64,000 nucleotides of DNA, taken from NCBI GenBank assembly GCA_965223545.1, contig OZ245006.1, forward strand, positions 6,208,001-6,272,000, read 5' to 3'. The DNA comes from Planctomycetota bacterium (GTDB taxonomy: Bacteria > Planctomycetota > UBA1135 > UBA2386). Positions 1-64,000 of the stretch are shown here, in pieces; within the stretch, counting starts at the first letter, position 1; every line of letters begins with the position of its first letter. Both the position numbers and the translations under genes were made by a program. The notes under the pieces are model-generated. The model had not been told where the DNA came from. It ran no database searches and saw only the letters and a list, made by a program, of their open reading frames with translations.

Positions 1-200
1 CGCAGCGGCTCGGTCGTCAATCCGTCTAGCTGCGGTAGGATGTGCGCGAACAGCTCCGGTGCCATGAACTCCTTGGTGCGCGGGGAGTGCGGACTGATGC
101 AGTAGTCGCAACGGAAGTTGCACTTCGAGGTGATCTCGACGTGCACCACCGGCCGCGGCAGGTGCTCGGCGAGGTAGTCCCGATACGCGGGATGCCGCAT
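1..200 (-). CDS. Radical SAM protein, N-terminal part (runs off the window edge)
   Basis: Manual translation from ATG at 200: MRHPAYRDYLAEHLPRPVVHVEITSKCNFRCDYCISPHSPRTKEFMAPELF; CxxxCxxC motif in the typical EIT-x-x-CN context. Not in the ORF track. Confidence 0.85.
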   Translation of the reverse strand, partial: MRHPAYRDYLAEHLPRPVVHVEITSKCNFRCDYCISPHSPRTKEFMAPELFAHILPQLDGLTTEPL

Positions 201-253
201 CGGACCGTGGAACTCGAACGGTGGAGACGCCGGTGCCTTGCGTCGCATCGGGC

Positions 254-2293
254 TCAACCGCCGATGCCGATGTCGAGGGCCTCGGTGAGCGAGATCTGAC
301 CGAGGCCGGCCCCCTGCGGATCGATCGCGCCGCCGTGGATGCGCAGCGTCACGCCGATCAGGATCGGATCCCACGGCAGGGGCAGATCGAGGTCGGCGTC
401 GCCGCTCGGCGAGCTGGTTCCGTACAGGACCAGCGGAAATGGAAACACCGAGCGCACCACGCAGAAGCCGAAGATGACCACGCTCGTCGTCGGCGTGGAG
501 ACCCCGGCGAACACGGGGGCGCTGGCGCGCAGCGAGGACAGCGAGATTCCGAACGCGCTGTTACCGGCCAACGGGATGCCGCGGTGCGCGATCTGCGGAA
601 TGCCGGCGCTGCCGGCGCAGCCGACGGCGAAGGGCACCACGCTGGGCAGCGCCAACGGGATCGTGTCGGTAGGCAGGGCGGGAGTGTTGGCGACCGGCGC
701 CTGGCGTTGGCCGGCGAGCTGTTCGAATGCGAAGGCGAGTGCGATCAGTCGAGGTTCGCTGAAGGCCGGTCCGGAGAACGTCACCCCGAAGGGCGTCGAC
801 GGCAGGCCGGTCCGCGGGATGAAGCCGGCCGGCACGCAGATGCTGGGGTAGCCGGCGCGCGCGTTGATGTTGGCGCCGTTGGTGCCGGCGTACAGGATCG
901 CGTCGAAATCGTCGGCGTTGCCGGGCACGCCGTCCGGACCGGCGTAGACCGCGTCGAGCGCCATCCGCGACTGCGTCAGGTCGCGCTGGCGGTCGGCGAG
1001 GTAGCGCTGCTCGTCGGCGCTGCCGGGAGTCGTGTCATACTGATCGCACGCGGTCAAGATCGACTGGCCGTAGACCAGGGCTGCGGCCGGGTTCTGGGCG
1101 TTGGAGGCGATGATCTGTGCCAGGCTCTGCATCGGCGCGGTCGGACCGAGGCTGGCCAAGTAGGCGTTGAGGTCGCGCTTCATGCCGAAGATCAGCACGG
1201 TCGACTGATTGCTTTGCGGCGGATACGAGACGGCGATCGGGCCGAGGCTTGCCCGCGGCGGGTTGTAGTCGCTGACCACGGTGGCGCCGGCGGCGCGCAT
1301 CGTGTTGACCGCCGCGGTGACGATCCGATTCTGCTCGGTGCCGGCGCGCAGGGTCGGCACCGCGATGCGCGCACCGCGCAGGGCGCCGCGATCCAGAAAC
1401 TGGGTGTAGTCCGAGAAGCAATTGCCCGGCGTGAGGCAGGCCGCGGTGGCCGGGTCGTTGGCATCGTGGCCCGCGATCACGCCGAGCACCGCGGCGGCGT
1501 CGGCCACCGTCCGCGCCATCGGCCCGGCGGTGTCCTGATCGGCGGTGATCGGCACGATCCCGTCGCGGCTGACGAGGCCGAGGGTCGGTTTGATGCCGAC
1601 GATTCCGTTGGCGTTGCTCGGCGACAAGATCGATCCCGAGGTCTCGGTGCCGATGGCGACGGCCGCCAGGTTGGCCGACACCGAGATGCCCGAGCCAGAG
1701 CTGGAGCCGCCGGTGTTGGTGATCGACGCGCCGCTGGGGCGCCGCCGTGGGTCGTACGGGTTGGCGCCGTGGCCGCCCAAGGCGCTGTAGCCGTTCGGCA
1801 TGCCGAGGGCCATGAAGTTCGCCATCTCGGTCAGCGTGGTCTTGCCGACGATCACCGCGCCCGCGGCGCGCAGCTTCTGCGTCAGGAACGCGTCGTCGGG
1901 TGGAAACGACTGCTGCAGCGCGAGCGAGCCGGCGGTCGTCGGCTGTGGCAAGGCGTCGATGTTGTCCTTGAGCAGCACCGGGATGCCGAACAGCGGACCG
2001 GGAGGCGCGCCGCCCTGACTCGCACGGTCGAGGGCCTGCGCCTCGTCCAGTGCCGCCGGGTTGAGCGCGAGGATCGAGTTCAGTACCGGACCGGTCTGAT
2101 CGTAGGCCGCGATCCGCGCCAAATAGCGTCCGAGCAGGCCCTCGGCGGTCAGCAGTCCGCTCGCCATCTGCGCGTGGAGCTCGGCGATGGAAGCCTCCAC
2201 CAGCGGCAGCGGTGCGCTCTCGGCCGGCGATTGCGCGCCAGCCGGCAAGCAGGAGAGTACGGTGGCCAGTGGGGCGATGGTGAGTCGATGCAT
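254..2293 (-). CDS. Secreted amidase-signature family protein with extra C-terminal domain
   Basis: Signal peptide; amidase motifs LLKDNID, GGSSSGS, GTETSGSI; about 130 aa C-terminal extension ending LTEALDIGIGG. Confidence 0.92.
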   Translation of the reverse strand: MHRLTIAPLATVLSCLPAGAQSPAESAPLPLVEASIAELHAQMASGLLTAEGLLGRYLARIAAYDQTGPVLNSILALNPAALDEAQALDRASQGGAPPGPLFGIPVLLKDNIDALPQPTTAGSLALQQSFPPDDAFLTQKLRAAGAVIVGKTTLTEMANFMALGMPNGYSALGGHGANPYDPRRRPSGASITNTGGSSSGSGISVSANLAAVAIGTETSGSILSPSNANGIVGIKPTLGLVSRDGIVPITADQDTAGPMARTVADAAAVLGVIAGHDANDPATAACLTPGNCFSDYTQFLDRGALRGARIAVPTLRAGTEQNRIVTAAVNTMRAAGATVVSDYNPPRASLGPIAVSYPPQSNQSTVLIFGMKRDLNAYLASLGPTAPMQSLAQIIASNAQNPAAALVYGQSILTACDQYDTTPGSADEQRYLADRQRDLTQSRMALDAVYAGPDGVPGNADDFDAILYAGTNGANINARAGYPSICVPAGFIPRTGLPSTPFGVTFSGPAFSEPRLIALAFAFEQLAGQRQAPVANTPALPTDTIPLALPSVVPFAVGCAGSAGIPQIAHRGIPLAGNSAFGISLSSLRASAPVFAGVSTPTTSVVIFGFCVVRSVFPFPLVLYGTSSPSGDADLDLPLPWDPILIGVTLRIHGGAIDPQGAGLGQISLTEALDIGIGG

Positions 2294-2471
2294 GGCGGTC
2301 TCGGTCGGAGGTGTCTCCAGCTATCGTAAGAGTTGGGCACCCGCCGTCGAGGCGCGGTCTCGGTCGCGCGCTCGCCTCCCTGCCACGGGATCGTGGAGCA
2401 GCCAAGCGCGGGGTGGATCGCGCGGTGGCCGGTGGGTAAACCGGCGAGGACTGCAGCTACGAGGTCGCCGC

Positions 2472-2906
2472 ATGCTGGTGAAGAGCGCCCTGGTGCGCAA
2501 ACCCCTGACCGTCGGTCCCGACACGTCGTTGACCGAGTTCATCGATGCCGTGCTCGACTCCAACCAAACCACCGCCGCCGTCATCGAGGGGGAGCGGCTG
2601 GTCGGCATGGTGTCGGCGATGGACGTGTTCCGGCGCATCGTGCCGCCGTATCTCGAGCGCGACACGCACCTGCTGACCGCGGTGCGCGACAGCTACTTCG
2701 ACGAGAAGTTCGAGAAGTTTCGCCACGTCGCGGTGCGTGAGATCATGGTCAGCGCCCCCGATGTCCTGGCGCCGGAGGAGTCGGTGGCGCGTGCGGTGGC
2801 CCTGTTCGTCCACAAGGGCCGCAAGTCGCTCGCCGTCGTCGACGACGGGCGTTACGTCGGCACCATCACGCGGCGCAGCATCCTGCGCACTCTGCGGCGG
2901 CGTTGA
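2472..2906 (+). CDS. CBS-domain pair protein
   Basis: From ATG 2472 (MLVKSALVRKPLTVGPD); two CBS repeats (LVGMVSAMDV, YVGTITRRSIL); 6 nt upstream of the transporter gene. Confidence 0.85.
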   Translation: MLVKSALVRKPLTVGPDTSLTEFIDAVLDSNQTTAAVIEGERLVGMVSAMDVFRRIVPPYLERDTHLLTAVRDSYFDEKFEKFRHVAVREIMVSAPDVLAPEESVARAVALFVHKGRKSLAVVDDGRYVGTITRRSILRTLRRR

Positions 2907-2912
2907 TTCGCG

Positions 2913-4259
2913 ATGCTGGGTTCGGCGGACTACTACTGGCTGACGGCCGCGATCTTCGTCCTGGCCTTCGTCGCGATCCTCTCCGAGCGCATCCACAAGA
3001 CCAAGGTGGCGCTGTTCGGCGGCGCGTTGATGGTGGCTCTGCCGATCCTCAGCCAGGACGAGGCGTTCTACTCGGAGCGCTACGGCATCGACTACAACGT
3101 CGTGTTCCTGCTGATCTCGATGATGATCATCGTCAAGATCGTCAGTCTGAGCGGCATCTTCGAGTGGGCGGCAATCCGCGCCGCCAAGTTGGCCGGCGGC
3201 CGTCCGCTCAACATCCTGGTGATCTTCGTCCTGCTCACCGCGGTCGCCTCGGCGTTTCTGGACAATGTCACCACGGTCCTGTTCATCGCGCCGATCACCC
3301 TGCTGATCGCCGATGAGCTCGACGTCGACCCGATTCCGTTTCTGCTGGCCGAGGCGTTGGCGTCGAACATCGGCGGCACCGCGACGCTGATCGGCGACCC
3401 GCCCAACATCATCATCGCCTCGCGCGCCGGTCTGTCGTTCATGGACTTCCTGGTGCACGTCGCGCCCGCCGTGCTGGTGATGATGGCCGCGTTCGTGGTC
3501 GCCATCGTGTTGCTGTTCGGAGGGCGATTGACCGTCGAGGAGAGCAAGCGCCAGCGCATCCTGGCGATGGACGAGCGCACCGTGATCAAGGACGCCTCGT
3601 TGGCGCGGCGCTCATTGGTCGTGCTGGCGCTGACGATCGCCGGCTTCGCGCTGCACGGGGTGCTGCACTACGAGCCGGCGACGATCGCGCTGATGGGGGC
3701 CGGCGCCCTTCTGCTGATCAGCCGGCGCGATCCGCACGAGATCCTGGCCGATGTCGAGTGGCCGACCATCTTCTTCTTCATCGGCTTGTTCTTGATGGTC
3801 GGTGGCGTCGCCAAGGTGGGGTTGATCGAGGACGTCTCGCAGCTGGTGATGGAGGTCACCAAGCCGACGCCCGAGGACACCTACGGCACGAGCATGGTGA
3901 TCTTGTGGTTCTCGGCGGTCGCTTCCGCCGTGGTCGACAACATTCCGTACGTCGCCACGATGGCGCCGCTCGTCGTCGACATGGCCAACAACGTGTTTCA
4001 CAACGGCGAGCTCGAGCAGGTGCCGGCCGAAACCTTGTTGAGCGCGCCGATGCAACCGGTGTGGTGGGCGTTGTCGCTGGGCTCGTGTCTGGGCGGCAAC
4101 GGCACGCCGATCGGTGCCTCGGCAAACGTGATCGTGCTCGGCATCGCGGAGAAGTCCGGGATCATGATCAGCTTCTTGCGCTTCGTGGCCTACGGCGTGC
4201 CCACCGTGCTGGTGACTCTGGCGATCAGCCACGTCTACCTCACGCTGCGCTACTTCTGA
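2913..4259 (+). CDS. ArsB/NhaD (ion transporter superfamily) permease
   Basis: Highly hydrophobic; motifs SAFLDNVTT, SNIGGTATLIGDPPNIII, SAVVDNIP, LGGNGTPIGASANV. Confidence 0.92.
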   Translation: MLGSADYYWLTAAIFVLAFVAILSERIHKTKVALFGGALMVALPILSQDEAFYSERYGIDYNVVFLLISMMIIVKIVSLSGIFEWAAIRAAKLAGGRPLNILVIFVLLTAVASAFLDNVTTVLFIAPITLLIADELDVDPIPFLLAEALASNIGGTATLIGDPPNIIIASRAGLSFMDFLVHVAPAVLVMMAAFVVAIVLLFGGRLTVEESKRQRILAMDERTVIKDASLARRSLVVLALTIAGFALHGVLHYEPATIALMGAGALLLISRRDPHEILADVEWPTIFFFIGLFLMVGGVAKVGLIEDVSQLVMEVTKPTPEDTYGTSMVILWFSAVASAVVDNIPYVATMAPLVVDMANNVFHNGELEQVPAETLLSAPMQPVWWALSLGSCLGGNGTPIGASANVIVLGIAEKSGIMISFLRFVAYGVPTVLVTLAISHVYLTLRYF

Positions 4260-4285
4260 GGCCGGGCGGCGCGCGCCGCCCGGCC
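4260..4285. terminator. GC-rich palindrome between convergent genes
   Basis: GGCCGGGCGGCG-CG-CGCCGCCCGGCC directly after the permease stop; no U-tract. Confidence 0.45.
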
Positions 4286-4295
4286 GCGCTGTCGC

Positions 4296-7280
4296 TCAGC
4301 GCCGGTGGTGGTTGTGCGCGGTCTCGACGCTCAGGTCGTTGCCGTCGCCGTGGCAGATGGCGCAGCTCTCCAGCCCCAGCGCGCTGTTGGCGGCCATGTG
4401 CGCCAAAGCCGTGCGGCCGTCGTGGCAGGAGCCACACACCATTCGCCATTCGAGATGGGGCGCGGTGCTGGCCTCGTCCGGGTGCAGCCGCAGTGTTGGC
4501 GCGTGCCAGGCAGTGTTTCCGGTGCCGTGGCAGGCCTCGCAATTGGCGGTGCCGCCCTTGAACGACGGGAAGCCCACGTGCTCGTAGCTGTGCGGGTTGC
4601 CGCGAAAGCCGATCACTTGATAGTTGGCGCCGGCCGCCAGATCCAAGCCGTGGTGGATCTTGTGGATCATGCCGCGGAACTCGATGGTGACGCCAGGCGT
4701 CGGCAGGCTGCTCAGGCCACTGGTCTTGTAGATCGGCCAGTCCTCGGCGCCGGCGACCCCGTGGCACAATGTGCAGTTGTCGTAGCCGCGGCGATGGGCG
4801 CCGTGGAACTGCAGGTCGCGGTGGCAGGCGTAGCATGAAGCCGCGCTCTCGATGCGGGTATTGGCTTCCAACGGGCCGCTGCTGCCCAGCCGGAACGCCG
4901 CCACCGTGTTGCCTTCGGCCCCCTCGGTGTACGACGTGATCTGGCTGTTGCCGCCACCGCTGACGGTGACGTCGAAGCTGACTTCGCCGTAGATGCCGAG
5001 GCGGTAGGTGCCGTCGACCAGGTCCATTCCGGTCCATTCGCCGATCGTCGCGTCCAGCGCCGGGGCGTTGGGGTCGGTTGACGGGCTGTTGTTGATCGCA
5101 CCGCGGTAGCGCTGCGGAACGGCGAAGTCGGTCGTGTAGGTCACCAGCACGCGGCCGCTCGGCGCTGCGCCGAAGGTGATCGTGCCGGTCGCCTCATCCA
5201 GGGTGAACCCGGTCTCGGCGGTGGCGGTCACGGCGACGACTTCGACGCTCGCACTGGCCAGGTGCTGGTTTCTCGGAACGCTGCCGACCACGTCGATCGG
5301 CGCGGCGAACCACAGCCGATCGTCCTGCACGGCCAGCACCTCGACGTACTCTCGGGACGCGGTGGCTTCGTCGATGACGATGATGTCGCCGGCGGCAAAG
5401 CCCGAGCCATCGGTCACGTCCAGATAGTTCTGGTGGGGCGCGACGTCGGCCGTCAAGAAGACTCCCGAGCTCACGCCGGTCGGCACTGTCCAGACCAGGG
5501 TCTGGCCATGTGTGCCGAAGCGCGTGTCGTAGTGCGGCGTGCGCGCGGTGTTGAACACCGTCGCGGAGACTGGCGTCGCCTCCTCCAGCGGGACCCTCTC
5601 GGGCAGGATGAAGGTGTGGCTGCTGCCGGCGCCGGTCAGGATCGATGTCGGCGACGGCGCGCGGGACGGGTTGCTGTTGAAGCCGGTGAAGTAGAGCGAG
5701 TTGGGATTCTCCACCGGTCCCGTGGCGATGATCTCGACGCGCTCCAGCGCGGCGGGGTCGACCCGCGCGCCCTGGCCGTCGACCAGGTCGACCGCGACCT
5801 CGATCCCCTCGCCGACCTCGATCAAACCGTCGCCGTCACCGTTGACCTCGTTGATCGCGGTGACGTTGAACTGCAGCCCGCGGGCGCCGGCGCCGGCACC
5901 CCACAACGGGGTGGGGCTGGTGTCCAGCAGCGGGTGGGTGTGCGCCTTGCGCACGTTGATCGCGGCGTTCGGGTTGGTCGGCGCCTCGCCGTGGCACGCC
6001 GTGCAGGTGGTGTCGTCCAGCGACGCCGGCATCGTGCGGCCGTTCGCGGTGTAGGGTTTGCTCGGGTCCCAGTCGTCGTGGCAGGCGATGCAGGCCCGGG
6101 TCACGATCGTGTTGCTGAAGATCGCGTCGCCGTCGGCGGGAGGCTGTTGCGGGCCGGTGCCGTCCGGGTCGCCGTGGCAGGCGGCGCAGTTGGTCGGGCC
6201 GCCCAGGATCGCGTCCTCGATGTCCTGCTCGTTGCCCGCCAGGGCGTCGTAGCCGACGTCGCGCGGCATGCCTTGCGACAGGTGCGGCCACTGCGGGAAC
6301 GCGACGTGGGAGAAGTCGAACTCGCCGCGCGAACGCACGATGACGTACGGAGTCGGGCTCCCGTACACCGGGTCGCCGGCGCCGTCCACCGACTTTCCGT
6401 TGACGCTCGGCAGGTGCCGGCCGGAGTGGATCTTGTGGATCATCGTCTGGAACGAGATGCTCAAGCCCAGGGTCTCGCCGGCCACCGCGTTGGGGTCGTT
6501 GAGGTCTTCGGCGCCGTTGGTGTGACACAACACGCACATCGCGACGCCGTAGCGGTTGTCGCCGTGCGCGCGCAGCGTCGTGTGGCAGCTCTGGCAGTTG
6601 GCATCGGTCACCAGCTCGGGATGGTCGATCTGCGTCGCGCTGCCGAACAAGACATCGATGGTCGTCGACGTGGCATCGCGGAAGGTGGTCCCCTCGATCT
6701 CGATGTTCTGCCGCATCGATATGCCGATCGTGTAGGTGCCGTCGGGCAGCGGCTGGCCGGCCAGGGTGCCGGAGTCGTAGGGGATGGTGTTGGCCTGGTT
6801 GATCTGGTCCGGCACCGTCACCGGGATCGGGTCGGGCCAGGTGAACGTCCAGCTGCCATCCGCGTTCTGCGTGGCGTTGTCGGCGATGTCGCGCGTGCTC
6901 AGCATGAGCTGGTAGTTGTTGGCCGGGCCGGCGAACAGCGCTTCCTGGAACGCCCAGTTGGCGGACGGAATCGGATCGCCCGGCGGGTTGCTGCCCTGCG
7001 CGCCCTCGGTCGCGGTGAAGGTGACCGCGATGCGATCGCCCGCGCGGAAGTTGCCGTTGGGCCCGGAGCCGCCGTCGACGTCGACGATCTGCAGGTTGAA
7101 GCCGGGCAGTGCACTGCTACGGGTCAGCGTGGGGGTGTTGCCGCCGGGGGGGCCGGGCGGACCCTGAGCGCCGTCGTCCCCGCTGCACGCTACGCCGAGC
7201 AGTGTCAGAGCCAAGATGGCGCTGGTCCGGCGGTGCGCGTTCACCGGGGGCGGGAAGGCGGAAGTACGGATCGGTGACAT
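4296..7280 (-). CDS. OmcA/MtrC-like decaheme c-type cytochrome lipoprotein (copy 1)
   Basis: Start ATG 7280; lipobox LLGVAC then GAQGPPGPPG; 10 CxxCH motifs in two groups of five; MIHKIH motif in each heme domain. Confidence 0.88.
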   Translation of the reverse strand: MSPIRTSAFPPPVNAHRRTSAILALTLLGVACSGDDGAQGPPGPPGGNTPTLTRSSALPGFNLQIVDVDGGSGPNGNFRAGDRIAVTFTATEGAQGSNPPGDPIPSANWAFQEALFAGPANNYQLMLSTRDIADNATQNADGSWTFTWPDPIPVTVPDQINQANTIPYDSGTLAGQPLPDGTYTIGISMRQNIEIEGTTFRDATSTTIDVLFGSATQIDHPELVTDANCQSCHTTLRAHGDNRYGVAMCVLCHTNGAEDLNDPNAVAGETLGLSISFQTMIHKIHSGRHLPSVNGKSVDGAGDPVYGSPTPYVIVRSRGEFDFSHVAFPQWPHLSQGMPRDVGYDALAGNEQDIEDAILGGPTNCAACHGDPDGTGPQQPPADGDAIFSNTIVTRACIACHDDWDPSKPYTANGRTMPASLDDTTCTACHGEAPTNPNAAINVRKAHTHPLLDTSPTPLWGAGAGARGLQFNVTAINEVNGDGDGLIEVGEGIEVAVDLVDGQGARVDPAALERVEIIATGPVENPNSLYFTGFNSNPSRAPSPTSILTGAGSSHTFILPERVPLEEATPVSATVFNTARTPHYDTRFGTHGQTLVWTVPTGVSSGVFLTADVAPHQNYLDVTDGSGFAAGDIIVIDEATASREYVEVLAVQDDRLWFAAPIDVVGSVPRNQHLASASVEVVAVTATAETGFTLDEATGTITFGAAPSGRVLVTYTTDFAVPQRYRGAINNSPSTDPNAPALDATIGEWTGMDLVDGTYRLGIYGEVSFDVTVSGGGNSQITSYTEGAEGNTVAAFRLGSSGPLEANTRIESAASCYACHRDLQFHGAHRRGYDNCTLCHGVAGAEDWPIYKTSGLSSLPTPGVTIEFRGMIHKIHHGLDLAAGANYQVIGFRGNPHSYEHVGFPSFKGGTANCEACHGTGNTAWHAPTLRLHPDEASTAPHLEWRMVCGSCHDGRTALAHMAANSALGLESCAICHGDGNDLSVETAHNHHRR

Positions 7281-7370
7281 CGTCGGCTCCGGGTTTCGGG
7301 GGATGAAGGCAGGAGACCTGCATCCTCGAGACGCGCGCGCCAACGTTGCAATTTCCGCCGAGCATCCGGC

Positions 7371-8453
7371 GTGGTGCAGATAGCCGTGCGCTGGAAACCT
7401 CTGTTGCTCTTGGTGGTGTTGGTCGCGATGGCCGGGCTCTTCTTCGGCGTCCGGCGAGCGGCCGATGCCGAGCCCGCCTCCGTTGCGCGCGGTTCGACCC
7501 CGCGCGCGATGCCGATACCGCGTGTGGCGGAGACGATCACGGTCCGCAGCCCGGTCGGCAGCGCGGGGGAGGTCGCCGGCGTCGCCAACCCGATGTCCGA
7601 CGCGGTCGCATCGGCCGGGTTCGGCACCGTGGTGCTGCACGTGCGGTCCACCGGCGAAGAGCCGGCACTTGTTGCGCAGTGGCGGCTCGTGGAGGCCGTT
7701 GCGGGCATGCCGCTGGGCGGTGAGCTCACCGGAGGATTCGCACAGCTCCGGGTCCCGCGCGGTCGCTCGGTGCAGGTCGTGCTCGTGGCCGCCGGTCATC
7801 AGCCGTCGCTACCGGTCGACGTCTCGCTCGCGATCGATGAGCGATCGCGCGCGCTGGTGGTTCCACTGGTTCCGCGTCGCGGTTCTGCCATCGTGCTGCG
7901 GGTCGCCGACCGGCACGGGCGCGCCGTACCCGCCATTCGCGTCCTCGCCGAGCGCCGCGTCGGCTGGCACCAGTGGCAGGCGCGGCCGCCGCGGATTCTG
8001 GCTGCGCACGCGGGATCGTTTTCAGTGCCCGTCCCCCAGGACGGGGCACATCGCTTGAAGGTCGTCGGCTTGGATGCTGCCCATCGCCCCTGGCCGGCTT
8101 TGGCGGTGACCGCCAGTCTTCGCGTGCCGGCCGACGCGGAGGACGCGCTCGACCTGCGGCTGCCGGCGGGCGGGACGGTCGAGCTGTGTGCCGCGGCCGC
8201 GTTGCCGGCGGGGACCACCGCCGAGATCTCCGCGCGCGACGGGCTCGTGCGCGGTCGGCGTTGGTTGCGGCTCGGCGGCGGCGATGCGGTGCCGTGCACC
8301 GTGCTCACCGGCCACCGGCGTTGGGTTTGCGAGCACCCATTCCCGCCCGGTGAGTACACCGTGTTCGTCCATTGGCCGAGCGACGGGCAGAGCTATCCGG
8401 TGCGGGTGCACGCCGACCGTCGCGTGAAAGTCCGGCTCGGACCCCGGAGTTGA
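7371..8453 (+). CDS. Membrane-anchored hypothetical protein with probable beta-sandwich (carboxypeptidase-regulatory-like) domains
   Basis: N-terminal hydrophobic helix LLLLVVLVAMAGLFFGV; beta-rich pattern such as VLRVADRHGRAVP; fills the gap between cytochrome genes. Confidence 0.6.
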   Translation: MVQIAVRWKPLLLLVVLVAMAGLFFGVRRAADAEPASVARGSTPRAMPIPRVAETITVRSPVGSAGEVAGVANPMSDAVASAGFGTVVLHVRSTGEEPALVAQWRLVEAVAGMPLGGELTGGFAQLRVPRGRSVQVVLVAAGHQPSLPVDVSLAIDERSRALVVPLVPRRGSAIVLRVADRHGRAVPAIRVLAERRVGWHQWQARPPRILAAHAGSFSVPVPQDGAHRLKVVGLDAAHRPWPALAVTASLRVPADAEDALDLRLPAGGTVELCAAAALPAGTTAEISARDGLVRGRRWLRLGGGDAVPCTVLTGHRRWVCEHPFPPGEYTVFVHWPSDGQSYPVRVHADRRVKVRLGPRS

Positions 8454-8498
8454 GTTCTCCCGTGAGCTGCCGACTGGGCGCTGCACGAAGAGCCAGCC

Positions 8499-9917
8499 AT
8501 GAGCCATGAACCGAGGACCGCACCCACCGGCGGCACGCTGGACCGGATCCATCGGCTGATCCGCTCGAACTGGCTGTCGTCGAGCGGGGCCGCGATCGCC
8601 ACGCTGGGGTTGCTCGGCACGGTGACCGGGCTTTCGCTGCACGCCGCCGGTGCTTGGAGTGGCCCCTACGTCGGCATTCTGACGGTGATCGTCCTGCCGG
8701 CGCTGTTCGTCTTCGGCCTGCTGCTCGTGCCGCTCGGCTTGCTGGTCTACCGGCGGCAGCTGCACGACCGCGTGCGGCGCCTCGCCGACCGGCCGATGTA
8801 CCTGGCGCGCGCAGTGGCCGCGCTGACCATCGTCAACTTCGCAGGGGTCGCCACCGTCGGCTACACCGGCGTCAGCTACATGAGCTCGACGCAGTTCTGC
8901 GGCACCGCCTGCCACCAGGCGATGGAGCCGGAGTACCTGGCCTATCAGCACTCACCCCACGCCAACGTCGGCTGTGTCGCGTGCCACGTCGGCGAGGGTG
9001 CCCAGGCGTTCGTCGAGTCCAAGCTCAACGGCGTCAGCCAGCTGATCGGCTACTTGACCGACGACTACAGCCGGCCGATCCCAACGCCGGTGCACAACCT
9101 GCGGCCGGCGGACGAGACCTGCGAGAATTGCCATTGGCCGGAGAAATACCTCGGCACCAAGCTGATGGTGCGGCCGCACTACCGCGAGGACGAGGCGGTC
9201 TCCGCCTACGTCAACGTGCTGTTGATGCGCACCGGCGGGACGCGCGCCGATGGCGCGTCGACCGGTATCCACTGGCATGCCCATCCGGACGTGACGGTCG
9301 AGTACGTCGCCACCGATCCGCACCGCGAGAAGATCCCGTGGGTGAGGGTGCGCGACCGCGACGGCAGCGAGCGCGTGTTCACCGAAGAAGGCGTCGACCC
9401 AAGCACACCGCCACCCGGTGCGCTGCGGCGGATGGACTGCACCGACTGCCACAACCGTGCCGCGCACGCCTTCGAGCGCCCCGAGGACGCGGTCGACGCC
9501 GCGATCGCGGCCGGCATGATCGACCGCAGGCTTCCCTTCGTGCGCAAGCACGCCGTCGAGGTCCTGCGCATGGGGCACACCCGCGAGGGCGCGGCGGCCG
9601 CGATCCGCCGCGCCATGCACGCGGCGTACAACGCCGATGGCGTGCTCGATGCCGACACCCGGCCGGCGCTGGAACCGGCGATCGAGGCCTTGATCGAGAT
9701 CTGGCAGCGCAACGTCTACCCCGATCGCAAGCTGTTCTGGGACTCGTATCCCGACCTCAGCGCCCACTACGGCTGCATGCGCTGCCATGAAGGCAATCAC
9801 CGCGACGCCGCGGGCGCGGTGATCCCGTCCAAGTGCAACGTCTGCCACGTCGTCTTGAGCGACGAGGAGGAGGACCCCGCGATCTTGAATGCGTTGGGGT
9901 TGCAGTTGCCGCGGTGA
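8499..9917 (+). CDS. NapC/NirT-family membrane-anchored multiheme cytochrome c (probable quinol dehydrogenase)
   Basis: Three N-terminal TM helices; YMSSTQFCGTACHQAM and SPHANVGCVACH NapC-type region; 5 CxxCH plus 1 CxxxCH. Confidence 0.88.
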   Translation: MSHEPRTAPTGGTLDRIHRLIRSNWLSSSGAAIATLGLLGTVTGLSLHAAGAWSGPYVGILTVIVLPALFVFGLLLVPLGLLVYRRQLHDRVRRLADRPMYLARAVAALTIVNFAGVATVGYTGVSYMSSTQFCGTACHQAMEPEYLAYQHSPHANVGCVACHVGEGAQAFVESKLNGVSQLIGYLTDDYSRPIPTPVHNLRPADETCENCHWPEKYLGTKLMVRPHYREDEAVSAYVNVLLMRTGGTRADGASTGIHWHAHPDVTVEYVATDPHREKIPWVRVRDRDGSERVFTEEGVDPSTPPPGALRRMDCTDCHNRAAHAFERPEDAVDAAIAAGMIDRRLPFVRKHAVEVLRMGHTREGAAAAIRRAMHAAYNADGVLDADTRPALEPAIEALIEIWQRNVYPDRKLFWDSYPDLSAHYGCMRCHEGNHRDAAGAVIPSKCNVCHVVLSDEEEDPAILNALGLQLPR

Positions 9918-11668
9918 GGGTGAAGCGGCAGTTCTGGCGGCACTCCTGGCTCGCCGCTGTCGTCGCGGTGACGGCACCGGTGCCGGCACAGGACCCCCGC
10001 CCCCCGCGGCGGCCGCCGCCACTGGACGAAACCGAGGCGGCGGCGCGCGCGTTGGAGAAGCTGCTCGGCAAGGGTGTGCAGCGAGTGGACGAGAGCAATC
10101 GCGCCGAGCTGCTACCGCAGGGGCCGCCGCCGCGGGCAGTGACCGAAGCGCAGGGTGTGGGTCCGCCGGGTGTCGGTGGACCGCCGCCGTACGGGCCGCC
10201 GGCCGCGGGGCCGCGGGGAGCCCCGCCGCAGGACCCCCGCGCCCCGCCGCGCGCCGAGCCGCTGCGCGAGCCCGAGGCCGCTGCCGAGGCCTTGCGTCAG
10301 TTGTTGCCGCAGGCACAGCCTGTGACCGAGCGGCCGACCGAGCCGCTTCGCCCGACGGGCGATCCTCCGCCCGGTCCGGCGATACCGCCGCCGTTGCCGC
10401 CGCGCGAGGTCCCCGCCGGCGCCGCGGCCGCTCCCGCTCCGCCGGCGCTGGGTGTGCGCGGCACTCTGTCGCTGCGCTACCTCGGGCGCTGGGCCGATGA
10501 CCGCGACCAAGACCTGCGCGGCGTGTTGGCGTTCGACGTGGGTGAGGCCGACGCGCACCCGCTGACGTTCCACTTCGTGGGCCGCGGCCAGCTCGATCTC
10601 GACGGCCGCCAGCAGGCGAACGGGTTCAACGGTCTCGAGGAGTCCTTTGGCCGGGCGCAGACCGGTCGGATCTACGACGCCTATCTCGACGTGCACGCGG
10701 TCGAGGGCCTGGGCATCGCGCGCCTGGGGCGGCAGTCGATCTACGATACTCCCGAGCTCGCGTTCTTCGACGGCGTGCGAGTGCAGAGTGAGGAGCTCGG
10801 CACGCTCCGCGCCTGGGTCGGTGGCTACGGCGGCGTCCCGGTGCACCTGTTCGAGGCGTCGGCGCGCGGCGATTGGCTCGGCGGCGTCTGCGCGGGCGCT
10901 CGCCCATGGCGCGGCGGGCGTGTGCGGCTCGACGGCATGTACGCCCGGGACCGGACCACTGGGGGAACGCTCGACGACGATCTGTGGGCGGTGTCGGTGT
11001 GGCAGTCGATGTCCGACGCAGTGTCTTTGCACGGCAGTCACTCGTGGCTCGGCGGGGCGGCCCGAGACCTGCGCTTGACGCTGGACGCGGCCGCGTCCGA
11101 GGGGCTCGACGTGCGCGCCCGATACTTCGAGCTGTTGCGCACGCAACACTGGCGTGCCCTCGAGTTCGACCCGTTCTCCAGCGCGACGATCGCCTACCGG
11201 CCCTACCGGCAGCTCGACCTGTCGGTGGCGCAGGCGCTGGGCGAGGTCGCCGAGGTCGCGGTCGGTTACGACCTGCGGCGGCTGGCGGATCGCAGCGCGG
11301 AGGCGGCGTTCAACCGTGAGTTCGACCGCGCCTACGCGACGTTGGCGATCGACGGAGTGGGCGGGATGGACTTCGGTGGCGACGTCACCGCCGAGCATTG
11401 GGACAGCTCGGGCGAGGACGTGTTCGCCATCGACGCTTCGGTGCGCGCCGCGTTGTCGGCGCAGTGGCGTGCGACGGTGGGGACCGCGTACTGGCACTAC
11501 AAGATGGACCACCTGCGCGGTCGCGAGCAGGAACGCGTCCGCGCGTACTTCTTGCGCTTCGACGGCCGCCTTGGCGATCGCTTGCGCTTCGACTTGGACT
11601 ACTCCTACGAGGATGGCGAGTTCGACCGCTACCACTCGCTGCGAGGAGGCTTGACATGGCAGTTCTGA
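9914..11668 (+). CDS. Outer-membrane beta-barrel (putative cytochrome-associated porin) with Pro-rich N-terminal region
   Basis: GTG start overlaps upstream TGA; signal peptide ending VPA-Q; Pro-rich stretch; amphipathic beta strands; C-terminal GGLTWQF beta-signal. Confidence 0.8.
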   Translation: MRVKRQFWRHSWLAAVVAVTAPVPAQDPRPPRRPPPLDETEAAARALEKLLGKGVQRVDESNRAELLPQGPPPRAVTEAQGVGPPGVGGPPPYGPPAAGPRGAPPQDPRAPPRAEPLREPEAAAEALRQLLPQAQPVTERPTEPLRPTGDPPPGPAIPPPLPPREVPAGAAAAPAPPALGVRGTLSLRYLGRWADDRDQDLRGVLAFDVGEADAHPLTFHFVGRGQLDLDGRQQANGFNGLEESFGRAQTGRIYDAYLDVHAVEGLGIARLGRQSIYDTPELAFFDGVRVQSEELGTLRAWVGGYGGVPVHLFEASARGDWLGGVCAGARPWRGGRVRLDGMYARDRTTGGTLDDDLWAVSVWQSMSDAVSLHGSHSWLGGAARDLRLTLDAAASEGLDVRARYFELLRTQHWRALEFDPFSSATIAYRPYRQLDLSVAQALGEVAEVAVGYDLRRLADRSAEAAFNREFDRAYATLAIDGVGGMDFGGDVTAEHWDSSGEDVFAIDASVRAALSAQWRATVGTAYWHYKMDHLRGREQERVRAYFLRFDGRLGDRLRFDLDYSYEDGEFDRYHSLRGGLTWQF

Positions 11669-12666
11669 AGCGTCGCGGGGCGCGCTGGTGGCTTGTTCTC
11701 GGGCTCCTGGTCGGCACCGCCGCGTGTTTCGTCGCCGGGTGGCGCGGACGGGAAGAGCCGCGGTTCTCCCACGCGGTGCACGGCGAGGACCAGGGCCTGA
11801 CCTGTGTGCAGTGCCATTCCGGCGCGCGCTTGGCCGCGGGCGCCGGAATGCCGGGGCCGCAGCTGTGCCAACCCTGCCACGAGCGCTTCGATGCGGACAA
11901 GCCGCCGGATCGCCGCCTGGCGGCGTACTTCGACGCCAGCGGCCGGTTTCTTCGCACGCCCCGGTCGCCGCTGTCGGTCGAGGTGGCGTTCTCGCACGCG
12001 GCGCACGCGCTGCGGGATGTCGGCTGCCGCGACTGCCACGCGGACCTGGACGGCGGCGCCGCGGTGCCGCCGACTCCGGCGGCGCGCAAGGATCAGTGCA
12101 TGCAGTGCCACCAGCGTGCCGGCAGGAGCAACGAGTGCGCCGAGTGCCACCGCGAGGTCGACCGCGACTGGGTGCCCGCGACGCATTCGCTGCAGTGGGA
12201 GCACCGGCACGGCGACTGGCTGCGCGCCGATCCGGGTGGATTGGCCGCGCGGTGCGACCTCTGCCACCAGCAGTCCAGCTGTCAGACGTGCCACCGCGAG
12301 CAGCTGCCCCGCGACCACACGCACCATTGGCGGCGGCGTGGTCACGGCTTGGCGGCGTCGATCGACCGCAGTCGCTGCAGTACCTGCCACCGCTCGGACG
12401 CGTGCGATCGCTGCCACGAGTCGACGCGGCCGATGAGCCACGGCGGCACCTTCGGCGCGCCGCGCAGCAGACACTGCACTTCGTGCCATCTGCCGGTCTC
12501 CGCCACCGGCTGCTTCACCTGCCACAAGCACACGCCGAGCCACACGCTGGCGGCGCCGTTGCCGCCCGGCCACTCGCCGGCAATGAACTGCCGCCAGTGC
12601 CATGGCGCCGGTGCGTCGATGCCACACCCCGACGGAGGTCACGCATGCACGGCCTGCCATCGATGA
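11656..12666 (+). CDS. 13-heme c-type cytochrome (c3/c7-like N-terminal part)
   Basis: ATG 11656 preceded by GAGGAGG; N-terminal hydrophobic helix; FSHAVH and FSHAAH motifs; 13 CxxCH counted in 336 aa. Confidence 0.9.
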   Translation: MAVLKRRGARWWLVLGLLVGTAACFVAGWRGREEPRFSHAVHGEDQGLTCVQCHSGARLAAGAGMPGPQLCQPCHERFDADKPPDRRLAAYFDASGRFLRTPRSPLSVEVAFSHAAHALRDVGCRDCHADLDGGAAVPPTPAARKDQCMQCHQRAGRSNECAECHREVDRDWVPATHSLQWEHRHGDWLRADPGGLAARCDLCHQQSSCQTCHREQLPRDHTHHWRRRGHGLAASIDRSRCSTCHRSDACDRCHESTRPMSHGGTFGAPRSRHCTSCHLPVSATGCFTCHKHTPSHTLAAPLPPGHSPAMNCRQCHGAGASMPHPDGGHACTACHR

Positions 12667-15464
12667 AACTACAGCTCGCGACCATCGTCTTGGCCGGATG
12701 TGGCCTCGGTTGTGATGGCGACCGCGGTCCACCGGGCGTGTCCGGTCCGAGCGGAAGCCCGCGTCCGCAGGGGCTGGTCGTGCGCATCGATCGGCTGGGC
12801 GGCGCGACCGGAGGCGACGGCTCGTTCCGCGTCGGCGATCGCGTGGTCGTCGAGTTCACCGTCACCGATGGCAATGGCCAGCCACTGTCGATGGCGGACT
12901 TGGCGCACGGCGCGGCGATGCTCTCGGGCCCGACCTTCAACTACCAGCGCGTGCTGGGGCGCAGCGGCGACGTTCGCGCGACGGCGACGGCACTGGGGGC
13001 GGGCGCGTTCCGCTATCGCTTTGCGGCTGGAATTCCCGCCACCTACCTGCCGCCCCTCAACGACAGTGCGCGGTTCACCATCGGGGAGTTGCGCGGCCAG
13101 CCGCTGTTGGCCGGCACCTACACCGTGGGACTCGTGCTGGCGCGCGACGAGGACGACGGAGGGCAAGTCGTCCGCACGGCGATCAACGCGACCGCGGACC
13201 TGCGCTTCGGCGGCGCCGCGGCGATCGAGCCGCGCGACGTGGCCTCCGCTGCCAGCTGCCGCCAATGCCACGGCAGCCTGCGCGCGCACGGCGAGAGCCA
13301 CGCTTCGCTGACGAGCTGTCTGTTGTGCCACACGGCCGGTGCCGAGGACCACGCCGACCCGGCCATCGCCGGCGGCACCCCCGACGTCACCATCGACCTC
13401 GACGTACTGATCCACAAGATCCACGCCGGGCGGCATCTGCCGTCAGTGGCGGGCGTCGGCACCGCGGCCGACGGCAGTCGCACCTACGGGCCGGGGCGGC
13501 CCTATCGCGTGGTCGGTGCGGGCGGCGTCGTGCACGACTATTCGGCGATCGGCAATCCCGTCTGGCCGGCCGCCGCAGCACCGATGCCGCGCGATGTCGG
13601 TTGGGCATCGCTGGGCGCCGCCGAGCGCGCGGCAGAGGACGCCGTCCGCAGCGGGCCGGTGGATTGCGCGGCGTGCCACGGCGACCCGGACGGCGCGGGG
13701 CCCGCGCCGGCGCCACGCCAGGCGGCGTTGATCTACGCCCAGCCTTCGCGCATGGCGTGTGGCTCCTGCCACGACGACTGGGCGTTCGACGCACCCTACA
13801 CCGCGAACCGGCAGACGATGCCACCGCAAACCGACGACGCGACGTGTATCCAGTGCCACAAGCCAGCCGGGGGACCGCTCGACGTCGCCGACGCGCACCG
13901 CCACCCGCTGTCGGACCCCGCGGTCGTGGCCGGCGTTCGCTTGGAGTTGACCGCGGCGCGGCCGGCGGGAGCACACAATGGCGACGCGAGCCTCGACCTC
14001 GGCGAGGGCATCGAGATCGAGTTCCACCTGCGCGACGCGAACGGGCGCGATCTGGATCCGGCCTTGCTGGACGACATGGACGTGGTGCTGACGGGTCCGT
14101 CCCACAACCCGAACCTGGTGCTGGCCTCGGAGATCCCGATCGCCGCCTTGACGTCGGGCTCCGCGCAACGCATCCAGGTGCCCGAACGGATCGCGCTCGA
14201 GCGCGTTGGACAGGCGACCGCGACGCCAGGGGAGACCTTCGTCACCGCTCGTAGCCCCCATTGGCACGTGGTGGGTGGCGAGACGAGGGTCTGGGCGACC
14301 CGCGCGCTCGGCCCGGCCTCCGCGTTGGCGGGGCCGGCGCCGGTGGGGCAGAACTACGTCGACCTCGTCGCCGGGGGCGGTGCGGCGTTCGGGCGGGACG
14401 ACTGGGTCGTCTTGGATGCCGGTACGGTTGCCGCCGAATACCGCATCGTGCAGTGGGTCGATGGCGACCGGCTTTGGTTCTCGTCGCCGGCGACCCCGCA
14501 GTACCCCGCGGCGCTCCAGGTGGCGCACGCGCCGTCGGCGCCGATCGCCGTCGCATCGGTCACCTTGTTGCAGGCCGGGGTCGACTACTCGTTGGATCCA
14601 AGCAGGGGAGCGATCACCGAGCTCCGTGAGTTCGGCGCCGGGAGCGACGTGTTGGCGTCGTACACCACGGACTTCGTCATGCCGCCGGCATACGGGCCGA
14701 CGTGGCATGACTCGCCGGCGTTCGGCGAGAGCGCCGGTGAGTGGTCGGGCAAGCCGATCGTCGCGGGCACGTACGGGTTGGCGTTGTCGGCTTCCCGCGG
14801 CGTCACCGTCGATGTGCTGGGCGAGGCCTCGCCGTACACCGACGCGGCGCCGGCTGCCGTGGTCGATCTGCCGGTCGGCGGGGTCGGTCCGCTGCTGCCC
14901 CGCGCCGTGCTGGAGTCGGTGCAGGTGTGCGGGCGCTGCCACGGCGAGGTGACCGGCCACGGCGGCGCGCGGCGGGGGGTGGCCGGCTGCATCACCTGCC
15001 ACGCGGCCGGCGGTGCCGAGGACCTCGCGCGCTACGTCGCCGCCAATGCTCCGGCCAATCAGGTCACCGTCGATTTCCGCGCGCTGATGCACCGCGTGCA
15101 CGCCGGCGCCGGCCTGCAGGGCAGCCCCGGCCCCGTGGTCGGCGCCGGAAGTGCTCCCTACCCCGACAACTTCACCCTGCGCAGCTTCGCCGGTGTCGTC
15201 TTCCCTTGGCATGCCGGCGTCGCCGACTGCCGCGTGTGCCACGGCGATGCGCCGGCCTGGCAGGTGCCGTTGGGCCGTGACCATCCCACCGCGCAGGGGA
15301 CGGCGGTGGGGGCTTGGCGCGTCGTCTGTGCCTCGTGCCACGATGGGCGGGCCGCCACCGGGCACATCGCCGCCAACACAGCGGTCACCACCGGAGTCGA
15401 GACCTGTGCCCAGTGCCACGGTCCCGGCCGCGTCCACGCCGTCGAGGCCGTGCACCGGCGGTAA
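12663..15464 (+). CDS. OmcA/MtrC-like decaheme c-type cytochrome lipoprotein (copy 2)
   Basis: ATGA overlap with upstream gene; MKLQLATIVLAGCGLGC lipoprotein signal; 10 CxxCH; collinear with copy 1 (HKIHAGRHLPSV, CAACHGDPDG, QNYVD, DRLWF). Confidence 0.88.
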   Translation: MKLQLATIVLAGCGLGCDGDRGPPGVSGPSGSPRPQGLVVRIDRLGGATGGDGSFRVGDRVVVEFTVTDGNGQPLSMADLAHGAAMLSGPTFNYQRVLGRSGDVRATATALGAGAFRYRFAAGIPATYLPPLNDSARFTIGELRGQPLLAGTYTVGLVLARDEDDGGQVVRTAINATADLRFGGAAAIEPRDVASAASCRQCHGSLRAHGESHASLTSCLLCHTAGAEDHADPAIAGGTPDVTIDLDVLIHKIHAGRHLPSVAGVGTAADGSRTYGPGRPYRVVGAGGVVHDYSAIGNPVWPAAAAPMPRDVGWASLGAAERAAEDAVRSGPVDCAACHGDPDGAGPAPAPRQAALIYAQPSRMACGSCHDDWAFDAPYTANRQTMPPQTDDATCIQCHKPAGGPLDVADAHRHPLSDPAVVAGVRLELTAARPAGAHNGDASLDLGEGIEIEFHLRDANGRDLDPALLDDMDVVLTGPSHNPNLVLASEIPIAALTSGSAQRIQVPERIALERVGQATATPGETFVTARSPHWHVVGGETRVWATRALGPASALAGPAPVGQNYVDLVAGGGAAFGRDDWVVLDAGTVAAEYRIVQWVDGDRLWFSSPATPQYPAALQVAHAPSAPIAVASVTLLQAGVDYSLDPSRGAITELREFGAGSDVLASYTTDFVMPPAYGPTWHDSPAFGESAGEWSGKPIVAGTYGLALSASRGVTVDVLGEASPYTDAAPAAVVDLPVGGVGPLLPRAVLESVQVCGRCHGEVTGHGGARRGVAGCITCHAAGGAEDLARYVAANAPANQVTVDFRALMHRVHAGAGLQGSPGPVVGAGSAPYPDNFTLRSFAGVVFPWHAGVADCRVCHGDAPAWQVPLGRDHPTAQGTAVGAWRVVCASCHDGRAATGHIAANTAVTTGVETCAQCHGPGRVHAVEAVHRR

Positions 15465-15547
15465 GCCTCCGGCGCCGCGATTCGTCGAGCTGCGACAGCA
15501 TTCTCGAGGCGACGTCGCTGCCATGGCAACGGCGCCGCGGCGCCGGA
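15464..15547 (+). repeat. ~90-bp structured intergenic repeat, subtype A
   Basis: 12-bp terminal inverted repeat TCCGGCGCCGCG; closely similar to 47851-47940. Confidence 0.8.
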
Positions 15548-17248
15548 TCAGTACCAGTAGTAGTGGAAGTCGTAGTCGAGCTCGACCTGCGCACCCGGCT
15601 GCAGCTCGACGTCCCAATCGATGCGCGCGATGCCGTTGACGTGGTGCCACCACCAGGGCCAGGGATACCCGCGCCACCAGCTGGCGGCGCCGGTCTCGCC
15701 GGGCGGGGTCTCGAACACGTGGCGTGCGCTGATCGCCCCATCGCCACTCGCGCGGTCGGCGTAGCCGAGGACGTGGCGCCGCACTTCGACGGTCACCGGC
15801 TCGCTCGAGTGGCTGGTCAGCACCAGCCGGCCGTGCACGTCGATGCGCAGGTAGTCGTGGTCGGCGAACCGCTTCTCGCGCGCCGTCCGCTTGGTCTCGC
15901 CCTCGTGCTTGGCGACCGCGATGTTGACTGCGGTGGTGATCGTCAGGTCGGAGCGGCCACCGATGGGGGTGTAGGTCATCATGCTCTGCGCCAGCACGCG
16001 GCCGTCGGCACCGAGCAGCAACGCCGGTGCAGTCGTCAGCGGCGCCGCGCTGGTGTTGTGCAGGCGGACCGCGTGCATTGCCTTGGGCGCGTGCTGCAGC
16101 GCGACCAGGTTGGAAAGGCGCCGCTGGTCCAGCTGTTGCCACACTTGGGGTGGTGGCGTGATCGGCACATCGAGGCGGTAGACGTCGCGATACGGGATCT
16201 CGAACGAGGTCAGCGGCACGACCATGCGCTCGCCCTCTCGCAGGGTCACCCCGTCGACGGTGAATACGAAGAGGTCTTCGGCGGCGCTGTCGGTGGCCAG
16301 CGATGTCGTGTCTTCGGCCGCCGCCGCACGCTGTACCGTCGAGGGCTGCTGGGTCATGATGGCGTTGCTGAACGCGTAGGCCGTCTGCGAGTCTTGGCGG
16401 AAGTGCGACGACAGCGCTGCCGCGGTCTCTTGCAGCGCCATGGGGTCCAGGGTGTCGGCGAAGCGAAACTGAGGCACGCCGATGACCAGGTTCGCGGTCG
16501 CGTCTTCGAGGTCGGCGAGCTCGTTGACCAAGGTCGCCTGCAGCGCGACGCGCGCTTTGCCGTCGTCACCCAGCTCGACGCGGTAGCTCGGAATCCACCG
16601 CAGGCCCTTCTGCACGTATGCCATGCCGACCTCTGCTTCGGCGGCGGGTGCGCCGTCCCAGTCTAGGCGCAGCTCGAGCCGGCCGCGCACCTCCTCCACG
16701 GCTTCGGTTGCCTCGTAGTCACCCCGGAAGGTGAGCTGCCGGATCTGGTCGATGCGCGCGACACGCACGCCGTCGGCGGTGCGGAGCAGCACGATCTCTC
16801 CCGGCTGCGAGGGCTCGGTGCGGGTCGCGGGGCCGCGGGGGATTGCCTCGATGCGTGCCGCGTAGCGCTCGCCGTTGTCGTTGACGATGACCTCGGCGCC
16901 GACGTTGGCCTCGATGAGGGCGCGCACGCCAACGGCGGGTCTTCGCGTTGGTTCGACCCGTTTGCCGGCGACCACCGCGGCCAAGCGCGCGCCGCCCGCC
17001 GCGAATGGCCACAGCGTGCCCATGAGTGGCTGTGGCAGCTCTTCGAGGACCGCGTGGCCGCGCGCGTCGACCGCGGCGCGGCCGCGGCGGACGACGAACG
17101 AGTGGCCGTCCTTGAAGACGGTGACCTCGGTGATCGGCAGCTTCGACGCCGGGGTCGGGGGCTGCGCGGGGAGGGCGTTGGCCAAAACGAGACCGAACGC
17201 GATGCGACGGAGTGAGCAGAAGAGTGCGAGGATCGAGTGGTTTTGCAT
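15548..17248 (-). CDS. Secreted DUF4139/DUF4140-like protein
   Basis: Signal peptide; ITEVTVFKDGHSFVVR, GLRWIPSYRVEL, LQATLVNEL, C-terminal VELQPGAQVELDYDF pattern. Confidence 0.75.
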   Translation of the reverse strand: MQNHSILALFCSLRRIAFGLVLANALPAQPPTPASKLPITEVTVFKDGHSFVVRRGRAAVDARGHAVLEELPQPLMGTLWPFAAGGARLAAVVAGKRVEPTRRPAVGVRALIEANVGAEVIVNDNGERYAARIEAIPRGPATRTEPSQPGEIVLLRTADGVRVARIDQIRQLTFRGDYEATEAVEEVRGRLELRLDWDGAPAAEAEVGMAYVQKGLRWIPSYRVELGDDGKARVALQATLVNELADLEDATANLVIGVPQFRFADTLDPMALQETAAALSSHFRQDSQTAYAFSNAIMTQQPSTVQRAAAAEDTTSLATDSAAEDLFVFTVDGVTLREGERMVVPLTSFEIPYRDVYRLDVPITPPPQVWQQLDQRRLSNLVALQHAPKAMHAVRLHNTSAAPLTTAPALLLGADGRVLAQSMMTYTPIGGRSDLTITTAVNIAVAKHEGETKRTAREKRFADHDYLRIDVHGRLVLTSHSSEPVTVEVRRHVLGYADRASGDGAISARHVFETPPGETGAASWWRGYPWPWWWHHVNGIARIDWDVELQPGAQVELDYDFHYYWY

Positions 17249-17458
17249 GATTGGCGTGTTGGATCGCCCCGCTAGACGGCTCGAGTGGCGGTCGGCTTCG
17301 TCACGCGCAGGTAACGAGCTGCCCCGCGCGCCTCGCCGCGCGGCGGCCGGGGGATTCCTCCCCGCCATGGCACCGCGCCTCGCACCTCACGCCAAAACCT
17401 GCCATGATTCGGGAGACGGAATCCCCTTCGTCTGTTTTCTACGAACCCAAGGACCGGC

Positions 17459-18607
17459 ATGAACAGATACGTCCTCCCGGCGGCGTTGGCACTCGCCATC
17501 GCGCCACCCCTGCTCGCGCAGGACGAGGCGGCTGCCAAGCTGAAAGCGATGCAGGCGTCGTTCGACGCGGCCGTCGCCGCCTACTCCAAGGCGGCGCGCG
17601 AGCTGGCGCAGACGGAAGCCTACAAGCAGGCAGTTGCCGAGCGCGATCGCGACAAGATCACCGAGTTGCGCGCATCCATCGATCCGATCGACTTCGACGG
17701 CTTCATCGAGAAGTTCCAGGCGGCCGCCACCGAGCACGCCGGCACCGACGATGCGGTCGGCTTTCTGGTGTGGATCACCAAGAACGGTGGTCGGAGCAAC
17801 CCGGAAGCCGCCGTCGCCGCGACCAAGACCCTGCTCGCCGATCACGGCGAGAACGAGCAGCTGATCCAGCTGGTCGAGAACCCGTACATGCTTGCTTCGG
17901 TGGCGCGCGACGACGCGGCCGCGCTGTTGACGCAGCTCGCCGACGCCACGCCGCACGACACCGTGCTCGCGCACGCGCTCTACGCGCGCGCCACGCTCGC
18001 CCAGCGCGACCGCAACGCGAGCGAAGAAGACCAGCAGCGCGCCGCGACCGACTTGGTCCGCGCCCGCGAGCTGGCCGAGGGCACGTTGCTGGCAGACCGC
18101 ATCGATGCGCCGGAGTTCGAGGCCAACAACCTGCAGATCGGCATGGAGGCGCCGGACATCGTCGGTCACGACATCGACGGCGTGCCGTTCAAGCTGTCCG
18201 ACTACCGCGGCAAGGTCGTGGTGCTCGACTTCTGGGGCGATTGGTGAGGCCCTTGCCGGGCCATGTACCCCCACGAGCGGTCGCTCGTGAAGCGTTTGAA
18301 GAACAAGCCGTTCGCGTTGATCGGCGTCAACAGTGACAAGGACAAGGCCGTGCTCAAGGAGCGCATCCGCGAGGAGAACATCACCTGGCGCAGCTTCTGG
18401 AACGGCCCACTCGGCACCAGCGGACCGATCTCCACCAAGTGGAACGTCCGTGGTTGGCCGACCATCTACATCATCGATGAGAAGGGTGTCATCCGCTACA
18501 AGAACAAGCGTGGCCGTGCCATGGACGAGGCGGTCAACGAGCTTCTGGTGGCGATGGACGTCGACCTTGGCGAGCACCTCTACAGCGAAGAGGACGCCGG
18601 CAACTGA
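17459..18607 (+). CDS. Exported TlpA/redoxin-family disulfide reductase, putative selenoprotein (in-frame TGA 18245-18247, U-G-P-C)
   Basis: ORFs 17459-18247 and 18263-18607 are in frame; read-through gives KVVVLDFWGDW-U-GPCRAMYPHE, with TGA at the first Cys position of CxxC; cis-Pro motif WPTIY follows. Confidence 0.88.
18248..18289 (+). promoter_or_regulatory. Candidate SECIS element
   Basis: GGCCC-TTGCC-GGGCC hairpin then CACGAGC-GGTC-GCTCGTG hairpin; GGTC loop begins 31 nt after TGA. Confidence 0.7.
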
Positions 18608-18677
18608 CGCCGGCTGCTCGACGGCGAGGCAGCGCGGGGTGCCGTTGAGGCGGTGATCCCGCGCGCCGCGCTCGCGT

Positions 18678-19454
18678 TCACCAGCGGGCGCCCACCGAGA
18701 CAAAGCCGCCGTCGAAGCGGAACTCGGTCTCGCCGACGACCGTTCCGTTGACGACGTCCGACTCGTCGTAAGTCGTCGAGCGGTGCAGATAGCCCACACC
18801 CAACAGCAGGCTGCCGAAGCGGTAGCGCACACCGATCTCCGCGCCGAGCAGCGTGGCATCGGTGGAACGGGACGCAATGGCGTCGCCGTCGACCTCGGCG
18901 GCCGTGATCCCGGCCTGCAGTCGGCCGTAGATCGATAGCAGCTGCTTGTCATCACCGAACACGTGGACCTCGGGTTCGATCTCGACTTGGCCGCCGAGGC
19001 CGAAGTAGTCGAGCGAAATACCGTCGATCTCCTGTGTGTGGGTTTGCGCCACCGGGCCGAGCCGGATCGGCATGCGGAACGCGTCTCCCCCGGTCCGCAC
19101 GCTCAGGTGTGGAAACAGCTCCACCGCCGCCGCGCTGGAGTCGGAGCCCGGTAGAGTGTCGGCGAACAGCTCGTCGTCGGTGGCGTAGGCGTCGACGCGG
19201 AGCCCACCGCCGAGGGACTCGCGCATCCCCTCGAACTCGACGCCGACCAGGCCCGCATTGGTCTCACCAGTGAGGCTGGCTCCAGCAATGGTCTCGACGT
19301 CGCTGTTGCCGGCGCCGAGCCGGGCGCTGGCGTGGAAGTGGGGTTCGTCGTGGGGCAAGCGCTGTGGGCCGCCGGCCCGGTAGGGGTGCGGCGCGCTGCA
19401 AGCGGGAGCGATCGACAAGAACATGCACAACAGGACGGAGTCGTGGCGCGGCAC
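18678..19454 (-). CDS. Small outer-membrane beta-barrel protein
   Basis: Probable GTG start at 19454; amphipathic beta strands; C-terminal FVSVGARW. Confidence 0.7.
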   Translation of the reverse strand: MPRHDSVLLCMFLSIAPACSAPHPYRAGGPQRLPHDEPHFHASARLGAGNSDVETIAGASLTGETNAGLVGVEFEGMRESLGGGLRVDAYATDDELFADTLPGSDSSAAAVELFPHLSVRTGGDAFRMPIRLGPVAQTHTQEIDGISLDYFGLGGQVEIEPEVHVFGDDKQLLSIYGRLQAGITAAEVDGDAIASRSTDATLLGAEIGVRYRFGSLLLGVGYLHRSTTYDESDVVNGTVVGETEFRFDGGFVSVGARW

Positions 19455-19486
19455 ACCGGGATGATAGCCGGTCTCGCTGTGCCGGC

Positions 19487-20500
19487 TCAGCGCTGCGTGC
19501 GCGGCGACGCCACTGCAGGGTCGGCGGCGTCGCTTGCCCACGCCCGCGCGCTGAGCGCGGCGAACAGTGGCTGCCACACCGTCCAGCGGTGTGCGCCGGG
19601 GGCGATCTCGACGCATTCCTCGGGCAGCACCGCGGCCACCAACTCGTTGGCGTGCCGCAGCCGGTCTTCGGTGCCGTAGCCCAGGTAGAGCGTCGGCCGG
19701 GGCTCCCCTGTGTCGGCAAACCCGCGGTACCACTCCCACAGTTGGTCGTACTTCGCTCGGCTGCCCTCGGGCATGGCGCGCCAATCGGGCGGGTTCCACG
19801 CCCGCAGTCCACCCGCCTTGCGAATCTCCTCGATCACGTCGGCGGACCCCATGAACGGGGCGAGGAGCACGAGACCAGTGATCGCACCCGGATGCTCGAG
19901 GGCGTAGGCCGCAGCACCGAGCCCGCCCATGGAGATGCCGACCAACCAGATTTCGTCGTAGCGTTCGCGCGCCGGCCCGATCACGTCGTGGTGCAGCCGA
20001 TCGACCACCGTGAACTCGCGGTAGTAGCCGTAGTGGGCGTCGGCGCACACCACGTCGGTCCGCGGCGCGATGGCGAGGATCCGGTCGACGAAGCCGTGCT
20101 CGAGATAGGCCTCCGGGCCGTCACCGAGTCCGGGCAACAGCACGACGAGACGGTTGGCAGGGGCCGTCGTTGCGGCGTGGTGCTCGACTGGCATCGGGAT
20201 TTTGGGCGCGCGCAGGAAGGCGCAGCCGGTGAGTCCGACGAACGCGGCGACCGCGGCCAGAGGGCGTCGTCCGGTTGGGTCCCGGTCGGGGGAGTCCGAA
20301 ACGCTGTAGCGACCCGACCGCTGTCTCGACTGATGGGTGTTCGCAACGGTTACGGAGATCCTTGGATCGATTCGAATCTTCCGGGGTGGCAACCGTGAAG
20401 CCTTGGTGGACGCAACTTGGGTTACGGTCAGAGTTTGTGCCTCGAAGTATGGTGCCGGTGGGGCTGATCGGGCTCTGAAGGTTGATGGCTGCTTTTCCAA
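19487..20500 (-). CDS. Alpha/beta hydrolase, probable lipoprotein (true start uncertain, likely near 20260-20300)
   Basis: LVVLLPG, GISMGG nucleophile elbow, GAHRW histidine; lipobox-like GLTGC. Confidence 0.8.
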   Translation of the reverse strand: MEKQPSTFRARSAPPAPYFEAQTLTVTQVASTKASRLPPRKIRIDPRISVTVANTHQSRQRSGRYSVSDSPDRDPTGRRPLAAVAAFVGLTGCAFLRAPKIPMPVEHHAATTAPANRLVVLLPGLGDGPEAYLEHGFVDRILAIAPRTDVVCADAHYGYYREFTVVDRLHHDVIGPARERYDEIWLVGISMGGLGAAAYALEHPGAITGLVLLAPFMGSADVIEEIRKAGGLRAWNPPDWRAMPEGSRAKYDQLWEWYRGFADTGEPRPTLYLGYGTEDRLRHANELVAAVLPEECVEIAPGAHRWTVWQPLFAALSARAWASDAADPAVASPRTQR

Positions 20501-20976
20501 CAGTACTCTGGTGGATCATGCGGATCGGACTTCTACCGGGTCAAGTCGAGGCGCTTCGCAGCCGTGTTCAAGAGATTCGCTCCGAGGAACGTCGCCGCGG
20601 ATCGCGGCGGGCACTCTTGGCAGCACTGGTTGCTGGCTCGAGCGGTATCGCATGTGGTCGTTACTTCGGCGTGTCGGGACCGTTGGAGACAGCTCGGGCA
20701 TCAAGCCGCCAGCGGGATGCCCTTTCCGAAGTCGCAACCGGGCCGATCGAACGCCTGATTGCGCAGTCTGGTCGATTCCTCGTCGATGTTTATCAGGCGG
20801 ATGAGGTCGCCGACGACACCTGGGTTGGAGTCTTCAGACTGGCGACCCTCTGCCTCGACCGCGACCAACGCATCAAGGCTGGAACCGAGCGTCTGCTTGG
20901 ACTCGTGGCTCGGCGAGAGAAGGCCCCTCGTCACGTTTCGCGTATCGTTCAGCTCGCGGTACGTCGATCCCGATGA
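20482..20976 (+). CDS. Hypothetical protein with one hydrophobic segment
   Basis: ORF coupled by ATGA overlap to the next gene; start may be ATG 20518. Confidence 0.5.
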   Translation: MMAAFPTVLWWIMRIGLLPGQVEALRSRVQEIRSEERRRGSRRALLAALVAGSSGIACGRYFGVSGPLETARASSRQRDALSEVATGPIERLIAQSGRFLVDVYQADEVADDTWVGVFRLATLCLDRDQRIKAGTERLLGLVARREKAPRHVSRIVQLAVRRSR

Positions 20977-21251
20977 CACCCTTGAGGGTGATCATGGGTG
21001 CATCCGGGACAATCGAAGTCGACCCGAACCCAGTTCTCGAGGGCGAGGACGTGTCTATTCACTACGAGGGCACCGGTCCCCTTGCGGTCTCAGTGGACGG
21101 TGGTCCGTGGCAAGAGTTGCCGCTCGACAAGGATGGCGATGGCACCTTGACCGCTCCGGTGGGCTCGGGAGTCATTGTGATCGCGGATCAAAGTGATCCC
21201 GAAAACGAAGCCATCGTGCAGGTAGAAAGCCTGCAAGAAGAAAGCTCGTGA
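20973..21251 (+). CDS. Small acidic hypothetical protein (beta-rich)
   Basis: 92 aa, overlapping both neighbours by 4 nt. Confidence 0.6.
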   Translation: MTPLRVIMGASGTIEVDPNPVLEGEDVSIHYEGTGPLAVSVDGGPWQELPLDKDGDGTLTAPVGSGVIVIADQSDPENEAIVQVESLQEESS

Positions 21252-22387
21252 AGGAAGCCGCCATGCCACGTCGAACTGCACACTGCAATACCGTTCCACG
21301 ACAGATCGCCGCCGTGACCGTCCTCTTCGTGGCTGGTGGTCTCACAGGCCAGAGTTCGCACGTGGTTCCGGCGCACCTAGCCGTTACCGAGGGATCCTCT
21401 GCAGGTCTGATCGATGGTACGGAGAGGCGCGCGCGACAGCAGATTCTAGTCGGCGCGACCGAGCTCACCCCCATGCGCGGCAGCACCGTCGACGCGCTGT
21501 GGTTCCGGCGCGATCCGATGTTCGATCGGCAGTTGGATGCCTGGAGCGCGCAGCTGACCGTGCAGTTCAGCACTGCGGCTCGTTCCCCGTTCGCAGCGGC
21601 TGAGCAGTTCGCGTTGAATCGCGGGGCGTCTCCCACGACTGTCTTTCAGGGATCGCTTTCCGCGGCGACGTCGCCCGCCTCGCCGCCCAGTCCGGCGCCT
21701 TGGTCTGCGGCGTATGCGGTGAGAGTTCCGCTCTCGACGCCTTACGTCTATTCCGGCGGCGACCTGTGCATCGAGATCAGTGGCACTCCGGTCTCTGCGG
21801 GAGCACAGCGGTGGTGGTTCGACTATTACCAAGCGGACACGACCGCGATCGTGCAGCCTGTCGGGACGCCTTGCGGAGAGCCTGCGGTGCACTACCAGCG
21901 CACCGCGATGGCGTGGCATCGGAATCTCGCTCCGGGAGGCACGATCTCGATCACGACCGTCGGTCGCGCGCGGAGCATTGGTGGCCTGGCGTTTGGGCCG
22001 CCACTGGCGTCGCCGATCTCGCTGGAGTCAATCGGAGCGACCGGCTGCACGCTGCACATTCAGCCGGCCGTCATCGTGCCCACGATCTACCCCCAACTCG
22101 CATCGAGAGTGGCCACGCCGGACAGTACCGCACTGCAGATTCCCGCGCAGACCAACCTGTTGGGATCACCGTTTTGGTCCCAGGGCGTCAACCTTGAATC
22201 GGGGCCGCAGAGCAACCCCGCCGGGGTGACCACCACCAATGCGTTGAAGTTCACGATCGCCAGCGCGTTGCCCGCAGTCGCACTCACGACGGTGCGTTCG
22301 GACGCGGTCGTGATCGGCGCTCCGTTGCCCGATGCGGGGCGCGTTGATCTCGGGCGCGGGCCGGTGATGCGGTTCGACTTGCGGTAG
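21248..22387 (+). CDS. Secreted hypothetical protein with shared C-terminal-type domain
   Basis: Signal peptide; LQIPAQTNLLGSPFWSQG...TTTNALKFTI motif. Confidence 0.75.
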   Translation: MKEAAMPRRTAHCNTVPRQIAAVTVLFVAGGLTGQSSHVVPAHLAVTEGSSAGLIDGTERRARQQILVGATELTPMRGSTVDALWFRRDPMFDRQLDAWSAQLTVQFSTAARSPFAAAEQFALNRGASPTTVFQGSLSAATSPASPPSPAPWSAAYAVRVPLSTPYVYSGGDLCIEISGTPVSAGAQRWWFDYYQADTTAIVQPVGTPCGEPAVHYQRTAMAWHRNLAPGGTISITTVGRARSIGGLAFGPPLASPISLESIGATGCTLHIQPAVIVPTIYPQLASRVATPDSTALQIPAQTNLLGSPFWSQGVNLESGPQSNPAGVTTTNALKFTIASALPAVALTTVRSDAVVIGAPLPDAGRVDLGRGPVMRFDLR

Positions 22388-22644
22388 AGAGGGGATGCAG
22401 TCCGCTGCAGGGCTGCTCCGCGCCAAGAGCCGGTCCTTTACGGCTCCTTAGGTCGAGCGTGGGGTCGCCGGCGGTGCGCCGGCTCCGGTGGCGGTCTCCC
22501 GACACCGGAGCCTAAGCGAACGGTCGAATCAGGCTGTGCTGCGGCTGTCGGGAGCGGTCCGATCGTGGCATCGGTTTTGCGCGTCGCCTGCCGGCGCGCG
22601 CGCGCGACCATTACCACTTCCTTACCTCTCGCCCCGACTTCGGT

Positions 22645-23667
22645 ATGCGCTGTTCCTTCTCCCTCACCTCGTTCTCTCTTCTGTTCTTGGCGGTCTCGAC
22701 TCCGGCGCAGCACTTCGTCGTCGCCAACCGCAACGCCGCCAACATCTCCGTGCACCGTGCCAGTGACGGCACGCGTGAGCGCGTCGTCGCCCTACCAGGG
22801 GGAGCCGCGACGCCGGAGCCGATGTACGTGCAACACGTCGGCGACGAAGTCCTCGTCGGTGACCGCGCCAACGACCGAGTCGTGCGCTTCGCCGCAGCCG
22901 ACTACAGCGTCCTCGGTACGGTCGCCGCCGGCCGCGGCGTCTTTCACATGTGGGCGGGCGATCGCCAGCTCTGGGTCAACAACGACATCGACAACACCGC
23001 GTCCGTGATCGACACGGCCTCCATGCAGAATGTGCGCACGGTGCCGATGCCGGCCGACCTCGTCGCGGCTGGCTACAAACCGCACGACGTCTTCGTGGGA
23101 CGGCGTTTCGCCTGGGTCAGCATGCTCGGTGGCAGCGGCGCCTCGGACTGGGTGGTCCAGTTCGACCAGCGGACCTTCGTCGAGCGACGGCGCGCCGCGG
23201 TCGGTGGTGATCCGCATCTGTGGTGGGACGAGCACGGGCGTCGCCTGTTCGTCGCGAGCCAGGCGAGCAGCGAGGTCGTGATGCTGCAGTCGGACACGCT
23301 GCGGCCGTTGAGCCAGCGCTCGGTCTCGGGCGCGCACGGGGTGTTCATGGCGGCGGGGACGCAGACGCTCCTGGTCACCGACATCACCGGCAACGGCCAA
23401 GGGGATCTCCTCGCGCTCGGCGGCGTCTTTGGGTTGCCCATCCAGGATCAGGTCGACACCGGGGTCGCCACCGCGCACAACATCGCGGCCAGCGAGCTGG
23501 GCACGCGCGTGATGGTCACCCACTCAGGCGCGACGAGCACGACGGTGACGCTCTACGCCATGCACAACGCCGTGCTGCCTTGGGTGCCGTTTGGCCTGCC
23601 GATGTTGGAGAAGCTGGCCACCGTCGCTGCGGACGCCAACCCGTTCGGCTTGGCGTACGTGCGTTGA
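22645..23667 (+). CDS. Secreted YVTN/YncE-like beta-propeller protein
   Basis: Signal peptide; repeats VVANRNAANISV, LWVNNDIDNTASVIDT, LFVASQASSEV; ends ANPFGLAYV. Confidence 0.8.
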   Translation: MRCSFSLTSFSLLFLAVSTPAQHFVVANRNAANISVHRASDGTRERVVALPGGAATPEPMYVQHVGDEVLVGDRANDRVVRFAAADYSVLGTVAAGRGVFHMWAGDRQLWVNNDIDNTASVIDTASMQNVRTVPMPADLVAAGYKPHDVFVGRRFAWVSMLGGSGASDWVVQFDQRTFVERRRAAVGGDPHLWWDEHGRRLFVASQASSEVVMLQSDTLRPLSQRSVSGAHGVFMAAGTQTLLVTDITGNGQGDLLALGGVFGLPIQDQVDTGVATAHNIAASELGTRVMVTHSGATSTTVTLYAMHNAVLPWVPFGLPMLEKLATVAADANPFGLAYVR

Positions 23668-23672
23668 TCGCG

Positions 23673-23779
23673 GACGCCAGTGTTGCTCTTGAGCGTCCGG
23701 GAGTTGCGGTTCCGAAGCTCTTGCGGCAACGGGCCTTCGGAAACGTTGCCGCCGCGCGAAGATTCTCGGCCCCAGACGC
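23673..23779 (-). repeat. ~90-bp structured intergenic repeat, subtype B, with flank
   Basis: Collinear with 52316-52424 and with the reverse complement of 48045-48155. Confidence 0.8.
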
Positions 23780-24260
23780 AGTTCAGCACCACGTGCACCG
23801 CCGGGGCGAACGCGAGGTTGCCGCTCAGCAGCGTCGTGAGTGGTTGGAGGGTCACGACGCTGGCAGAGGGTACCGCGGGTAGCGTCAGCGACACCGACCG
23901 AGTGCCCGTTGGCGGCACGATTCCGCTGTCCAGGACTCTGCGGTCGACCGCAGCACGGCGACTCCCATCGGCGCCAAGCGCCCGAAGGCGATGGCGCCCT
24001 GATTGTCGGCAACGACGAGCGGCCGCGCGGCCGGAAACAAAGAGGAGATCGAGCCTCCGCGCATGCTGAAGACGCGGCCCGCGGGCACTCCCGCCACACC
24101 GAGGCCGGAGCCGTGACTGTCATCCGCGTGCAAGGCCGCACCGGGGTCGCACAGGACCGCGATGCCCTGATCGGTCACCACGTCGACGGAGTACGTGCCG
24201 GCCCGGACCACGAGCACGTCTCCGTGCTGCGCCGCCTGGACGGTATTGACGTCCCTTATC
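23780..24260 (-). pseudogene. Remnant of a secreted beta-helix-type protein with C-terminal domain fragment
   Basis: AAQHGDVLVVRAGTY (beta-helix N-cap-like) in one frame and VLDSGIVPPTGTRSVSLTLP...AVHVVLN in another; no signal peptide, middle missing. Confidence 0.55.
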
Positions 24261-24491
24261 TCGCGCTTGCCATTGCAGATGCTTCGGCCAGAGGGTCGAT
24301 GGGGCGTCGGTTGGCGGCGTGCCGCGTGCCTCCCACTTCCGGTTCCCCGAACCCGGCTTTCCGATCGATGGCTTCGAAGTGTTCGGTGTGCAGAAACAAG
24401 CACATCGACCTCGGAAGAGTCAGCGGGTCATTGTGGCTCGACGGCTCCTGGTTGGAGGTCTCGGTTCGTGTGAAGTGCGCGAGCCCCCTGA

Positions 24492-25613
24492 ATGCCTGAG
24501 GACGCGCGACAATTGGCTGTTCCGCTTGACCTCGACCCGTACGCCGTGCATCGTCTCCGAGTCGTCTCCGGTGACCGCCGCGCAGTGATCCTCGACCTCA
24601 ATGACTGGAGAACCGATGGCCAGTTGGTTGTCCATCGGCTCGTAGACGCGGTGCTTGCCGAACCGGTCGTGTCGCCATGGCTACGATGGGTGGTGATCAT
24701 CGGGGGGGCTTTGCTCATCGCTATACTGCTCGTAGCGACGTGGCGAAGCCTCGGTCGGGGTCAGCTGCGTGGTTTCGCGTACGCGTCCTGTCTGGCGACG
24801 TTGTTGCTGGGGGGCTACTTCACCTTCGCGTCGTTGCAAGCGCTGCTCTTGGCTACCAGGGCGGAGGCCTTCCCGGCCGACCCGCCGTGGAGCGAAGCGA
24901 AAGCCCCTGCCAAGCCATTCGATTCCGAGGTCTTGAAGAGTGCAGTAGACGAGCTGCGCATACTGCTGCTTGGGCCTCTGGTGTGCGACGAGAACATGAC
25001 GCGGCGCCCGGTCCTCGAGAGGTTCCTGAAAGAGCTGCCGGACCGCATCACGCAGCGAGAGAGTCAAACAGCACGGCAGGCTGAGCAGGCCGAACCTCAG
25101 GACGCTGGGCTGGGCACGTTGGCACAGGCATCTCCGAGCGGCGGGGACTGGGTGTGTCTGTACGTAAGCCCGATTCGCGCCGCGTTCCAGCGGGCGGGAG
25201 TGTTCGGCCCGGAGGCTGAAGCGGCGGCGCTCGCGTATTTGCTATTGCATGAGATTTGCCACGTGCGCCCCTATTTGGGCGGATTCCTCGAGGTGCCGGT
25301 CCCGGGAGATCGTGAGGGTCGGACCCAACATGTGGGACTGCACTGCTGGACGGCCGTGGTCGCGGGGGCGATCGAGCGTTCCCTCGGCGAGGCAGATGCG
25401 GAGGATGATGCTCACGCGAGGGCGCAGTTGGCGGGTGCCTGCTTCGAGCTGCGGCGTGCGAACGAGCTGCTCGACCCCAGGGCCCCCAACGCGTACTCTG
25501 ATGTGTATTCTGAGTACCGCAAAACGATGGGGTTTTCCGCGCGCTTCCCGGGCCCAACTGCCTGGGCTCCGTCCCCGATTCCTCTTGTGCCAGCGCGCTG
25601 TGGCGGTTCCTGA
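24492..25613 (+). CDS. Hypothetical membrane protein with HExxH motif
   Basis: Two TM helices followed by soluble region containing LLHEICH. Confidence 0.6.
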   Translation: MPEDARQLAVPLDLDPYAVHRLRVVSGDRRAVILDLNDWRTDGQLVVHRLVDAVLAEPVVSPWLRWVVIIGGALLIAILLVATWRSLGRGQLRGFAYASCLATLLLGGYFTFASLQALLLATRAEAFPADPPWSEAKAPAKPFDSEVLKSAVDELRILLLGPLVCDENMTRRPVLERFLKELPDRITQRESQTARQAEQAEPQDAGLGTLAQASPSGGDWVCLYVSPIRAAFQRAGVFGPEAEAAALAYLLLHEICHVRPYLGGFLEVPVPGDREGRTQHVGLHCWTAVVAGAIERSLGEADAEDDAHARAQLAGACFELRRANELLDPRAPNAYSDVYSEYRKTMGFSARFPGPTAWAPSPIPLVPARCGGS

Positions 25614-25634
25614 CGGTAAGGTAACGACCCAAGC

Positions 25635-26819
25635 ATGAGCGCAGCAGTTCCAGGGGATGAACGTCGAGTGTCCAATGCGACCTCCTCGATGCTGGCGGTG
25701 GTCGTGCTGACGGCACTGTTTGTCATCGTTTTGCTGTGGTTACCCGATCCGGCGGTGGTCGCGCACGCGAGTGACGATCAGTTGCAGCGGACGTCTAGCG
25801 GGGTCTTTCGACGAGTGTTGTCGTTGGATTCTCGAGGCCACCTCGTCGTCGAGTCGCGAAAGGGTGCTGAGTGGACTGTTGTACGCCACATGCCCGCGAC
25901 CGCCGGCGAGCTGCCGTCTTTCGTCAACCTCGAGTTGGGGGGCCACGTCACCGACTGCCGGGTCGAGGAGGTGGAACCCTTGGAGATCTCTCTCACCGTG
26001 CAACATCGGCGGCGAGGCTCGCTCGACCTGCGAGTGCGCGCAGCGTTGCCGTTGGCTGATGAGACTACGGAGGTCGAAGAACCGGATTCGTTCCGCCGCT
26101 GTGGTGGTGCACGCGACCAGGTTGAACGGGTGCGCGCGGAAGTACTGGCGATGGCGCACCGGGTTGGCGCGGAGCTGGAGCAGGGGTTGCCGCCACCTCA
26201 CAGCCCGGGCGTAACGGTTGAGAGTGTTCACGAGCGCCTTACGTACGAGGTGTTGCCGGAGATCTCGGAAGACGAATACGTCTGTGACGTGGAGAGTCGG
26301 CTCACGCTGCGCGGAAAGTCCGTCGGGGGCGACGGGATGTTCGTCAGTCTAGAGGTCGGGCAGCACCAGTCTCGCGAGTTGAGTTTTGCTGGAGAACTGC
26401 GATTTGCGGGAGCCGAGGTGCCCGTCACGCTGGCTGTTGGAGAGCCGGAGCCCGCGGTCGCAGGCAGGGGCGACCGATGGATCTACCACGTGCGCTGCGA
26501 CTTGCCCGAGACCCCTGGAGAGTTTGAGCTCGAAGTGCGATACGAGGAGCGGCTGCAGCTCGCGCCGGGAGTGCGGTCGTGGTACTTCGGTGCGCAAGAC
26601 TTTGGTCAGCAGGACACTCTCGCCGGTGGCTACGTTGCGGAGGTGACGTGGAACACGCCGATCGAGCTGGGCGAGGATGCACAGTGGACGATGCCGGCAC
26701 CGAGTGGCGACCTGCGGGTGGTTCCATTCAATCCAGAAGCGGAACGGCGCTATGGATTTCGTGTAGAGGTCTCGTCGTCGGTGCCGCGTGCGTCGGTGTT
26801 CTACCGCGTGATGCGGTAG
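25635..26819 (+). CDS. Hypothetical membrane-anchored protein
   Basis: 394 aa ORF, N-terminal TM helix, beta-rich C-terminal half. Confidence 0.6.
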   Translation: MSAAVPGDERRVSNATSSMLAVVVLTALFVIVLLWLPDPAVVAHASDDQLQRTSSGVFRRVLSLDSRGHLVVESRKGAEWTVVRHMPATAGELPSFVNLELGGHVTDCRVEEVEPLEISLTVQHRRRGSLDLRVRAALPLADETTEVEEPDSFRRCGGARDQVERVRAEVLAMAHRVGAELEQGLPPPHSPGVTVESVHERLTYEVLPEISEDEYVCDVESRLTLRGKSVGGDGMFVSLEVGQHQSRELSFAGELRFAGAEVPVTLAVGEPEPAVAGRGDRWIYHVRCDLPETPGEFELEVRYEERLQLAPGVRSWYFGAQDFGQQDTLAGGYVAEVTWNTPIELGEDAQWTMPAPSGDLRVVPFNPEAERRYGFRVEVSSSVPRASVFYRVMR

Positions 26820-26820
26820 C

Positions 26821-29100
26821 GTGTTGAGCTGGCTACGGGCACCATCACGTCGAGGTCGGCTGCACGCTGGAGTTCGGAGCGCTTACGGGCTTGGTTTCGC
26901 GAGAGGATTGGCACTCGTGGGTGCGTGCTGCGCGGGCGCTTGCGCTCCCGACGCGTCGTGCGTGGCCGTGCCGTCGGCTTCCTACGGCGGTGGGACGGGC
27001 TGGATTACCAACACCGGGTACTGGGTTGGGGGCGTCGACTACGGGTTGCGCTGCGGAGCCCTAGACGTTTTCGTCGACAATGGTGGGTGTTGGCTCGATC
27101 TGTCGTCACGCGGTGAGACCGCGGTGGCGGTTCGTCTGGACTTCGGCTCTGGGTTCTCCGATCCGCGCCCGGAAGGTCTCCGAGCGGCAGCTTGGTCTTC
27201 CGTTGCGCCAGGCGTGCCGCCGGCGGCGCACGAGCCACGGCCGACATGGGCCGCGGTACGCTTCGCTGGCGCAGAGGGCACTCAGCTGGCGCTTCGCGAG
27301 CGGGACCGCGGTCTTCTGCTGGAAGTCGAGGCGGCCGACGCGGCGGCACTAGCGCGCTGGTCGTTCGCAGTGCACGGTGCCGGTGCGCATGCGGCCGTCG
27401 CCGGTGGCGGTCTGGTGTGGCGTACCGCCGCGGGTGCGCTGCGACTGACGGTCGCGCGCCTGTGCCAGGAGACTGGGGCCGGAGAGCGCTGGCTCGGCGG
27501 CGCGCTGGTGGCGACCGCCAACGGGGTCGGTCTGCGCGCTGGCTCGACGCCGCGCGGATCGGGTGCGCTGCGGGCTGCGCTGGCGCTGCGCTGGGACGGC
27601 CAGGCGCCGGTCGCGATCGGGCTCGACGACGCGACCGCCATCGTCCACGACGTGGCGATCGACGAGAACGGTTGCGTATGGATCGCGGGGGCGGCGCGGC
27701 GCCTGCGTCCCCCGTTGGCACCGGGCCCATATGCACGCCTGAAGAACGAGCTGGATGCCTTGCTGTACACCGGCGGTGGTGCGGGGACACCGCCGACCAC
27801 GCTGTTGCTCGGCGGCGAAGGGGACGAGGTCGTGCATGGGTTGGACATCGTGGGCGACCGCATCGTGGTCGGTGGTTGGACGGCGTCGCTCCGGCTCCCC
27901 CTGGCGGAGTCGGCTGCCCCCGGTGCTGGCCGCGATGGCTTCGTCGCGCAGCTGTCGACCACGGCGCGGCTGCGCTCGCTCGTGCGCTTGGCGGGGGCGG
28001 GCGAAGACGTCGTGCACGGCGTCCGCGCGCGCGTCGATGGTTGCGTGGCGGTGGGCGCGACGGGCTCGGCGGGCTTTGCCGCCGGCAGCCCGTGGCCCGC
28101 GCCGCACGGCGCGGGCGCGGACGCGTTTGCGGTGGCGATCGCCACCGGCGCCGTCGAACGCGAGTGGCGCTGGGCTAGTGATGGCGAAGACATCGCGTAC
28201 GCGATCGACAGCACCGACAGCGGCCAGTACGTGGTTGTGGGCACATCTTCGTCCGCGGAACTCGGCGGAGCGCCATCGGCCGGAGGTTCCGATGGCTTCA
28301 TCGCCTGGCTGCAGCCGGACCACGACGCACACGTCGTGCGCCGCTTCGGTGGTCGTCGAGAGGACTCTGCGTTGGCCGTGGTCGCTGCCGACTCCGACGC
28401 GGTTTGGGTCGCCGGCTGGAGCCGCTCGACTGAGCTGCCCTTCGCGGTCGCGGCCGCGCCCGAGTGGGCGGAGGTCGAGGCGATTGCGTTTCGGTTCGAG
28501 GGCGTCGGTGGGGTCCCGATGCTCGCGGCCCGCCTCGGCGACGTCGCTGCGCTGGTGGCGGAGGGACGGGCGCGTCTGATGGCGGCGGTCATCGCCGAGC
28601 GCCAGGCGCGGGCTGCGGGCGGCGGCGCGGTCGAGGCGGCGCGGCTCGCGGCTCTCGGGAGTCGCCGGGCGCCGGCGGAGGTCGGCGGCCTGGAGGCCTC
28701 GGCATTGCGGCGGGTTCGGTCCACCTCGCCCCCGGGATGCCGTGGTGCGGTCTCGGCCGGTGCGCGCCATGCGCGTGCCGGGGAAGCGCCGGGCTTGCTG
28801 TTGAGCTCTGCCAATGCGCCCCCGTGGTGCCGGGGCGTTCTCGGCGTCGGGCGCGCATCGGCCAAACCGCACCTCTGGCACGGGGTGCCGGTCGGTCTCG
28901 ACCCGGGGACGATCTGGTCCCGTCCGGTCGTCACGGATGCCTCGGGACGCGCGGTGGTGCGTCTGCCGATGACGACGTTTCCGCCGGGAGCCGAGGTTTG
29001 CGCACAGTGGTTGTGGTTCGGGCCGTCGGAGCCCTACCCACCGTGCCCGCCGTCGGGCCTCGTCGCCTCACCGCTGATCGAGCTCGCGCCCGCGCAGTGA
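26821..29100 (+). CDS. Divergent SBBP-type beta-propeller repeat protein with C-terminal domain
   Basis: Repeats LGGEGDEVVHGL, LAGAGEDVVHGV, SDGEDIAYAI, FGGRREDSALAV, GGSDGFIA; C-terminal TDASGRAVVRLP...AQWLW; start uncertain. Confidence 0.7.
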   Translation: MLSWLRAPSRRGRLHAGVRSAYGLGFARGLALVGACCAGACAPDASCVAVPSASYGGGTGWITNTGYWVGGVDYGLRCGALDVFVDNGGCWLDLSSRGETAVAVRLDFGSGFSDPRPEGLRAAAWSSVAPGVPPAAHEPRPTWAAVRFAGAEGTQLALRERDRGLLLEVEAADAAALARWSFAVHGAGAHAAVAGGGLVWRTAAGALRLTVARLCQETGAGERWLGGALVATANGVGLRAGSTPRGSGALRAALALRWDGQAPVAIGLDDATAIVHDVAIDENGCVWIAGAARRLRPPLAPGPYARLKNELDALLYTGGGAGTPPTTLLLGGEGDEVVHGLDIVGDRIVVGGWTASLRLPLAESAAPGAGRDGFVAQLSTTARLRSLVRLAGAGEDVVHGVRARVDGCVAVGATGSAGFAAGSPWPAPHGAGADAFAVAIATGAVEREWRWASDGEDIAYAIDSTDSGQYVVVGTSSSAELGGAPSAGGSDGFIAWLQPDHDAHVVRRFGGRREDSALAVVAADSDAVWVAGWSRSTELPFAVAAAPEWAEVEAIAFRFEGVGGVPMLAARLGDVAALVAEGRARLMAAVIAERQARAAGGGAVEAARLAALGSRRAPAEVGGLEASALRRVRSTSPPGCRGAVSAGARHARAGEAPGLLLSSANAPPWCRGVLGVGRASAKPHLWHGVPVGLDPGTIWSRPVVTDASGRAVVRLPMTTFPPGAEVCAQWLWFGPSEPYPPCPPSGLVASPLIELAPAQ

Positions 29101-29124
29101 CTAGCCCCTTGAGACCCGCCTACG

Positions 29125-30036
29125 TCACGCGCGTCGGCCGGTCTGCACCGCGATGATTCCCAAGAGCATCATCGCGATCCCGACCCACTGGTGCGCTAGG
29201 AGGCGTTCGCCGAGCAGCGCGAACGCGAACACCGCCGTGTAGATGACACCGCCACTGGCCAGCACGCTGGCCTCGTACGAACGCAGCGTGCGGAGCGCGT
29301 AGTTGAACACGGTGGCGCCCACCGCGATCGTCACCAGCGCACTGAAGGCGACGACGACGGTGGCGCCGAAGTGCGGCAGCGGGGCGAGACCGTCGCGCCA
29401 GACGCCGGCCAACGCCACCGGGACCCCGCCGATCCACACTGTCAGCATGGAGATCATCGGGTCGGAGAGGTCGAAGCGCGGTGCTCGCGTCAGCCGGCGG
29501 ATCAGGTTGTTGGTCATCGCCAGCGCGACCACGCCGCCGCCGACGACGAGCACGCCGGCGGCCTCGTCGCCGGAGGGCACCGCGCGGAAGTAGACCGTCA
29601 GGCCGGCCAACGCCAACAGCGTGCCGGCCAGCTGTCTTCGCGTCGGGCGTTCGCCGAGCAGCGGGATGCTCAGGGCCAACGTGACGACGCCGACGAAGTT
29701 GACCAGGTACGCGTGCGTCGTCGCGGGCAAGTGCTGCAGCCCGACGATGAACAGCACGCGCGCCGCCGTGAAGTGGCACACGCCGATCGCGGCCAACAGC
29801 AGCCAAGTGCGCCGGTCGAGTGCGGGCACGCGCTCGCGGCGCAGCACCAGCGTGTGCACGGTCAGCAACCCGGCGCCAATCGCGATCTGCAGCCAGACGA
29901 ACGTGAACGCGTCGACCTCGACGAGCGTCCCCTTGGCGAGGACCGCCGCCAGCGCGGCCGCGGCGACCGCGGCCGAGAGAATCGCCATCGCGGCGGTGCG
30001 GCTCGGCGCGGCGGAGGGCGTAGGTCGATCGGACAA
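29125..30036 (-). CDS. EamA/DMT-family transporter
   Basis: About 10 TM helices; two LLGER motifs; start TTG 30036 or ATG 29988. Confidence 0.88.
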   Translation of the reverse strand: MSDRPTPSAAPSRTAAMAILSAAVAAAALAAVLAKGTLVEVDAFTFVWLQIAIGAGLLTVHTLVLRRERVPALDRRTWLLLAAIGVCHFTAARVLFIVGLQHLPATTHAYLVNFVGVVTLALSIPLLGERPTRRQLAGTLLALAGLTVYFRAVPSGDEAAGVLVVGGGVVALAMTNNLIRRLTRAPRFDLSDPMISMLTVWIGGVPVALAGVWRDGLAPLPHFGATVVVAFSALVTIAVGATVFNYALRTLRSYEASVLASGGVIYTAVFAFALLGERLLAHQWVGIAMMLLGIIAVQTGRRA

Positions 30037-30101
30037 CGAAAAGAGCGTGCAGTCCGGTTGGCCCGGGCGCAACGATGGGCTGCTCGCCTTAGACTCGCGG
30101 C

Positions 30102-30572
30102 ATGGAGTCGCCCAAAGTGGTCGTGTTGCGGCCGGTCGTCGATGCGGACCTGTCGGTTCTGTTCGAGCAGCAACGCGATCCGGAAGCCAACGCGATGGCG
30201 GCATTTCCCGCGCGCGAACGCGATGCGTTCGTCGAGCACTGGCAAACCGTGGTCAACGGGCGGGACGATGTCGTCGCGCGCGCGATCGAGGCGGATGGCG
30301 CGCTCGCCGGGCAGGTCGGGTGCTTCGTGCGCGACGGCCGGCGGTTGGTCGGCTACTGGCTGGGCCGGGAGTTCTGGGGGCGCGGGATCGCGACCCGAGC
30401 GTTGGCGCAGCTGGTGGCGGTCGTGCCCGAACGGCCACTCCACGCCTGGGTCGCTCTGCACAACAAGGGGTCTATCCGCGTGTTGGAAAAGTGCGGGTTC
30501 GAGCGGGTCGGGGAGCCTCAGCCGATCGAAGACTACGACGGCGTTCTCGAGCAGCGTTTCGTGTTGGAGTGA
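30102..30572 (+). CDS. GNAT (RimJ/RimL-like) N-acetyltransferase
   Basis: VGYWLGREFWGRGIATRAL and NKGSIRVLEKCGF motifs. Confidence 0.92.
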   Translation: MESPKVVVLRPVVDADLSVLFEQQRDPEANAMAAFPARERDAFVEHWQTVVNGRDDVVARAIEADGALAGQVGCFVRDGRRLVGYWLGREFWGRGIATRALAQLVAVVPERPLHAWVALHNKGSIRVLEKCGFERVGEPQPIEDYDGVLEQRFVLE

Positions 30573-32175
30573 CCGGGGCGCCAGAAGCGCCGCGGGGCAA
30601 CGCGATGCGCGCCGCGCCACCGTCGCGCAGTTCGGGATAGGGCGCATCTCGGTCGTCGAGGTAGCGCACGAGGCGGGCCGCCAGAACCGCCAAGCGCGAA
30701 GGTTCGGTGGACGCGAGGTCGCGGCGTTCGCCGAGGTCGGAGCGCAGGTCGTACAGCTCCCAGCGGCCTGGCTCGTAGAAGTAGATCGCCTTCCAACCGC
30801 CGGCGTTGATCGCGCTGTGCGGCTCGTATCCCCCCTCGGGGTGCGCGCTGCGGATGCCGTTGCTCCAGACGTGCGGGTAGTGAAAGACCAGGGGGCGCTG
30901 CGTCGCGGCGGGGTCCGGGGGCTTGCCGCCCAGCAGCTGCGTGAGGTCGCGGCCGTCGACCGGGTGCGTGGTGGGGGCTGTGAGACCGGCCCACGACAGA
31001 ACCGTGGGGAAGATGTCTTCGCTGATCACCGGGGCATCGCAGCGTGCTCCGGCGCGCACCGCCAGCCGTGCCTGCAACGGGTGGTCGGCGTTCTGCGCTC
31101 CCCACGCGATGACCATGGGCACGCGTGTGCCGCCCTCGTAGGCGGAGCCCTTGCCGGCGCGTAGCGGATGGTTGAAGGCTCCGGCGGGGATGCCGTCCGG
31201 CAGCGTGCCGCGGCCGTGTGCCGCGAGTCCACCGTTGTCCGACGCGTAGACGATCAGCGTGCGGTCGGCGATGCCACGCCGCTCGAGGTGCGCGATCAGC
31301 GCGCCGAGGCTGTGATCGACGCCCTCGATCATCGAAGCGTAGCGCGCTTCGGTCTCATCCAGACCGCGCTCGCGGTAGCCCGCGGCAAACGGGTCATGGG
31401 GCGCGAGTGGGACGTGGACGGCGTAGTGTGCCAAGTGCAGATAGAACGGTCGATCGGCGTCGATCGCCGCGTCGACCGAGCGCAGCGCCTCGGCCGTCGT
31501 CGCGTCGGTCAGGTGGACCGGCAAGCCGTGGTAGCGCTCCAGGCCGGGCACGGCCCAGGGCGGCTTGGCTGCGCCGAAGCCGTCGAGGCCGGAGTAGCTG
31601 CCCGGGCCCCCGGCGGCGTGACCACCGATGTTGACGTCGAAGCCGAGAGTGCGCGGATCGCTGCCGGCCGTGCCGTTGGCGCCCCAGTGCGCCTTGCCGG
31701 CGTGGATCGTCGTGTAGCCGGCGTCGCGCAACAGCGCGGGCAGCGTCACGTCCTCGGGTTGAAGTCCGTCGGTGCGCCAGGAAGACGGGCTGGAGAGGTG
31801 CTCGGTGCGGCCCGATGGGTCGCGGCCGGCGTGCAGGGTCCACTGCGTCACCCGATGCCGCGCCGGGTGCTGGCCCGTGAGCAGGCTGGTGCGGGTCGGC
31901 GAGCACACACAATGGGCGTGAGCGTTGCCGAACCGCATGCCGCGCGCGGCAAGCGCGGCGAGGTGCGGGGTGCGATAGCGCGCGTGGAGCGCGTTGGGCG
32001 CGCCATCGAACACCACGCTGGAGTCCTGCCAGCCCAGGTCGTCGACCAGGAAGACCACGATGTTGGGGCGGCCTTCGGCCGACGCTTGTGCCGCTGCGGT
32101 CGCGGCTAGAGCGAGGGAGAGGAGGGAGGCCACGGCGCGTCTTCTCGTGCGCGGGGCGAGGTGGAAGCGAGGCAT
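30472..32175 (-). CDS. Secreted sulfatase (Cys-type)
   Basis: PNIVVFLVDDLG, CSPTR, GKAHWG, SDNGG, GKGSAYEGGTRVP, ELYDL. Confidence 0.95.
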   Translation of the reverse strand: MPRFHLAPRTRRRAVASLLSLALAATAAAQASAEGRPNIVVFLVDDLGWQDSSVVFDGAPNALHARYRTPHLAALAARGMRFGNAHAHCVCSPTRTSLLTGQHPARHRVTQWTLHAGRDPSGRTEHLSSPSSWRTDGLQPEDVTLPALLRDAGYTTIHAGKAHWGANGTAGSDPRTLGFDVNIGGHAAGGPGSYSGLDGFGAAKPPWAVPGLERYHGLPVHLTDATTAEALRSVDAAIDADRPFYLHLAHYAVHVPLAPHDPFAAGYRERGLDETEARYASMIEGVDHSLGALIAHLERRGIADRTLIVYASDNGGLAAHGRGTLPDGIPAGAFNHPLRAGKGSAYEGGTRVPMVIAWGAQNADHPLQARLAVRAGARCDAPVISEDIFPTVLSWAGLTAPTTHPVDGRDLTQLLGGKPPDPAATQRPLVFHYPHVWSNGIRSAHPEGGYEPHSAINAGGWKAIYFYEPGRWELYDLRSDLGERRDLASTEPSRLAVLAARLVRYLDDRDAPYPELRDGGAARIALPRGASGAPVTPTRNAARERRRSLRSAEAPRPARTRTFPTRG

Positions 32176-32250
32176 CGACCGGCCGTTCTACCGCGGCTGG
32201 CGGGTCGGATGACAGACGGCGGCGGGCAAGGGCTACATTGACGGTGTCCC

Positions 32251-35247
32251 ATGGCAACAGCGAAACGCTCGATCGTCGTCTCCGGCTTGCTCGCCCTTGG
32301 TGGTGCGCTCGCCTTTCTGGTCTGGTCGGCGATGAGCGGTGAAGCGCCAGCTCCGGTGGTGCCGCCATCGATCGGTGCCTCCGAAGGGTCCGGCATGGTG
32401 GCCACCGCGGAGCCGGAGATCGAGGGGTCGGGGGCCCGCGTCGCCGCGCCGGCCGCGGCCGCCGCCGGTTCGGCGGCGGGCGATCTGCACGCCGATCCGG
32501 TGTACCGCGCGGGATTGTGCGGGTTCTATGGGCGCGTCGTGGACCACGCCGGCGCACCGGTGCCCGCGCTGCGGGTGTCGGTGTTTCGCTTTGCGCCCGA
32601 TTCGCTGACTCCGGAACTGGTCGAAGGCGCCGAGGCGGCGCCGTTCGATGTCGATATCGACGCGGGCGAGACCGAGACCGGTGAGGACGGGCGGTTCGAG
32701 CTGGCCGACATCGTGCCGCAGGGGTTCTACGCGGTCACGGCGGGCGTCGGCGCCGAGGTCTCGAAGACGGTGTTCCTCGACCAGACGCCGGGGCCGGGGC
32801 AGCGCGTCGACGTCGGCGACATCGTCCTGGACAACACCGGCGTGATCGTCGGCCGGGTCGTCGACGACGACGGTGTCGGCATCGCCGGTGCGATCGTGCG
32901 GGCGCTGGAGCTGCCGGCCGTGGCGAGTGCATTCGTGCCAGTCGAGCGGTTGCACCCCGAGGCAGTGGTGATTGTCGACGAAGCCAGCCAGCGCGCGGTG
33001 TTCGAGGTGCCGCGGTGGGTGCAGCACCGGTTCGAGCAGCTGCCGATCCCCACCGTCCTGAGCGGACCGGACGGAGCGTTCCGTTTGACCGGCGTGCCGG
33101 CGGGTACGCCCATGGTCGTGGCGTCGGTGCGCGCGCGGCTTGGCCACGTTCTGCAGCGCGTCAAGATCGAGGCCGAGACCGAGCGCGATGTCGGTGAGCT
33201 CCGGCTGCGCGAGGGCGACGAGGCCTGGGGGCGGGTGCTCGATACCCGTGGCGAGCCGGTCGTCGGCGCCGAGGTCGTCGTCGGTCAGGTGTTGAGTGTC
33301 GGACCGGTTGCCGTCGGTGAGCGCGCGGAACCGACCAACGAGAACGGCGAGTTCTCATTGACCGGTTTTCGCGGCGGCAAGGTGCTGGCGGCAGCCCGGC
33401 GCGGTCCGGGTGAGGCGTGGACCATCGGCGAGGCGGCGCCGGTCGCGCGGGACTTGATCATCCGCTTGCCGGCGGCCCACAGCCTCACCGTGCGGGTTAC
33501 GGACGCGGCGGGTGATCCGATCGAGAGCGCGCGCGTGCGGCTGTTGGCCGGTGCGTTGGCCACGTCGGGCGACGATGCGCTGGAGGCATACCGGTTCGGA
33601 GTGTTGCCGGAGGTGCCGCTCGACGAGCGTGCGACCCTGCTGTCGGACGGTGTCCTGCGCATCGACGACTTGGCGGCTGGTCCCTACTTGGTGTTCGCCT
33701 CGGCGGTGGGGCGCGAGGCCGCGTTCGAGACCGTCGAGCTCGACGGCGACCGCACGCAGAGCCTGCGTCTCGACGATGCGGTCCGGTGTCGGGTCGAGGT
33801 GGTCGATCGGCGCGGAGAGCCCGTGCGCAACGCCGCGATCTACGCCGAGAGCAAGGACAGCGAGGCGGCGCCGGACATGCCGCAGCGCCGCGGGCGCACC
33901 GATGCGTCGGGCAGCCTGGCGGTCGGCGATCTGGCCGCGGGCGAAGTCGAGCTGCACGCGCACCACCCGGCCTACGGCTGGGTCGGCGCGGAGGCGACGT
34001 TGCCCGCCGCCGAGGTCGTGCGCTTGGTGTTCGACGACCCCGGCGCGGTGCGTGGCACGGTGACGGACAGCGGTCGGCCGCCACAGATCGGCGAGTGGAT
34101 GGTGGTCTTGGCGCCGGAGTGGAGCGAGGGCGGCAACGATGTGGCGCTGCCCCGGCTCGCGGCGCCAGACGCGGACGGGGCCTTCGTGGTCACCGGTGTG
34201 CAGCCGGGCAAGTACCACGTGATGGCGGTGCCCTCGGTGCGCAGCGTGAGCTCACTCGGCTCGCTGATGGAGATGATGATGCTCAGCCGGATGAACAGCT
34301 CGCCCCGCATCGAGAGCGTGGATGTGACCGCGGGCGCGGAAAGCACCGTGCAGCTCGATGTCGCCGAGGAGCCGACGGTCATCGACGGTCCCTCGGCCAA
34401 CGTGAGCGGCACGATCACCATCAACGGCGAGCCAGGCGCCGATCTCATCGTGACCACTTGGGGGGGTGGTCGTTCCGCCGCCACCGCCGACGCGAATGGC
34501 TTCTTCGATCTCGGTCCGCAGCCGGCGGGGACGGTGCACCTGCGGGTCACGGACCCGAGCGCCGGTGTCGATTTCGGCGACGGCATCTACCAGCGCGAGA
34601 TCGAGCTGGCGGAGAGCAACGACCAGCACGTGCTGATCCAGCTCGACTACGGCGTGGTGGAGGGCTTCGTGCGGCAGGCCGACGGCAGCCGCGTGGCGCG
34701 GTGCGCGGTGAAGATCGAGGGACAGCTGATCGACGGCGGCAGGGCGGAGCGCATGGCGGCGGCCGACGACGATGGCGCATTTCGCATCGAAGGCGTCCCC
34801 GCTGGTCGATACGAGGCGAAGGCCGAGGGCGACGCCGGCAAAGGCTCGCTGGAGATCGACGTGGCTGCTGGTTCGATCACTGGAGTCGAACTCGTCTTGC
34901 AGCCCACCTACTCGGTGCGCGGCACGGTCGATTGGGCCGCGCTCGAGGGGCGGCCGGTCAGCTGGGGTTGGCTCGAGTTGCAGCGCGAAGACGGCGCCGA
35001 GGGCGGGGAGAGCGTCCACGTCGACGACGACGGCAGCTTCCTGGCGAAGGGCCTGCTACCCGGTCGCTATCGAGTCGAGGTCCGCGCCCAGGTCCGCAAG
35101 CCGGACGCCAAGGAGAAGTGGGACGTCGAGTCGATCGAGCTCGACGGCGGCGTGCTGCAGATCGACCGTGACCTGACCGGCGTCGTCCTCCGCCCAGAGC
35201 GAGTCGACGAATCCCCCGAAGAAGCCGAAGAAGACGGCGGGAACTGA
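32251..35247 (+). CDS. Membrane-anchored protein with multiple carboxypeptidase-regulatory-like beta-sandwich repeats
   Basis: N-terminal TM; repeated GRVVD-x-x-G-x-P-V...T-x-x-DG-x-F units. Confidence 0.85.
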   Translation: MATAKRSIVVSGLLALGGALAFLVWSAMSGEAPAPVVPPSIGASEGSGMVATAEPEIEGSGARVAAPAAAAAGSAAGDLHADPVYRAGLCGFYGRVVDHAGAPVPALRVSVFRFAPDSLTPELVEGAEAAPFDVDIDAGETETGEDGRFELADIVPQGFYAVTAGVGAEVSKTVFLDQTPGPGQRVDVGDIVLDNTGVIVGRVVDDDGVGIAGAIVRALELPAVASAFVPVERLHPEAVVIVDEASQRAVFEVPRWVQHRFEQLPIPTVLSGPDGAFRLTGVPAGTPMVVASVRARLGHVLQRVKIEAETERDVGELRLREGDEAWGRVLDTRGEPVVGAEVVVGQVLSVGPVAVGERAEPTNENGEFSLTGFRGGKVLAAARRGPGEAWTIGEAAPVARDLIIRLPAAHSLTVRVTDAAGDPIESARVRLLAGALATSGDDALEAYRFGVLPEVPLDERATLLSDGVLRIDDLAAGPYLVFASAVGREAAFETVELDGDRTQSLRLDDAVRCRVEVVDRRGEPVRNAAIYAESKDSEAAPDMPQRRGRTDASGSLAVGDLAAGEVELHAHHPAYGWVGAEATLPAAEVVRLVFDDPGAVRGTVTDSGRPPQIGEWMVVLAPEWSEGGNDVALPRLAAPDADGAFVVTGVQPGKYHVMAVPSVRSVSSLGSLMEMMMLSRMNSSPRIESVDVTAGAESTVQLDVAEEPTVIDGPSANVSGTITINGEPGADLIVTTWGGGRSAATADANGFFDLGPQPAGTVHLRVTDPSAGVDFGDGIYQREIELAESNDQHVLIQLDYGVVEGFVRQADGSRVARCAVKIEGQLIDGGRAERMAAADDDGAFRIEGVPAGRYEAKAEGDAGKGSLEIDVAAGSITGVELVLQPTYSVRGTVDWAALEGRPVSWGWLELQREDGAEGGESVHVDDDGSFLAKGLLPGRYRVEVRAQVRKPDAKEKWDVESIELDGGVLQIDRDLTGVVLRPERVDESPEEAEEDGGN

Positions 35248-35345
35248 ACGTACGGAGCCAGGCTCCCATTCATCACTTCGCCGGCCGACGGCCGACGAAG
35301 CACCGCGAAGTGATGAATGGGAGCCTGGCTCCGTACGTTCAGTTC
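35241..35345. repeat. Perfect 41-bp inverted repeat (REPIN-like)
   Basis: Arms 35241-35281 and 35305-35345, 23-nt spacer; each arm has internal palindrome GGAGCC-A-GGCTCC. Confidence 0.9.
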
Positions 35346-35943
35346 AGGGCTCGAGGGGGACGTTCCAGTAGCGCTCGGAGACGAACTTCTCCCACGACTG
35401 GCGCACGCGGCCGACCGCGACACCCAGGGACGGCGACCACTTGGGGCGCTCCGGCGGCTTGGCGAGCCGCAGGCCGGCTTCCAGAGGGGTGCGGTCCGCC
35501 TTGCGACGGTTGCACTGGACGCAGGCGAGCACGCAGTTCTCCCAGGTGCTGCGGCCCCCGCGCGAGCGCGGTAGCACGTGATCGATGGTGAGCTCGTTGG
35601 TTCCCGGCTTGCGCCCGCAGTACTGGCAGGTGTTGCGGTCGCGTCGGTACAGGTTGCGCCGGGTGAACACGACGGTCTGCGACGGCACCCGGTCGTAGCG
35701 CGTCAGCACGATCACCTCGGGGATGCGCAGGCGCAGCGTCACGGTGCGCACGCACGGTTCTTCCGGTGGAATCGCCAGGTCGGCCCAGGACTCGAAGCCG
35801 TGCGCTTCGTAGGTCTCGGGCACGATGGCCTTGGCGGCGCCCGAGTACACCAGGCGCAGCGCGTCCCGCACCGAGGTTGTCGCGATCGCCAGCCAAGATC
35901 GGTTGAGCACCAAGGTCGGTTGTGCCAACACGTTGACTGTCAT
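35344..35943 (-). CDS. HNH endonuclease (McrA-like)
   Basis: TLVLNRSW N-terminus; FTRRNLYRRDRNTCQYCG, LTIDHVLPRSRGG, WENCVLACVQCNRRK. Confidence 0.93.
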   Translation of the reverse strand: MTVNVLAQPTLVLNRSWLAIATTSVRDALRLVYSGAAKAIVPETYEAHGFESWADLAIPPEEPCVRTVTLRLRIPEVIVLTRYDRVPSQTVVFTRRNLYRRDRNTCQYCGRKPGTNELTIDHVLPRSRGGRSTWENCVLACVQCNRRKADRTPLEAGLRLAKPPERPKWSPSLGVAVGRVRQSWEKFVSERYWNVPLEP

Positions 35944-36086
35944 GACGATACGATAACGGTTCCCAAGAGAGTTCATCGGCGCCTGGGCCGCTCCGAGAGA
36001 GTCGAAAACGGAAAGGCCCGATGCCAGCGCGGCGTTGCGCGTCGAGATCGCGGTTGCGCCGCCGGTCACGGTATCATGTTTCCACG

Positions 36087-37499
36087 GTGGGCGACACGGC
36101 GAGCAGAGCGGGGTTGGTGCGGTGCTTGGCCGCCTGCGCGCTCGCCGTAGGTGCGGTGAACGCGCAGGCGGCGTTCGCCGGTGTGCGTTCGCTCGAGCGG
36201 GGCGAATGGTTGATCGGCGCCGGCCCAGCGGCCGACTCGGGCCGCGAGGTCCTGCTGGTGCCGACCAACGCGCGCGACCTGGGCGCGACCCTGGTCTACC
36301 TCGCCGAGCTGCAGCAACGCTTCGCCGACACGATCGACGTCGTCGCGGTGGTTCCCCATTCGATCCCCGCCGATGGCTTGGCGGCGGCGCGCGCCGCCAT
36401 CGGTGACGCCCGGATCGCCGTCACGCTGCAGCCGGAGCTGCACCGCGCGGTCTCGGGTGCGGTCTCGCTGCTCGCCGCCGATGGCGAGCCGCTGTGGACG
36501 GGGGACGTCTCCTCGGGCTTGGTGGGGTTGTTGCGCCGCTGGCAGCAAGACGAGGACCGCGGCGTCCTGCGCGCGCTCGCCGGCGACGAGCGGCTGCGGC
36601 TCGAAGAGCTCGGCGAGCTCGAGGATCACGACACCGCGTCGCTCCGCGCCGCGGCGCGCCAGGCCCTGGCGCGCAACGATGGCAATCCCGACGCCTGGCT
36701 GCTCGAGCTCATCGTCGCCGTCGAGCGAATGGGTGACCTCGAACGCGCGCGGCACGTCGCCGACCGCGCCCTGCGCCAGCTCGCGCTCGACGGCAAGGCC
36801 GTGATCCGTTTCGTCGACAAGCTGCTGCGCACCGTGCCCGACGACGCCGTGATCCTGCAGAGCTGTCTGATGGCGCTGGTGCCGGTGGCGCCCGCCCTGG
36901 CCGGCGATTTCGACGCACAGCTGGTCTATCTGGCCGCGCTGAGCGGCGTCGGTCGGGTGCGCGAGGCCCGCATCCTGGTCGAGCGGCTGGTCGGCATGGC
37001 GCCGCGGTGGCCCTCGGGGCACGTTCGGCTGGCCGAAGCTCTGACCTTCGGCTCGTTGGCGCCCGAGTTCGCCGCGACCGCGCGGGCACAGCTCGAGCTG
37101 GCGGCGCAGCGCGACCCCGGTCCCGACCACTTGTTGGTCGAGTACCGGGTCCGCCGGCACTGCGAGCGCGACATGGCGGCGGCGGACGCGGTGCTCGACC
37201 GCTTCGTGCAGACTCTCGGCGGCCTGCCGGCGCTCAACAACACGGTTTGGTTCATGGTCACCCAAGAGCCGCGCCGCGGTCGGTTCCGCGCGGCGGCGGC
37301 GGCGCTCGCGCAACGCATGCTCGAATCCCGGCAGATCGACGGCGCGGAACTCGACACGATCGCGCTCGCGTTCTTTCTCGACGGCCGCGTCGAGGACGCG
37401 GTCGAGCTGCAGATCCGGGCCGTCGAGCTCACCAGCCAGACCACTTATCGCGCCCGCTTACAGCGCTACCAGCAGGTGCTCGAACGACAGCGGCGCTGA
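36087..37499 (+). CDS. Secreted protein with degenerate thioredoxin-like N-terminus and TPR-like helical repeats
   Basis: Signal peptide; YLAELQQRFADTIDVVAV resembles TlpA helix/strand but no CxxC; LNNTVW and LDTIALAFFLDGRVEDAVELQIRAVEL TPR-type end. Confidence 0.65.
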   Translation: MGDTASRAGLVRCLAACALAVGAVNAQAAFAGVRSLERGEWLIGAGPAADSGREVLLVPTNARDLGATLVYLAELQQRFADTIDVVAVVPHSIPADGLAAARAAIGDARIAVTLQPELHRAVSGAVSLLAADGEPLWTGDVSSGLVGLLRRWQQDEDRGVLRALAGDERLRLEELGELEDHDTASLRAAARQALARNDGNPDAWLLELIVAVERMGDLERARHVADRALRQLALDGKAVIRFVDKLLRTVPDDAVILQSCLMALVPVAPALAGDFDAQLVYLAALSGVGRVREARILVERLVGMAPRWPSGHVRLAEALTFGSLAPEFAATARAQLELAAQRDPGPDHLLVEYRVRRHCERDMAAADAVLDRFVQTLGGLPALNNTVWFMVTQEPRRGRFRAAAAALAQRMLESRQIDGAELDTIALAFFLDGRVEDAVELQIRAVELTSQTTYRARLQRYQQVLERQRR

Positions 37500-37590
37500 G
37501 CCGGGTCGCCGCTGCGCAGCGAATGTTTTGCCATTGGCCGCGTAGCGCTACGATGCCGCCGTTGCTCTCCCCAAGCCCGTTGGAGGCGCC

Positions 37591-38064
37591 GTGACCCGAC
37601 TGTTCGGAATCCTGTTCATGCTCATCTTGCTTGCCGCCGGCGTCGGCTATTGTCGCGGTTGGTACACGGTGGAGGCGGCCGACGGATCGCTGACGCTGTC
37701 GCTCGACAAGGACCGGGTCAAGAACGACACCGCCAAGGCGACCGAGGCGATCGGCAACCTGTCGCGGACCGCCGCCGAGCGGATCCGCAATCTGGCGCGT
37801 CGGGTCGGCGACGGCTACTCCGAGCTGCAGGGCAACTTGGTCGCGGTCGATCCCGTCCAGCGCTCGGTCGAGATCGAGGCATCGGGCGAGGCGGTGCCGC
37901 TGGTCGTGCCCGCCGGGGTGCCGCTGATACTGAACGGTGCCGAGGTCGAGCTCGACGCGCTCCGCGACGGTGATGTGCTCACCGTGCAACTGGAGAGGGT
38001 CGCGGGTGCGGACGGCGCGGACGAGACCTTCGAGATCCGGCGCGTCCAGGTCGAGCGCCACTGA
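37591..38064 (+). CDS. Small membrane-anchored hypothetical protein
   Basis: GGAGG before GTG; N-terminal TM ending GYCRGWY; C-terminal OB-like LDALRDGDVLTV. Confidence 0.7.
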   Translation: MTRLFGILFMLILLAAGVGYCRGWYTVEAADGSLTLSLDKDRVKNDTAKATEAIGNLSRTAAERIRNLARRVGDGYSELQGNLVAVDPVQRSVEIEASGEAVPLVVPAGVPLILNGAEVELDALRDGDVLTVQLERVAGADGADETFEIRRVQVERH

Positions 38065-38102
38065 TCGCCGGCCGCCGGCGGACGCGGCGAGAGGGATAAG
38101 GT

Positions 38103-38149
38103 GAGGCGCGACCCCGCTCGCTTTCGGCGACGAGCGGTGGCCGCGCCTC
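38103..38149. terminator. Long hairpin between convergent genes
   Basis: GAGGCGCG...CCGCTCG-CTTTCGGCGA-CGAGCGG...CGCGCCTC. Confidence 0.45.
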
Positions 38150-38382
38150 GGGGCCCTTCAGCACACGCGGTGCAGGGATTGTGCCGGCCGTCTGCGAGCG
38201 TGCCGGCGGTGCGTGTGCGCCGCCTCGGGGACGAGCGTCGGGGACGGATGCAGTCTCCAGGGGTCTGAGGCGGTCGAACGGAGGGCCACGCTGACTCGAG
38301 GATAATCACCCGGGCATGCCGATGCAATCCGTTGTCCTCGGGAGGCCAACGCGTTGCCGCACATTGCGAGGGTCGAAAGGCG

Positions 38383-39465
38383 TCAGCGTCGCGGCTTCTG
38401 GGGGCGCGGCACCGAGGGGCGGGACGTCGGGGCGGCGTTTGGCGGCTCTTCTCGGTCCGGTTCCGCTTCCCCTCCCTTCGCCGCGGCGCGCGCTCGCTGG
38501 CGCTCGGCCTGCCGCTTTTGGCTCTGCATGTAGCCCTCGGTGCCGAACTGGACGCCGCGGCCGAGTTTGGCGTTGTTGTCGTAGTAGTCGCGGCCGTAGT
38601 CGGCGAATGCCTCGACGTCGAAGCGCTGGAACGGCACGAACGGCCGTTCCGCCAGCCGTTCGTGCACGAGCTGGTTGATCGGCTTGAGGGTATCGCCGGT
38701 CGTGCCCTGCGCGGTGGATAGGAACGTGTCGCGGGGCTCCCGCTCGCGCCGCTCCCGCTCCGCCGCCGCGTCGAACCCCTGCCACGTGCTGCGCGCGAAG
38801 GTGGCGGGTCCGTGCGTGCGCAGGGCGGCCAATTGCAGCCGGGAGTACATCTCCCGCTTGGCGGAGGCGCCGCGCGAGCGATCGCGCCACAACGCGTGCA
38901 ACGTCGTCGCCAGCTCGAGCTCCTGCGCCAAGTCGTCGGGATGCCAGAACCCCGGCAGTGCGTGCAGCACGACGCCCGACGCCGACAAGACGAAGATCTG
39001 CACGTTGCGCGCGCCGGCACCGTTGGTGGTGCCGACCGCGGGCTGGTCACAGGTGTAGCCGTGTGAGCGACCGACGTAGTCCTCGCGGGCGATGTTGTGC
39101 CAGCCGGCGACGAAGTCGCGCGCCAGCAGCGACCGCACGCGTTCGTCGGCGAGGGCGACCGCCCTCAAGCTCTGGCCCGCGCTTCAGAGGAAGCCGTCGA
39201 TGTCGCCGAGCGCCTGGATCCAGAGGACCGGCTTGCCCTGTGCCCGGCCGGCCGACAGCGCCGCGCCCAGCGAGCGGTACCAGCGCACGTCCTCGAGCAG
39301 GCCGTCGACGGCGGCGCGCACCTGCTCGCCGTTCAGCTGGAGCTTGCGGAAGGCTCTTGCCTCACGCGCCGCACGGCGCACCGCAGCCGCGTCCTGCGCA
39401 AAGGCGGTCGTCGGTAGAAGGGGCAGGAGCGCGGCAGCAGCCGCGACGATGCGGGAGGTGGCCAT
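38383..39465 (-). CDS. Exported selenoprotein-N-like thioredoxin-fold protein, putative selenoprotein (in-frame TGA 39184-39186)
   Basis: ORFs 39184-39516 and 38383-39168 are in frame; read-through gives GKPVLWIQALGDIDGFL-U-SAGQSLRAVALADERVRSLLARDFVAGWHN; signal peptide from ATG 39465. Confidence 0.8.
39149..39170 (-). promoter_or_regulatory. Candidate SECIS element
   Basis: GC-TT-GAGGGC-GGTC-GCCCTC-GC on the minus strand; loop begins 23 nt after TGA. Confidence 0.7.
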
Positions 39466-39582
39466 CGGCAAAACGCGCCTTGGCGGCGGATCGGTCCGGG
39501 GCGGAGCCCGGATCATACATCGGCGGTGGAGCCGCCGGCAGTACCGCCGATCATCTTGCCGGCCGTTCGCCGGTTTGCGGCG

Positions 39583-39936
39583 TCACTCCGATCGCAGCAG
39601 AGTGCAGGGCAAGAACTCTTCGAGGAACTGCTGGGTCGGGCCGGTGTTCGGATCGAACTCGACGCCGACGTCCCAGAGGCCGTTGTCGGTCGGCTCGGCG
39701 CGCCGGACCTCGACGCGCATGTTGTGCAGCTGATTGCCGGCGGCCACCCGCAGCACCACGCTCTCGCCGACGAAGAACCGGTTGGGTGTGCGGATGCCGA
39801 GGCCGCGGACCGACACGTTGGACACGATGCCCAGCGCGTGGTCCTCGGAGTCCGGCCGCTCGGCCGAGATCCGGGCAAAGGTCTGCTTCTCGAAGCGCTC
39901 GTCGCGCCGCCGGTCGTCGATGTGCTGAGCGTCCAT
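39583..39936 (-). CDS. Stand-alone PilZ-domain protein
   Basis: RRRDER (RxxxR) and NVSVRG ([DN]xSxxG); C-terminal VGVEF. Confidence 0.88.
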   Translation of the reverse strand: MDAQHIDDRRRDERFEKQTFARISAERPDSEDHALGIVSNVSVRGLGIRTPNRFFVGESVVLRVAAGNQLHNMRVEVRRAEPTDNGLWDVGVEFDPNTGPTQQFLEEFLPCTLLRSE

Positions 39937-40159
39937 GATGTGAACTCTTGTCTTCGCGTTCTGCCGGCGGCATCGGAAGCCGCGCAGCGGAGCTTGAGTG
40001 GGGCCGGAGGGTGAGCGGTCAAGGCGGCGCGGGCACACGGCACCGCGACGATGGGTGGCGATGCGCGAACTCCCGCTGGCGCCGGGCCGGTGCGCCACGA
40101 GCGGATGGCCACTGCCCTAAGACGCGCGCCTGCGCGGGACTGTCTCGCTTCGAGAAAGC

Positions 40160-40191
40160 CGAAGCTCGACGATTCGTGGCGCCGGACGCTC
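40160..40191 (-). repeat. Partial copy of the ~90-bp repeat, subtype A
   Basis: Reverse complement GAGCGTCCGGCGCCACGAATCGTCGAGCTTCG matches 47851-47882 at 30 of 32 positions. Confidence 0.75.
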
Positions 40192-40984
40192 AGCCCAGCT
40201 GCGCCTTGGCCTGCGCGACGCTCTGCTTGAGCGCTTCCATCAGGTTGAGGATCTTGGGCTCCTCGGGGTCGGCGACTTCGATCACCTCTTGGCCATCGAC
40301 CTTGGCCTGGATCAGCTCGGTGAGCCGCTCGACGTAGGTGTCCTCGTAGCGGCCGATGTCGAAGTCCTCGATCCGGGTTGCTTCGATCAGCGTCTTGGTC
40401 AGCTGCAGCTCGTGGTCGGGTAGCTCTTGTTCGGCGAGCTCCTCGACGAACGTCTGCGGCTGCTTGACCTTGGCCTTGTGCACCAGCACGACCATGGTCA
40501 GCAGCTTGCCGGCGGGCCGGATGGCGACCAGTTGCTCGCGTCCCGAGATCACGACTTGCGCGATGGCCTCGACGCCGGCATCGACCATCGCTTGCAGGAG
40601 CAGCGCGTAGGGCTTCTGTCCGACCGCACCGTCGGGCAGAAGATAGTAGAAGCGGCCGGAGCGGTAGATCTCGTCGATCCCACCGCGGTCGACGAAGCCG
40701 TCGATGCGGACCGAGTTGTCGCGTTCGGGCCGGAGCTTCTGCAACTCGTCGAGGTCGACGCGCACGTACTGGCCCTTGGCGTACTCGTAGCCACTGACGA
40801 TCTGGTCGCTCTCGAGCGCGCCGTGCTCCGGGCACGACTTCTGGTACTTGACCCGCTGGTTGCAGTCGGCGTGCAGCTGGTTGAGTCGGATGTCACTGCC
40901 CGACGTGGTCGCCGTGTAGCCGCGCACGGGCACGGTGACCAAGCTCAGGCGCAAGAATCCCTTCCACGTCGGTCGCGGTGCCAT
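40190..40984 (-). CDS. ku: Ku protein (non-homologous end joining)
   Basis: RPTWKGFLRLSLVTVPV, LNQLH, IVSGYEYAKGQYV, YYLLPD, NLMEALKQSV. Confidence 0.95.
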   Translation of the reverse strand: MAPRPTWKGFLRLSLVTVPVRGYTATTSGSDIRLNQLHADCNQRVKYQKSCPEHGALESDQIVSGYEYAKGQYVRVDLDELQKLRPERDNSVRIDGFVDRGGIDEIYRSGRFYYLLPDGAVGQKPYALLLQAMVDAGVEAIAQVVISGREQLVAIRPAGKLLTMVVLVHKAKVKQPQTFVEELAEQELPDHELQLTKTLIEATRIEDFDIGRYEDTYVERLTELIQAKVDGQEVIEVADPEEPKILNLMEALKQSVAQAKAQLG

Positions 40985-40987
40985 CGG

Positions 40988-41395
40988 TCAACCGCGAACG
41001 GAGTCGACGTCCATGACGTACAGCGCGACGACCACGTCGTCCTCGCGCTCTTCGCCGATGTAGAGCTTGCCGGAGATCTCGACCGTGCCGGCAAACACCT
41101 CGGTGGTGACCCCCTCGGGCATCGCGCAGAACACGACTTCGTTGAGCTTGGGCATGCCCTCGCAGCCGCAGGCGTCGTCGATGAGCATGAAGAACTCGAC
41201 CGGGCCGATGCCGTCGTCCTCGCGCTGCATGAAGCCGGACAGCGTGATCTCACGCTCGTCGTACTGGGTGACCTCGGCCGGCAGGGTCATGCCTTCCTGG
41301 TACTCGAACCCGGACAGCACGGCGAAGTCGACCTTCTCCGGTTCTAAAGGACCGGCCAGGACGGCGGCCAGCCCGATGGTCCACGCGAGCTTCAT
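40988..41395 (-). CDS. DUF3299-like protein
   Basis: Signal peptide; YDEREITLSGFM, EFFML...ACGCEGMPKLNEVV, VEISGKL. Confidence 0.7.
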   Translation of the reverse strand: MKLAWTIGLAAVLAGPLEPEKVDFAVLSGFEYQEGMTLPAEVTQYDEREITLSGFMQREDDGIGPVEFFMLIDDACGCEGMPKLNEVVFCAMPEGVTTEVFAGTVEISGKLYIGEEREDDVVVALYVMDVDSVRG

Positions 41396-41529
41396 GACGG
41401 CATCTTAGCAATCGGGCAGACCGCGACGCGAGGCTGAGGGATAAAGGTGGCGGCTGCCGGGTAGCCGCCGCGGTTGGGGAGAATCGCACCGGTGGCGCCG
41501 CTATCCTCGCCGGGCCCGAAACAGCCGCC

Positions 41530-42342
41530 ATGACACCGAACCCCACCTCAGGCGAGCCGCTCGTCGGCTACAGCGTCACCGACCACGTCGCGGTGCTGAC
41601 CTTGCAGCACCCGCCGGCCAACACCTACAGCCACGAAATGATGCTCGAGCTCGACCGGTGCATCCTGCGGGCGCGGTTCGATGCGGCGGTGCAGGTGATC
41701 GTGCTCACCGGCGCGGGCGATCGGTTCTTCTGCGCCGGCGCCGACATCGCGATGCTCGAGCGCGCTGATCCGGGCTTCAAGTACTACTTCTGTCTGCACG
41801 CCAACGAGACCCTGTCGCGGCTCGAGCAGACCCCGAAGCTGGTCATCGCCGCGCTCAACGGCCACGCCGTCGGCGGCGGACTCGAGGTCGCGCTGGCCGC
41901 CGATCTGCGCGTCGGTCGCGCCGGCGCCGGCAAGATCGGGCTGCCCGAGGTCGCGCTCGGTGTGCTGCCCGGCACCGGGGGCACCCAGCGGCTGGCGCGG
42001 CTGATCGGCAAGGCGGCGGCGATCGAGCTGATGTGCAGCGGCGCCAACACGGACTTCGCCCGAGCGCACGAGCTGGGGCTGCTCAACCAATTGTGGGACG
42101 TCGACGCCGCCGACTTCGGTGCGCGCGTTCTCGAGTACGCGCGCGGTTTCTGCACACCGGAGAAGGCGGCGATGGCGGTCGGCCACATCAAGCGCGCGGT
42201 GCAGACCGGCGCGGAGCTTTCGCTCGAAGCGGGCCTCGCGCTCGAGCGCGAGCTGCAGGCCAAGCTGTTTGCCAGCCAGGACGCCAAGGAAGGGCTGGCG
42301 GCGTTTGCGAACAAGCGCGCCGCGGCCTTCGAGGGCTGCTGA
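41530..42342 (+). CDS. Enoyl-CoA hydratase/isomerase
   Basis: FFCAGADI, ALNGHAVGGGLEVALAAD, LPEVALGVLPGTGGTQRL. Confidence 0.95.
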   Translation: MTPNPTSGEPLVGYSVTDHVAVLTLQHPPANTYSHEMMLELDRCILRARFDAAVQVIVLTGAGDRFFCAGADIAMLERADPGFKYYFCLHANETLSRLEQTPKLVIAALNGHAVGGGLEVALAADLRVGRAGAGKIGLPEVALGVLPGTGGTQRLARLIGKAAAIELMCSGANTDFARAHELGLLNQLWDVDAADFGARVLEYARGFCTPEKAAMAVGHIKRAVQTGAELSLEAGLALERELQAKLFASQDAKEGLAAFANKRAAAFEGC

Positions 42343-42344
42343 TC

Positions 42345-43121
42345 ATGACCGATGCAGTGCTGACCGAGCGGCGCGACGATATCGCGATCTTGACCCTCAA
42401 CGCCCCGGAGAAGCGCAATGCGATCGATCTGGAGATGGTGCGCGGGCTGCACCGGGCGTTGGACGACTTGACCGGCGACGACGCCCTTGCCGCCGTCGTG
42501 CTGACGGGCGCCGGCGACCGCGCCTTCGCGGCCGGCGCCGACATCGGTGATTTGCTGGAGCGCAAGGCCGCGCAGGCGTTGGCGGCGATCAACTCGGGCA
42601 TCTTCCAGCGGATCGAGGAGTTTCCGGTGCCGACGATTGCCGCGATCCGCGGCTGGTGTCTCGGCGGTGGCTGCGAGCTGGCGATCGCCTGTGATCTGCG
42701 GGTCGCGGGACGGTCGGCCAAGATGGGGCAGCCCGAGGTCAAGCTCGGCATCATCCCCGCTGCCGGCGGCACCTATCGGCTGCCCCGCTTGGTCGGCCTC
42801 GGGCGCGCGCGCGAGCTGGTCTACACCGGGCGCATCCTCGACGCCGAGGCGTGCGCCGCGATCGGGCTGGTCAACGACGTCGTCGACGACGAGCAGGTGC
42901 TCGAGCGGGCGCTCGAGCTGGCGGCAGAGATCGCGCAAAACGGCCGCCTGGCGGTGCGCATGGCAAAGGCGGCGATGAACGGGCTCGCCCGGGACAACGC
43001 GCACCTCGCCGGCCCGTTCGAGAGCATTGCCCAGGCCGTCTTGTTCGACAGTGACGACAAGCACGCGCGGATGCGCGCATTTCTCGACAAGGGCGCCAAG
43101 CGGCGTGGGAGTGGCTCATGA
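42345..43121 (+). CDS. Enoyl-CoA hydratase/isomerase
   Basis: AFAAGADI, GGGCELAIACD, QPEVKLGIIPAAGGTYRLPRLVG. Confidence 0.95.
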   Translation: MTDAVLTERRDDIAILTLNAPEKRNAIDLEMVRGLHRALDDLTGDDALAAVVLTGAGDRAFAAGADIGDLLERKAAQALAAINSGIFQRIEEFPVPTIAAIRGWCLGGGCELAIACDLRVAGRSAKMGQPEVKLGIIPAAGGTYRLPRLVGLGRARELVYTGRILDAEACAAIGLVNDVVDDEQVLERALELAAEIAQNGRLAVRMAKAAMNGLARDNAHLAGPFESIAQAVLFDSDDKHARMRAFLDKGAKRRGSGS

Positions 43122-43978
43122 CTCGGCCTCGATTCGTTTCCGTCGCCGTTCTCGGCTCGGGCACCATGGGGGCGGGCATCGCGCAGGTGTGTGCCGGCGC
43201 GGGCTCGCGCGTGGTGCTGACCGACGTCGCCGAAGACCGGCTCGAGCAGGCGATGGCCGGAATCGCCGCGTTCTTGGACAAGGGCATCGCCAAGGGCAAG
43301 ACGACGGCGGCGGACAAGCAGCGGGTCTTGGATGCGATCGAGCCGTCGACGTCGCTCGAGCAGGCGGTTGCCGGGGCGGACCTGGTGATCGAGGCCGTGC
43401 CCGAGGACGTCGCGCTCAAGCGCGACCTGTTCGCGCGCGTGGCGGGCGCTGGCCGGGCGGACGCGATCCTCGCGACCAATACGTCGTCGCTGTCGTTGGC
43501 GCAGATCTTCGCGCAGGCGGGCGATGCGGGCCGCTGCCTGGGGATGCACTTCTTCAACCCGCCACCGCTCATGCCGCTGCTCGAGGTGGTGCGCACGACG
43601 GCGACGATGGCGGCGTCCGTCGACGCGGTCCTCGAGTACGCCGCGCAGCTCGGCAAGGAGCCGATCGTCGTGCGGGACAGTCCGGGGTTCGCCACGAGTC
43701 GGCTGGGCGTGGTGCTCGGCTTGGAGGCGATCCGGATGGTCGAAGAGGAGGTCGCTTCGGCCGAGGACATCGACAAGGCGATGACTCTCGGTTACCGCCA
43801 TCCGATGGGGCCGTTGCGGCTCACCGATCTGGTCGGACTCGACGTCCGGATGGCGATCGCGGACTACCTGCGCGGCGAGCTGCGCAGCCCCGCGTTCGAG
43901 GTGCCGCAGCTGATGCGCGACATGGTGGCCCGCGGCCAGCTTGGCAAGAAGAGCGGCAACGGCTTCTATCGCTGGTAG
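43118..43978 (+). CDS. 3-hydroxyacyl-CoA (3-hydroxybutyryl-CoA-like) dehydrogenase
   Basis: GSGTMGAGIA Rossmann motif; EAVPE, TNTSSL, GMHFFNP, HPMGP. Confidence 0.95.
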   Translation: MTRPRFVSVAVLGSGTMGAGIAQVCAGAGSRVVLTDVAEDRLEQAMAGIAAFLDKGIAKGKTTAADKQRVLDAIEPSTSLEQAVAGADLVIEAVPEDVALKRDLFARVAGAGRADAILATNTSSLSLAQIFAQAGDAGRCLGMHFFNPPPLMPLLEVVRTTATMAASVDAVLEYAAQLGKEPIVVRDSPGFATSRLGVVLGLEAIRMVEEEVASAEDIDKAMTLGYRHPMGPLRLTDLVGLDVRMAIADYLRGELRSPAFEVPQLMRDMVARGQLGKKSGNGFYRW

Positions 43979-44033
43979 CATCACCCCGCTCCCGCCGCGG
44001 GCGCCCGCGCGCCCGTCCAACCGGAGGAATCGA

Positions 44034-44885
44034 ATGCGCTGGAAAGGTCGTAGAAAGAGCGAGAACGTCGAGGATCACCGCGGCATGAGTCGCGGCAAGG
44101 TCGCCGCGGGCGGTGGCATCGGTGTGCTGCTGATTGCCGTCATCGCCATGCTGTTCGGCGCCGATCCGTCGGCGTTGATCCGCCAGCTCGGCGCCGGTGG
44201 TGGCGGTGGGGCCGTCGTGCAGGGCGGGGAGCAGTCCGGGCCGCGGCCCGACGATCCACTGGCCGAGTTCGTCAAGGTCGTGCTCGCCGACACCGAAGAC
44301 GTCTGGAGCCGACTCCTGCCCGGGACCTACCGGGAGCCGAAGCTGCGCCTGTTCGAAGGGTCGGTGCAGTCGGCCTGTGGACAAGCCACGGCGCAGGTCG
44401 GTCCGTTCTACTGCTCTGCCGACGAACGGGTCTACATCGACCTGTCGTTCTACCGGGACCTCAAGGAGCGCTTCGATGCGCCCGGCGACTTCGCCCAGGC
44501 CTATGTCATCGCCCACGAGGTCGGCCACCACATCCAGCACCTGCTCGGCAAGTCGGGCGAGGTCCACCGGATGCGCGGTCGAATCTCACAGGAGCAGTAC
44601 AACGAGCTGTCGGTGCGGCTCGAGCTGCAGGCGGACTTCTATGCGGGCGTTTGGGCGCACCACGCGCAGCGGATGAAGAACATCCTGGAGCGTGGCGATC
44701 TCGAGGAAGCGATGCGCTGTGCGGCGGCGATCGGGGACGATCGGCTGCAGAAGCAGGCGCAGGGCTACGTCCAGCCGGATACCTTCACGCACGGCACCTC
44801 GGAGCAGCGCGTGCGCTGGTTCCGCAAGGGGTTCGAGACCGGGGATTTGCGGCAGGGCGACACCTTCGCCGTGCGCAACCCCTGA
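44034..44885 (+). CDS. ypfJ: Neutral zinc metallopeptidase (YpfJ family)
   Basis: MRWKGRRKSENVED; GPFYC; AHEVGHH; ELQAD; FTHGTSEQR. Confidence 0.93.
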   Translation: MRWKGRRKSENVEDHRGMSRGKVAAGGGIGVLLIAVIAMLFGADPSALIRQLGAGGGGGAVVQGGEQSGPRPDDPLAEFVKVVLADTEDVWSRLLPGTYREPKLRLFEGSVQSACGQATAQVGPFYCSADERVYIDLSFYRDLKERFDAPGDFAQAYVIAHEVGHHIQHLLGKSGEVHRMRGRISQEQYNELSVRLELQADFYAGVWAHHAQRMKNILERGDLEEAMRCAAAIGDDRLQKQAQGYVQPDTFTHGTSEQRVRWFRKGFETGDLRQGDTFAVRNP

Positions 44886-44950
44886 CGCCCCGCAGGCTCT
44901 CGCGTCGGTCCCTATACTGCGGGGCCCACCGACTCCGACCTCCCCGACCC

Positions 44951-46393
44951 ATGAAGCAGTACTACTCCCTCGGCCTGGCGCTCGCCCTGTTTGTCGGCGG
45001 GCTGGCCAGTGTCGCCCCGGCGCAGTCCCATTCCGTCATCGTTTCGCCGGACTTGCTGTTCCAGTTGCGGGACGCGCGCAGCGGGCCGCTGTCGCTGGTC
45101 GATGACCAAGAGACCCTGATCGTCACGCCGTCGACGGCCGGTGGCTACGCGGCGCGGCCCTTCCGCACGGTGCCGACGATCAACGTCATGCACGGTGATC
45201 GGAACAACGACGGTGACCTCGACCACATCACGCCCTACGTCGACCTCAATTGCCTGATGCGGCGCACCCGGCCGCCGCACGTCGAGAACGGGCCGTTCGA
45301 GCCCGGCTCGATCTGGATGTCGGCGGTCTCGTCGGCGCGGTTCGCGTCGTCGACCGCGGCATCCTCGACGCGCGCCTCGGCCACCGACGGCGACGTCTGG
45401 CGCGCGCGCAACGGCGTCGTCGAGTACTTCGTCCGCGGTCCGGTGCTGGCGGCGTCCTACGCGAGCGCGACGTCGTCGGTGCCGAGCGTCGACGTCGACG
45501 GTCTGGTGCAGACGCCGTCGGGCGATCTCTTGGTCAGCTTCTACGATGACGAGACGATCGCCCGCAACGCGATCGCCGATGGCGATCTCTACCTGGTGCC
45601 CGCTGCGGCGATCACCTACGACGGCAACGGGCTGGTCTCTTCGATCGCGCGGGCGTCGGCCCGGCTGTTCGCCAGCGAGGCGGACTTCGACGCCATGGTG
45701 GCCAACTCCGGCGCCGTCGACATCAACGGAACACCGATCACCGCGATCGTCGACCTCACCGCACTGGCGATCGATCCGTCGGGCGGTACCTGGATCAGCC
45801 CGCGGGATCCGACCTTGAGCGCCCCCAACCTCGTCTTCGGCATTCCCGGCTCGGACGGGTTCGACAACTTGTGGAGCACAGCGGCCGGCGGTCGGCTCGC
45901 GGTCATCAACGGCGTCACCATGGGGCACCGCACCGGTCAGGCCAACGGCGACCGCTTTGGTATCTGGCCGATGCCCGGCACCACCGGCGTCAGCGCGCTG
46001 CTGATCGTGCCGGCACAGAGTCACTGGATCACGATGGACGCGCCGCTGTCGGGCAAGCAGAGCGGCGGTCTGTTCCAGCTCGAGATCGGCCGCATGCAGC
46101 CGTCGACTCCGTTCGTGCCGTTCGTCTCGCTCTGGGCGACGCAGATCGGGTTCGGCTACGTGCCGGCGCTGCCGGCGCCGGGGGGGCTCGGTGGCAACCG
46201 CTGGCTCGAGCTCGACCTCGCGACGTTGGTGGCGTTGCCGCCGTTGCTGGCCGATGCCGATGGCATCGCGCGGCTCACGTTGAGGGCGCCGCCGGGGATC
46301 CCGAGTGGCGTGGACTTCCTCGTGCAGGGCGCGGGTTTGCCCGTGGGGGGGGCGCAGCTGGTGCTGTCCGCGACGTGCAACATGACGTTCTGA
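44951..46393 (+). CDS. Secreted hypothetical protein with shared C-terminal domain
   Basis: Signal peptide ending APA-Q; C-terminal ADADGIARLTL...GVDFLVQG. Confidence 0.8.
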   Translation: MKQYYSLGLALALFVGGLASVAPAQSHSVIVSPDLLFQLRDARSGPLSLVDDQETLIVTPSTAGGYAARPFRTVPTINVMHGDRNNDGDLDHITPYVDLNCLMRRTRPPHVENGPFEPGSIWMSAVSSARFASSTAASSTRASATDGDVWRARNGVVEYFVRGPVLAASYASATSSVPSVDVDGLVQTPSGDLLVSFYDDETIARNAIADGDLYLVPAAAITYDGNGLVSSIARASARLFASEADFDAMVANSGAVDINGTPITAIVDLTALAIDPSGGTWISPRDPTLSAPNLVFGIPGSDGFDNLWSTAAGGRLAVINGVTMGHRTGQANGDRFGIWPMPGTTGVSALLIVPAQSHWITMDAPLSGKQSGGLFQLEIGRMQPSTPFVPFVSLWATQIGFGYVPALPAPGGLGGNRWLELDLATLVALPPLLADADGIARLTLRAPPGIPSGVDFLVQGAGLPVGGAQLVLSATCNMTF

Positions 46394-47340
46394 TGCGCGG
46401 GGGTGGGGGGCTGACCGGCGCGTTGGGGTGCGTCGGAGTCGCGCTGCTGGCCGCCGCAAACCGTGCGGTCGGTCAGCAAGTGACCTTCACGTGCTCGAGT
46501 CAGGAGCGCGTGCAGCAGTACGAGCCTTTGGATCTGGTTTGGACGGCTGTCGTCACGGGACCCCAAGAGGTCAGTGCGGACTTCGAGAAGAATGTCTTCG
46601 AGTTCGAGCGGTGGGACGAGGCCGAACGAGCCTGGCAGCCGATCGACTATGCGTTCGTCCGCTCCAGCACGTGGCCGGTGGATTGGCAGCCGGGACTGTA
46701 CTCTCACGGGGTCCGAATCCTCTCGCCCGCGATCATTGCCGTGCCGGGGAAATACAGGTTCAAGAAGGACGTGGCGTTTCTGGAGCTCACCGAGGTTGAC
46801 CAGAACTGGACCCACGTGGAGGTCGTCGCGCACGCGTCGAATGCCACTGCGTTTGGTCGCGAGGGGCCTCTGCGGGATGCCTACGGCTGGCTGAAGTTCG
46901 TCCTGCTCCAGGTGCACAACCTGGCTAACGTGCATGCTCTCGTACCCAATTCTAAGCCGCGCCACGTGGCGCACGCGGCCAGAAGAGCCGAGAGGGCTGC
47001 AGACTGCTTGCTCACCGAGTCACTGTCGGAGCGGGTTCTCGACATGGCCAGGCTGGCCAAGAGTTGGGCGCTGGTGGTGAGCGCGATGAACACGCGCGAT
47101 CCCGTCGATCCGGAGATGATCGGCGAGGCCCGGACTCACCTGCAGGCGGTGGACCCGACCCGCTACCCAGGTCCGTTCGGCAACGTGGGCGCAGACGCGT
47201 TGGGCCTCCTCGTCTTGTGCGACGCGTTGCTGGGCGACCGAGCTGGCGCCGAGCGGACTGCCGCGCGGCTGCGCAAGAGGTTTCCCCGAGCACCGGCCAC
47301 GAAGACGATCGAGAAGCACCTCGAGTATGCTCCACGCTGA
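46393..47340 (+). CDS. Secreted hypothetical protein (beta N-terminus, helical C-terminus)
   Basis: TGATG overlap with upstream stop; signal-like N-terminus; ends LRKRFPRAPA. Confidence 0.6.
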   Translation: MRGGGGLTGALGCVGVALLAAANRAVGQQVTFTCSSQERVQQYEPLDLVWTAVVTGPQEVSADFEKNVFEFERWDEAERAWQPIDYAFVRSSTWPVDWQPGLYSHGVRILSPAIIAVPGKYRFKKDVAFLELTEVDQNWTHVEVVAHASNATAFGREGPLRDAYGWLKFVLLQVHNLANVHALVPNSKPRHVAHAARRAERAADCLLTESLSERVLDMARLAKSWALVVSAMNTRDPVDPEMIGEARTHLQAVDPTRYPGPFGNVGADALGLLVLCDALLGDRAGAERTAARLRKRFPRAPATKTIEKHLEYAPR

Positions 47341-47379
47341 CCGACAGCGCCGTCCAACCCCAGCGCGCGGGCGGAGCCG

Positions 47380-47811
47380 GTGCCGAGAGACATGCGGGAG
47401 TTCGTGACATCGCCGGTGCTTCGTGCACTCCACGAGGCCGGGCTGCTCTGTTCTCGGAGCTCCTCCTGCAAGGAGATATCCGAGGACCACCTCGCCCTTG
47501 CCCTACTCAACCAGTGCGCGCAAGCCATCGACCAGGCCGGGGGCGACACGGTGTCGGCAAGGGCGGGTCTGCGCGCACGCATGGCGCCGGAGACCGGAGA
47601 AGCCGGCGGCGGACGACCGTTCTCGGCTGCGGCGCGGGCGGCCATCGAGCGGGCGCTCGGGTCCGCGATGGGGGAGTCGGGCTCGCCGACAACACGCAAG
47701 GCTGGAATCGGGGACATGCTCGGCGCGCTGATCGAAGGCGGGTCACCCGCCGCGCGCGTCCTCAGCGATGCCGGCATCACGCAGGAGATGCTGGCGGCGA
47801 TCCGCGACTAG
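47380..47811 (+). CDS. Stand-alone Clp N-terminal domain-like protein
   Basis: EISEDHLALALL, PFSAAARAAIERA, SPAARVLSDAGIT match the double Clp-N repeat pattern; start may be ATG 47392. Confidence 0.7.
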   Translation: MPRDMREFVTSPVLRALHEAGLLCSRSSSCKEISEDHLALALLNQCAQAIDQAGGDTVSARAGLRARMAPETGEAGGGRPFSAAARAAIERALGSAMGESGSPTTRKAGIGDMLGALIEGGSPAARVLSDAGITQEMLAAIRD

Positions 47812-47850
47812 ACGCCTGCTAGGGGGTCGGCGACGTGTCCGGCACGCTTT

Positions 47851-48250
47851 GAGCCTCCGGCGCCTCGAATCGTCGAGCTTCGACAACATTTTCGAGGCGA
47901 CGTCGCTGCCATGGCGACGTCGCCGCCGCGCCGGAGGCTCGGAGAGACAGTGCCTCCGGGCTCAGCGCGGCGGCGGATGGGTCGGACCTTCCAAGGCGCT
48001 CCGGCAAGAGCGGCATCCGAGTTTGGTTGCGGCCGTGGCCGCGCTGAGCCTCAGGGTCCGCAAATCTTCGCGCGGCGACAACCTTTCGGAAGGCTCGATG
48101 CCGCTGGAACTTCGACAACGCAGCTCCCGGAGGCTCGAAGACAACACTGGCCTCTGGGCTCAGCGCGGCCGCCGGCGACCGCGGGACCCGCGACCGACGC
48201 TCGGGTCGCGGAATGCTCCGTCTTTAGTTGCGGCCTCGGCCGCGCTGAGA
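47851..48250 (+). repeat. Two diverged tandem ~197-bp units, each a ~90-bp element plus a CTCAGCGCGG...CCGCGCTGAG hairpin
   Basis: Elements start at 47851 and 48046; CTCAGCGCGG at 47961 and 48159; linkers homologous. Confidence 0.8.
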
Positions 48251-48261
48251 CACCGTGGCCG

Positions 48262-50637
48262 TCAGGGGCAGATCGACAAATGCAGCGCGTTCGACGCCGA
48301 GATGTCCCCGGCCGCATCGGTGCCGACGACCTGGAAGTACAGATCGACGCCGACCAGCGCCGGATTCGCCGGAATCGGTAGGCCGGCCAACGCCGCCACG
48401 CCGGTCACGCCTGCGGTCACGTTGGCCAGCAGCGCGCCGTTGGTGAGGGCGACGATGTCGAATGCCGGATACGCGACGTAGGTCGGTGCGACGCCCGCGA
48501 GGTAGAACGCTGGCGCTCCCGGCTGCAGACCGGCGGCGGCGAGGTTGACGTTGGTGCCCACCGCGCCGGTGCCGCCGGCTGCCAGCGACAGGGTGTGCTG
48601 GAGCGGGTCGAGGCGGTCGAACGCGCGGAAGCCGCAACCGGCCTCGTTGGGCATGTTGGGGGTCGGCACCGGGAAGGTGACCAACAGCGGGTTGGCGCCG
48701 GCGATGCGGCCGGTCGAGGTGTCGGCGATCTGTGGTCCGAACAGCAGGCTGTCGAGCAGGGTGGTGCCGTCGGTGGCCCACAGCCCGACCTCCTCGCCGG
48801 CGCCGGACAGCTGGAAGGTGGCGTGCAGCGGCCCCTCGGTCGGATCGTTGTCCGCCCAGATCAACAGGGTCTGGCCTGCGCCGATCGTGGTGCCCGCCGG
48901 GATCTGCCACTTGGTGGTGTTGGCGAGGTTGTCGGACAGATACATGCCCGACACGTCGATCGTGGCCGCGCCCTTGTTGTACAGCTCGACGAAGTCCTCG
49001 TAGGACCCGCTGGGGTCGGCGATCACGCTGTTGTTGATGGCCAGCACTTCGCTGATCACGATGTCGCTCGGCGCGGTGCCGCCCGAGAACGGCACGATGA
49101 TCGGGTCGAACTCGGTGCGTTGTGGCTCGTAGCTCTGGCCGCGCGGCGTGTTGTTGGCGACCGCGCCGACGTAGAAGCGCAGCTCGGTGCCGCCGACCCC
49201 CGTGACCGGAAGCAGCGCGCCGTAGACCCCGTCGCCGGCGGCGCCATCGCCCGACATACCGTCATCCGCCATCGTCATGAACGAGTACGGCGCGGTCTGG
49301 GTCGACTGGTAGTACACCCGCACCACGGCGATCGGATCGGTGCCCGTGACCTTCGCCGTCACGTAGATCGGCACGCCCGGCTGGTTGGTGCTGGCCGCGA
49401 CGTTTTGGATCGTCGGTGCGGCGGCCGCGACTTCGGGGTCCGCGAGCAACAGGGCGCGGCGGCGGCCGACGTACTCGCGCAGGCCGACGCGCGGGCCGGA
49501 GAAGAACCCCGACAGAACGACGGTGGATTCGAAGTTCTGCTGAAACTGCGAGTAGGTGTAGATCTTCTTCGGATCGGCCTGCACCGCGCTTTCGATCAGC
49601 GCGCGCCGGGCGGCGAACTCCGCGCTCAGACCGTTGGCCCAGCTGAACTCCGCCATCGCCGCGCGCATGTGAGCAAAGTAGCGCCCGCGCAGGTGGGTGT
49701 TGCTGAGCACGTTGCTGAGGAACGGCTTGTTGCTGCGCGCGAAGTTGTGGTCCGGCTGCCAGTTGTCCTCGGTCCAGGTCTCGTTGCCGTCGGTCTGGTG
49801 CAGATGCATGCGGCCGTCGACCGGGTTGCGGTACATCACGAAGTCGCAGCCCTTGTTGATGTAGCTGTCGTCGTCGGAGTAGAGGTTCTCCAGGACCACC
49901 GCCCAGATCGAAGGGTCGACGGCGAACACCTGATCGACCAGGGGCCAGTTCGCCGGCGGCGTGTTGCTCACGGCGTTGCAGACCGCGATCAGCTCATTGA
50001 CCGGGTTGGCGAGGCCACCGGTGCTCTTGATCTCGTACTGGCGGTAGTTGCGCGGATCGGTGCCGAAGTACTGCAGTCCCGGCCCGTTGGGGTTGTTGGC
50101 GCACTTGACGCGCATGCCGTCCTCGTCCTCGAACCACTGGCGCAGGACCTCCTTGCCGTACTGCTGGATGTTGGCGTAGACGCCCCAGTTGGCGCCGTTG
50201 AGGGTGACGACGACGTGGTTGGCGCGTCCGCTCGGGATCCAGCGCGCCAGGATGTTGTGGAACACCACCTCGCGGCAGAAGGTCGGGTCGAGGAAGCAGT
50301 TGTTGAAGTTGAGGGTGTCCTGCCCCATGACGCGCTGGTTGGGGTCGACGAAGTCGACGGCCACGTTGAGCGACACCTTCTGCGAGCCCGACGGCAGCGC
50401 CGTGTAGGAGGTGTTGCCGCGAATGCGCACGCCGACGCTGGGGTAGACCACGCCGTCGACCGTGAGGTCGGCGAGGATGTTCGTCTGCGAACGGTAGTTT
50501 TGCTGCAGGAGGGTCCACCAGTTGGTGTCGTGGAACTGCAGGTCCACCGTGCGCAGGATGTTGACGTCGTAGAAGTCCTGCGCGCGCGGCGGCGCGGTCC
50601 AGGTCAACAAGGCGATGGCGATGAGCAGCGTTCGCAT
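48262..50637 (-). CDS. Secreted CotH-kinase-family protein with lamin-tail domain and shared C-terminal domain
   Basis: VGVRIRGNTS, WGVYANIQQ (CotH); IVISEVLAIN...DFVELYN...MYLSD (LTD); C-terminal LPIPANPALVGVDLYFQ...SASNAL. Confidence 0.9.
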   Translation of the reverse strand: MRTLLIAIALLTWTAPPRAQDFYDVNILRTVDLQFHDTNWWTLLQQNYRSQTNILADLTVDGVVYPSVGVRIRGNTSYTALPSGSQKVSLNVAVDFVDPNQRVMGQDTLNFNNCFLDPTFCREVVFHNILARWIPSGRANHVVVTLNGANWGVYANIQQYGKEVLRQWFEDEDGMRVKCANNPNGPGLQYFGTDPRNYRQYEIKSTGGLANPVNELIAVCNAVSNTPPANWPLVDQVFAVDPSIWAVVLENLYSDDDSYINKGCDFVMYRNPVDGRMHLHQTDGNETWTEDNWQPDHNFARSNKPFLSNVLSNTHLRGRYFAHMRAAMAEFSWANGLSAEFAARRALIESAVQADPKKIYTYSQFQQNFESTVVLSGFFSGPRVGLREYVGRRRALLLADPEVAAAAPTIQNVAASTNQPGVPIYVTAKVTGTDPIAVVRVYYQSTQTAPYSFMTMADDGMSGDGAAGDGVYGALLPVTGVGGTELRFYVGAVANNTPRGQSYEPQRTEFDPIIVPFSGGTAPSDIVISEVLAINNSVIADPSGSYEDFVELYNKGAATIDVSGMYLSDNLANTTKWQIPAGTTIGAGQTLLIWADNDPTEGPLHATFQLSGAGEEVGLWATDGTTLLDSLLFGPQIADTSTGRIAGANPLLVTFPVPTPNMPNEAGCGFRAFDRLDPLQHTLSLAAGGTGAVGTNVNLAAAGLQPGAPAFYLAGVAPTYVAYPAFDIVALTNGALLANVTAGVTGVAALAGLPIPANPALVGVDLYFQVVGTDAAGDISASNALHLSICP

Positions 50638-50733
50638 GGGGCGCTAGCGTAGCCGATGCAGCGATCGGGCCGGAGGGGGGCGCGTGCCGGTCGCCGGTTG
50701 TTACGATTTCGCGAAGCCATCGCGCCCTCGGCC

Positions 50734-52302
50734 ATGCCCCCACCCCGATTCGACAATCGCTTCACGCGCTCGCTGCCCGCCGACCCGGATCCGACCAACC
50801 GGCCCCGGCAAGTCCGCGGTGCGTGTTTTTCCCGAGTGCGGCCCGTAGTGCCGCGCGCGCCGGCGCTGGTGGCGTGGGCTCGTGAGGTCGTCGACGACCT
50901 CGGCATGGACGAGGCCGACCTGCAGGCGTGGGCCGACGTCTGGGCCGGCGGGCGCGTGCTGCCGGAGATGGATTGCCACGCGATGTGCTACGGCGGCCAT
51001 CAGTTCGGGCAGTGGGCGGGGCAGCTCGGCGACGGCCGGGCGATCAACCTCGGCGAGGTCGTCGACCGGCGCGGTGAGCTGCAGATGCTGCAGCTCAAGG
51101 GCGCGGGGCCGACGCCGTACTCGCGCGGTGCCGACGGGCTCGCGGTGCTGCGCTCCTCGGTGCGCGAGTTCTTGTGCAGCGAGGCGATGCATCACTTGGG
51201 CGTGCCGACGACCCGGGCGCTGAGCCTCTGCTTGACCGGCGAGGACGTGCTGCGCGACATGTTCTACGACGGCCGGCCGGAGTACGAGCCCGGTGCGGTG
51301 GTGTGCCGCGTGGCGCCGTCGTTTCTGCGCTTCGGCAGCTACGAGCTGCCGGCGGCGACCGGTCAACGCGAGCTGTTGGCCGCGCTCTGTGACTACACCA
51401 TCCGCCATCACTTCCCCGCCCTCGGCGAACCCTGCCCAGAGGTCTACGCCGAGTGGTTTGCGGTGGTGTGCCAGCGCACTGCCGAGCTGGTCGTGCACTG
51501 GCAGCGGGTCGGCTTCGTGCACGGCGTGCTGAACACCGACAACATGTCGATCCTGGGGCTGACGATCGACTACGGTCCGTACGGTTGGATCGATGATTAC
51601 GATCCGGACTGGACGCCCAACACGACGGATGCGCAGGTGCGCCGCTACCGTTTTGGCCAGCAGGGTCGCGTCGCCCAGTGGAACCTCGCGCAGCTGGGCA
51701 ACGCGCTCGCTCCTCTGCTGCCCTCGGTCGAGCCGCTGCAGGCCGCGCTCGACGACTACCGCCTGCGTTTCGAGCGGCGCTACCTCGAGATGATGACGCG
51801 AAAGCTCGGGCTGCTCCGCTGCGATGCCGACCGGGATCGCGCGCTGATCGAGCAGCTGGTGGGGCTGTTGACGTCGGTCGAGACCGACATGACTCTCTTC
51901 TTCCGGCAACTGGCGGAGATCCCGCTCGCCGCTCTGGCGCGCGGCGAGGGCGAGCAGCTCGAGGCGGCCTACTACGTTCCGCAGCAGCTCGACGAAGCGG
52001 CGCTCTTGCAGCGGCGCGAGTTCTTGATGGCCTACGCCGCGCGCGCCGGGCGGGATGCCGGCAGCGACGAGGGGCGCAAGCTGCGCATGGACTCGGTCAA
52101 TCCGCGCTACGTCATGCGCAACTACCTCGCCCAGCAAGCCATCGATCGGGCCCTCGAAGATGATTTCGATGGGATCGCGGAGCTGCTGGAGGTGATGCGA
52201 CGGCCGTACGAGGACCAACCGCGGTTCGCGAGCTACGCGGCCAGGCGGCCGGACTGGGCGCGCAACCGACCGGGGTGCTCGCAGCTGTCGTGCAGCTCGT
52301 GA
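50734..52302 (+). CDS. selO: Protein adenylyltransferase SelO/YdiU
   Basis: YGGHQFG, LGDGRA, QLKGAGPTPYSRGADG, HGVLNTDNMS, IDYGPY; ends CSQLSCSS. Confidence 0.95.
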   Translation: MPPPRFDNRFTRSLPADPDPTNRPRQVRGACFSRVRPVVPRAPALVAWAREVVDDLGMDEADLQAWADVWAGGRVLPEMDCHAMCYGGHQFGQWAGQLGDGRAINLGEVVDRRGELQMLQLKGAGPTPYSRGADGLAVLRSSVREFLCSEAMHHLGVPTTRALSLCLTGEDVLRDMFYDGRPEYEPGAVVCRVAPSFLRFGSYELPAATGQRELLAALCDYTIRHHFPALGEPCPEVYAEWFAVVCQRTAELVVHWQRVGFVHGVLNTDNMSILGLTIDYGPYGWIDDYDPDWTPNTTDAQVRRYRFGQQGRVAQWNLAQLGNALAPLLPSVEPLQAALDDYRLRFERRYLEMMTRKLGLLRCDADRDRALIEQLVGLLTSVETDMTLFFRQLAEIPLAALARGEGEQLEAAYYVPQQLDEAALLQRREFLMAYAARAGRDAGSDEGRKLRMDSVNPRYVMRNYLAQQAIDRALEDDFDGIAELLEVMRRPYEDQPRFASYAARRPDWARNRPGCSQLSCSS

Positions 52303-52315
52303 GCGCGGTGGCGCA

Positions 52316-52424
52316 GACGCCAGTGTTGTCTTCGAGCCTCCGGGAGCTGCGTTGTCGAAGTTCCAGCGACAACGAGCCTTCCGAAAGGTTGTCGCCGCGC
52401 GAAGATTCTCGGACCCGGACGCTC
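52316..52424 (-). repeat. ~90-bp structured intergenic repeat, subtype B, with flank
   Basis: GAGCCTCCGGG (52334) and CCCGGACGCTC (ending 52424) inverted termini; near identical to the reverse complement of 48045-48155. Confidence 0.85.
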
Positions 52425-53028
52425 AGGAATGGGGAGGTGCCGCCTTCCCGCGCGGCTTGGGATAGGCACCGCAGAACAGCCGGAAAGTGCGGCCCTCGGG
52501 CGCGCGCTCGTCGTGGTACTTCGCCACCAGCGCGGCGACCGCGGCATTGAGTTCTTCGGCGAACGCGTGCCGCGACGTCGGGTCCGCGAACCGCAGCTCG
52601 ACCTCGATCGACAGCGTCGCCAGTCGTTGGCCGGCGGCCTCCGCGCCGGCTTGCAGGACGCCGAGCTCGTGCACGGTCCGCGAGGCCAGTGCGACCTGAT
52701 AGGCGGCCGAGAAGCGATCGCGCACCGATTCGGGCGAGCTGCCGAGCGCGCCGAGCGCCGCCGTCGAGATCGCGTAGGCGTCGCCGCTGCGCTGGTACAG
52801 GCGCTCGACGACGCTGCCGCGGCGCCGCTCGGCAACGACGCGGATCAGCTTGCGCTGTTCGAGCTCGTGCAGGTGGTAGTTGATCCGTTGTCGCGGGGCG
52901 CCGATGCGCGCGGCGACGGTGGCGGCGCTGGCGGGCTCGCCGAGCTGCTCCAGGAGCTGAAGGCGGGTCGGATGCAGCAGGGCCTGCGCCCGCCCGGCCT
53001 CGCCGATCACCTCCACGGCGGCGCTCAT
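52423..53028 (-). CDS. ArsR-like winged-helix transcriptional regulator
   Basis: ALLHPTRLQLLEQL, RQRINYHLHELE, ERRRGSVVERLY. Confidence 0.88.
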   Translation of the reverse strand: MSAAVEVIGEAGRAQALLHPTRLQLLEQLGEPASAATVAARIGAPRQRINYHLHELEQRKLIRVVAERRRGSVVERLYQRSGDAYAISTAALGALGSSPESVRDRFSAAYQVALASRTVHELGVLQAGAEAAGQRLATLSIEVELRFADPTSRHAFAEELNAAVAALVAKYHDERAPEGRTFRLFCGAYPKPRGKAAPPHS

Positions 53029-53885
53029 GAGCTCGCGGTCTCCCACCGTCCCGCGTCGACTCCGTCGAACAGCTCCAGCAGTAGCTGCTCGAACTGGCCG
53101 GCGAGCCGGGCGATCTCGCCGGCTGGCCGCTGGTACGCGCCCAGCTGGAGCCAGGCCGTCGGGGTGCCACCGCAGTCCTCGACGCAGAGCCGAAGGAACG
53201 CGCCGCCGTGGCTGTCGGCGATCCCGTTGAACTCGTGCGCGCGGCAGGCCAGCACGGTGCCGGCAAAGGTCTCGCCAGCCGCGGTCGTGAAGCGAAATGG
53301 CGCCCCCTCGGCTGCGCCTGCCACGGCGTCGGCACAGCGCAGGCCGCGATCGCCGATCAGCCGCTGCCAGCTCTTGTCGAGGTCCGGTGCGGTGGCGGTG
53401 CGCAAGACGAGCTGGCGGTCGTGGCCTCGATGCCGCTCGAGGTAGAGCTGCAGCGAGCCGAGCTCGACGGGCCAGCCCCGGCTGATGCCGTCGTACTCCC
53501 GGTCGAAGTCGGCCTCCGGTCCAAAGCCCGAGTGCACCAGCCGGAGAGTCGTGCTGCCGCCTTCGCCCGCCAGGTGGAAGTCGATGAACAGCGGCACCGG
53601 CTTGCCGTCGGCGCCCGTCGCCGGGCCGTCGTAGCGGGTGCGCAGGTGTCGACCCGGCTGCCAACGCTCGATGGTCTGGCGCCAGCGGTACGCGTCGCCC
53701 CACTGCCAGAGCACGTGGCCACCGGCCTCGGGGACGACCTCGCACTGCGGCGCGAACCAGCGCTGCAGCTCTTGTGCCGTGCTGATCGCGGCCCAGACCG
53801 CGGCGGGCGGCGCCTGGATCTCGAGTTCGTGCACGAACTCGCGTTGGGCCTGGGAAGCGGGTCGGGAGGACTGTTGGTCTCGCAT
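53025..53885 (-). CDS. SRPBCC/AHSA1-domain protein
   Basis: IQAPPAAVWAAIS...RWFAP, TTLRLVHSGF, GWPVELGSL. Confidence 0.88.
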   Translation of the reverse strand: MRDQQSSRPASQAQREFVHELEIQAPPAAVWAAISTAQELQRWFAPQCEVVPEAGGHVLWQWGDAYRWRQTIERWQPGRHLRTRYDGPATGADGKPVPLFIDFHLAGEGGSTTLRLVHSGFGPEADFDREYDGISRGWPVELGSLQLYLERHRGHDRQLVLRTATAPDLDKSWQRLIGDRGLRCADAVAGAAEGAPFRFTTAAGETFAGTVLACRAHEFNGIADSHGGAFLRLCVEDCGGTPTAWLQLGAYQRPAGEIARLAGQFEQLLLELFDGVDAGRWETASS

Positions 53886-53924
53886 CGGGTTGGCCTTCAA
53901 AGAAGAAGAAGAGTGGGGATGAAA

Positions 53925-53980
53925 CCGACAAAACATTTTGTCGGCCAGGGTGTCAAGTGCCGACAAACAATTTTGTCGGC
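53925..53980 (-). promoter_or_regulatory. Two operator palindromes flanking a TTGACA -35 box
   Basis: CCGACAAAA-CA-TTTTGTCGG (53925-53944) and GCCGACAAA-CAAT-TTTGTCGGC (53959-53980); TTGACA on minus strand at 53956-53951. Confidence 0.75.
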
Positions 53981-54057
53981 CGATCGGGAGTTCCCTTGCC
54001 TCGGGGCCTTCGGCGAGACTCGTGGCGTTGCCGGCGCCCAGCCCAGCGAAGACTGTC

Positions 54058-55776
54058 ATGCCGATGATCCGAACTCCGTTCCGTCCTCGCCCGGCCAAGC
54101 GTGGATGCCGCTTCTGGTCTGCCGCATGGCTCTTGCTCGCCGCAGGGCTGGCCGGCCAACAGCCGCAGGTCGAGCCGAATCCCAAAGAGGAAGCGGCTCC
54201 CGAGGTGCCCGTGGCCCGGCCCTTGTTCGAGCTCCACCTGGCGGCTCCCGCCGCCTGGCGGGCGGCGTTCCTGCCGACCAACCTCGGCGCGATGCTGGCG
54301 GGCAAGGACACGCAGCCGATCGTCGGCCTGCTGCGCGGCGGCATCACTGCCGCGCTCGCGCCGGCCGGCGGCGACTCCGCCTTGGCCGCGCTCATGCAGC
54401 ACGAGGGCGCGCTCGACTTGGCGGTCGCGATGCGCGGCGAGCGCGCTCACGTGGTGCTCCGTTGGGAAGCGGGCGCGCAGTCGGAGGTCAAGCCCGTGGT
54501 CGACCTGCTCACCGAGGCGATGCGCGCGCTCGGCGAGCCGCAAGAAGTCGCGTCCCCTCTCGGGGCGCTGGCGACCGTCGCCGCTGCCGATGATGTCGCG
54601 ACGTTGCCGTTCTCGCGGGAGGGCGACGTCTTGGTCGTGATGGCGGTCGGGTCTCACGCGGCCGACGAGGGGGAGGCCGGCCTCGACCTGGAGACCGCGT
54701 TCGCGGTCCACGACCGATGGCGCCGCGAGCGGCGTTCGCCGGTCGCGCCTCCTCTGCGGGCGACGTTGGACTTGCCACAGCTGGTCGACCACGCGGTGAG
54801 CGAGTTCGGCTCGTTCGTCGATGCGGCGGCGCTGCGGCGATGGCTCGGCGGTGACACGCTCGGCGCGCTGCACGTCTCGCTGGCCGCGGCCGGGCCACAG
54901 CTGCAGCTGGAGCTCAGCACCCAATTCGGCGGCGGTGATCGCGGTGTGTTCGAGGCGGTGTTTCCCGACGCGCAGGGAGTGCCGGCCGTCCTCGGCGTCG
55001 TGCCGCCGGACTGCCGCGCCTACCGGGTCGGGCAGCTGCGGCTCGATGTGTTGTACGAATCGTTGGTGACCTTCTACGACGAGAGCGAAGAGGATCGGGA
55101 TCGCGCCACCATCGAGAGCGAGATGCGCGACAGCTTCGGGGTCGACCTCGGCGAGGATCTCCTGCGCCACCTGACCGGCGAGATCGCCCTGCTCTGGGGG
55201 CCGGGAGAGCGGCTGGAGATCGAGAACCTGTTCGACAACTTGGTGATCGTGCTGCCGATCGCCAACGCCGAGGCGTTTGCCCGAGCGTGGCGGGTCGTCG
55301 TGCCGGAGTTCAGCCCCGGCCGCGACTGGCAGCACTCGGAACGGGACGGCATCGAGTTCGACGCCGGCCACACGTGGTCGGGCGACTGGATGTGCTTCGC
55401 GCGCGCGCCGGAGATGCTGTGCGTCGGTCTGACGGACGGTGCCCGGGAGCTGCTCGAGCAGGTCCTCGACCGGCGCTCGGCGGAGGCTCCGGCCGAGCTG
55501 CCCCCGCCGTGGCCCGCTCTGCAACCCCACGCGCCGCGCGGGCTCAACGGCCTCGCCGAGACCGACGTGCGCGCCGTGCTCTCCGGCCCGTTGGCGCTGC
55601 TCTTCGAGCTGCTGGACGAAGGGGTGCCGCCCGAACTCGGCATCGACCTCGACCCGGAGGCGGCGGTCGGCGCCATCGATCGGTGGTGGCCCCTGCTGCA
55701 GCGGCATGCGCTGGACCGAGCGCAGACGATGACGGGCTATCGCGACGGTAGATGGGTGTTTCGCGTGTACTGGTGA
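54058..55776 (+). CDS. Secreted hypothetical protein (possibly DUF3352-like)
   Basis: Signal-like N-terminus; FGVDLGEDLLRHLTGEIALL pattern. Confidence 0.65.
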   Translation: MPMIRTPFRPRPAKRGCRFWSAAWLLLAAGLAGQQPQVEPNPKEEAAPEVPVARPLFELHLAAPAAWRAAFLPTNLGAMLAGKDTQPIVGLLRGGITAALAPAGGDSALAALMQHEGALDLAVAMRGERAHVVLRWEAGAQSEVKPVVDLLTEAMRALGEPQEVASPLGALATVAAADDVATLPFSREGDVLVVMAVGSHAADEGEAGLDLETAFAVHDRWRRERRSPVAPPLRATLDLPQLVDHAVSEFGSFVDAAALRRWLGGDTLGALHVSLAAAGPQLQLELSTQFGGGDRGVFEAVFPDAQGVPAVLGVVPPDCRAYRVGQLRLDVLYESLVTFYDESEEDRDRATIESEMRDSFGVDLGEDLLRHLTGEIALLWGPGERLEIENLFDNLVIVLPIANAEAFARAWRVVVPEFSPGRDWQHSERDGIEFDAGHTWSGDWMCFARAPEMLCVGLTDGARELLEQVLDRRSAEAPAELPPPWPALQPHAPRGLNGLAETDVRAVLSGPLALLFELLDEGVPPELGIDLDPEAAVGAIDRWWPLLQRHALDRAQTMTGYRDGRWVFRVYW

Positions 55777-55804
55777 CGCGGCGTCGGCGGTACCATCGCG
55801 GGCC

Positions 55805-58615
55805 ATGAAATGCATGGGACTCGCGGCCTGTGCGCTGACGTTGACCGGCGCGCATGCCGTGGCGCAGCCAGGCGCGGTCACTCCGCCGCAGGACTTCTTC
55901 GGTCACGAGATCGGCGCCGATCATTTCCTCGCCAACTACACCCAGCTGGTCGACTACTGGCGGCTGCTGGCGTCGGAGTCCGACCGCATGGTGTTGGAGG
56001 AGATCGGCACGACCGGCTACGGCCAGACCATGTGGATGGCGGTGATCTCCGCGCCGGAGACCGTGCGCGCGCGCGAGCGCTACCGGCGGATCTCCGCTCT
56101 GCTGTGCGGCGCGCGGGAGCTCGACGCCAGCCAGGCGGCCGAACTCGCGCAAGAAGGCAAGGCAGTCGTGTGGATCGATGGCGGCCTGCACGCGACCGAA
56201 GCCGTAGCGGGCCAGAACATCCTCGAGCTGGTCTACGCCATGGTCAGCCGCGACGACGCCGAAGTGCGGCGCATTCTCGACTCGGTGGTGCTGCTGGTGT
56301 GTCCGGCAAACCCGGATGGAATGGAGCTGGTGGCGCGGACCTACGGCGTCAGCCAGAGGGTCGGCGGGCTGCCCGTGCTGTACCAGCGCTACTGCGGCCA
56401 CGACAACAACCGCGACTTCTACATGTGCAACACCGTGGAGGCGCGCGCGATCAACCGCGTGCTCTACCGGCGTTGGTTCCCGCAGATCATCTACAACCAC
56501 CACCAGACCGCGCCGCGCGGCACGATCCTCTTCACGCCGCCGTTCCGCGATCCGTTCAACTACCAGTTCGATCCGTTGGTGGTGCGCGGCATCGATCTCG
56601 TCGCGGCGCACATGAATGGCCGGTTCACCGCCGAGGGCAAGGCCGGCGTGATCTCGCGCGGCGGCGCGTCCTACTCGACGTGGTGGAACGGCGGTCTGCG
56701 CACGACGGCTTACTTCCACAACATGATCGGCATCCTGACCGAGGCGTTCGGCTCGCCGAACCCGACGCGGGTGCGGCCTTCGCTGGCGCGGCGGCTGCCG
56801 TCGGGCGACTATCCGCTGCCGATCGAAGAGCAGCCGTGGCACGCGCGGCAGACCATCGAGTACCTGCAGACCGCCAACTTCGCGATCCTCGACTACGCGG
56901 CGCGCTACAAGGACGAGCTGTTGCTCAACATCTACCGGATGGGGCGCAACTCGATCCGGCGGGGCAGCGGTGATCACTGGACCGCGACACCGCGTTTGAT
57001 GGCCGAGGCGCGGCGCCGCCGGTCGGCCGGCGGCGACGGTGAGGATGGTGGCGGGCAGCCGAGCGGCGGCGCCGAGGGTGATGCCGAGGGCGACGGCTCG
57101 GCGGGACAGGGAGACGCGCTGATCGACGCCTTCGCCGATCCGGCGTTGCGCGACCCGCGCGTCTACGTGATGCCCAGTGACCAACCCGATTTCCACGCCG
57201 CGACGCGGCTGGTCGATGCGCTGCTCGCCAATGGGGTCGAGGTGCACCGCGCGACGGCGGAGTTCGCGGTAGACGGCCGCGCCGTGCCGGCGGGATCCTG
57301 GGTGGTGCAGTGTGCACAGGCGTTCCGCCCGCACGTGATGGACATGTTCGAGCCGCAGTGGCATCCGGACGACACCGATGCCGCTGGGCAGCCGGTGCGG
57401 CCGTACGACAGCGCGGGTTGGACGCCTGCCCTCACCGGTGGCATCGAGGTCCTGCGCGTGCGCGACGCGTTGAGCGGTCCGTTCGAGCTCGTGCAGGAGG
57501 CCGCGGTTCAGGCTGGCGCGGTCTCCGCCGGTGGCGCCGGCTGGCTGCTCGACGTGCGTCAGACGGTCGCCTTCGCTGCCGTCAACCGCCTGCTGGCGGA
57601 GGGGGTCGAGGTGGGCCGCGTGCCGGCGGCGGTCGGCGAGGGAGCCGAGCAGCTGCCGGCCGGCAGCTGGTTCGTCAAAGCCGCCGCCGACGTCGAGGTG
57701 CGGCTGCGCCAACTCGCCGCCGAGCTCGGCGTCGACGCCCGGGGCGTCGACGCGGCCCCGGCGGGTGTGCGACCGCAACGGGCGCCGCGCGTGGGACTGG
57801 TCGATGTCTACGGCGGCAACATGGCCACCGGATGGACGGAGTGGGTACTGACCGAGTACGGCTTCGCGGTGGAGCCGGTGTTCGGGGCGCGCCTCAACGA
57901 GGGCGAGCTCTCGCGCGACTTCGACGCCCTGGTGTTCGCCACCGGCTTGCCCGCCGCCAGCCGGGGCGAAGCCGTGCGCCGGGCGTTGCGCTCCCCGCGG
58001 CCGGCGGCCGAAGTGGACCTCGAGGAGCTTGCCGCGGCGCTGCCGCCGTTCGAGGACTGGTCCGACCTGGCGGCGCGGCGCGAACGCGTCGATGTCGAGC
58101 GCGCCATTCCCGCGCTGCGCGCGTTCGTCGATGGCGGCGGCGCGCTGCTCGCGCTCGGCGGCCAGGTCGGTGCCGCCATCGCGCACCTCGAGCTACCGGT
58201 CGAAGAGGGCGTGTACGTCACCGATGACGATGGCGGGGAGCGGCGGCGCGCCCGGCGCTCGGAGTTCTTCGTGCCGACTTCGGTGCTGCGCGCGCGGATC
58301 GAGGACCGGCACCCGTTGGCGCGCGGCGTCGCCGCCGAGTTGCCGGTCGTGTTCCGTCGCGGTGCCGTCCTGTGGCCGGAGTCGGACGCCGTCGACGTCG
58401 CCGTCCGCTACGCGGAGGAGGACTTGCTGATGAGCGGCTGGGCAGTCGGTGCCGAGCACCTGGCAGGGGCGGCGGCGGTGGTCAGCGTGCGTCGCGGCGA
58501 AGGGCGGGTGCACCTGTTCGGTGCCGATGTGATCTTCCGTGGCCAGCCGACTGCCAGCTTCAAGCTCGTCTTCAACGCGTTGCTCGATTCGGCGGCGGCC
58601 CGGCACGTGGAGTGA
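55805..58615 (+). CDS. Secreted M14-family zinc carboxypeptidase-like protein
   Basis: WIDGGLHATE, NPDG, GHDNNRD, YNHHQ; C-terminal GATase-like region (GWTEWVL, FVDGGGALL). Confidence 0.9.
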   Translation: MKCMGLAACALTLTGAHAVAQPGAVTPPQDFFGHEIGADHFLANYTQLVDYWRLLASESDRMVLEEIGTTGYGQTMWMAVISAPETVRARERYRRISALLCGARELDASQAAELAQEGKAVVWIDGGLHATEAVAGQNILELVYAMVSRDDAEVRRILDSVVLLVCPANPDGMELVARTYGVSQRVGGLPVLYQRYCGHDNNRDFYMCNTVEARAINRVLYRRWFPQIIYNHHQTAPRGTILFTPPFRDPFNYQFDPLVVRGIDLVAAHMNGRFTAEGKAGVISRGGASYSTWWNGGLRTTAYFHNMIGILTEAFGSPNPTRVRPSLARRLPSGDYPLPIEEQPWHARQTIEYLQTANFAILDYAARYKDELLLNIYRMGRNSIRRGSGDHWTATPRLMAEARRRRSAGGDGEDGGGQPSGGAEGDAEGDGSAGQGDALIDAFADPALRDPRVYVMPSDQPDFHAATRLVDALLANGVEVHRATAEFAVDGRAVPAGSWVVQCAQAFRPHVMDMFEPQWHPDDTDAAGQPVRPYDSAGWTPALTGGIEVLRVRDALSGPFELVQEAAVQAGAVSAGGAGWLLDVRQTVAFAAVNRLLAEGVEVGRVPAAVGEGAEQLPAGSWFVKAAADVEVRLRQLAAELGVDARGVDAAPAGVRPQRAPRVGLVDVYGGNMATGWTEWVLTEYGFAVEPVFGARLNEGELSRDFDALVFATGLPAASRGEAVRRALRSPRPAAEVDLEELAAALPPFEDWSDLAARRERVDVERAIPALRAFVDGGGALLALGGQVGAAIAHLELPVEEGVYVTDDDGGERRRARRSEFFVPTSVLRARIEDRHPLARGVAAELPVVFRRGAVLWPESDAVDVAVRYAEEDLLMSGWAVGAEHLAGAAAVVSVRRGEGRVHLFGADVIFRGQPTASFKLVFNALLDSAAARHVE

Positions 58616-58625
58616 GCGTCGGCTG

Positions 58626-59855
58626 GTGCTCGGCTCCGACGCCATCGCGCTCGACGCCTGGCGCGCGCTGCGCGACGGCAAGCACGAGGGGCTGCTGCGC
58701 GAGGTCGGCGCAGCCGAACGCGTCACGCCGGCCCGCATCGCCGGCTGGCGCAAGACGTACGCGGCGGCGGTGGTGTCTGCCGCGGTCGAGTTGTGGCGGG
58801 CGCGCCGGCGCGCGGTCGGCAAGTTCGGTTCCGCCGCCGTTGGGTTGTGGGCCGACCTGGCCGCGGTCGAGCAGGCCAGCAGTGACGCGGTGGCGCGACA
58901 CAAGGCCGGTCGGTTCGCCAGCGCGGGCAGCGGCGTCGTCCACGACCTCTGCTGTGGCATGGGCGGCGACGCGCGCGCGCTGGTGCGCATGGCAAGCGTC
59001 GTCGGTGTCGACCACCACCCACTGCGCGCCTGGATGTGCCGGGCGAACGCCGGCTGTCCGGTGGAGGCTGCCGACGCGGTCGACTATTCGGCCGCGAGGG
59101 TGACCGGCGGGGACTGGCTGCACATCGACCCGGCGCGCCGCGACGAGCGCCGGGGAGCGCGCCTGCACACCCTCGAGCGGGCGCAGCCGCCGTGGGCGGC
59201 GGTGTTGTCGGTGTTGCTGCGCGCGCGCGGTGGCGCGTGCAAGCTCGGTCCCGGCGCATCGCTGCCGTTGCCGGTGCCGGGCGAGGCCGGGGCCGCCGCG
59301 CGCGACGCGCTGCAGCGGGCCGAGCTGGAGTGGATCGAGGAGCGCGGCCGTCTGGTGCAGACCGTGCTGTGGACCGGCGAGTTGGCCAGGGCGCCGGGCG
59401 AGCGCCGGGCGACCCGACTGCCGGCGGGAGATTCGCTGCTCGGCCGCCCCGAGCCGTTGGCGCTCTGCGCCGCGCCCGAGCGGTGTGCTTGGCTGATCGA
59501 GCCTTGCGCCGCCGTGGAGCGCGCCGGCCTGCTTGGCTGCGCGCTGCGGCAGGCCGGTGCCGGTGCCGCCGAGCTCGCGGGCGGGTTGGGGCTGCTGGGG
59601 GCGGAAGCGCCGGTGCGCTCGCCGTGGTTCGCGAGCTTCGAAGTGTTGGCGGTGACCGCTCCACGCCTGACCCGGTTGCGCGACACCCTGTCGGCGCTCG
59701 ACGCCGGCGAAGTCGTGGTGCGCACGCGCGGCGGGGCAGCGGACGTCGCGGCATGGGCGGCGCGGCTGCGCGGCGAGGGTGCGCGCCGCGTCGTCGTGTT
59801 CTTTCTCCGCCTGCAGCGCAAGGTGCGCGCCTTCGTCTGTGCCCCGTCTCGCTGA
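58626..59855 (+). CDS. Class I SAM-dependent methyltransferase with THUMP-like C-terminus
   Basis: EQASS, DLCCGMGGDA, IDPARR, KLGPG; start uncertain. Confidence 0.85.
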   Translation: MLGSDAIALDAWRALRDGKHEGLLREVGAAERVTPARIAGWRKTYAAAVVSAAVELWRARRRAVGKFGSAAVGLWADLAAVEQASSDAVARHKAGRFASAGSGVVHDLCCGMGGDARALVRMASVVGVDHHPLRAWMCRANAGCPVEAADAVDYSAARVTGGDWLHIDPARRDERRGARLHTLERAQPPWAAVLSVLLRARGGACKLGPGASLPLPVPGEAGAAARDALQRAELEWIEERGRLVQTVLWTGELARAPGERRATRLPAGDSLLGRPEPLALCAAPERCAWLIEPCAAVERAGLLGCALRQAGAGAAELAGGLGLLGAEAPVRSPWFASFEVLAVTAPRLTRLRDTLSALDAGEVVVRTRGGAADVAAWAARLRGEGARRVVVFFLRLQRKVRAFVCAPSR

Positions 59856-59971
59856 GCGCGCCGCACGCCGGGTCGCGGAGTTGTTCAACGTCGCGTGGGC
59901 ATTGCGACGATGACTGACGAGGTGTGGTGGCCCCGAGGCCCCCATCGACGACAGCCAGTGAGGTGAGACCC

Positions 59972-61678
59972 ATGTCGGAAATCGCGACACCCGGTGTGCG
60001 CGGCGAAACGGTCGATGCTCGTGAAGCGGCAGCGGCAACCGAGGTTGCCCGCCGGCTGAACGCCGCCCACCGCGCGTTCGCCACGCTGCCTCCGTACCAC
60101 ATCCACGTGCAGGCGGCGATCGACGACCTGGACCGGGCACTGCGCACCTATCACGGTGATCACGGGGTCGCGGTGCGCTTCGAGCGGCGCGGCACCGAGC
60201 TCCTGTTCTCGGGCGAGGTGGTGGCGTCGGGGGACCGCAAGGAGTCGTCGCTGGCGTACACGCTCGCGCAGCACGGTGTCCGCTCGCTCGAGCTGCAAGC
60301 GGGCATCGACCGCCGCGAGGTGCTGCAGCTGCTCGAAGCGCTGTCCGTCACCCCGACCGGTGCCGACGCCGACGACGACCTGGCGCTGGTTCTCTGGGAG
60401 CGGCTGTGCGAGCACATCGCGGTCGAGGTGGTCGCACCGGCGCTGAACGAGGCGTTCGCCGCACCCGAGCCGACGGTGGTCGACGTCGGACCCGGCGAGC
60501 TGCGCCTGCGGTTGGCGGGTCGTGCGCGCACGCTGCCGGCGCCCGAGGGCCGCCCGGTGATGGCGGTGGAGGGCGAGCCTGCGCAGGTCGGAGCCCGCGA
60601 TCTGCTCGAGCTGCGGGTCCTGGCGACGCGCGAGGCGGGCGAGGCGGCGATCGACACCGCGGTCGAGGGTGTGCTGCGCATGGCCGGCGTCGCGTCGCGG
60701 CCAGCGACGGCGCAGCAGGCGTTGGAGCTGATCCGGGGCTCGATCGAGCGGCTGTTGCGGCGGCGGGCGTTTGCCTCCGCCCGGCGACTCGCCGAGCAGC
60801 TGCGCACCGCGCAGCAACGCGCGGAGCTGCCGGAGGAGTGGTTGCGCGAGGTCGCCCGCGTGCGCGTCGCGCTGGGCGAACCGCGGGCGATGGCGCCGGT
60901 GCTGACCCACCTACAGAGCGGCGTTGCGCCGCCCGACGCCGATCTGATCGGCTACCTGCGGGCACTGTCCCGCAACGCCGCGGCCCCGTTGTTCGCCTGC
61001 TTCCGGGCGGGACACCACAGCGAAGCGCTGATCCCCGCGCTGGTCGAGCTGGGCGGTGTGGCCGCCATCCAGGTGTATGCCGCCGAGCTGCAGTCCGACC
61101 GCAGCAGCCAGGTGATCGCGGCGATGCGTCTCCTCCTGGCGATCGACCCGCGCGCCAGCGCGCGCGAGCTCATCGCGCAGCTGCGCCACACCGATCCGCT
61201 GGTGCGTGAGGAGGCCCTGCGGGCGCTGCCGCGGATCGGCGACGAGCGCGTCGCCGCGCGCGCCTTGGCGGCGGTGACGGATCCCGCCCGCGAAGTCCGC
61301 CTGGTGGCGCTGGAGCTACTGTCGCGGTCGCCGGCGGCGGCGGCATTCGACCCGCTGATGGAGCTGTACGAGCGTTCGGCCAAGCAGGAGCTCGCCGAAT
61401 CCGAGGAGGTCGCTCTGCTCGAAGCGCTGGCGCATTGTGACCCGGAGCGAGCCGCGCACGTGCTCGGCGCGATGTTGCGCAAGCGCGGATGGCTGCCCGG
61501 CCGGCAGCTCGTGTCCGACCAGCAGCGACGCGTCGCGCGCGTGCTGGCGCGAGTTCCCTACCCTCCGTGCCGGGCGGTCGTCAACCAGCTGGCCAACGGT
61601 CCCAAGCCGGGGCCGATCCAGGCGCTGTGCGCGGCCGCCATCCTGGAGCGGGGCAGTCATCCGAAGGAGCAGCCATGA
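59972..61678 (+). CDS. HEAT-repeat protein
   Basis: LRHTDPLVREEALRALPRIG, DPAREVRLVALELL repeats. Confidence 0.8.
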   Translation: MSEIATPGVRGETVDAREAAAATEVARRLNAAHRAFATLPPYHIHVQAAIDDLDRALRTYHGDHGVAVRFERRGTELLFSGEVVASGDRKESSLAYTLAQHGVRSLELQAGIDRREVLQLLEALSVTPTGADADDDLALVLWERLCEHIAVEVVAPALNEAFAAPEPTVVDVGPGELRLRLAGRARTLPAPEGRPVMAVEGEPAQVGARDLLELRVLATREAGEAAIDTAVEGVLRMAGVASRPATAQQALELIRGSIERLLRRRAFASARRLAEQLRTAQQRAELPEEWLREVARVRVALGEPRAMAPVLTHLQSGVAPPDADLIGYLRALSRNAAAPLFACFRAGHHSEALIPALVELGGVAAIQVYAAELQSDRSSQVIAAMRLLLAIDPRASARELIAQLRHTDPLVREEALRALPRIGDERVAARALAAVTDPAREVRLVALELLSRSPAAAAFDPLMELYERSAKQELAESEEVALLEALAHCDPERAAHVLGAMLRKRGWLPGRQLVSDQQRRVARVLARVPYPPCRAVVNQLANGPKPGPIQALCAAAILERGSHPKEQP

Positions 61679-63042
61679 CGTTGCAGTTGCGCGAGAGTCG
61701 CCTGACACCCGCCGCCACCGAGGCCGTGGCCGACGCCGGTCGCCTGCGGCGGCACGGACCGCTGGTGGTCGCCAACCTGCTGGCCGCCCTGCGCGGCGGC
61801 GAGCAGGCCTCGACCGGGTCCGCGGTCGTCGCCCGGACGCTGCGCGAGCTGATCGGCCGCGGCGAGCACCTGCAGCTCGACGTGGCGGAGCGCGGGGTCG
61901 AGGTCGGTGGGTTGCGGCTGCGCGTCGCCGCCGCAGAGGCGCGCGAGCTGGGCGATCGGTTGGCGGCGTGCGGCGTGGCGCGCGTCGAGCTGGCGCGCAC
62001 GACCTCACGCGCCGACCTCGATGCCTTCGCCGCTTCGTGTCGCACCAAGGACACCGTCGACGGGACCTTCGGGGGATTGCGCGTCACCGCGACGTTCGCC
62101 ATCGGCCCCGAGGCGGGCGAGCAGCCGGCGGTGGAGTCAGCTGTCTCGGCGAACGACCCGTCGGAGAGCGTGTCCGCACCCTCTTGGATGCAGTTGGCGC
62201 TGCGGGCATACGACCGTCTGGTCGCGGTGCACGGCGAGGCCCGCGTGCGCGATCGGCACGGTGAGCCGCTGCCGGTGCGCGCGGCAAAACACGCACTGCG
62301 CGAGGTCGTCGACGTGCTGTGTCACGACGACAGCCGTTTGTTGGCGGTGCTGTCCGTACCGGACGTGCGGTTCGCCCCCGGTCTGGCGCCGGTGCGTATC
62401 GCGCTCCTCACCACCGCTCTCGGAGTACGTCTCACCACGCCGCCGAAGGGTCTTGCCGAGCTCGGCGTAGCGGCCTTGTTCCGCGACTACGCCTCGGCAC
62501 CGGCCCCGGATCCGTACGGAGTGCCGCGCGAGCTGCCAGGCCTGTTGCGCGGTGCATCGCTCGGCGACGCCGCCGCCCGCGCCCTCCAGCTGGCGGTCGA
62601 GCTGGATCAGGCCGAGGCCGGGGACTTCACGCCGCGTTCGATGTTCGCCAACGTGATCGCGGTCTGCACGGAGTACGACCGCAGAGTGTCGTGCAGCGCT
62701 GACGGTCAGCCATTGGTCGAGCAGGTCTTTGGCACGATGCTCGAGCAAACCGGCAACGCGGGCGTGCGGCGCTTGATCCTCATGCTGCGCCAGCTGCTCG
62801 GCTGCTTCCCGCCGGGGAGCATCGTGCGCCTGGCCTCGGGTGCGTTGGCCGTGGTCGTGCGCTCCGGCGCGGCGGCGCCCGACCGGCCGCTCGTGCGCAC
62901 ATTGCTCGACGCCGAGGGCCAGCCGATCGACGCCTTGGTCGATGTTGCACAGGGAGAACGTGGCGGCGCCGAGGCGGTGGTGGCGACCGTCGCGGCGGAA
63001 GAAGTCGGCCTGCGCGGGTTCGAAGTCCTCGGTCTGCTCTGA
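61675..63042 (+). CDS. Degenerate HD-GYP-like protein
   Basis: ELGVAALFRD in place of LLHD; VIAVCTEYD; C-terminal LGCFPPGSIVRLASGALAVV; ATGA overlap with HEAT gene. Confidence 0.7.
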   Translation: MTLQLRESRLTPAATEAVADAGRLRRHGPLVVANLLAALRGGEQASTGSAVVARTLRELIGRGEHLQLDVAERGVEVGGLRLRVAAAEARELGDRLAACGVARVELARTTSRADLDAFAASCRTKDTVDGTFGGLRVTATFAIGPEAGEQPAVESAVSANDPSESVSAPSWMQLALRAYDRLVAVHGEARVRDRHGEPLPVRAAKHALREVVDVLCHDDSRLLAVLSVPDVRFAPGLAPVRIALLTTALGVRLTTPPKGLAELGVAALFRDYASAPAPDPYGVPRELPGLLRGASLGDAAARALQLAVELDQAEAGDFTPRSMFANVIAVCTEYDRRVSCSADGQPLVEQVFGTMLEQTGNAGVRRLILMLRQLLGCFPPGSIVRLASGALAVVVRSGAAAPDRPLVRTLLDAEGQPIDALVDVAQGERGGAEAVVATVAAEEVGLRGFEVLGLL

Positions 63043-63063
63043 CGCCGAGAACTCGCGCGACGC

Positions 63064-64000
63064 TCAGCGGCCGGTGGCGGGGGGTGCGGCTAGGCTGCCC
63101 AGAGGCAGCCAGACCCCGCCGTCGTTGCGGAGCCGGTTGCCTCCGAAGGCCTCGCCGAGCGCGCGCGTGCCCATGTGGAACACGGCGTAGGCGTCGGGGC
63201 CTTCGCTGCCGCTGTACTGCTGGTGTTCGTTGTCGGACTCCATCACCTGGCCCTCTTGGGTGATGGCGAACACCTTGTTGCCGCTCTGCCCGCGGACGGC
63301 GGGCCATGCGTACGCAACCCAGAACTGCTCGGCGTTGGACGCGTCCGGCGCGGAATCGTCGGCAGTGCCGATGCCGCCGCCGGCCTGGGGGCCGTCGGTG
63401 ACCGCGGCGACCGCGGTCGGCAGCCACAGCTGGAAGACGTATCCGCCTCGTTCGACGGTGCTATCCCGGAGCGCCAGCGGGACGCGCAGCAGCTGCTCGA
63501 TCGGTGCGCCGGTGGCCTCGCCGAATCGGTCCCGCAGCCGGGCACTGCCGGCCAGCTCGCCGAGGAAGCAGTACTCGCCTTTGCCGTCGTCGTCGACGTC
63601 GACGTAGGCGCGCTCGCGGGCGATGGCCTGGGCGCGCGCCAGCTCGTTGAGCACGATGACCGCCTGCTTCTCGCCGGCGGCCATGCGCATGGACTTGATC
63701 TCGCTCTTGGCGGCGGTGACCTCATCGGAGCTGAGAGTGCCGTTGCCGTCGGTGTCGGCCTCGCGCAGCAAGCGCTCGCCGATCGCCATCACTTGCCGCG
63801 CCCGCCCGCCGTGCAGCTGGCGGCGGGCGACGTCGGTGTTCGGCGCCAACGTGATGATGGTCTCCAGGCTCTTGCGGAACCGCTTGCCCGCCTGCGGATC
63901 GAGCTGGTGGACGATGGCGTCGACGCTCTGCGCGAAGGACTCCATCGTCCGGCTGTCGATGCGAGCCGGCGGCTGCGCTTGCGCCGCTGCCACGGTCGTG
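63064..64000 (-). CDS. DUF2950/pilin-globular-like protein with EF-hand-like loop (5' end beyond window)
   Basis: DTDGNGTLSSDE; AQA...DVDDDGKGEY; GYVFQL; YAWPAVRGQSGNKVFAITQEG; frame open to window edge. Confidence 0.65.
   Translation of the reverse strand, partial: TTVAAAQAQPPARIDSRTMESFAQSVDAIVHQLDPQAGKRFRKSLETIITLAPNTDVARRQLHGGRARQVMAIGERLLREADTDGNGTLSSDEVTAAKSEIKSMRMAAGEKQAVIVLNELARAQAIARERAYVDVDDDGKGEYCFLGELAGSARLRDRFGEATGAPIEQLLRVPLALRDSTVERGGYVFQLWLPTAVAAVTDGPQAGGGIGTADDSAPDASNAEQFWVAYAWPAVRGQSGNKVFAITQEGQVMESDNEHQQYSGSEGPDAYAVFHMGTRALGEAFGGNRLRNDGGVWLPLGSLAAPPATGR

Follow-up and report, generated by a model that had tools for sequence, protein, structure and literature searches.

A planctomycete gene cluster joining an anammox-type porin-cytochrome pair to ImcH-type and MtrC-type genes: a candidate outward electron conduit

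The porin-cytochrome (Pcc) gene pair kuste4024/kuste4025 of Ca. Kuenenia stuttgartiensis was described by Shi et al. in 2014, who found it distant from the remaining Pcc and termed Pcc cytochromes periplasmic (PMC4245776). Expression of an anammox ortholog has been reported for Ca. Brocadia on an electrode (bioRxiv 10.1101/855817). The candidate conduit by which anammox bacteria would pass electrons to minerals and electrodes has so far been a gene-pair prediction. On the quinol side, ImcH proteins are recognized by three N-terminal membrane helices, a CX3CH motif beside them and 5-9 CX2CH motifs; ImcH is described as necessary for extracellular electron transfer (EET) when the acceptor lies above -100 mV, its one implicated role being the oxidation of quinol, and Zhong and Shi reported no mtrAB/mtoAB next to imcH (PMC6295460; bioRxiv 10.1101/2023.05.03.539133).

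The locus described here lies in a 64 kb window, by which we mean the whole stretch of planctomycete DNA that was analyzed. Its ORFs, here called A to F, are as follows.

A: 4296-7280, minus strand; second MtrC/OmcA-like decaheme, predicted lipoprotein, 994 aa, 10 CXXCH
B: 7371-8453, plus strand; unannotated protein between A and C, 360 aa, start uncertain
C: 8499-9917, plus strand; ImcH-type inner-membrane hexaheme cytochrome of the NapC/NirT superfamily (predicted), 472 aa, 5 CXXCH and 1 CX3CH
D: 9914-11668, plus strand; predicted outer-membrane beta-barrel, 584 aa, no heme motif
E: 11656-12666, plus strand; 13-heme cytochrome, predicted lipoprotein, 336 aa, 13 CXXCH
F: 12663-15464, plus strand; MtrC/OmcA-like decaheme, predicted lipoprotein, 933 aa, 10 CXXCH

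Gene A is divergent from an operon of C, D, E and F, in which C and D overlap by GTGA, D and E by 13 bases and E and F by ATGA. Third-codon-position GC is 0.87-0.92 across A, C, D, E and F. The cytochrome genes A, C, E and F hold 39 heme motifs, 38 CXXCH and one CX3CH; a preliminary description of the locus had given 39 motifs in about 11 kb, with four overlapping genes and a divergent decaheme gene, and these counts and overlaps were reproduced. A six-frame scan of the whole window found 39 CXXCH motifs, with a single one in the other 53 kb. Because 38 of the 39 are concentrated in four genes, the cluster of heme motifs is not a product of chance. ORF B, absent from the preliminary description, has one N-terminal hydrophobic segment and no match in Pfam or NCBIfam. 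It found matches in only 3/60 relatives (E 8e-7 to 4e-4), the best of them adjoining an ortholog of A (66% identical) in locus L014; B does not belong to the conserved conduit. Promoter and terminator scans of the locus returned chance levels only. FNR- and CRP-like boxes, searched for with consensus sequences, were present upstream of ImcH genes in 0/29 and 1/29 regions (background about 6% and 5%) and therefore give no hint on oxygen control.

The NapC/NirT label previously attached to C holds at the superfamily level (PF03264, 29.2 bits against a cut-off of 24.1), but the protein is ImcH-type rather than CymA-type, and we predict that it is a menaquinol oxidase. Identity with CymA was rejected, as C has 472 aa, three helices and six motifs, compared to one helix, four hemes and about 187 aa for CymA. 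The membrane helices lie at residues 29-47, 59-77 and 102-120 (alignment-averaged hydropathy 1.87, 2.73 and 1.91); when the sequence of C is taken alone, helix 1 reaches 1.46, below the threshold of 1.6. The CX3CH motif (C134-C138-H139) lies beside the membrane domain and is accompanied by five CXXCH. These three residues, K175 and Q181 are invariant in 20/20 homologs, and Y190 is present in 17/20. All four residues reported for the heme-1 pocket of Geobacter ImcH (H137, K173, Q179 and Y188) have a counterpart in C at a constant offset of +2, a match made by residue number and spacing rather than by alignment to the Geobacter sequence. The acidic residue of ImcH helix 3, E127, corresponds to S129 in C and is D or E in 10/20 homologs. 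Membrane-helix proteins of the locus are C, with three helices, and B, with one; PCC3/PCC4 identity was rejected, the locus having no five-helix inner-membrane protein with two HX13H motifs.

Gene D comprises a signal-like N-terminus, a Pro/Ala-rich linker extending to about residue 177 and a barrel (10445-11665) that ends in the C-terminal residues TWQF. The AlphaFold2 model of 9914-11668 is a 22-strand barrel (pLDDT 88.4). In structural comparison it comes closest to large outer-membrane barrels (Z 19.0), with further matches to the usher and AlgE barrels of export systems. The barrels that match best are plugged. Among D homologs the N-terminal extension has a median of 74 aa, is 60 aa or less in 49/129 and is Pro/Ala-rich when long; the D barrel has no conserved N-terminal plug. 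Searches of Pfam and NCBIfam assigned D to no family, and the porin profile matched no sequence in the PDB. As had been proposed, D does not look like MtrB: the MtrB/PioB profile TIGR03509 did not match it (1/29 homologs matched, at E 0.026), PF11854 matched only another gene in the host genome (E 0.26), and MtrB ranked 28 in the structural search (Z 14.5, rmsd 7.3). MtrB has 26 strands in the solved complex. D does match the anammox porin, with 24.5% identity over 433 residues (E 7e-26).

The partner of D, gene E, has 13 CXXCH motifs and 13 conserved non-motif histidines, which is the count for a predicted bis-His wire without an open catalytic site. An ActA-like pentaheme N-domain (residues 34-166) is followed by four two-heme repeats. 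The N-domain matches ActA both in sequence (E 7e-27) and in structure (Z 10.8, rmsd 2.9 over 131 residues). Confidence in the model is low in the half formed by the repeats (mean pLDDT 68.5, pTM 0.47), and this region gave no structural match. The preliminary description had regarded E as a periplasmic cytochrome and did not mention its lipobox, TAAC with C24. Because the lipobox is conserved, in 27/30 and 98/106 homologs by pattern match only, E is likely to be a lipoprotein and not a carrier free in the periplasm. The earlier statement that E does not look like MtrA was borne out, with 13 hemes and 16.1 bits on the MtrA/DmsE profile against a cut-off of 192.2; another gene in the host genome scores 255.6 on that profile. 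Over its full length E is 30% identical to an anammox 14-heme protein (E 5e-50). A plasmid search with E found ActA-like partial matches only.

The two decaheme proteins, A and F, are 37% identical and have predicted lipoboxes, GVAC with C32 in A and a lipobox cysteine at C13 or C17 in F. The ten motifs of A are arranged 5+5, and both proteins have the two pentaheme domains, II and IV, of the MtrC/OmcA architecture. The view that they are MtrC-like terminals is sustained by PF22113 (131 bits for A and 136.8 for F, in two stretches each; cut-off 30), with TIGR03507 just below its cut-off of 209.3 (207.5 and 208.8 bits). All 20 of the 20 family members match TIGR03507 (best E 6e-77), and every significant hit of the family profile in the PDB is a surface cytochrome: MtrF (E 2e-27), OmcA (9e-16), UndA (4e-12) and MtrC. 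Domain III is much enlarged, at 356 residues in F and about 350 in both proteins. Weak phage-tail matches occur in domain III of the family; a PHROGs scan of the family gave 0/20. The CX8C disulfide of domain III guards aerobic Shewanella. Neither A nor F has a free cysteine outside the lipobox region, so there is no CX8C pair; a Cys pair is present in 2/78 homologs.

The genes for D and E are adjacent in 31/31 loci from 30 relatives, and a D homolog lies within 78/80 loci found with E. An MtrC-type gene is present in 19/31 and 67/80 of these loci and ImcH in 13/31 and 32/80, and the order ImcH-porin-E-MtrC recurs in 17/80 related loci as well as in L195, which comes from a different family of the phylum. 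ImcH is optional, being found at E 1e-60 in 16/71 non-anammox porin-bearing genomes, and the terminal partners of the pair differ between families (8-, 9-, 10- or 11-heme proteins, or none). The preliminary description had a single locus encoding the entire route from quinone pool to cell surface; the locus has no gene for a small periplasmic carrier, whereas 36/80 related loci encode a small tetraheme protein of one of two families, neither of which has a full-length counterpart in the host genome. The porin and 13-heme pair was detected in 86/401 sampled Planctomycetota genomes. Of 38 genomes with an MtrC-type gene 32 also carry D, compared to 86/401 overall, kin genomes in these counts not being independent; the other six have a lone decaheme, several at contig ends. 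Distances of D and E correlate (r 0.82), to which shared ancestry contributes. Unrooted (midpoint) trees of 57 D-E pairs give conflicting positions for the anammox clade, and therefore we claim no order of events. Look-alike clusters in the ESM Atlas, from Nitrospirota, Hydrogenedentota, Verrucomicrobiota and Myxococcota, are leads only.

In 9/9 loci examined from the anammox family, an E homolog with 13-14 hemes comes after a D homolog. One full-length E homolog is present in each of 5/5 genomes of that family, HDH scored above its cut-off in 4/4 tested, and no MtrC-type or ImcH match was found in 15 porin-bearing ones. One such pair (L169) fits the published description of kuste4024/4025 (adjacent, 338 aa, 14 hemes), a comparison made by description and not by accession. 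With 22 strands and 13 hemes, D-E falls within the Pcc core definition of 18-22 strands beside a 5-14-heme cytochrome. D and E are not MtrB and MtrA, yet they are not new: judged by full-length homology, the supposedly unknown, non-Mtr part of the locus belongs with the described anammox porin and 13-14-heme pair.

Profiles and the barrel model support the earlier proposal of a porin-cytochrome conduit in a planctomycete. We consider it likely, with a probability of about 0.6, that the four genes of the operon encode a respiratory wire that carries electrons outward, from menaquinol to extracellular acceptors. The basis for this is gene content, motifs, the barrel model, family assignments, the conservation of D with E and their recurrence with ImcH and MtrC-type genes, from which we infer barrel threading, surface exposure and the direction of flow. 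By analogy with Geobacter ImcH, C would oxidize menaquinol at heme 1 and release protons to the periplasm. Electrons would then reach the ActA-like N-domain of E, either directly or via a soluble carrier encoded elsewhere, which is the weakest step. Held by its lipid, E may plug the barrel D, its slim two-heme repeats spanning the outer membrane, and F, as a surface cytochrome of its family, would take the electrons and reduce Fe(III), Mn(IV), humic quinones or an electrode. A may be an accessory terminal with an OmcA-like role. Counting against such a wire are the lack of CX8C in A and F in a host with four heme-copper-oxidase-family genes, the serine at the E127 position, and the low score of the best host secretin (265.5 against a GspD cut-off of 351.35), although the presence of secretins in the host genome itself speaks for the wire. 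The weakly modeled repeats of E, the optional ImcH, the lone-decaheme genomes, the missing small carrier and two other multiheme/barrel clusters in the host genome, possible partners for A or F, also count against it. A more specific proposal, which we put forward tentatively and at well below even odds, is that E combines a lipid-anchored ActA domain of the alternative-complex-III type with extendable two-heme repeats, reaching far enough to dock on ImcH and to thread the barrel to an MtrC-type terminal; the four proteins would then form a shuttle-free bridge spanning the planctomycete envelope, of which the anammox pair is the stripped core within a phylum-wide conduit. The heme number of E-type proteins varies (13, 15, 17 and 23), as expected if repeat count sets the span.

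The preliminary description held that direction could not be read from sequence, and certainty is indeed out of reach; because C is ImcH-type, we nevertheless lean toward outward flow. Menaquinone synthesis, for which the host genome has MenB of the classical route (412 bits, cut-off 342.7) and no match to the futalosine family, points with ImcH in the same direction. The same conduit might run inward, passing electrons from Fe(II), Mn(II), reduced humics or partner cells to the quinone pool or oxygen respiration, given that NapC/NirT proteins such as CymA work both ways and that the host has four heme-copper-oxidase-family genes, one of them with an ActA-like gene at a distance of about 10 kb. 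We regard this as unlikely, since ImcH is implicated in quinol oxidation only, the Mtr clusters of Fe(II) oxidizers tend to lack mtrC, of which there are two counterparts here, and RuBisCO was not found in the 91%-complete genome. An outward conduit might instead serve redox balancing, metal solubilization or transfer to partner cells. The host does encode aerobic respiration, D-E terminal partners vary widely among families, and ImcH is electroneutral and mainly recycles quinone; five genes, 39 hemes, two terminals and a dedicated quinol oxidase nonetheless resemble the respiratory clusters of metal reducers, and the chance that growth by mineral respiration is not involved appears slight.

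Two other explanations deny D-E the role of a wire across the outer membrane. E could be an OmcB-like surface lipoprotein and D a channel that exports lipoprotein cytochromes or a scaffold that holds them, with another pair in the genome crossing the membrane. The conserved lipobox of E, which sets it apart from the periplasmic Pcc cytochromes of Shi et al., the likeness of D to usher and AlgE barrels, and a DmsE-family 18-heme protein beside another barrel in the host genome all favor this. It is made distinctly unlikely by the association of D with E and only E, even in anammox genomes in which neither an MtrC-type gene nor ImcH was found, by the correlated distances of the two, allowing for shared ancestry, and by the many D homologs without the plug or accessory domains typical of export barrels. 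A periplasmic location of the decahemes, serving there as enzymes or to store electrons, with D an unrelated solute porin, would accord with their TIGR03507 scores and enlarged domain III; in view of the surface cytochromes matched in the PDB and the near-invariant D-E linkage, we consider this very improbable.

If the outward wire is correct, terminals of MtrC type would dock on a barrel and wire that have no relationship to MtrAB, and about one-fifth of the sampled Planctomycetota genomes hold a putative conduit unnamed by Pfam and NCBIfam. That a single operon unites the pair with an ImcH-type quinol oxidase and terminals of MtrC type backs the reading of the anammox pair as a conduit, and the compact four-gene unit could be expressed in Shewanella or Geobacter mutants.

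With CymA-MtrA-MtrB-MtrC/OmcA of Shewanella the locus shares its quinol-to-surface logic and the 5+5 hemes and lipobox of A and F. It differs in the absence of any MtrA or MtrB family match, in having ImcH in place of CymA, in the 22 strands of D compared to 28 predicted for MtrB (PMC4245776), and in decahemes of 930-990 aa with a domain III of about 350 residues and no CX8C. Like OmbB-OmaB-OmcB of Geobacter and other Pcc, it combines a small-barrel porin, a multiheme partner and a surface lipoprotein cytochrome; compared by description, the terminal here is MtrC-type and the partner, E, has 13 hemes and a lipobox. C shares with Geobacter ImcH the three membrane helices, the adjacent CX3CH and the heme-1 His/Lys/Gln/Tyr spacing, but has six hemes rather than seven and Ser in place of E127, and is encoded within a porin-cytochrome operon, unlike the imcH genes of Zhong and Shi. 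The EET1-EET4 clusters are likewise of a divergent porin-cytochrome kind, and their MtrC-like and MtrA-like cytochromes have 8-13 hemes; as described in the main text of that report, they are from peat Acidobacteriota and Verrucomicrobiota, and ImcH does not appear in that text (bioRxiv 10.64898/2026.05.27.727921). In the Pcc of Kuenenia and Brocadia, the porin (18-22 strands) is likewise followed by an adjoining cytochrome of 338-344 aa with 12-14 hemes (PMC4245776; bioRxiv 10.1101/855817). That pair stands alone in anammox bacteria and its cytochrome was termed periplasmic, whereas here D-E shares an operon with ImcH and MtrC-type genes, and E and six listed anammox homologs have a lipobox. 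No description of the ImcH-porin-13-heme-MtrC combination was found in the literature searched. The core D-E pair is already in print, and its combination with ImcH and MtrC-type genes is the variant part.

The locus comprises six genes, of which C, D, E and F overlap.

Genes of the locus (window positions, strand, description)
A: 4296-7280, - strand, decaheme cytochrome, MtrC/OmcA-like
B: 7371-8453, + strand, ORF of 360 aa without a family match
C: 8499-9917, + strand, cytochrome, ImcH-type
D: 9914-11668, + strand, porin, modeled 22-strand barrel
E: 11656-12666, + strand, 13-heme predicted lipoprotein
F: 12663-15464, + strand, decaheme cytochrome, MtrC/OmcA-like

A six-frame scan of the window found 39 CXXCH motifs; four genes of the locus account for 38, and C has one additional CX3CH. 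The 39 heme-binding motifs claimed in the preliminary description are thus right, as 38 CXXCH plus the CX3CH of C. That description's parts list did not include B, which matches no Pfam or NCBIfam family and is rare in relatives (3/60). At one related locus (L014:1-3472) a B homolog adjoins a decaheme 66% identical to A, and A and B may therefore travel as a module, judging from this one other genome. A CBS-like ORF and a CitMHS/ArsB-type transporter (2444-4259, +) converge on the end of A; neither was seen in the related loci examined. At 17459-18607 (+), a TGA separates two in-frame ORFs that, if TGA is read as U, form a single redoxin with the motif WUGPC, likely a selenoprotein.

ImcH homologs are defined by three N-terminal helices, an adjoining CX3CH and 5-9 CX2CH motifs, and CymA as a tetraheme with one helix (Zhong and Shi, PMC6295460). 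C has three helices (alignment-averaged), CX3CH at 134 and five CXXCH, and can be classed from its sequence as ImcH-type. The surroundings of ImcH heme 1 include H137, K173, Q179, Y188 and E127 (10.1101/2023.05.03.539133). Residues H139, K175 and Q181 of C are each found in 20/20 aligned homologs and Y190 in 17/20, all offset by +2 from ImcH and matched by spacing rather than by alignment to the Geobacter sequence. The E127 position is S129 in C, with D or E in 10/20 homologs.

The preliminary description had set the fold of 9914-11668 beforehand as a test that could refute it, and the AlphaFold2 model favors a barrel: residues 178-584 of D (pLDDT 88.4) form 22 strands, with the long loops all on one side. 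Structurally, D most resembles large outer-membrane barrels (Z 19.0, rmsd 4.3, 355 residues aligned); MtrB ranks 28 (Z 14.5, rmsd 7.3), and family profile searches gave no match of D to the MtrB family. The D family comprises 936 clusters at 50% identity, and Phe is the terminal residue in 139 of 150 homologs. The N-terminal extension varies (median 74 aa, at most 60 in 49/129, Pro/Ala-rich where long), so that a conserved plug is absent. We infer that a cytochrome is housed inside D.

E carries 13 heme motifs and 13 conserved extra histidines (H306 in 24/30 by alignment column, H324 in 29/30). Its N-domain matches the alternative complex III protein ActA (structural Z 10.8), and the remainder consists of four two-heme repeats. 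Extra repeats give 23, 17 and 15 hemes in E homologs, each directly behind the porin, at L185:10180-12225, L180:9210-12182 and L181:8042-11077, respectively. Membership of E in MtrA/DmsE was rejected, the score being far under cut-off. In 27/30 aligned homologs and in 98/106 of a wider set, a lipobox pattern lies ahead of the first heme, the pattern being loose and 2 of the 8 misses mis-anchored windows; E is predicted to be a lipoprotein wire.

Both A and F exceed the Pfam cut-off and fall short of TIGR03507 by less than 2 bits each; the PDB matches of their family profile are MtrF, OmcA, UndA and MtrC, and both can be regarded as MtrC/OmcA-like. They differ from MtrC/OmcA in that their domain III runs to about 350 residues and in the absence of the CX8C pair, which guards aerobic Shewanella against peroxide (PMC9973256); a nearby Cys pair occurs in 2/78 homologs. 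Domain III of F (14175-14730, +) weakly matches NF052337, and its counterpart in A DUF2460/TIGR02217, phage tail families all under cut-off; the enlarged domain had no match in PHROGs. Six genomes (L189-L194) have an MtrC-type decaheme but no D porin; there the decaheme gene stands alone, in several cases at a contig end.

D was matched in 31/60 relatives. At the 31 loci selected by D, from 30 relatives (G024, with its match divided between two contigs, was omitted), D and E were neighbors in 31/31; 19 of these loci also contain an MtrC-type gene, and 13 contain ImcH. Selection by E, with one short pattern biased to close kin, gave 129 matches, 101 confirmed; the best 80, which overlap the D-selected loci so that counts are not additive, bear titles of Planctomycetota or bare "bacterium" throughout. 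Among these best 80, D occurs in 78, an MtrC-type gene in 67 and ImcH in 32; the order ImcH-D-E-MtrC is found in 17, two separate decahemes in 4 and one split gene in 4 more. Across the phylum sample, at strict thresholds and with few candidates scored per genome, D is present in 32/38 genomes with MtrC-type genes and 16/21 with ImcH, and all three in 7. D-E is thus the constant core of the conduit, and the modules for input and output are interchangeable. Small tetraheme cytochromes of two families (28 and 14 loci) lie beside the pair in L046-L125 and are candidates for a periplasmic carrier.

We favor, with a probability of roughly 0.6, a path in which menaquinol would give electrons to C, C would hand them to the N-domain of E, and E, passing through D, would conduct them to F or A and thence to an external acceptor. 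MenB in this genome scores over cut-off. The acceptors that ImcH serves lie above -100 mV, and quinol oxidation is the sole direction in which it has been implicated (PMC6295460; 10.1101/2023.05.03.539133); inward flow through the conduit is an unlikely alternative. Against the outward path, the locus has no carrier gene, a small tetraheme being found in 36 of the best 80 related loci, and the genome lacks a full-length counterpart of these tetrahemes; it also holds aerobic respiratory genes alongside decahemes without CX8C, and further barrel/multiheme clusters. Outward but non-respiratory flow seems distinctly improbable. We also doubt that E sits on the surface with D as a scaffold or export channel, and a periplasmic location of A and F we consider very improbable indeed.

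Elsewhere in the genome, an 18-heme DmsE/MtrA-family gene (L045:6561-10609; contig 201560-205608, -; 255.6 bits, over cut-off) directly precedes the gene of a barrel-like protein (808 aa), in which three CXXCH lie close to the N-terminus and the match to MtrB/PioB is only faint; together they are a candidate second, MtrAB-like conduit. A third is possibly encoded at L044:9145-18274 (contig 4761144-4770273, -), where a 560-aa unannotated ORF, a 23-heme gene, a 904-aa unannotated ORF, a 7-heme gene and an 11-heme ExtM-like protein are co-directional.

No description of an ImcH-Pcc-MtrC operon (Pcc, porin-cytochrome complex) was found in the open-access literature covered. Suarez et al. (PMC10732223) report potential for iron reduction in four genomes of the Planctomycetota and a PCC in one, the portions covered giving no PCC parts; a peat preprint (bioRxiv 10.64898/2026.05.27.727921) reports similar clusters in other phyla. 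Identity with PCC3 or PCC4, as defined by He et al. (PMC5566968), was rejected. The porin profile at E 1e-3 matched 86 of 401 Planctomycetota genomes, a few weakly, this genome among them. Fifteen of the 86 belong to a family of anammox genomes, in which, at the strict thresholds of the phylum sample, MtrC-type and ImcH genes were found in 0/15. Hydrazine dehydrogenase scored over cut-off in 4/4 of that family tested and was not found over cut-off here, so that by this test the organism is not anammox. All 9 loci fetched from the family have a porin followed by an E homolog of 13 or 14 hemes; that of L169 (338 aa, 14 motifs) is 30% identical to E along its length. The two-gene Pcc of Ca. Kuenenia has a cytochrome of 338-344 aa with 12-14 hemes (Shi et al. 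2014, PMC4245776); kuste4024/4025 are adjacent, and an ortholog is expressed on an electrode (Shaw et al., 10.1101/855817). We infer, from the published description rather than by accession, that the pair in the anammox family is these genes. The locus is real and a variant of the Pcc kind, and its D-E pair is, on sequence grounds, the anammox pair.

Follow-up and report, generated by a model that had tools for sequence, protein, structure and literature searches.

Two open reading frames on the minus strand of a 64,000-nucleotide stretch of DNA from a Planctomycetota bacterium (hereafter, the window) lie in one frame on either side of a TGA, which raises the question of whether they are a single selenoprotein gene and, if so, how its product relates to selenoprotein N (SELENON). 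The two frames (39184..39516 and 38383..39168) make up one read-through gene of 360 aa (38383..39465, minus strand) that begins with ATG at 39465, has the internal TGA as codon 94 (39184..39186, minus strand) and ends with a terminal TGA at 38385-38383. Both the DNA quoted in the original prediction and the 360-aa protein that it joins were found on the minus strand, and the claim that standard annotation misses the gene agrees with the databases, which carry the halves as separate hypothetical proteins of 93 aa (P0014) and 261 aa (P0356). A signal peptide had also been claimed; residues 1-23 (39397..39465, minus strand), with a basic start, a hydrophobic core and an A-x-A site, fit a cleavable one by inspection and hydropathy, the only grounds for this call. 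Homologues have similar N-termini, and the product is predicted to be exported.

No conserved gene neighbours were found around the family, the commonest shared neighbour occurring at only 5-6 of 39 loci, most of them with flanks of 1.5 kb; the gene had no sigma-70 promoter match, and no RNA records containing it were listed. Within the window, the upstream neighbour (39583-39939, minus strand) weakly matches the PilZ-like model TIGR02266, a Ku gene (TIGR02772, above cut-off) also lies upstream (40190-40984, minus strand), and an unmatched 157-aa ORF occupies the opposite strand (37591-38064, plus strand). The gene is also covered, with zero differences, by contigs from another sample of the same study; these contigs may be the source DNA itself. 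A short record from another study reaches the TGA, only 12 bases from the end of that record.

The internal TGA and its hairpin

In a class-wide search of 301 genomes, 78 genomes matched the protein, and an in-frame TGA was present in 55 of the 58 matches at E<1e-40, the remaining three having Cys, Cys and Ser at the Sec column. Named genome records of relatives are Planctomycetota. The survey of homologues for TGA or Cys at this column that had been proposed as a check came out in favor of a selenoprotein: among 52 translated loci, comprising 32 top hits or paralogues and 20 hand-picked loci (8 without a stop and 12 weak hits with TGA), the codon was TGA in 44, TGC in 7 and TCG in 1, and TGG, TAA and TAG did not occur. 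All 34 distinct close TGA members have the TGA at the identical column, unlike the terminal stop codons of homologues, which vary. The Sec machinery, whose absence had been named beforehand as evidence against a selenoprotein, was all present in the host genome, which encodes selA, selB, selD (itself carrying a TGA) and tRNA-Sec. Among the other TGA carriers, selA was found in 45 of 47, the two without it being genomes 73% and 81% complete; its presence gives no contrast, since it also occurs in 19 of 20 non-carriers and in 7 of 7 Cys/Ser carriers tested.

On this comparative sequence evidence, UGA at codon 94 is almost certainly read as selenocysteine. That the TGA is a true stop between two genes or within a pseudogene, or that it stands for Trp or some other standard amino acid, is very improbable, even though the halves are listed apart in the databases and two database homologues (P0021 and P0028) show Trp at the Sec column. 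The 90% cluster of P0021 also contains forms beginning just after that column, a pattern that fits a single TGA called Trp in some contigs and stop in others. Against a stop or Trp reading, the TGA is never exchanged for another stop or for the Trp codon in the loci read, as real stops are; the break falls within a single domain; the presence of the hairpin described below tracks the TGA; and the gene's own terminator is TGA, the sole tRNA with a UCA anticodon being tRNA-Sec. The original prediction had itself listed Trp or variable residues at the position as contrary signs, and here the outcome was divided: the loci read contain no TGG, but beside the two Trp proteins some homologues carry Ser, Ala or Pro (L045, P0018, P0019, P0039, P0053 and P0350, possible non-catalytic forms), so that part of the family would work without selenium or sulfur.

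The hairpin (39151..39166, minus strand) has a 6-bp stem and a 4-nt loop starting with GG, lies 23 nt past the UGA and has a folding energy of -12.0 kcal/mol. It falls within every range of the consensus model for bacterial SECIS elements outlined in PMC13188914, namely a 3-9 nt loop, a 4-16 bp stem, a G in the first two loop positions, a distance of 16-37 nt from the UGA and an MFE <= -7.5. For the Arg at U+7, 23 of the 34 close TGA members use CGG, 11 use AGG and none uses CGC, whereas CGC makes up 60% of the Arg codons elsewhere in the same 34 genes. CGG is paired with the Leu codon CTG in 23 of 23 cases and AGG with CTT in 9 of 11 (CTT background, 2%), a coupling that points to a base pair preserved by compensatory synonymous changes. 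Cys/Ser homologues, in contrast, use CGC at that Arg in 7 of 8 cases, and a centred hairpin with an energy of at most -6 kcal/mol was found at 45 of 46 TGA loci versus 1 of 8 Cys/Ser loci. Central loops are favoured by the folding window, and what counts is therefore the contrast between TGA and Cys/Ser loci; the codon and hairpin counts overstate the number of events because kin are not independent. A family SECIS register fitted 86% of cells, a level reached by none of 500 shuffles, and the same register slid by +1 scored nearly equally because distant clades have a longer loop. A register taken from the query's own hairpin was set aside, as only 55% of cells fit it. In a per-sequence synonymous-shuffle test, p was 0.02 for the query and as high as 0.53, the signal being weak for many close members. 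The SECIS-like hairpin of the original prediction was thus upheld by its geometry, its covariation and its loss in Cys/Ser homologues.

Fold and relation to selenoprotein N

The AlphaFold2 model (44 sequences; pLDDT 91.3, pTM 0.86) contains a thioredoxin-fold domain at about residues 57-194 (38884..39297, minus strand), in which Sec follows strand 1 and directly precedes the helix at residues 72-81 of the mature chain, predicted from the model to be the thioredoxin catalytic position. The closest folds are thioredoxins of the DsbD-gamma, AGR and UAS-like kinds (3f9u, Z 10.8, rmsd 2.2 over 111 residues). AGR2/AGR3 and DsbD-gamma-like proteins are the nearest solved folds, and the single active-site Cys of AGR2 aligns with the Sec column; relative to these proteins, to which it is 12-21% identical, the query has Sec for Cys, a longer active-site loop, an inserted loop and an added C-terminal domain. 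The query retrieved nothing usable from Pfam, NCBIfam or PDB sequences, and SELENON had no entry among the PDB sequence hits. Pfam Thioredoxin_7 (PF13899), which did not hit the query, matched 21 of the 30 relatives aligned (E<=0.1; best value 1.4e-5), and an Atlas search with the natural Cys homologue P0007 gave unnamed clusters first and Thioredoxin_7 at 0.81, a lead only. The C-terminal domain (residues 195-331; 38473..38883, minus strand) carries many invariant R, D, E, W, G and N among its 137 residues; when folded alone (pLDDT 84.8), it matched no family or fold, the top values being Z 4.2 and E 7.2, a result that does not establish a new fold.

The protein had been described as a bacterial SelN-like selenoprotein, and the proposed profile comparison with SELENON bore out homology of the Sec domain: HHalign of the query family against the SELENON Sec domain gave a probability of 96.5% at E 9.4e-10 over 107 columns with 25% identity and the Sec columns aligned. 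Pairwise BLAST of the query against a named SELENON (P0291) was not significant, and the close-family HMM scored 24.7 bits at most on 50 SELENON-type proteins, so the link to SELENON rests on profiles. Membership in the SELENON clade, the other part of the description, did not hold. A metagenome motif scan yielded 65 loci, among them one group with introns or low GC, a member of which retrieves proteins named selenoprotein N, and a second group of intronless, GC-rich loci with a bacterial SECIS, seven such matches also being present in Planctomycetota genomes. A profile of the upstream SELENON region, made from named SELENON proteins, hit 24 of 24 full-length-type sequences at 28-92 bits, while the query and its relatives scored <1 bit. 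In the domain tree, which kept 67 of 120 rows and has four long branches as outgroup, the SELENON-type clade (99/97) leaves out the query clade, in line with a second tree; near-copies and poorly aligned or long-branch rows were dropped, 13 of 120 in one tree and 53 of 120 in the other. As judged from profiles and trees, the query is a cousin of SELENON that is homologous in the Sec domain alone and stands outside the SELENON family.

The query shares with SELENON a Gly at U+3, an Arg at U+7, an extracytoplasmic location (predicted for the query) and a coding-sequence hairpin with its loop in the same place. The active sites differ: SELENON has the motif S-C-U-G (PMC12839072), whereas the query has F-L-U-S with a loop one residue shorter, and Cys precedes U in only 1 of 34 close TGA members. 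The spacing around U had been said to match that of SELENON, which is so downstream (G at +3, R at +7) but not upstream, where G-x6-U stands against G-x7-U. Because the upstream loop is shorter, the vicinal Cys looks deleted and not replaced by Leu; nor is the site a rare variant, as a site without C-U is the rule for the clade. In contrast to SELENON, the query has no upstream SELENON domain, only about 35 residues lying between signal peptide and domain, and no Pfam EF-hand hit at E<=10, two animal-type sequences being weakly hit; it also adds the unrelated C-terminal domain. The conserved Pro that precedes strand 3 in SELENON gives way in the query to an invariant Asn154 within the conserved loop T-T-N-G-A-G-x-R-N (39004..39030, minus strand). 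As to the type II membrane anchor of SELENON, the N-terminus of the query by inspection resembles a cleavable signal peptide.

Full-length SELENON orthologues from bacteria share the superfamily domain with the query (HHalign 95.3%) and have a SECIS of the same kind and in the same place (17 of 17), but unlike the query they have C-U, in most cases the conserved Pro, and the upstream SELENON domain. The loci in question are L112, L114, L118, L123, L126, L134, L139, L149, L162, L171, L172, L175 and L195-L201. No such orthologue was found in the genome of the window at E<=1e-8. A divergent full-length SELENON type without a hairpin, L157, is sister to animal sequences and possibly from a protist.

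Active site and possible mechanism

Most members of the query clade lack a conserved second Cys, which makes a one-selenol enzyme resolved from outside likely. At U+3 the residue is Gly, Ala or Leu, and at U-3 it is Gly in 33 of 34 members, so that neither CxxC nor UxxC supplies a second Cys, and in 6 of 34 close TGA members the core has no other Cys; the lone Sec of the original prediction is in keeping with these counts and with the rarity of Cys before U. Cys139 (39049..39051, minus strand), the sole Cys of the query, lies 45 residues past Sec94, a distance that had been put at about 43, and is shared by 13 of 34 close TGA members. Resolution of Sec by a distant Cys (Cys139 or that of a second subunit), as in a dithiol-like enzyme, appears improbable: Cys139 is in the loop inserted after strand 2 and before strand 3, and the nearest subclade often has an extra Cys at U+75, but Cys139 is absent in 21 of 34 members, and 6 of 34 have no other core Cys.

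The residue that attacks in SELENON is U428, and the mutant C427S,U428C stays bound to its substrates (PMC7474598); by analogy, the query clade would be a natural version of the SELENON trapping form without C427. We somewhat favor the view that the query is an exported one-selenol thioredoxin-fold oxidoreductase whose mixed selenenylsulfide with a partner is broken by an outside thiol. According to this proposal, the UGA, almost certainly recoded by SelB and the in-frame SECIS hairpin, supplies a selenolate; by attack on the oxidised sulfur of a specific partner, this selenolate would give the mixed selenenylsulfide, an outside thiol would then free the enzyme, and the substrate site would consist of the invariant loop before strand 3 and the C-terminal domain.

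There are lone-Sec deiodinases and peroxidases with a thioredoxin fold, and a comparable role for the query, as a small-molecule selenoenzyme or metal-binding protein (acting on a peroxide, an organohalide, or a metal or metalloid) whose C-terminal domain closes a pocket over Sec, seems unlikely but has a good deal in its favor. The lone Sec, the Asn in place of the conserved Pro, the abundance of invariant polar residues beyond the thioredoxin core and the lack of a known match for the C-terminal domain would all suit it, and the large number of paralogous clades that a genome holds hints at different ligands. The fold matches, however, are protein-directed (DsbD-gamma, AGR2/3, UAS), neither a deiodinase nor a glutathione peroxidase occurs among the matches listed, and SELENON, the closest relative to have been characterised, acts on proteins (PMC7474598). 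The chemistry of SELENON is known only from trapping mutants; with the bacterial relatives, which are small and soluble and naturally have C-U, x-U or S-C at the site, the contribution of the vicinal Cys can be put to the test.

The superfamily and a possible origin of the SELENON hairpin

A profile built from 30 diverse domains was run against 301 genomes of the phylum; one TGA was present in 133 of the 150 best matches listed, and one genome carries at least 13 superfamily copies among those 150 matches. The loci read have the TGA at the same column with a hairpin; among 33 domain hits, tandem arrays included, this was so for 30 of 30 TGA sites. Clades of the superfamily have x-U, C-U or S-C sites, and the S-C clade fills the match list (6983 hits among 8000 scored candidates), with Cyanobacteria and Acidobacteria among its named rows. 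This very large clade (P0152-P0271, L047-L052, L089-L093) is Cys-only, unnamed and without a hairpin, and it nests among C-U forms. Four TGA members in total are present in the genome of the window; the other three, each with hairpin and TGA, are L014 (C1:2993702-2994652), L015 (2580143-2580658) and L080 (6151523-6151738), and comprise one close paralogue of the x-U type, one member with C-U and a distantly related one with G-C-T-U.

Source names for superfamily members are 'hypothetical protein'. No NCBIfam model was hit by the query at E<=10, and no scanned member reached a cut-off. NF041382/NF041383 (VPGUxxT) and NF041199 (Trx7/PDZ) resemble the query in beginning with a thioredoxin-7-like domain that has Sec at the catalytic site, and they weakly match the N-termini of some relatives (best 33 bits against a cut-off of 275), but their motifs differ from that of the query. 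A SELENON-like family is absent from Table 1 of a 2026 review (119 families) and is not named in the accessible text of the deep-Sep and BSepDB papers. In the literature searched, neither the family nor bacterial SELENON is described. A thesis reportedly deals with a SELENON homologue of Poribacteria. Bacterial versions of other eukaryotic selenoproteins, SelO and SELENOW, are known already. SelN has been treated as a metazoan accretion (PMC7016017). We regard the present selenoprotein gene as real and as missed by annotation, a thioredoxin-fold representative of a clade not yet catalogued; since annotation splits genes of the superfamily, many selenoproteins of Planctomycetota probably go uncounted.

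In animal SELENON mRNA, a stem-loop termed the SRE follows the UGA, and SRE mutation leads to myopathy (PMC12839072, PMC3541580). A hairpin of -22 to -34 kcal/mol was found at 21 of 22 animal-type loci (L113-L176 range), with the centre of its loop at nt 28-29.5, numbered from the T of the TGA, and was identified from its place as the SRE. By the same count, the SECIS loop is centred at 29.5 in 17 of 17 bacterial SELENON orthologues and at 28.5-29.5 in 45 of 46 members of the query family. This positional match fits the proposal of Mariotti et al. (PMC4561486) that SREs descend from bacterial SECIS elements, at least in SPS genes, and, being in orthologous genes, would offer a direct case for a hypothesis based on selenophosphate synthetase. 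The coincidence may also reflect convergence on a ribosome-defined distance.

As regards descent, the eukaryotes (95/92) lie in a polytomy with bacterial lineages in the domain tree, and the bacterial SELENON orthologues form one clade in 0% of bootstrap trees; a nesting of eukaryotes among bacterial SELENON orthologues is suggested, though not forced by the starred branches. We tentatively propose, at slightly less than an even chance, that SELENON is an offshoot of a very large, uncatalogued, Planctomycetota-centred superfamily of which the query represents a lone-Sec clade, that eukaryotes took a UGA-bearing SELENON from a bacterium, and that the SRE descends from its SECIS.

Further arrangements of such genes were observed. 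The genome of the window contains five other thioredoxin-7-like genes in which a TGA occupies the active site (L181, L182, L184, L185 and L187; U-x-x-C types and one V-P-G-U). Two or three superfamily genes stand in tandem at L215:3259-5934, L216:1738-5555, L217-L221 and L229, nearly all with TGA and hairpin, and in L221 a Sec copy adjoins a Cys copy. At L223:2124-4310 (minus strand), two superfamily domains lie in one frame, each with C-U and a hairpin, and may form a two-Sec protein.
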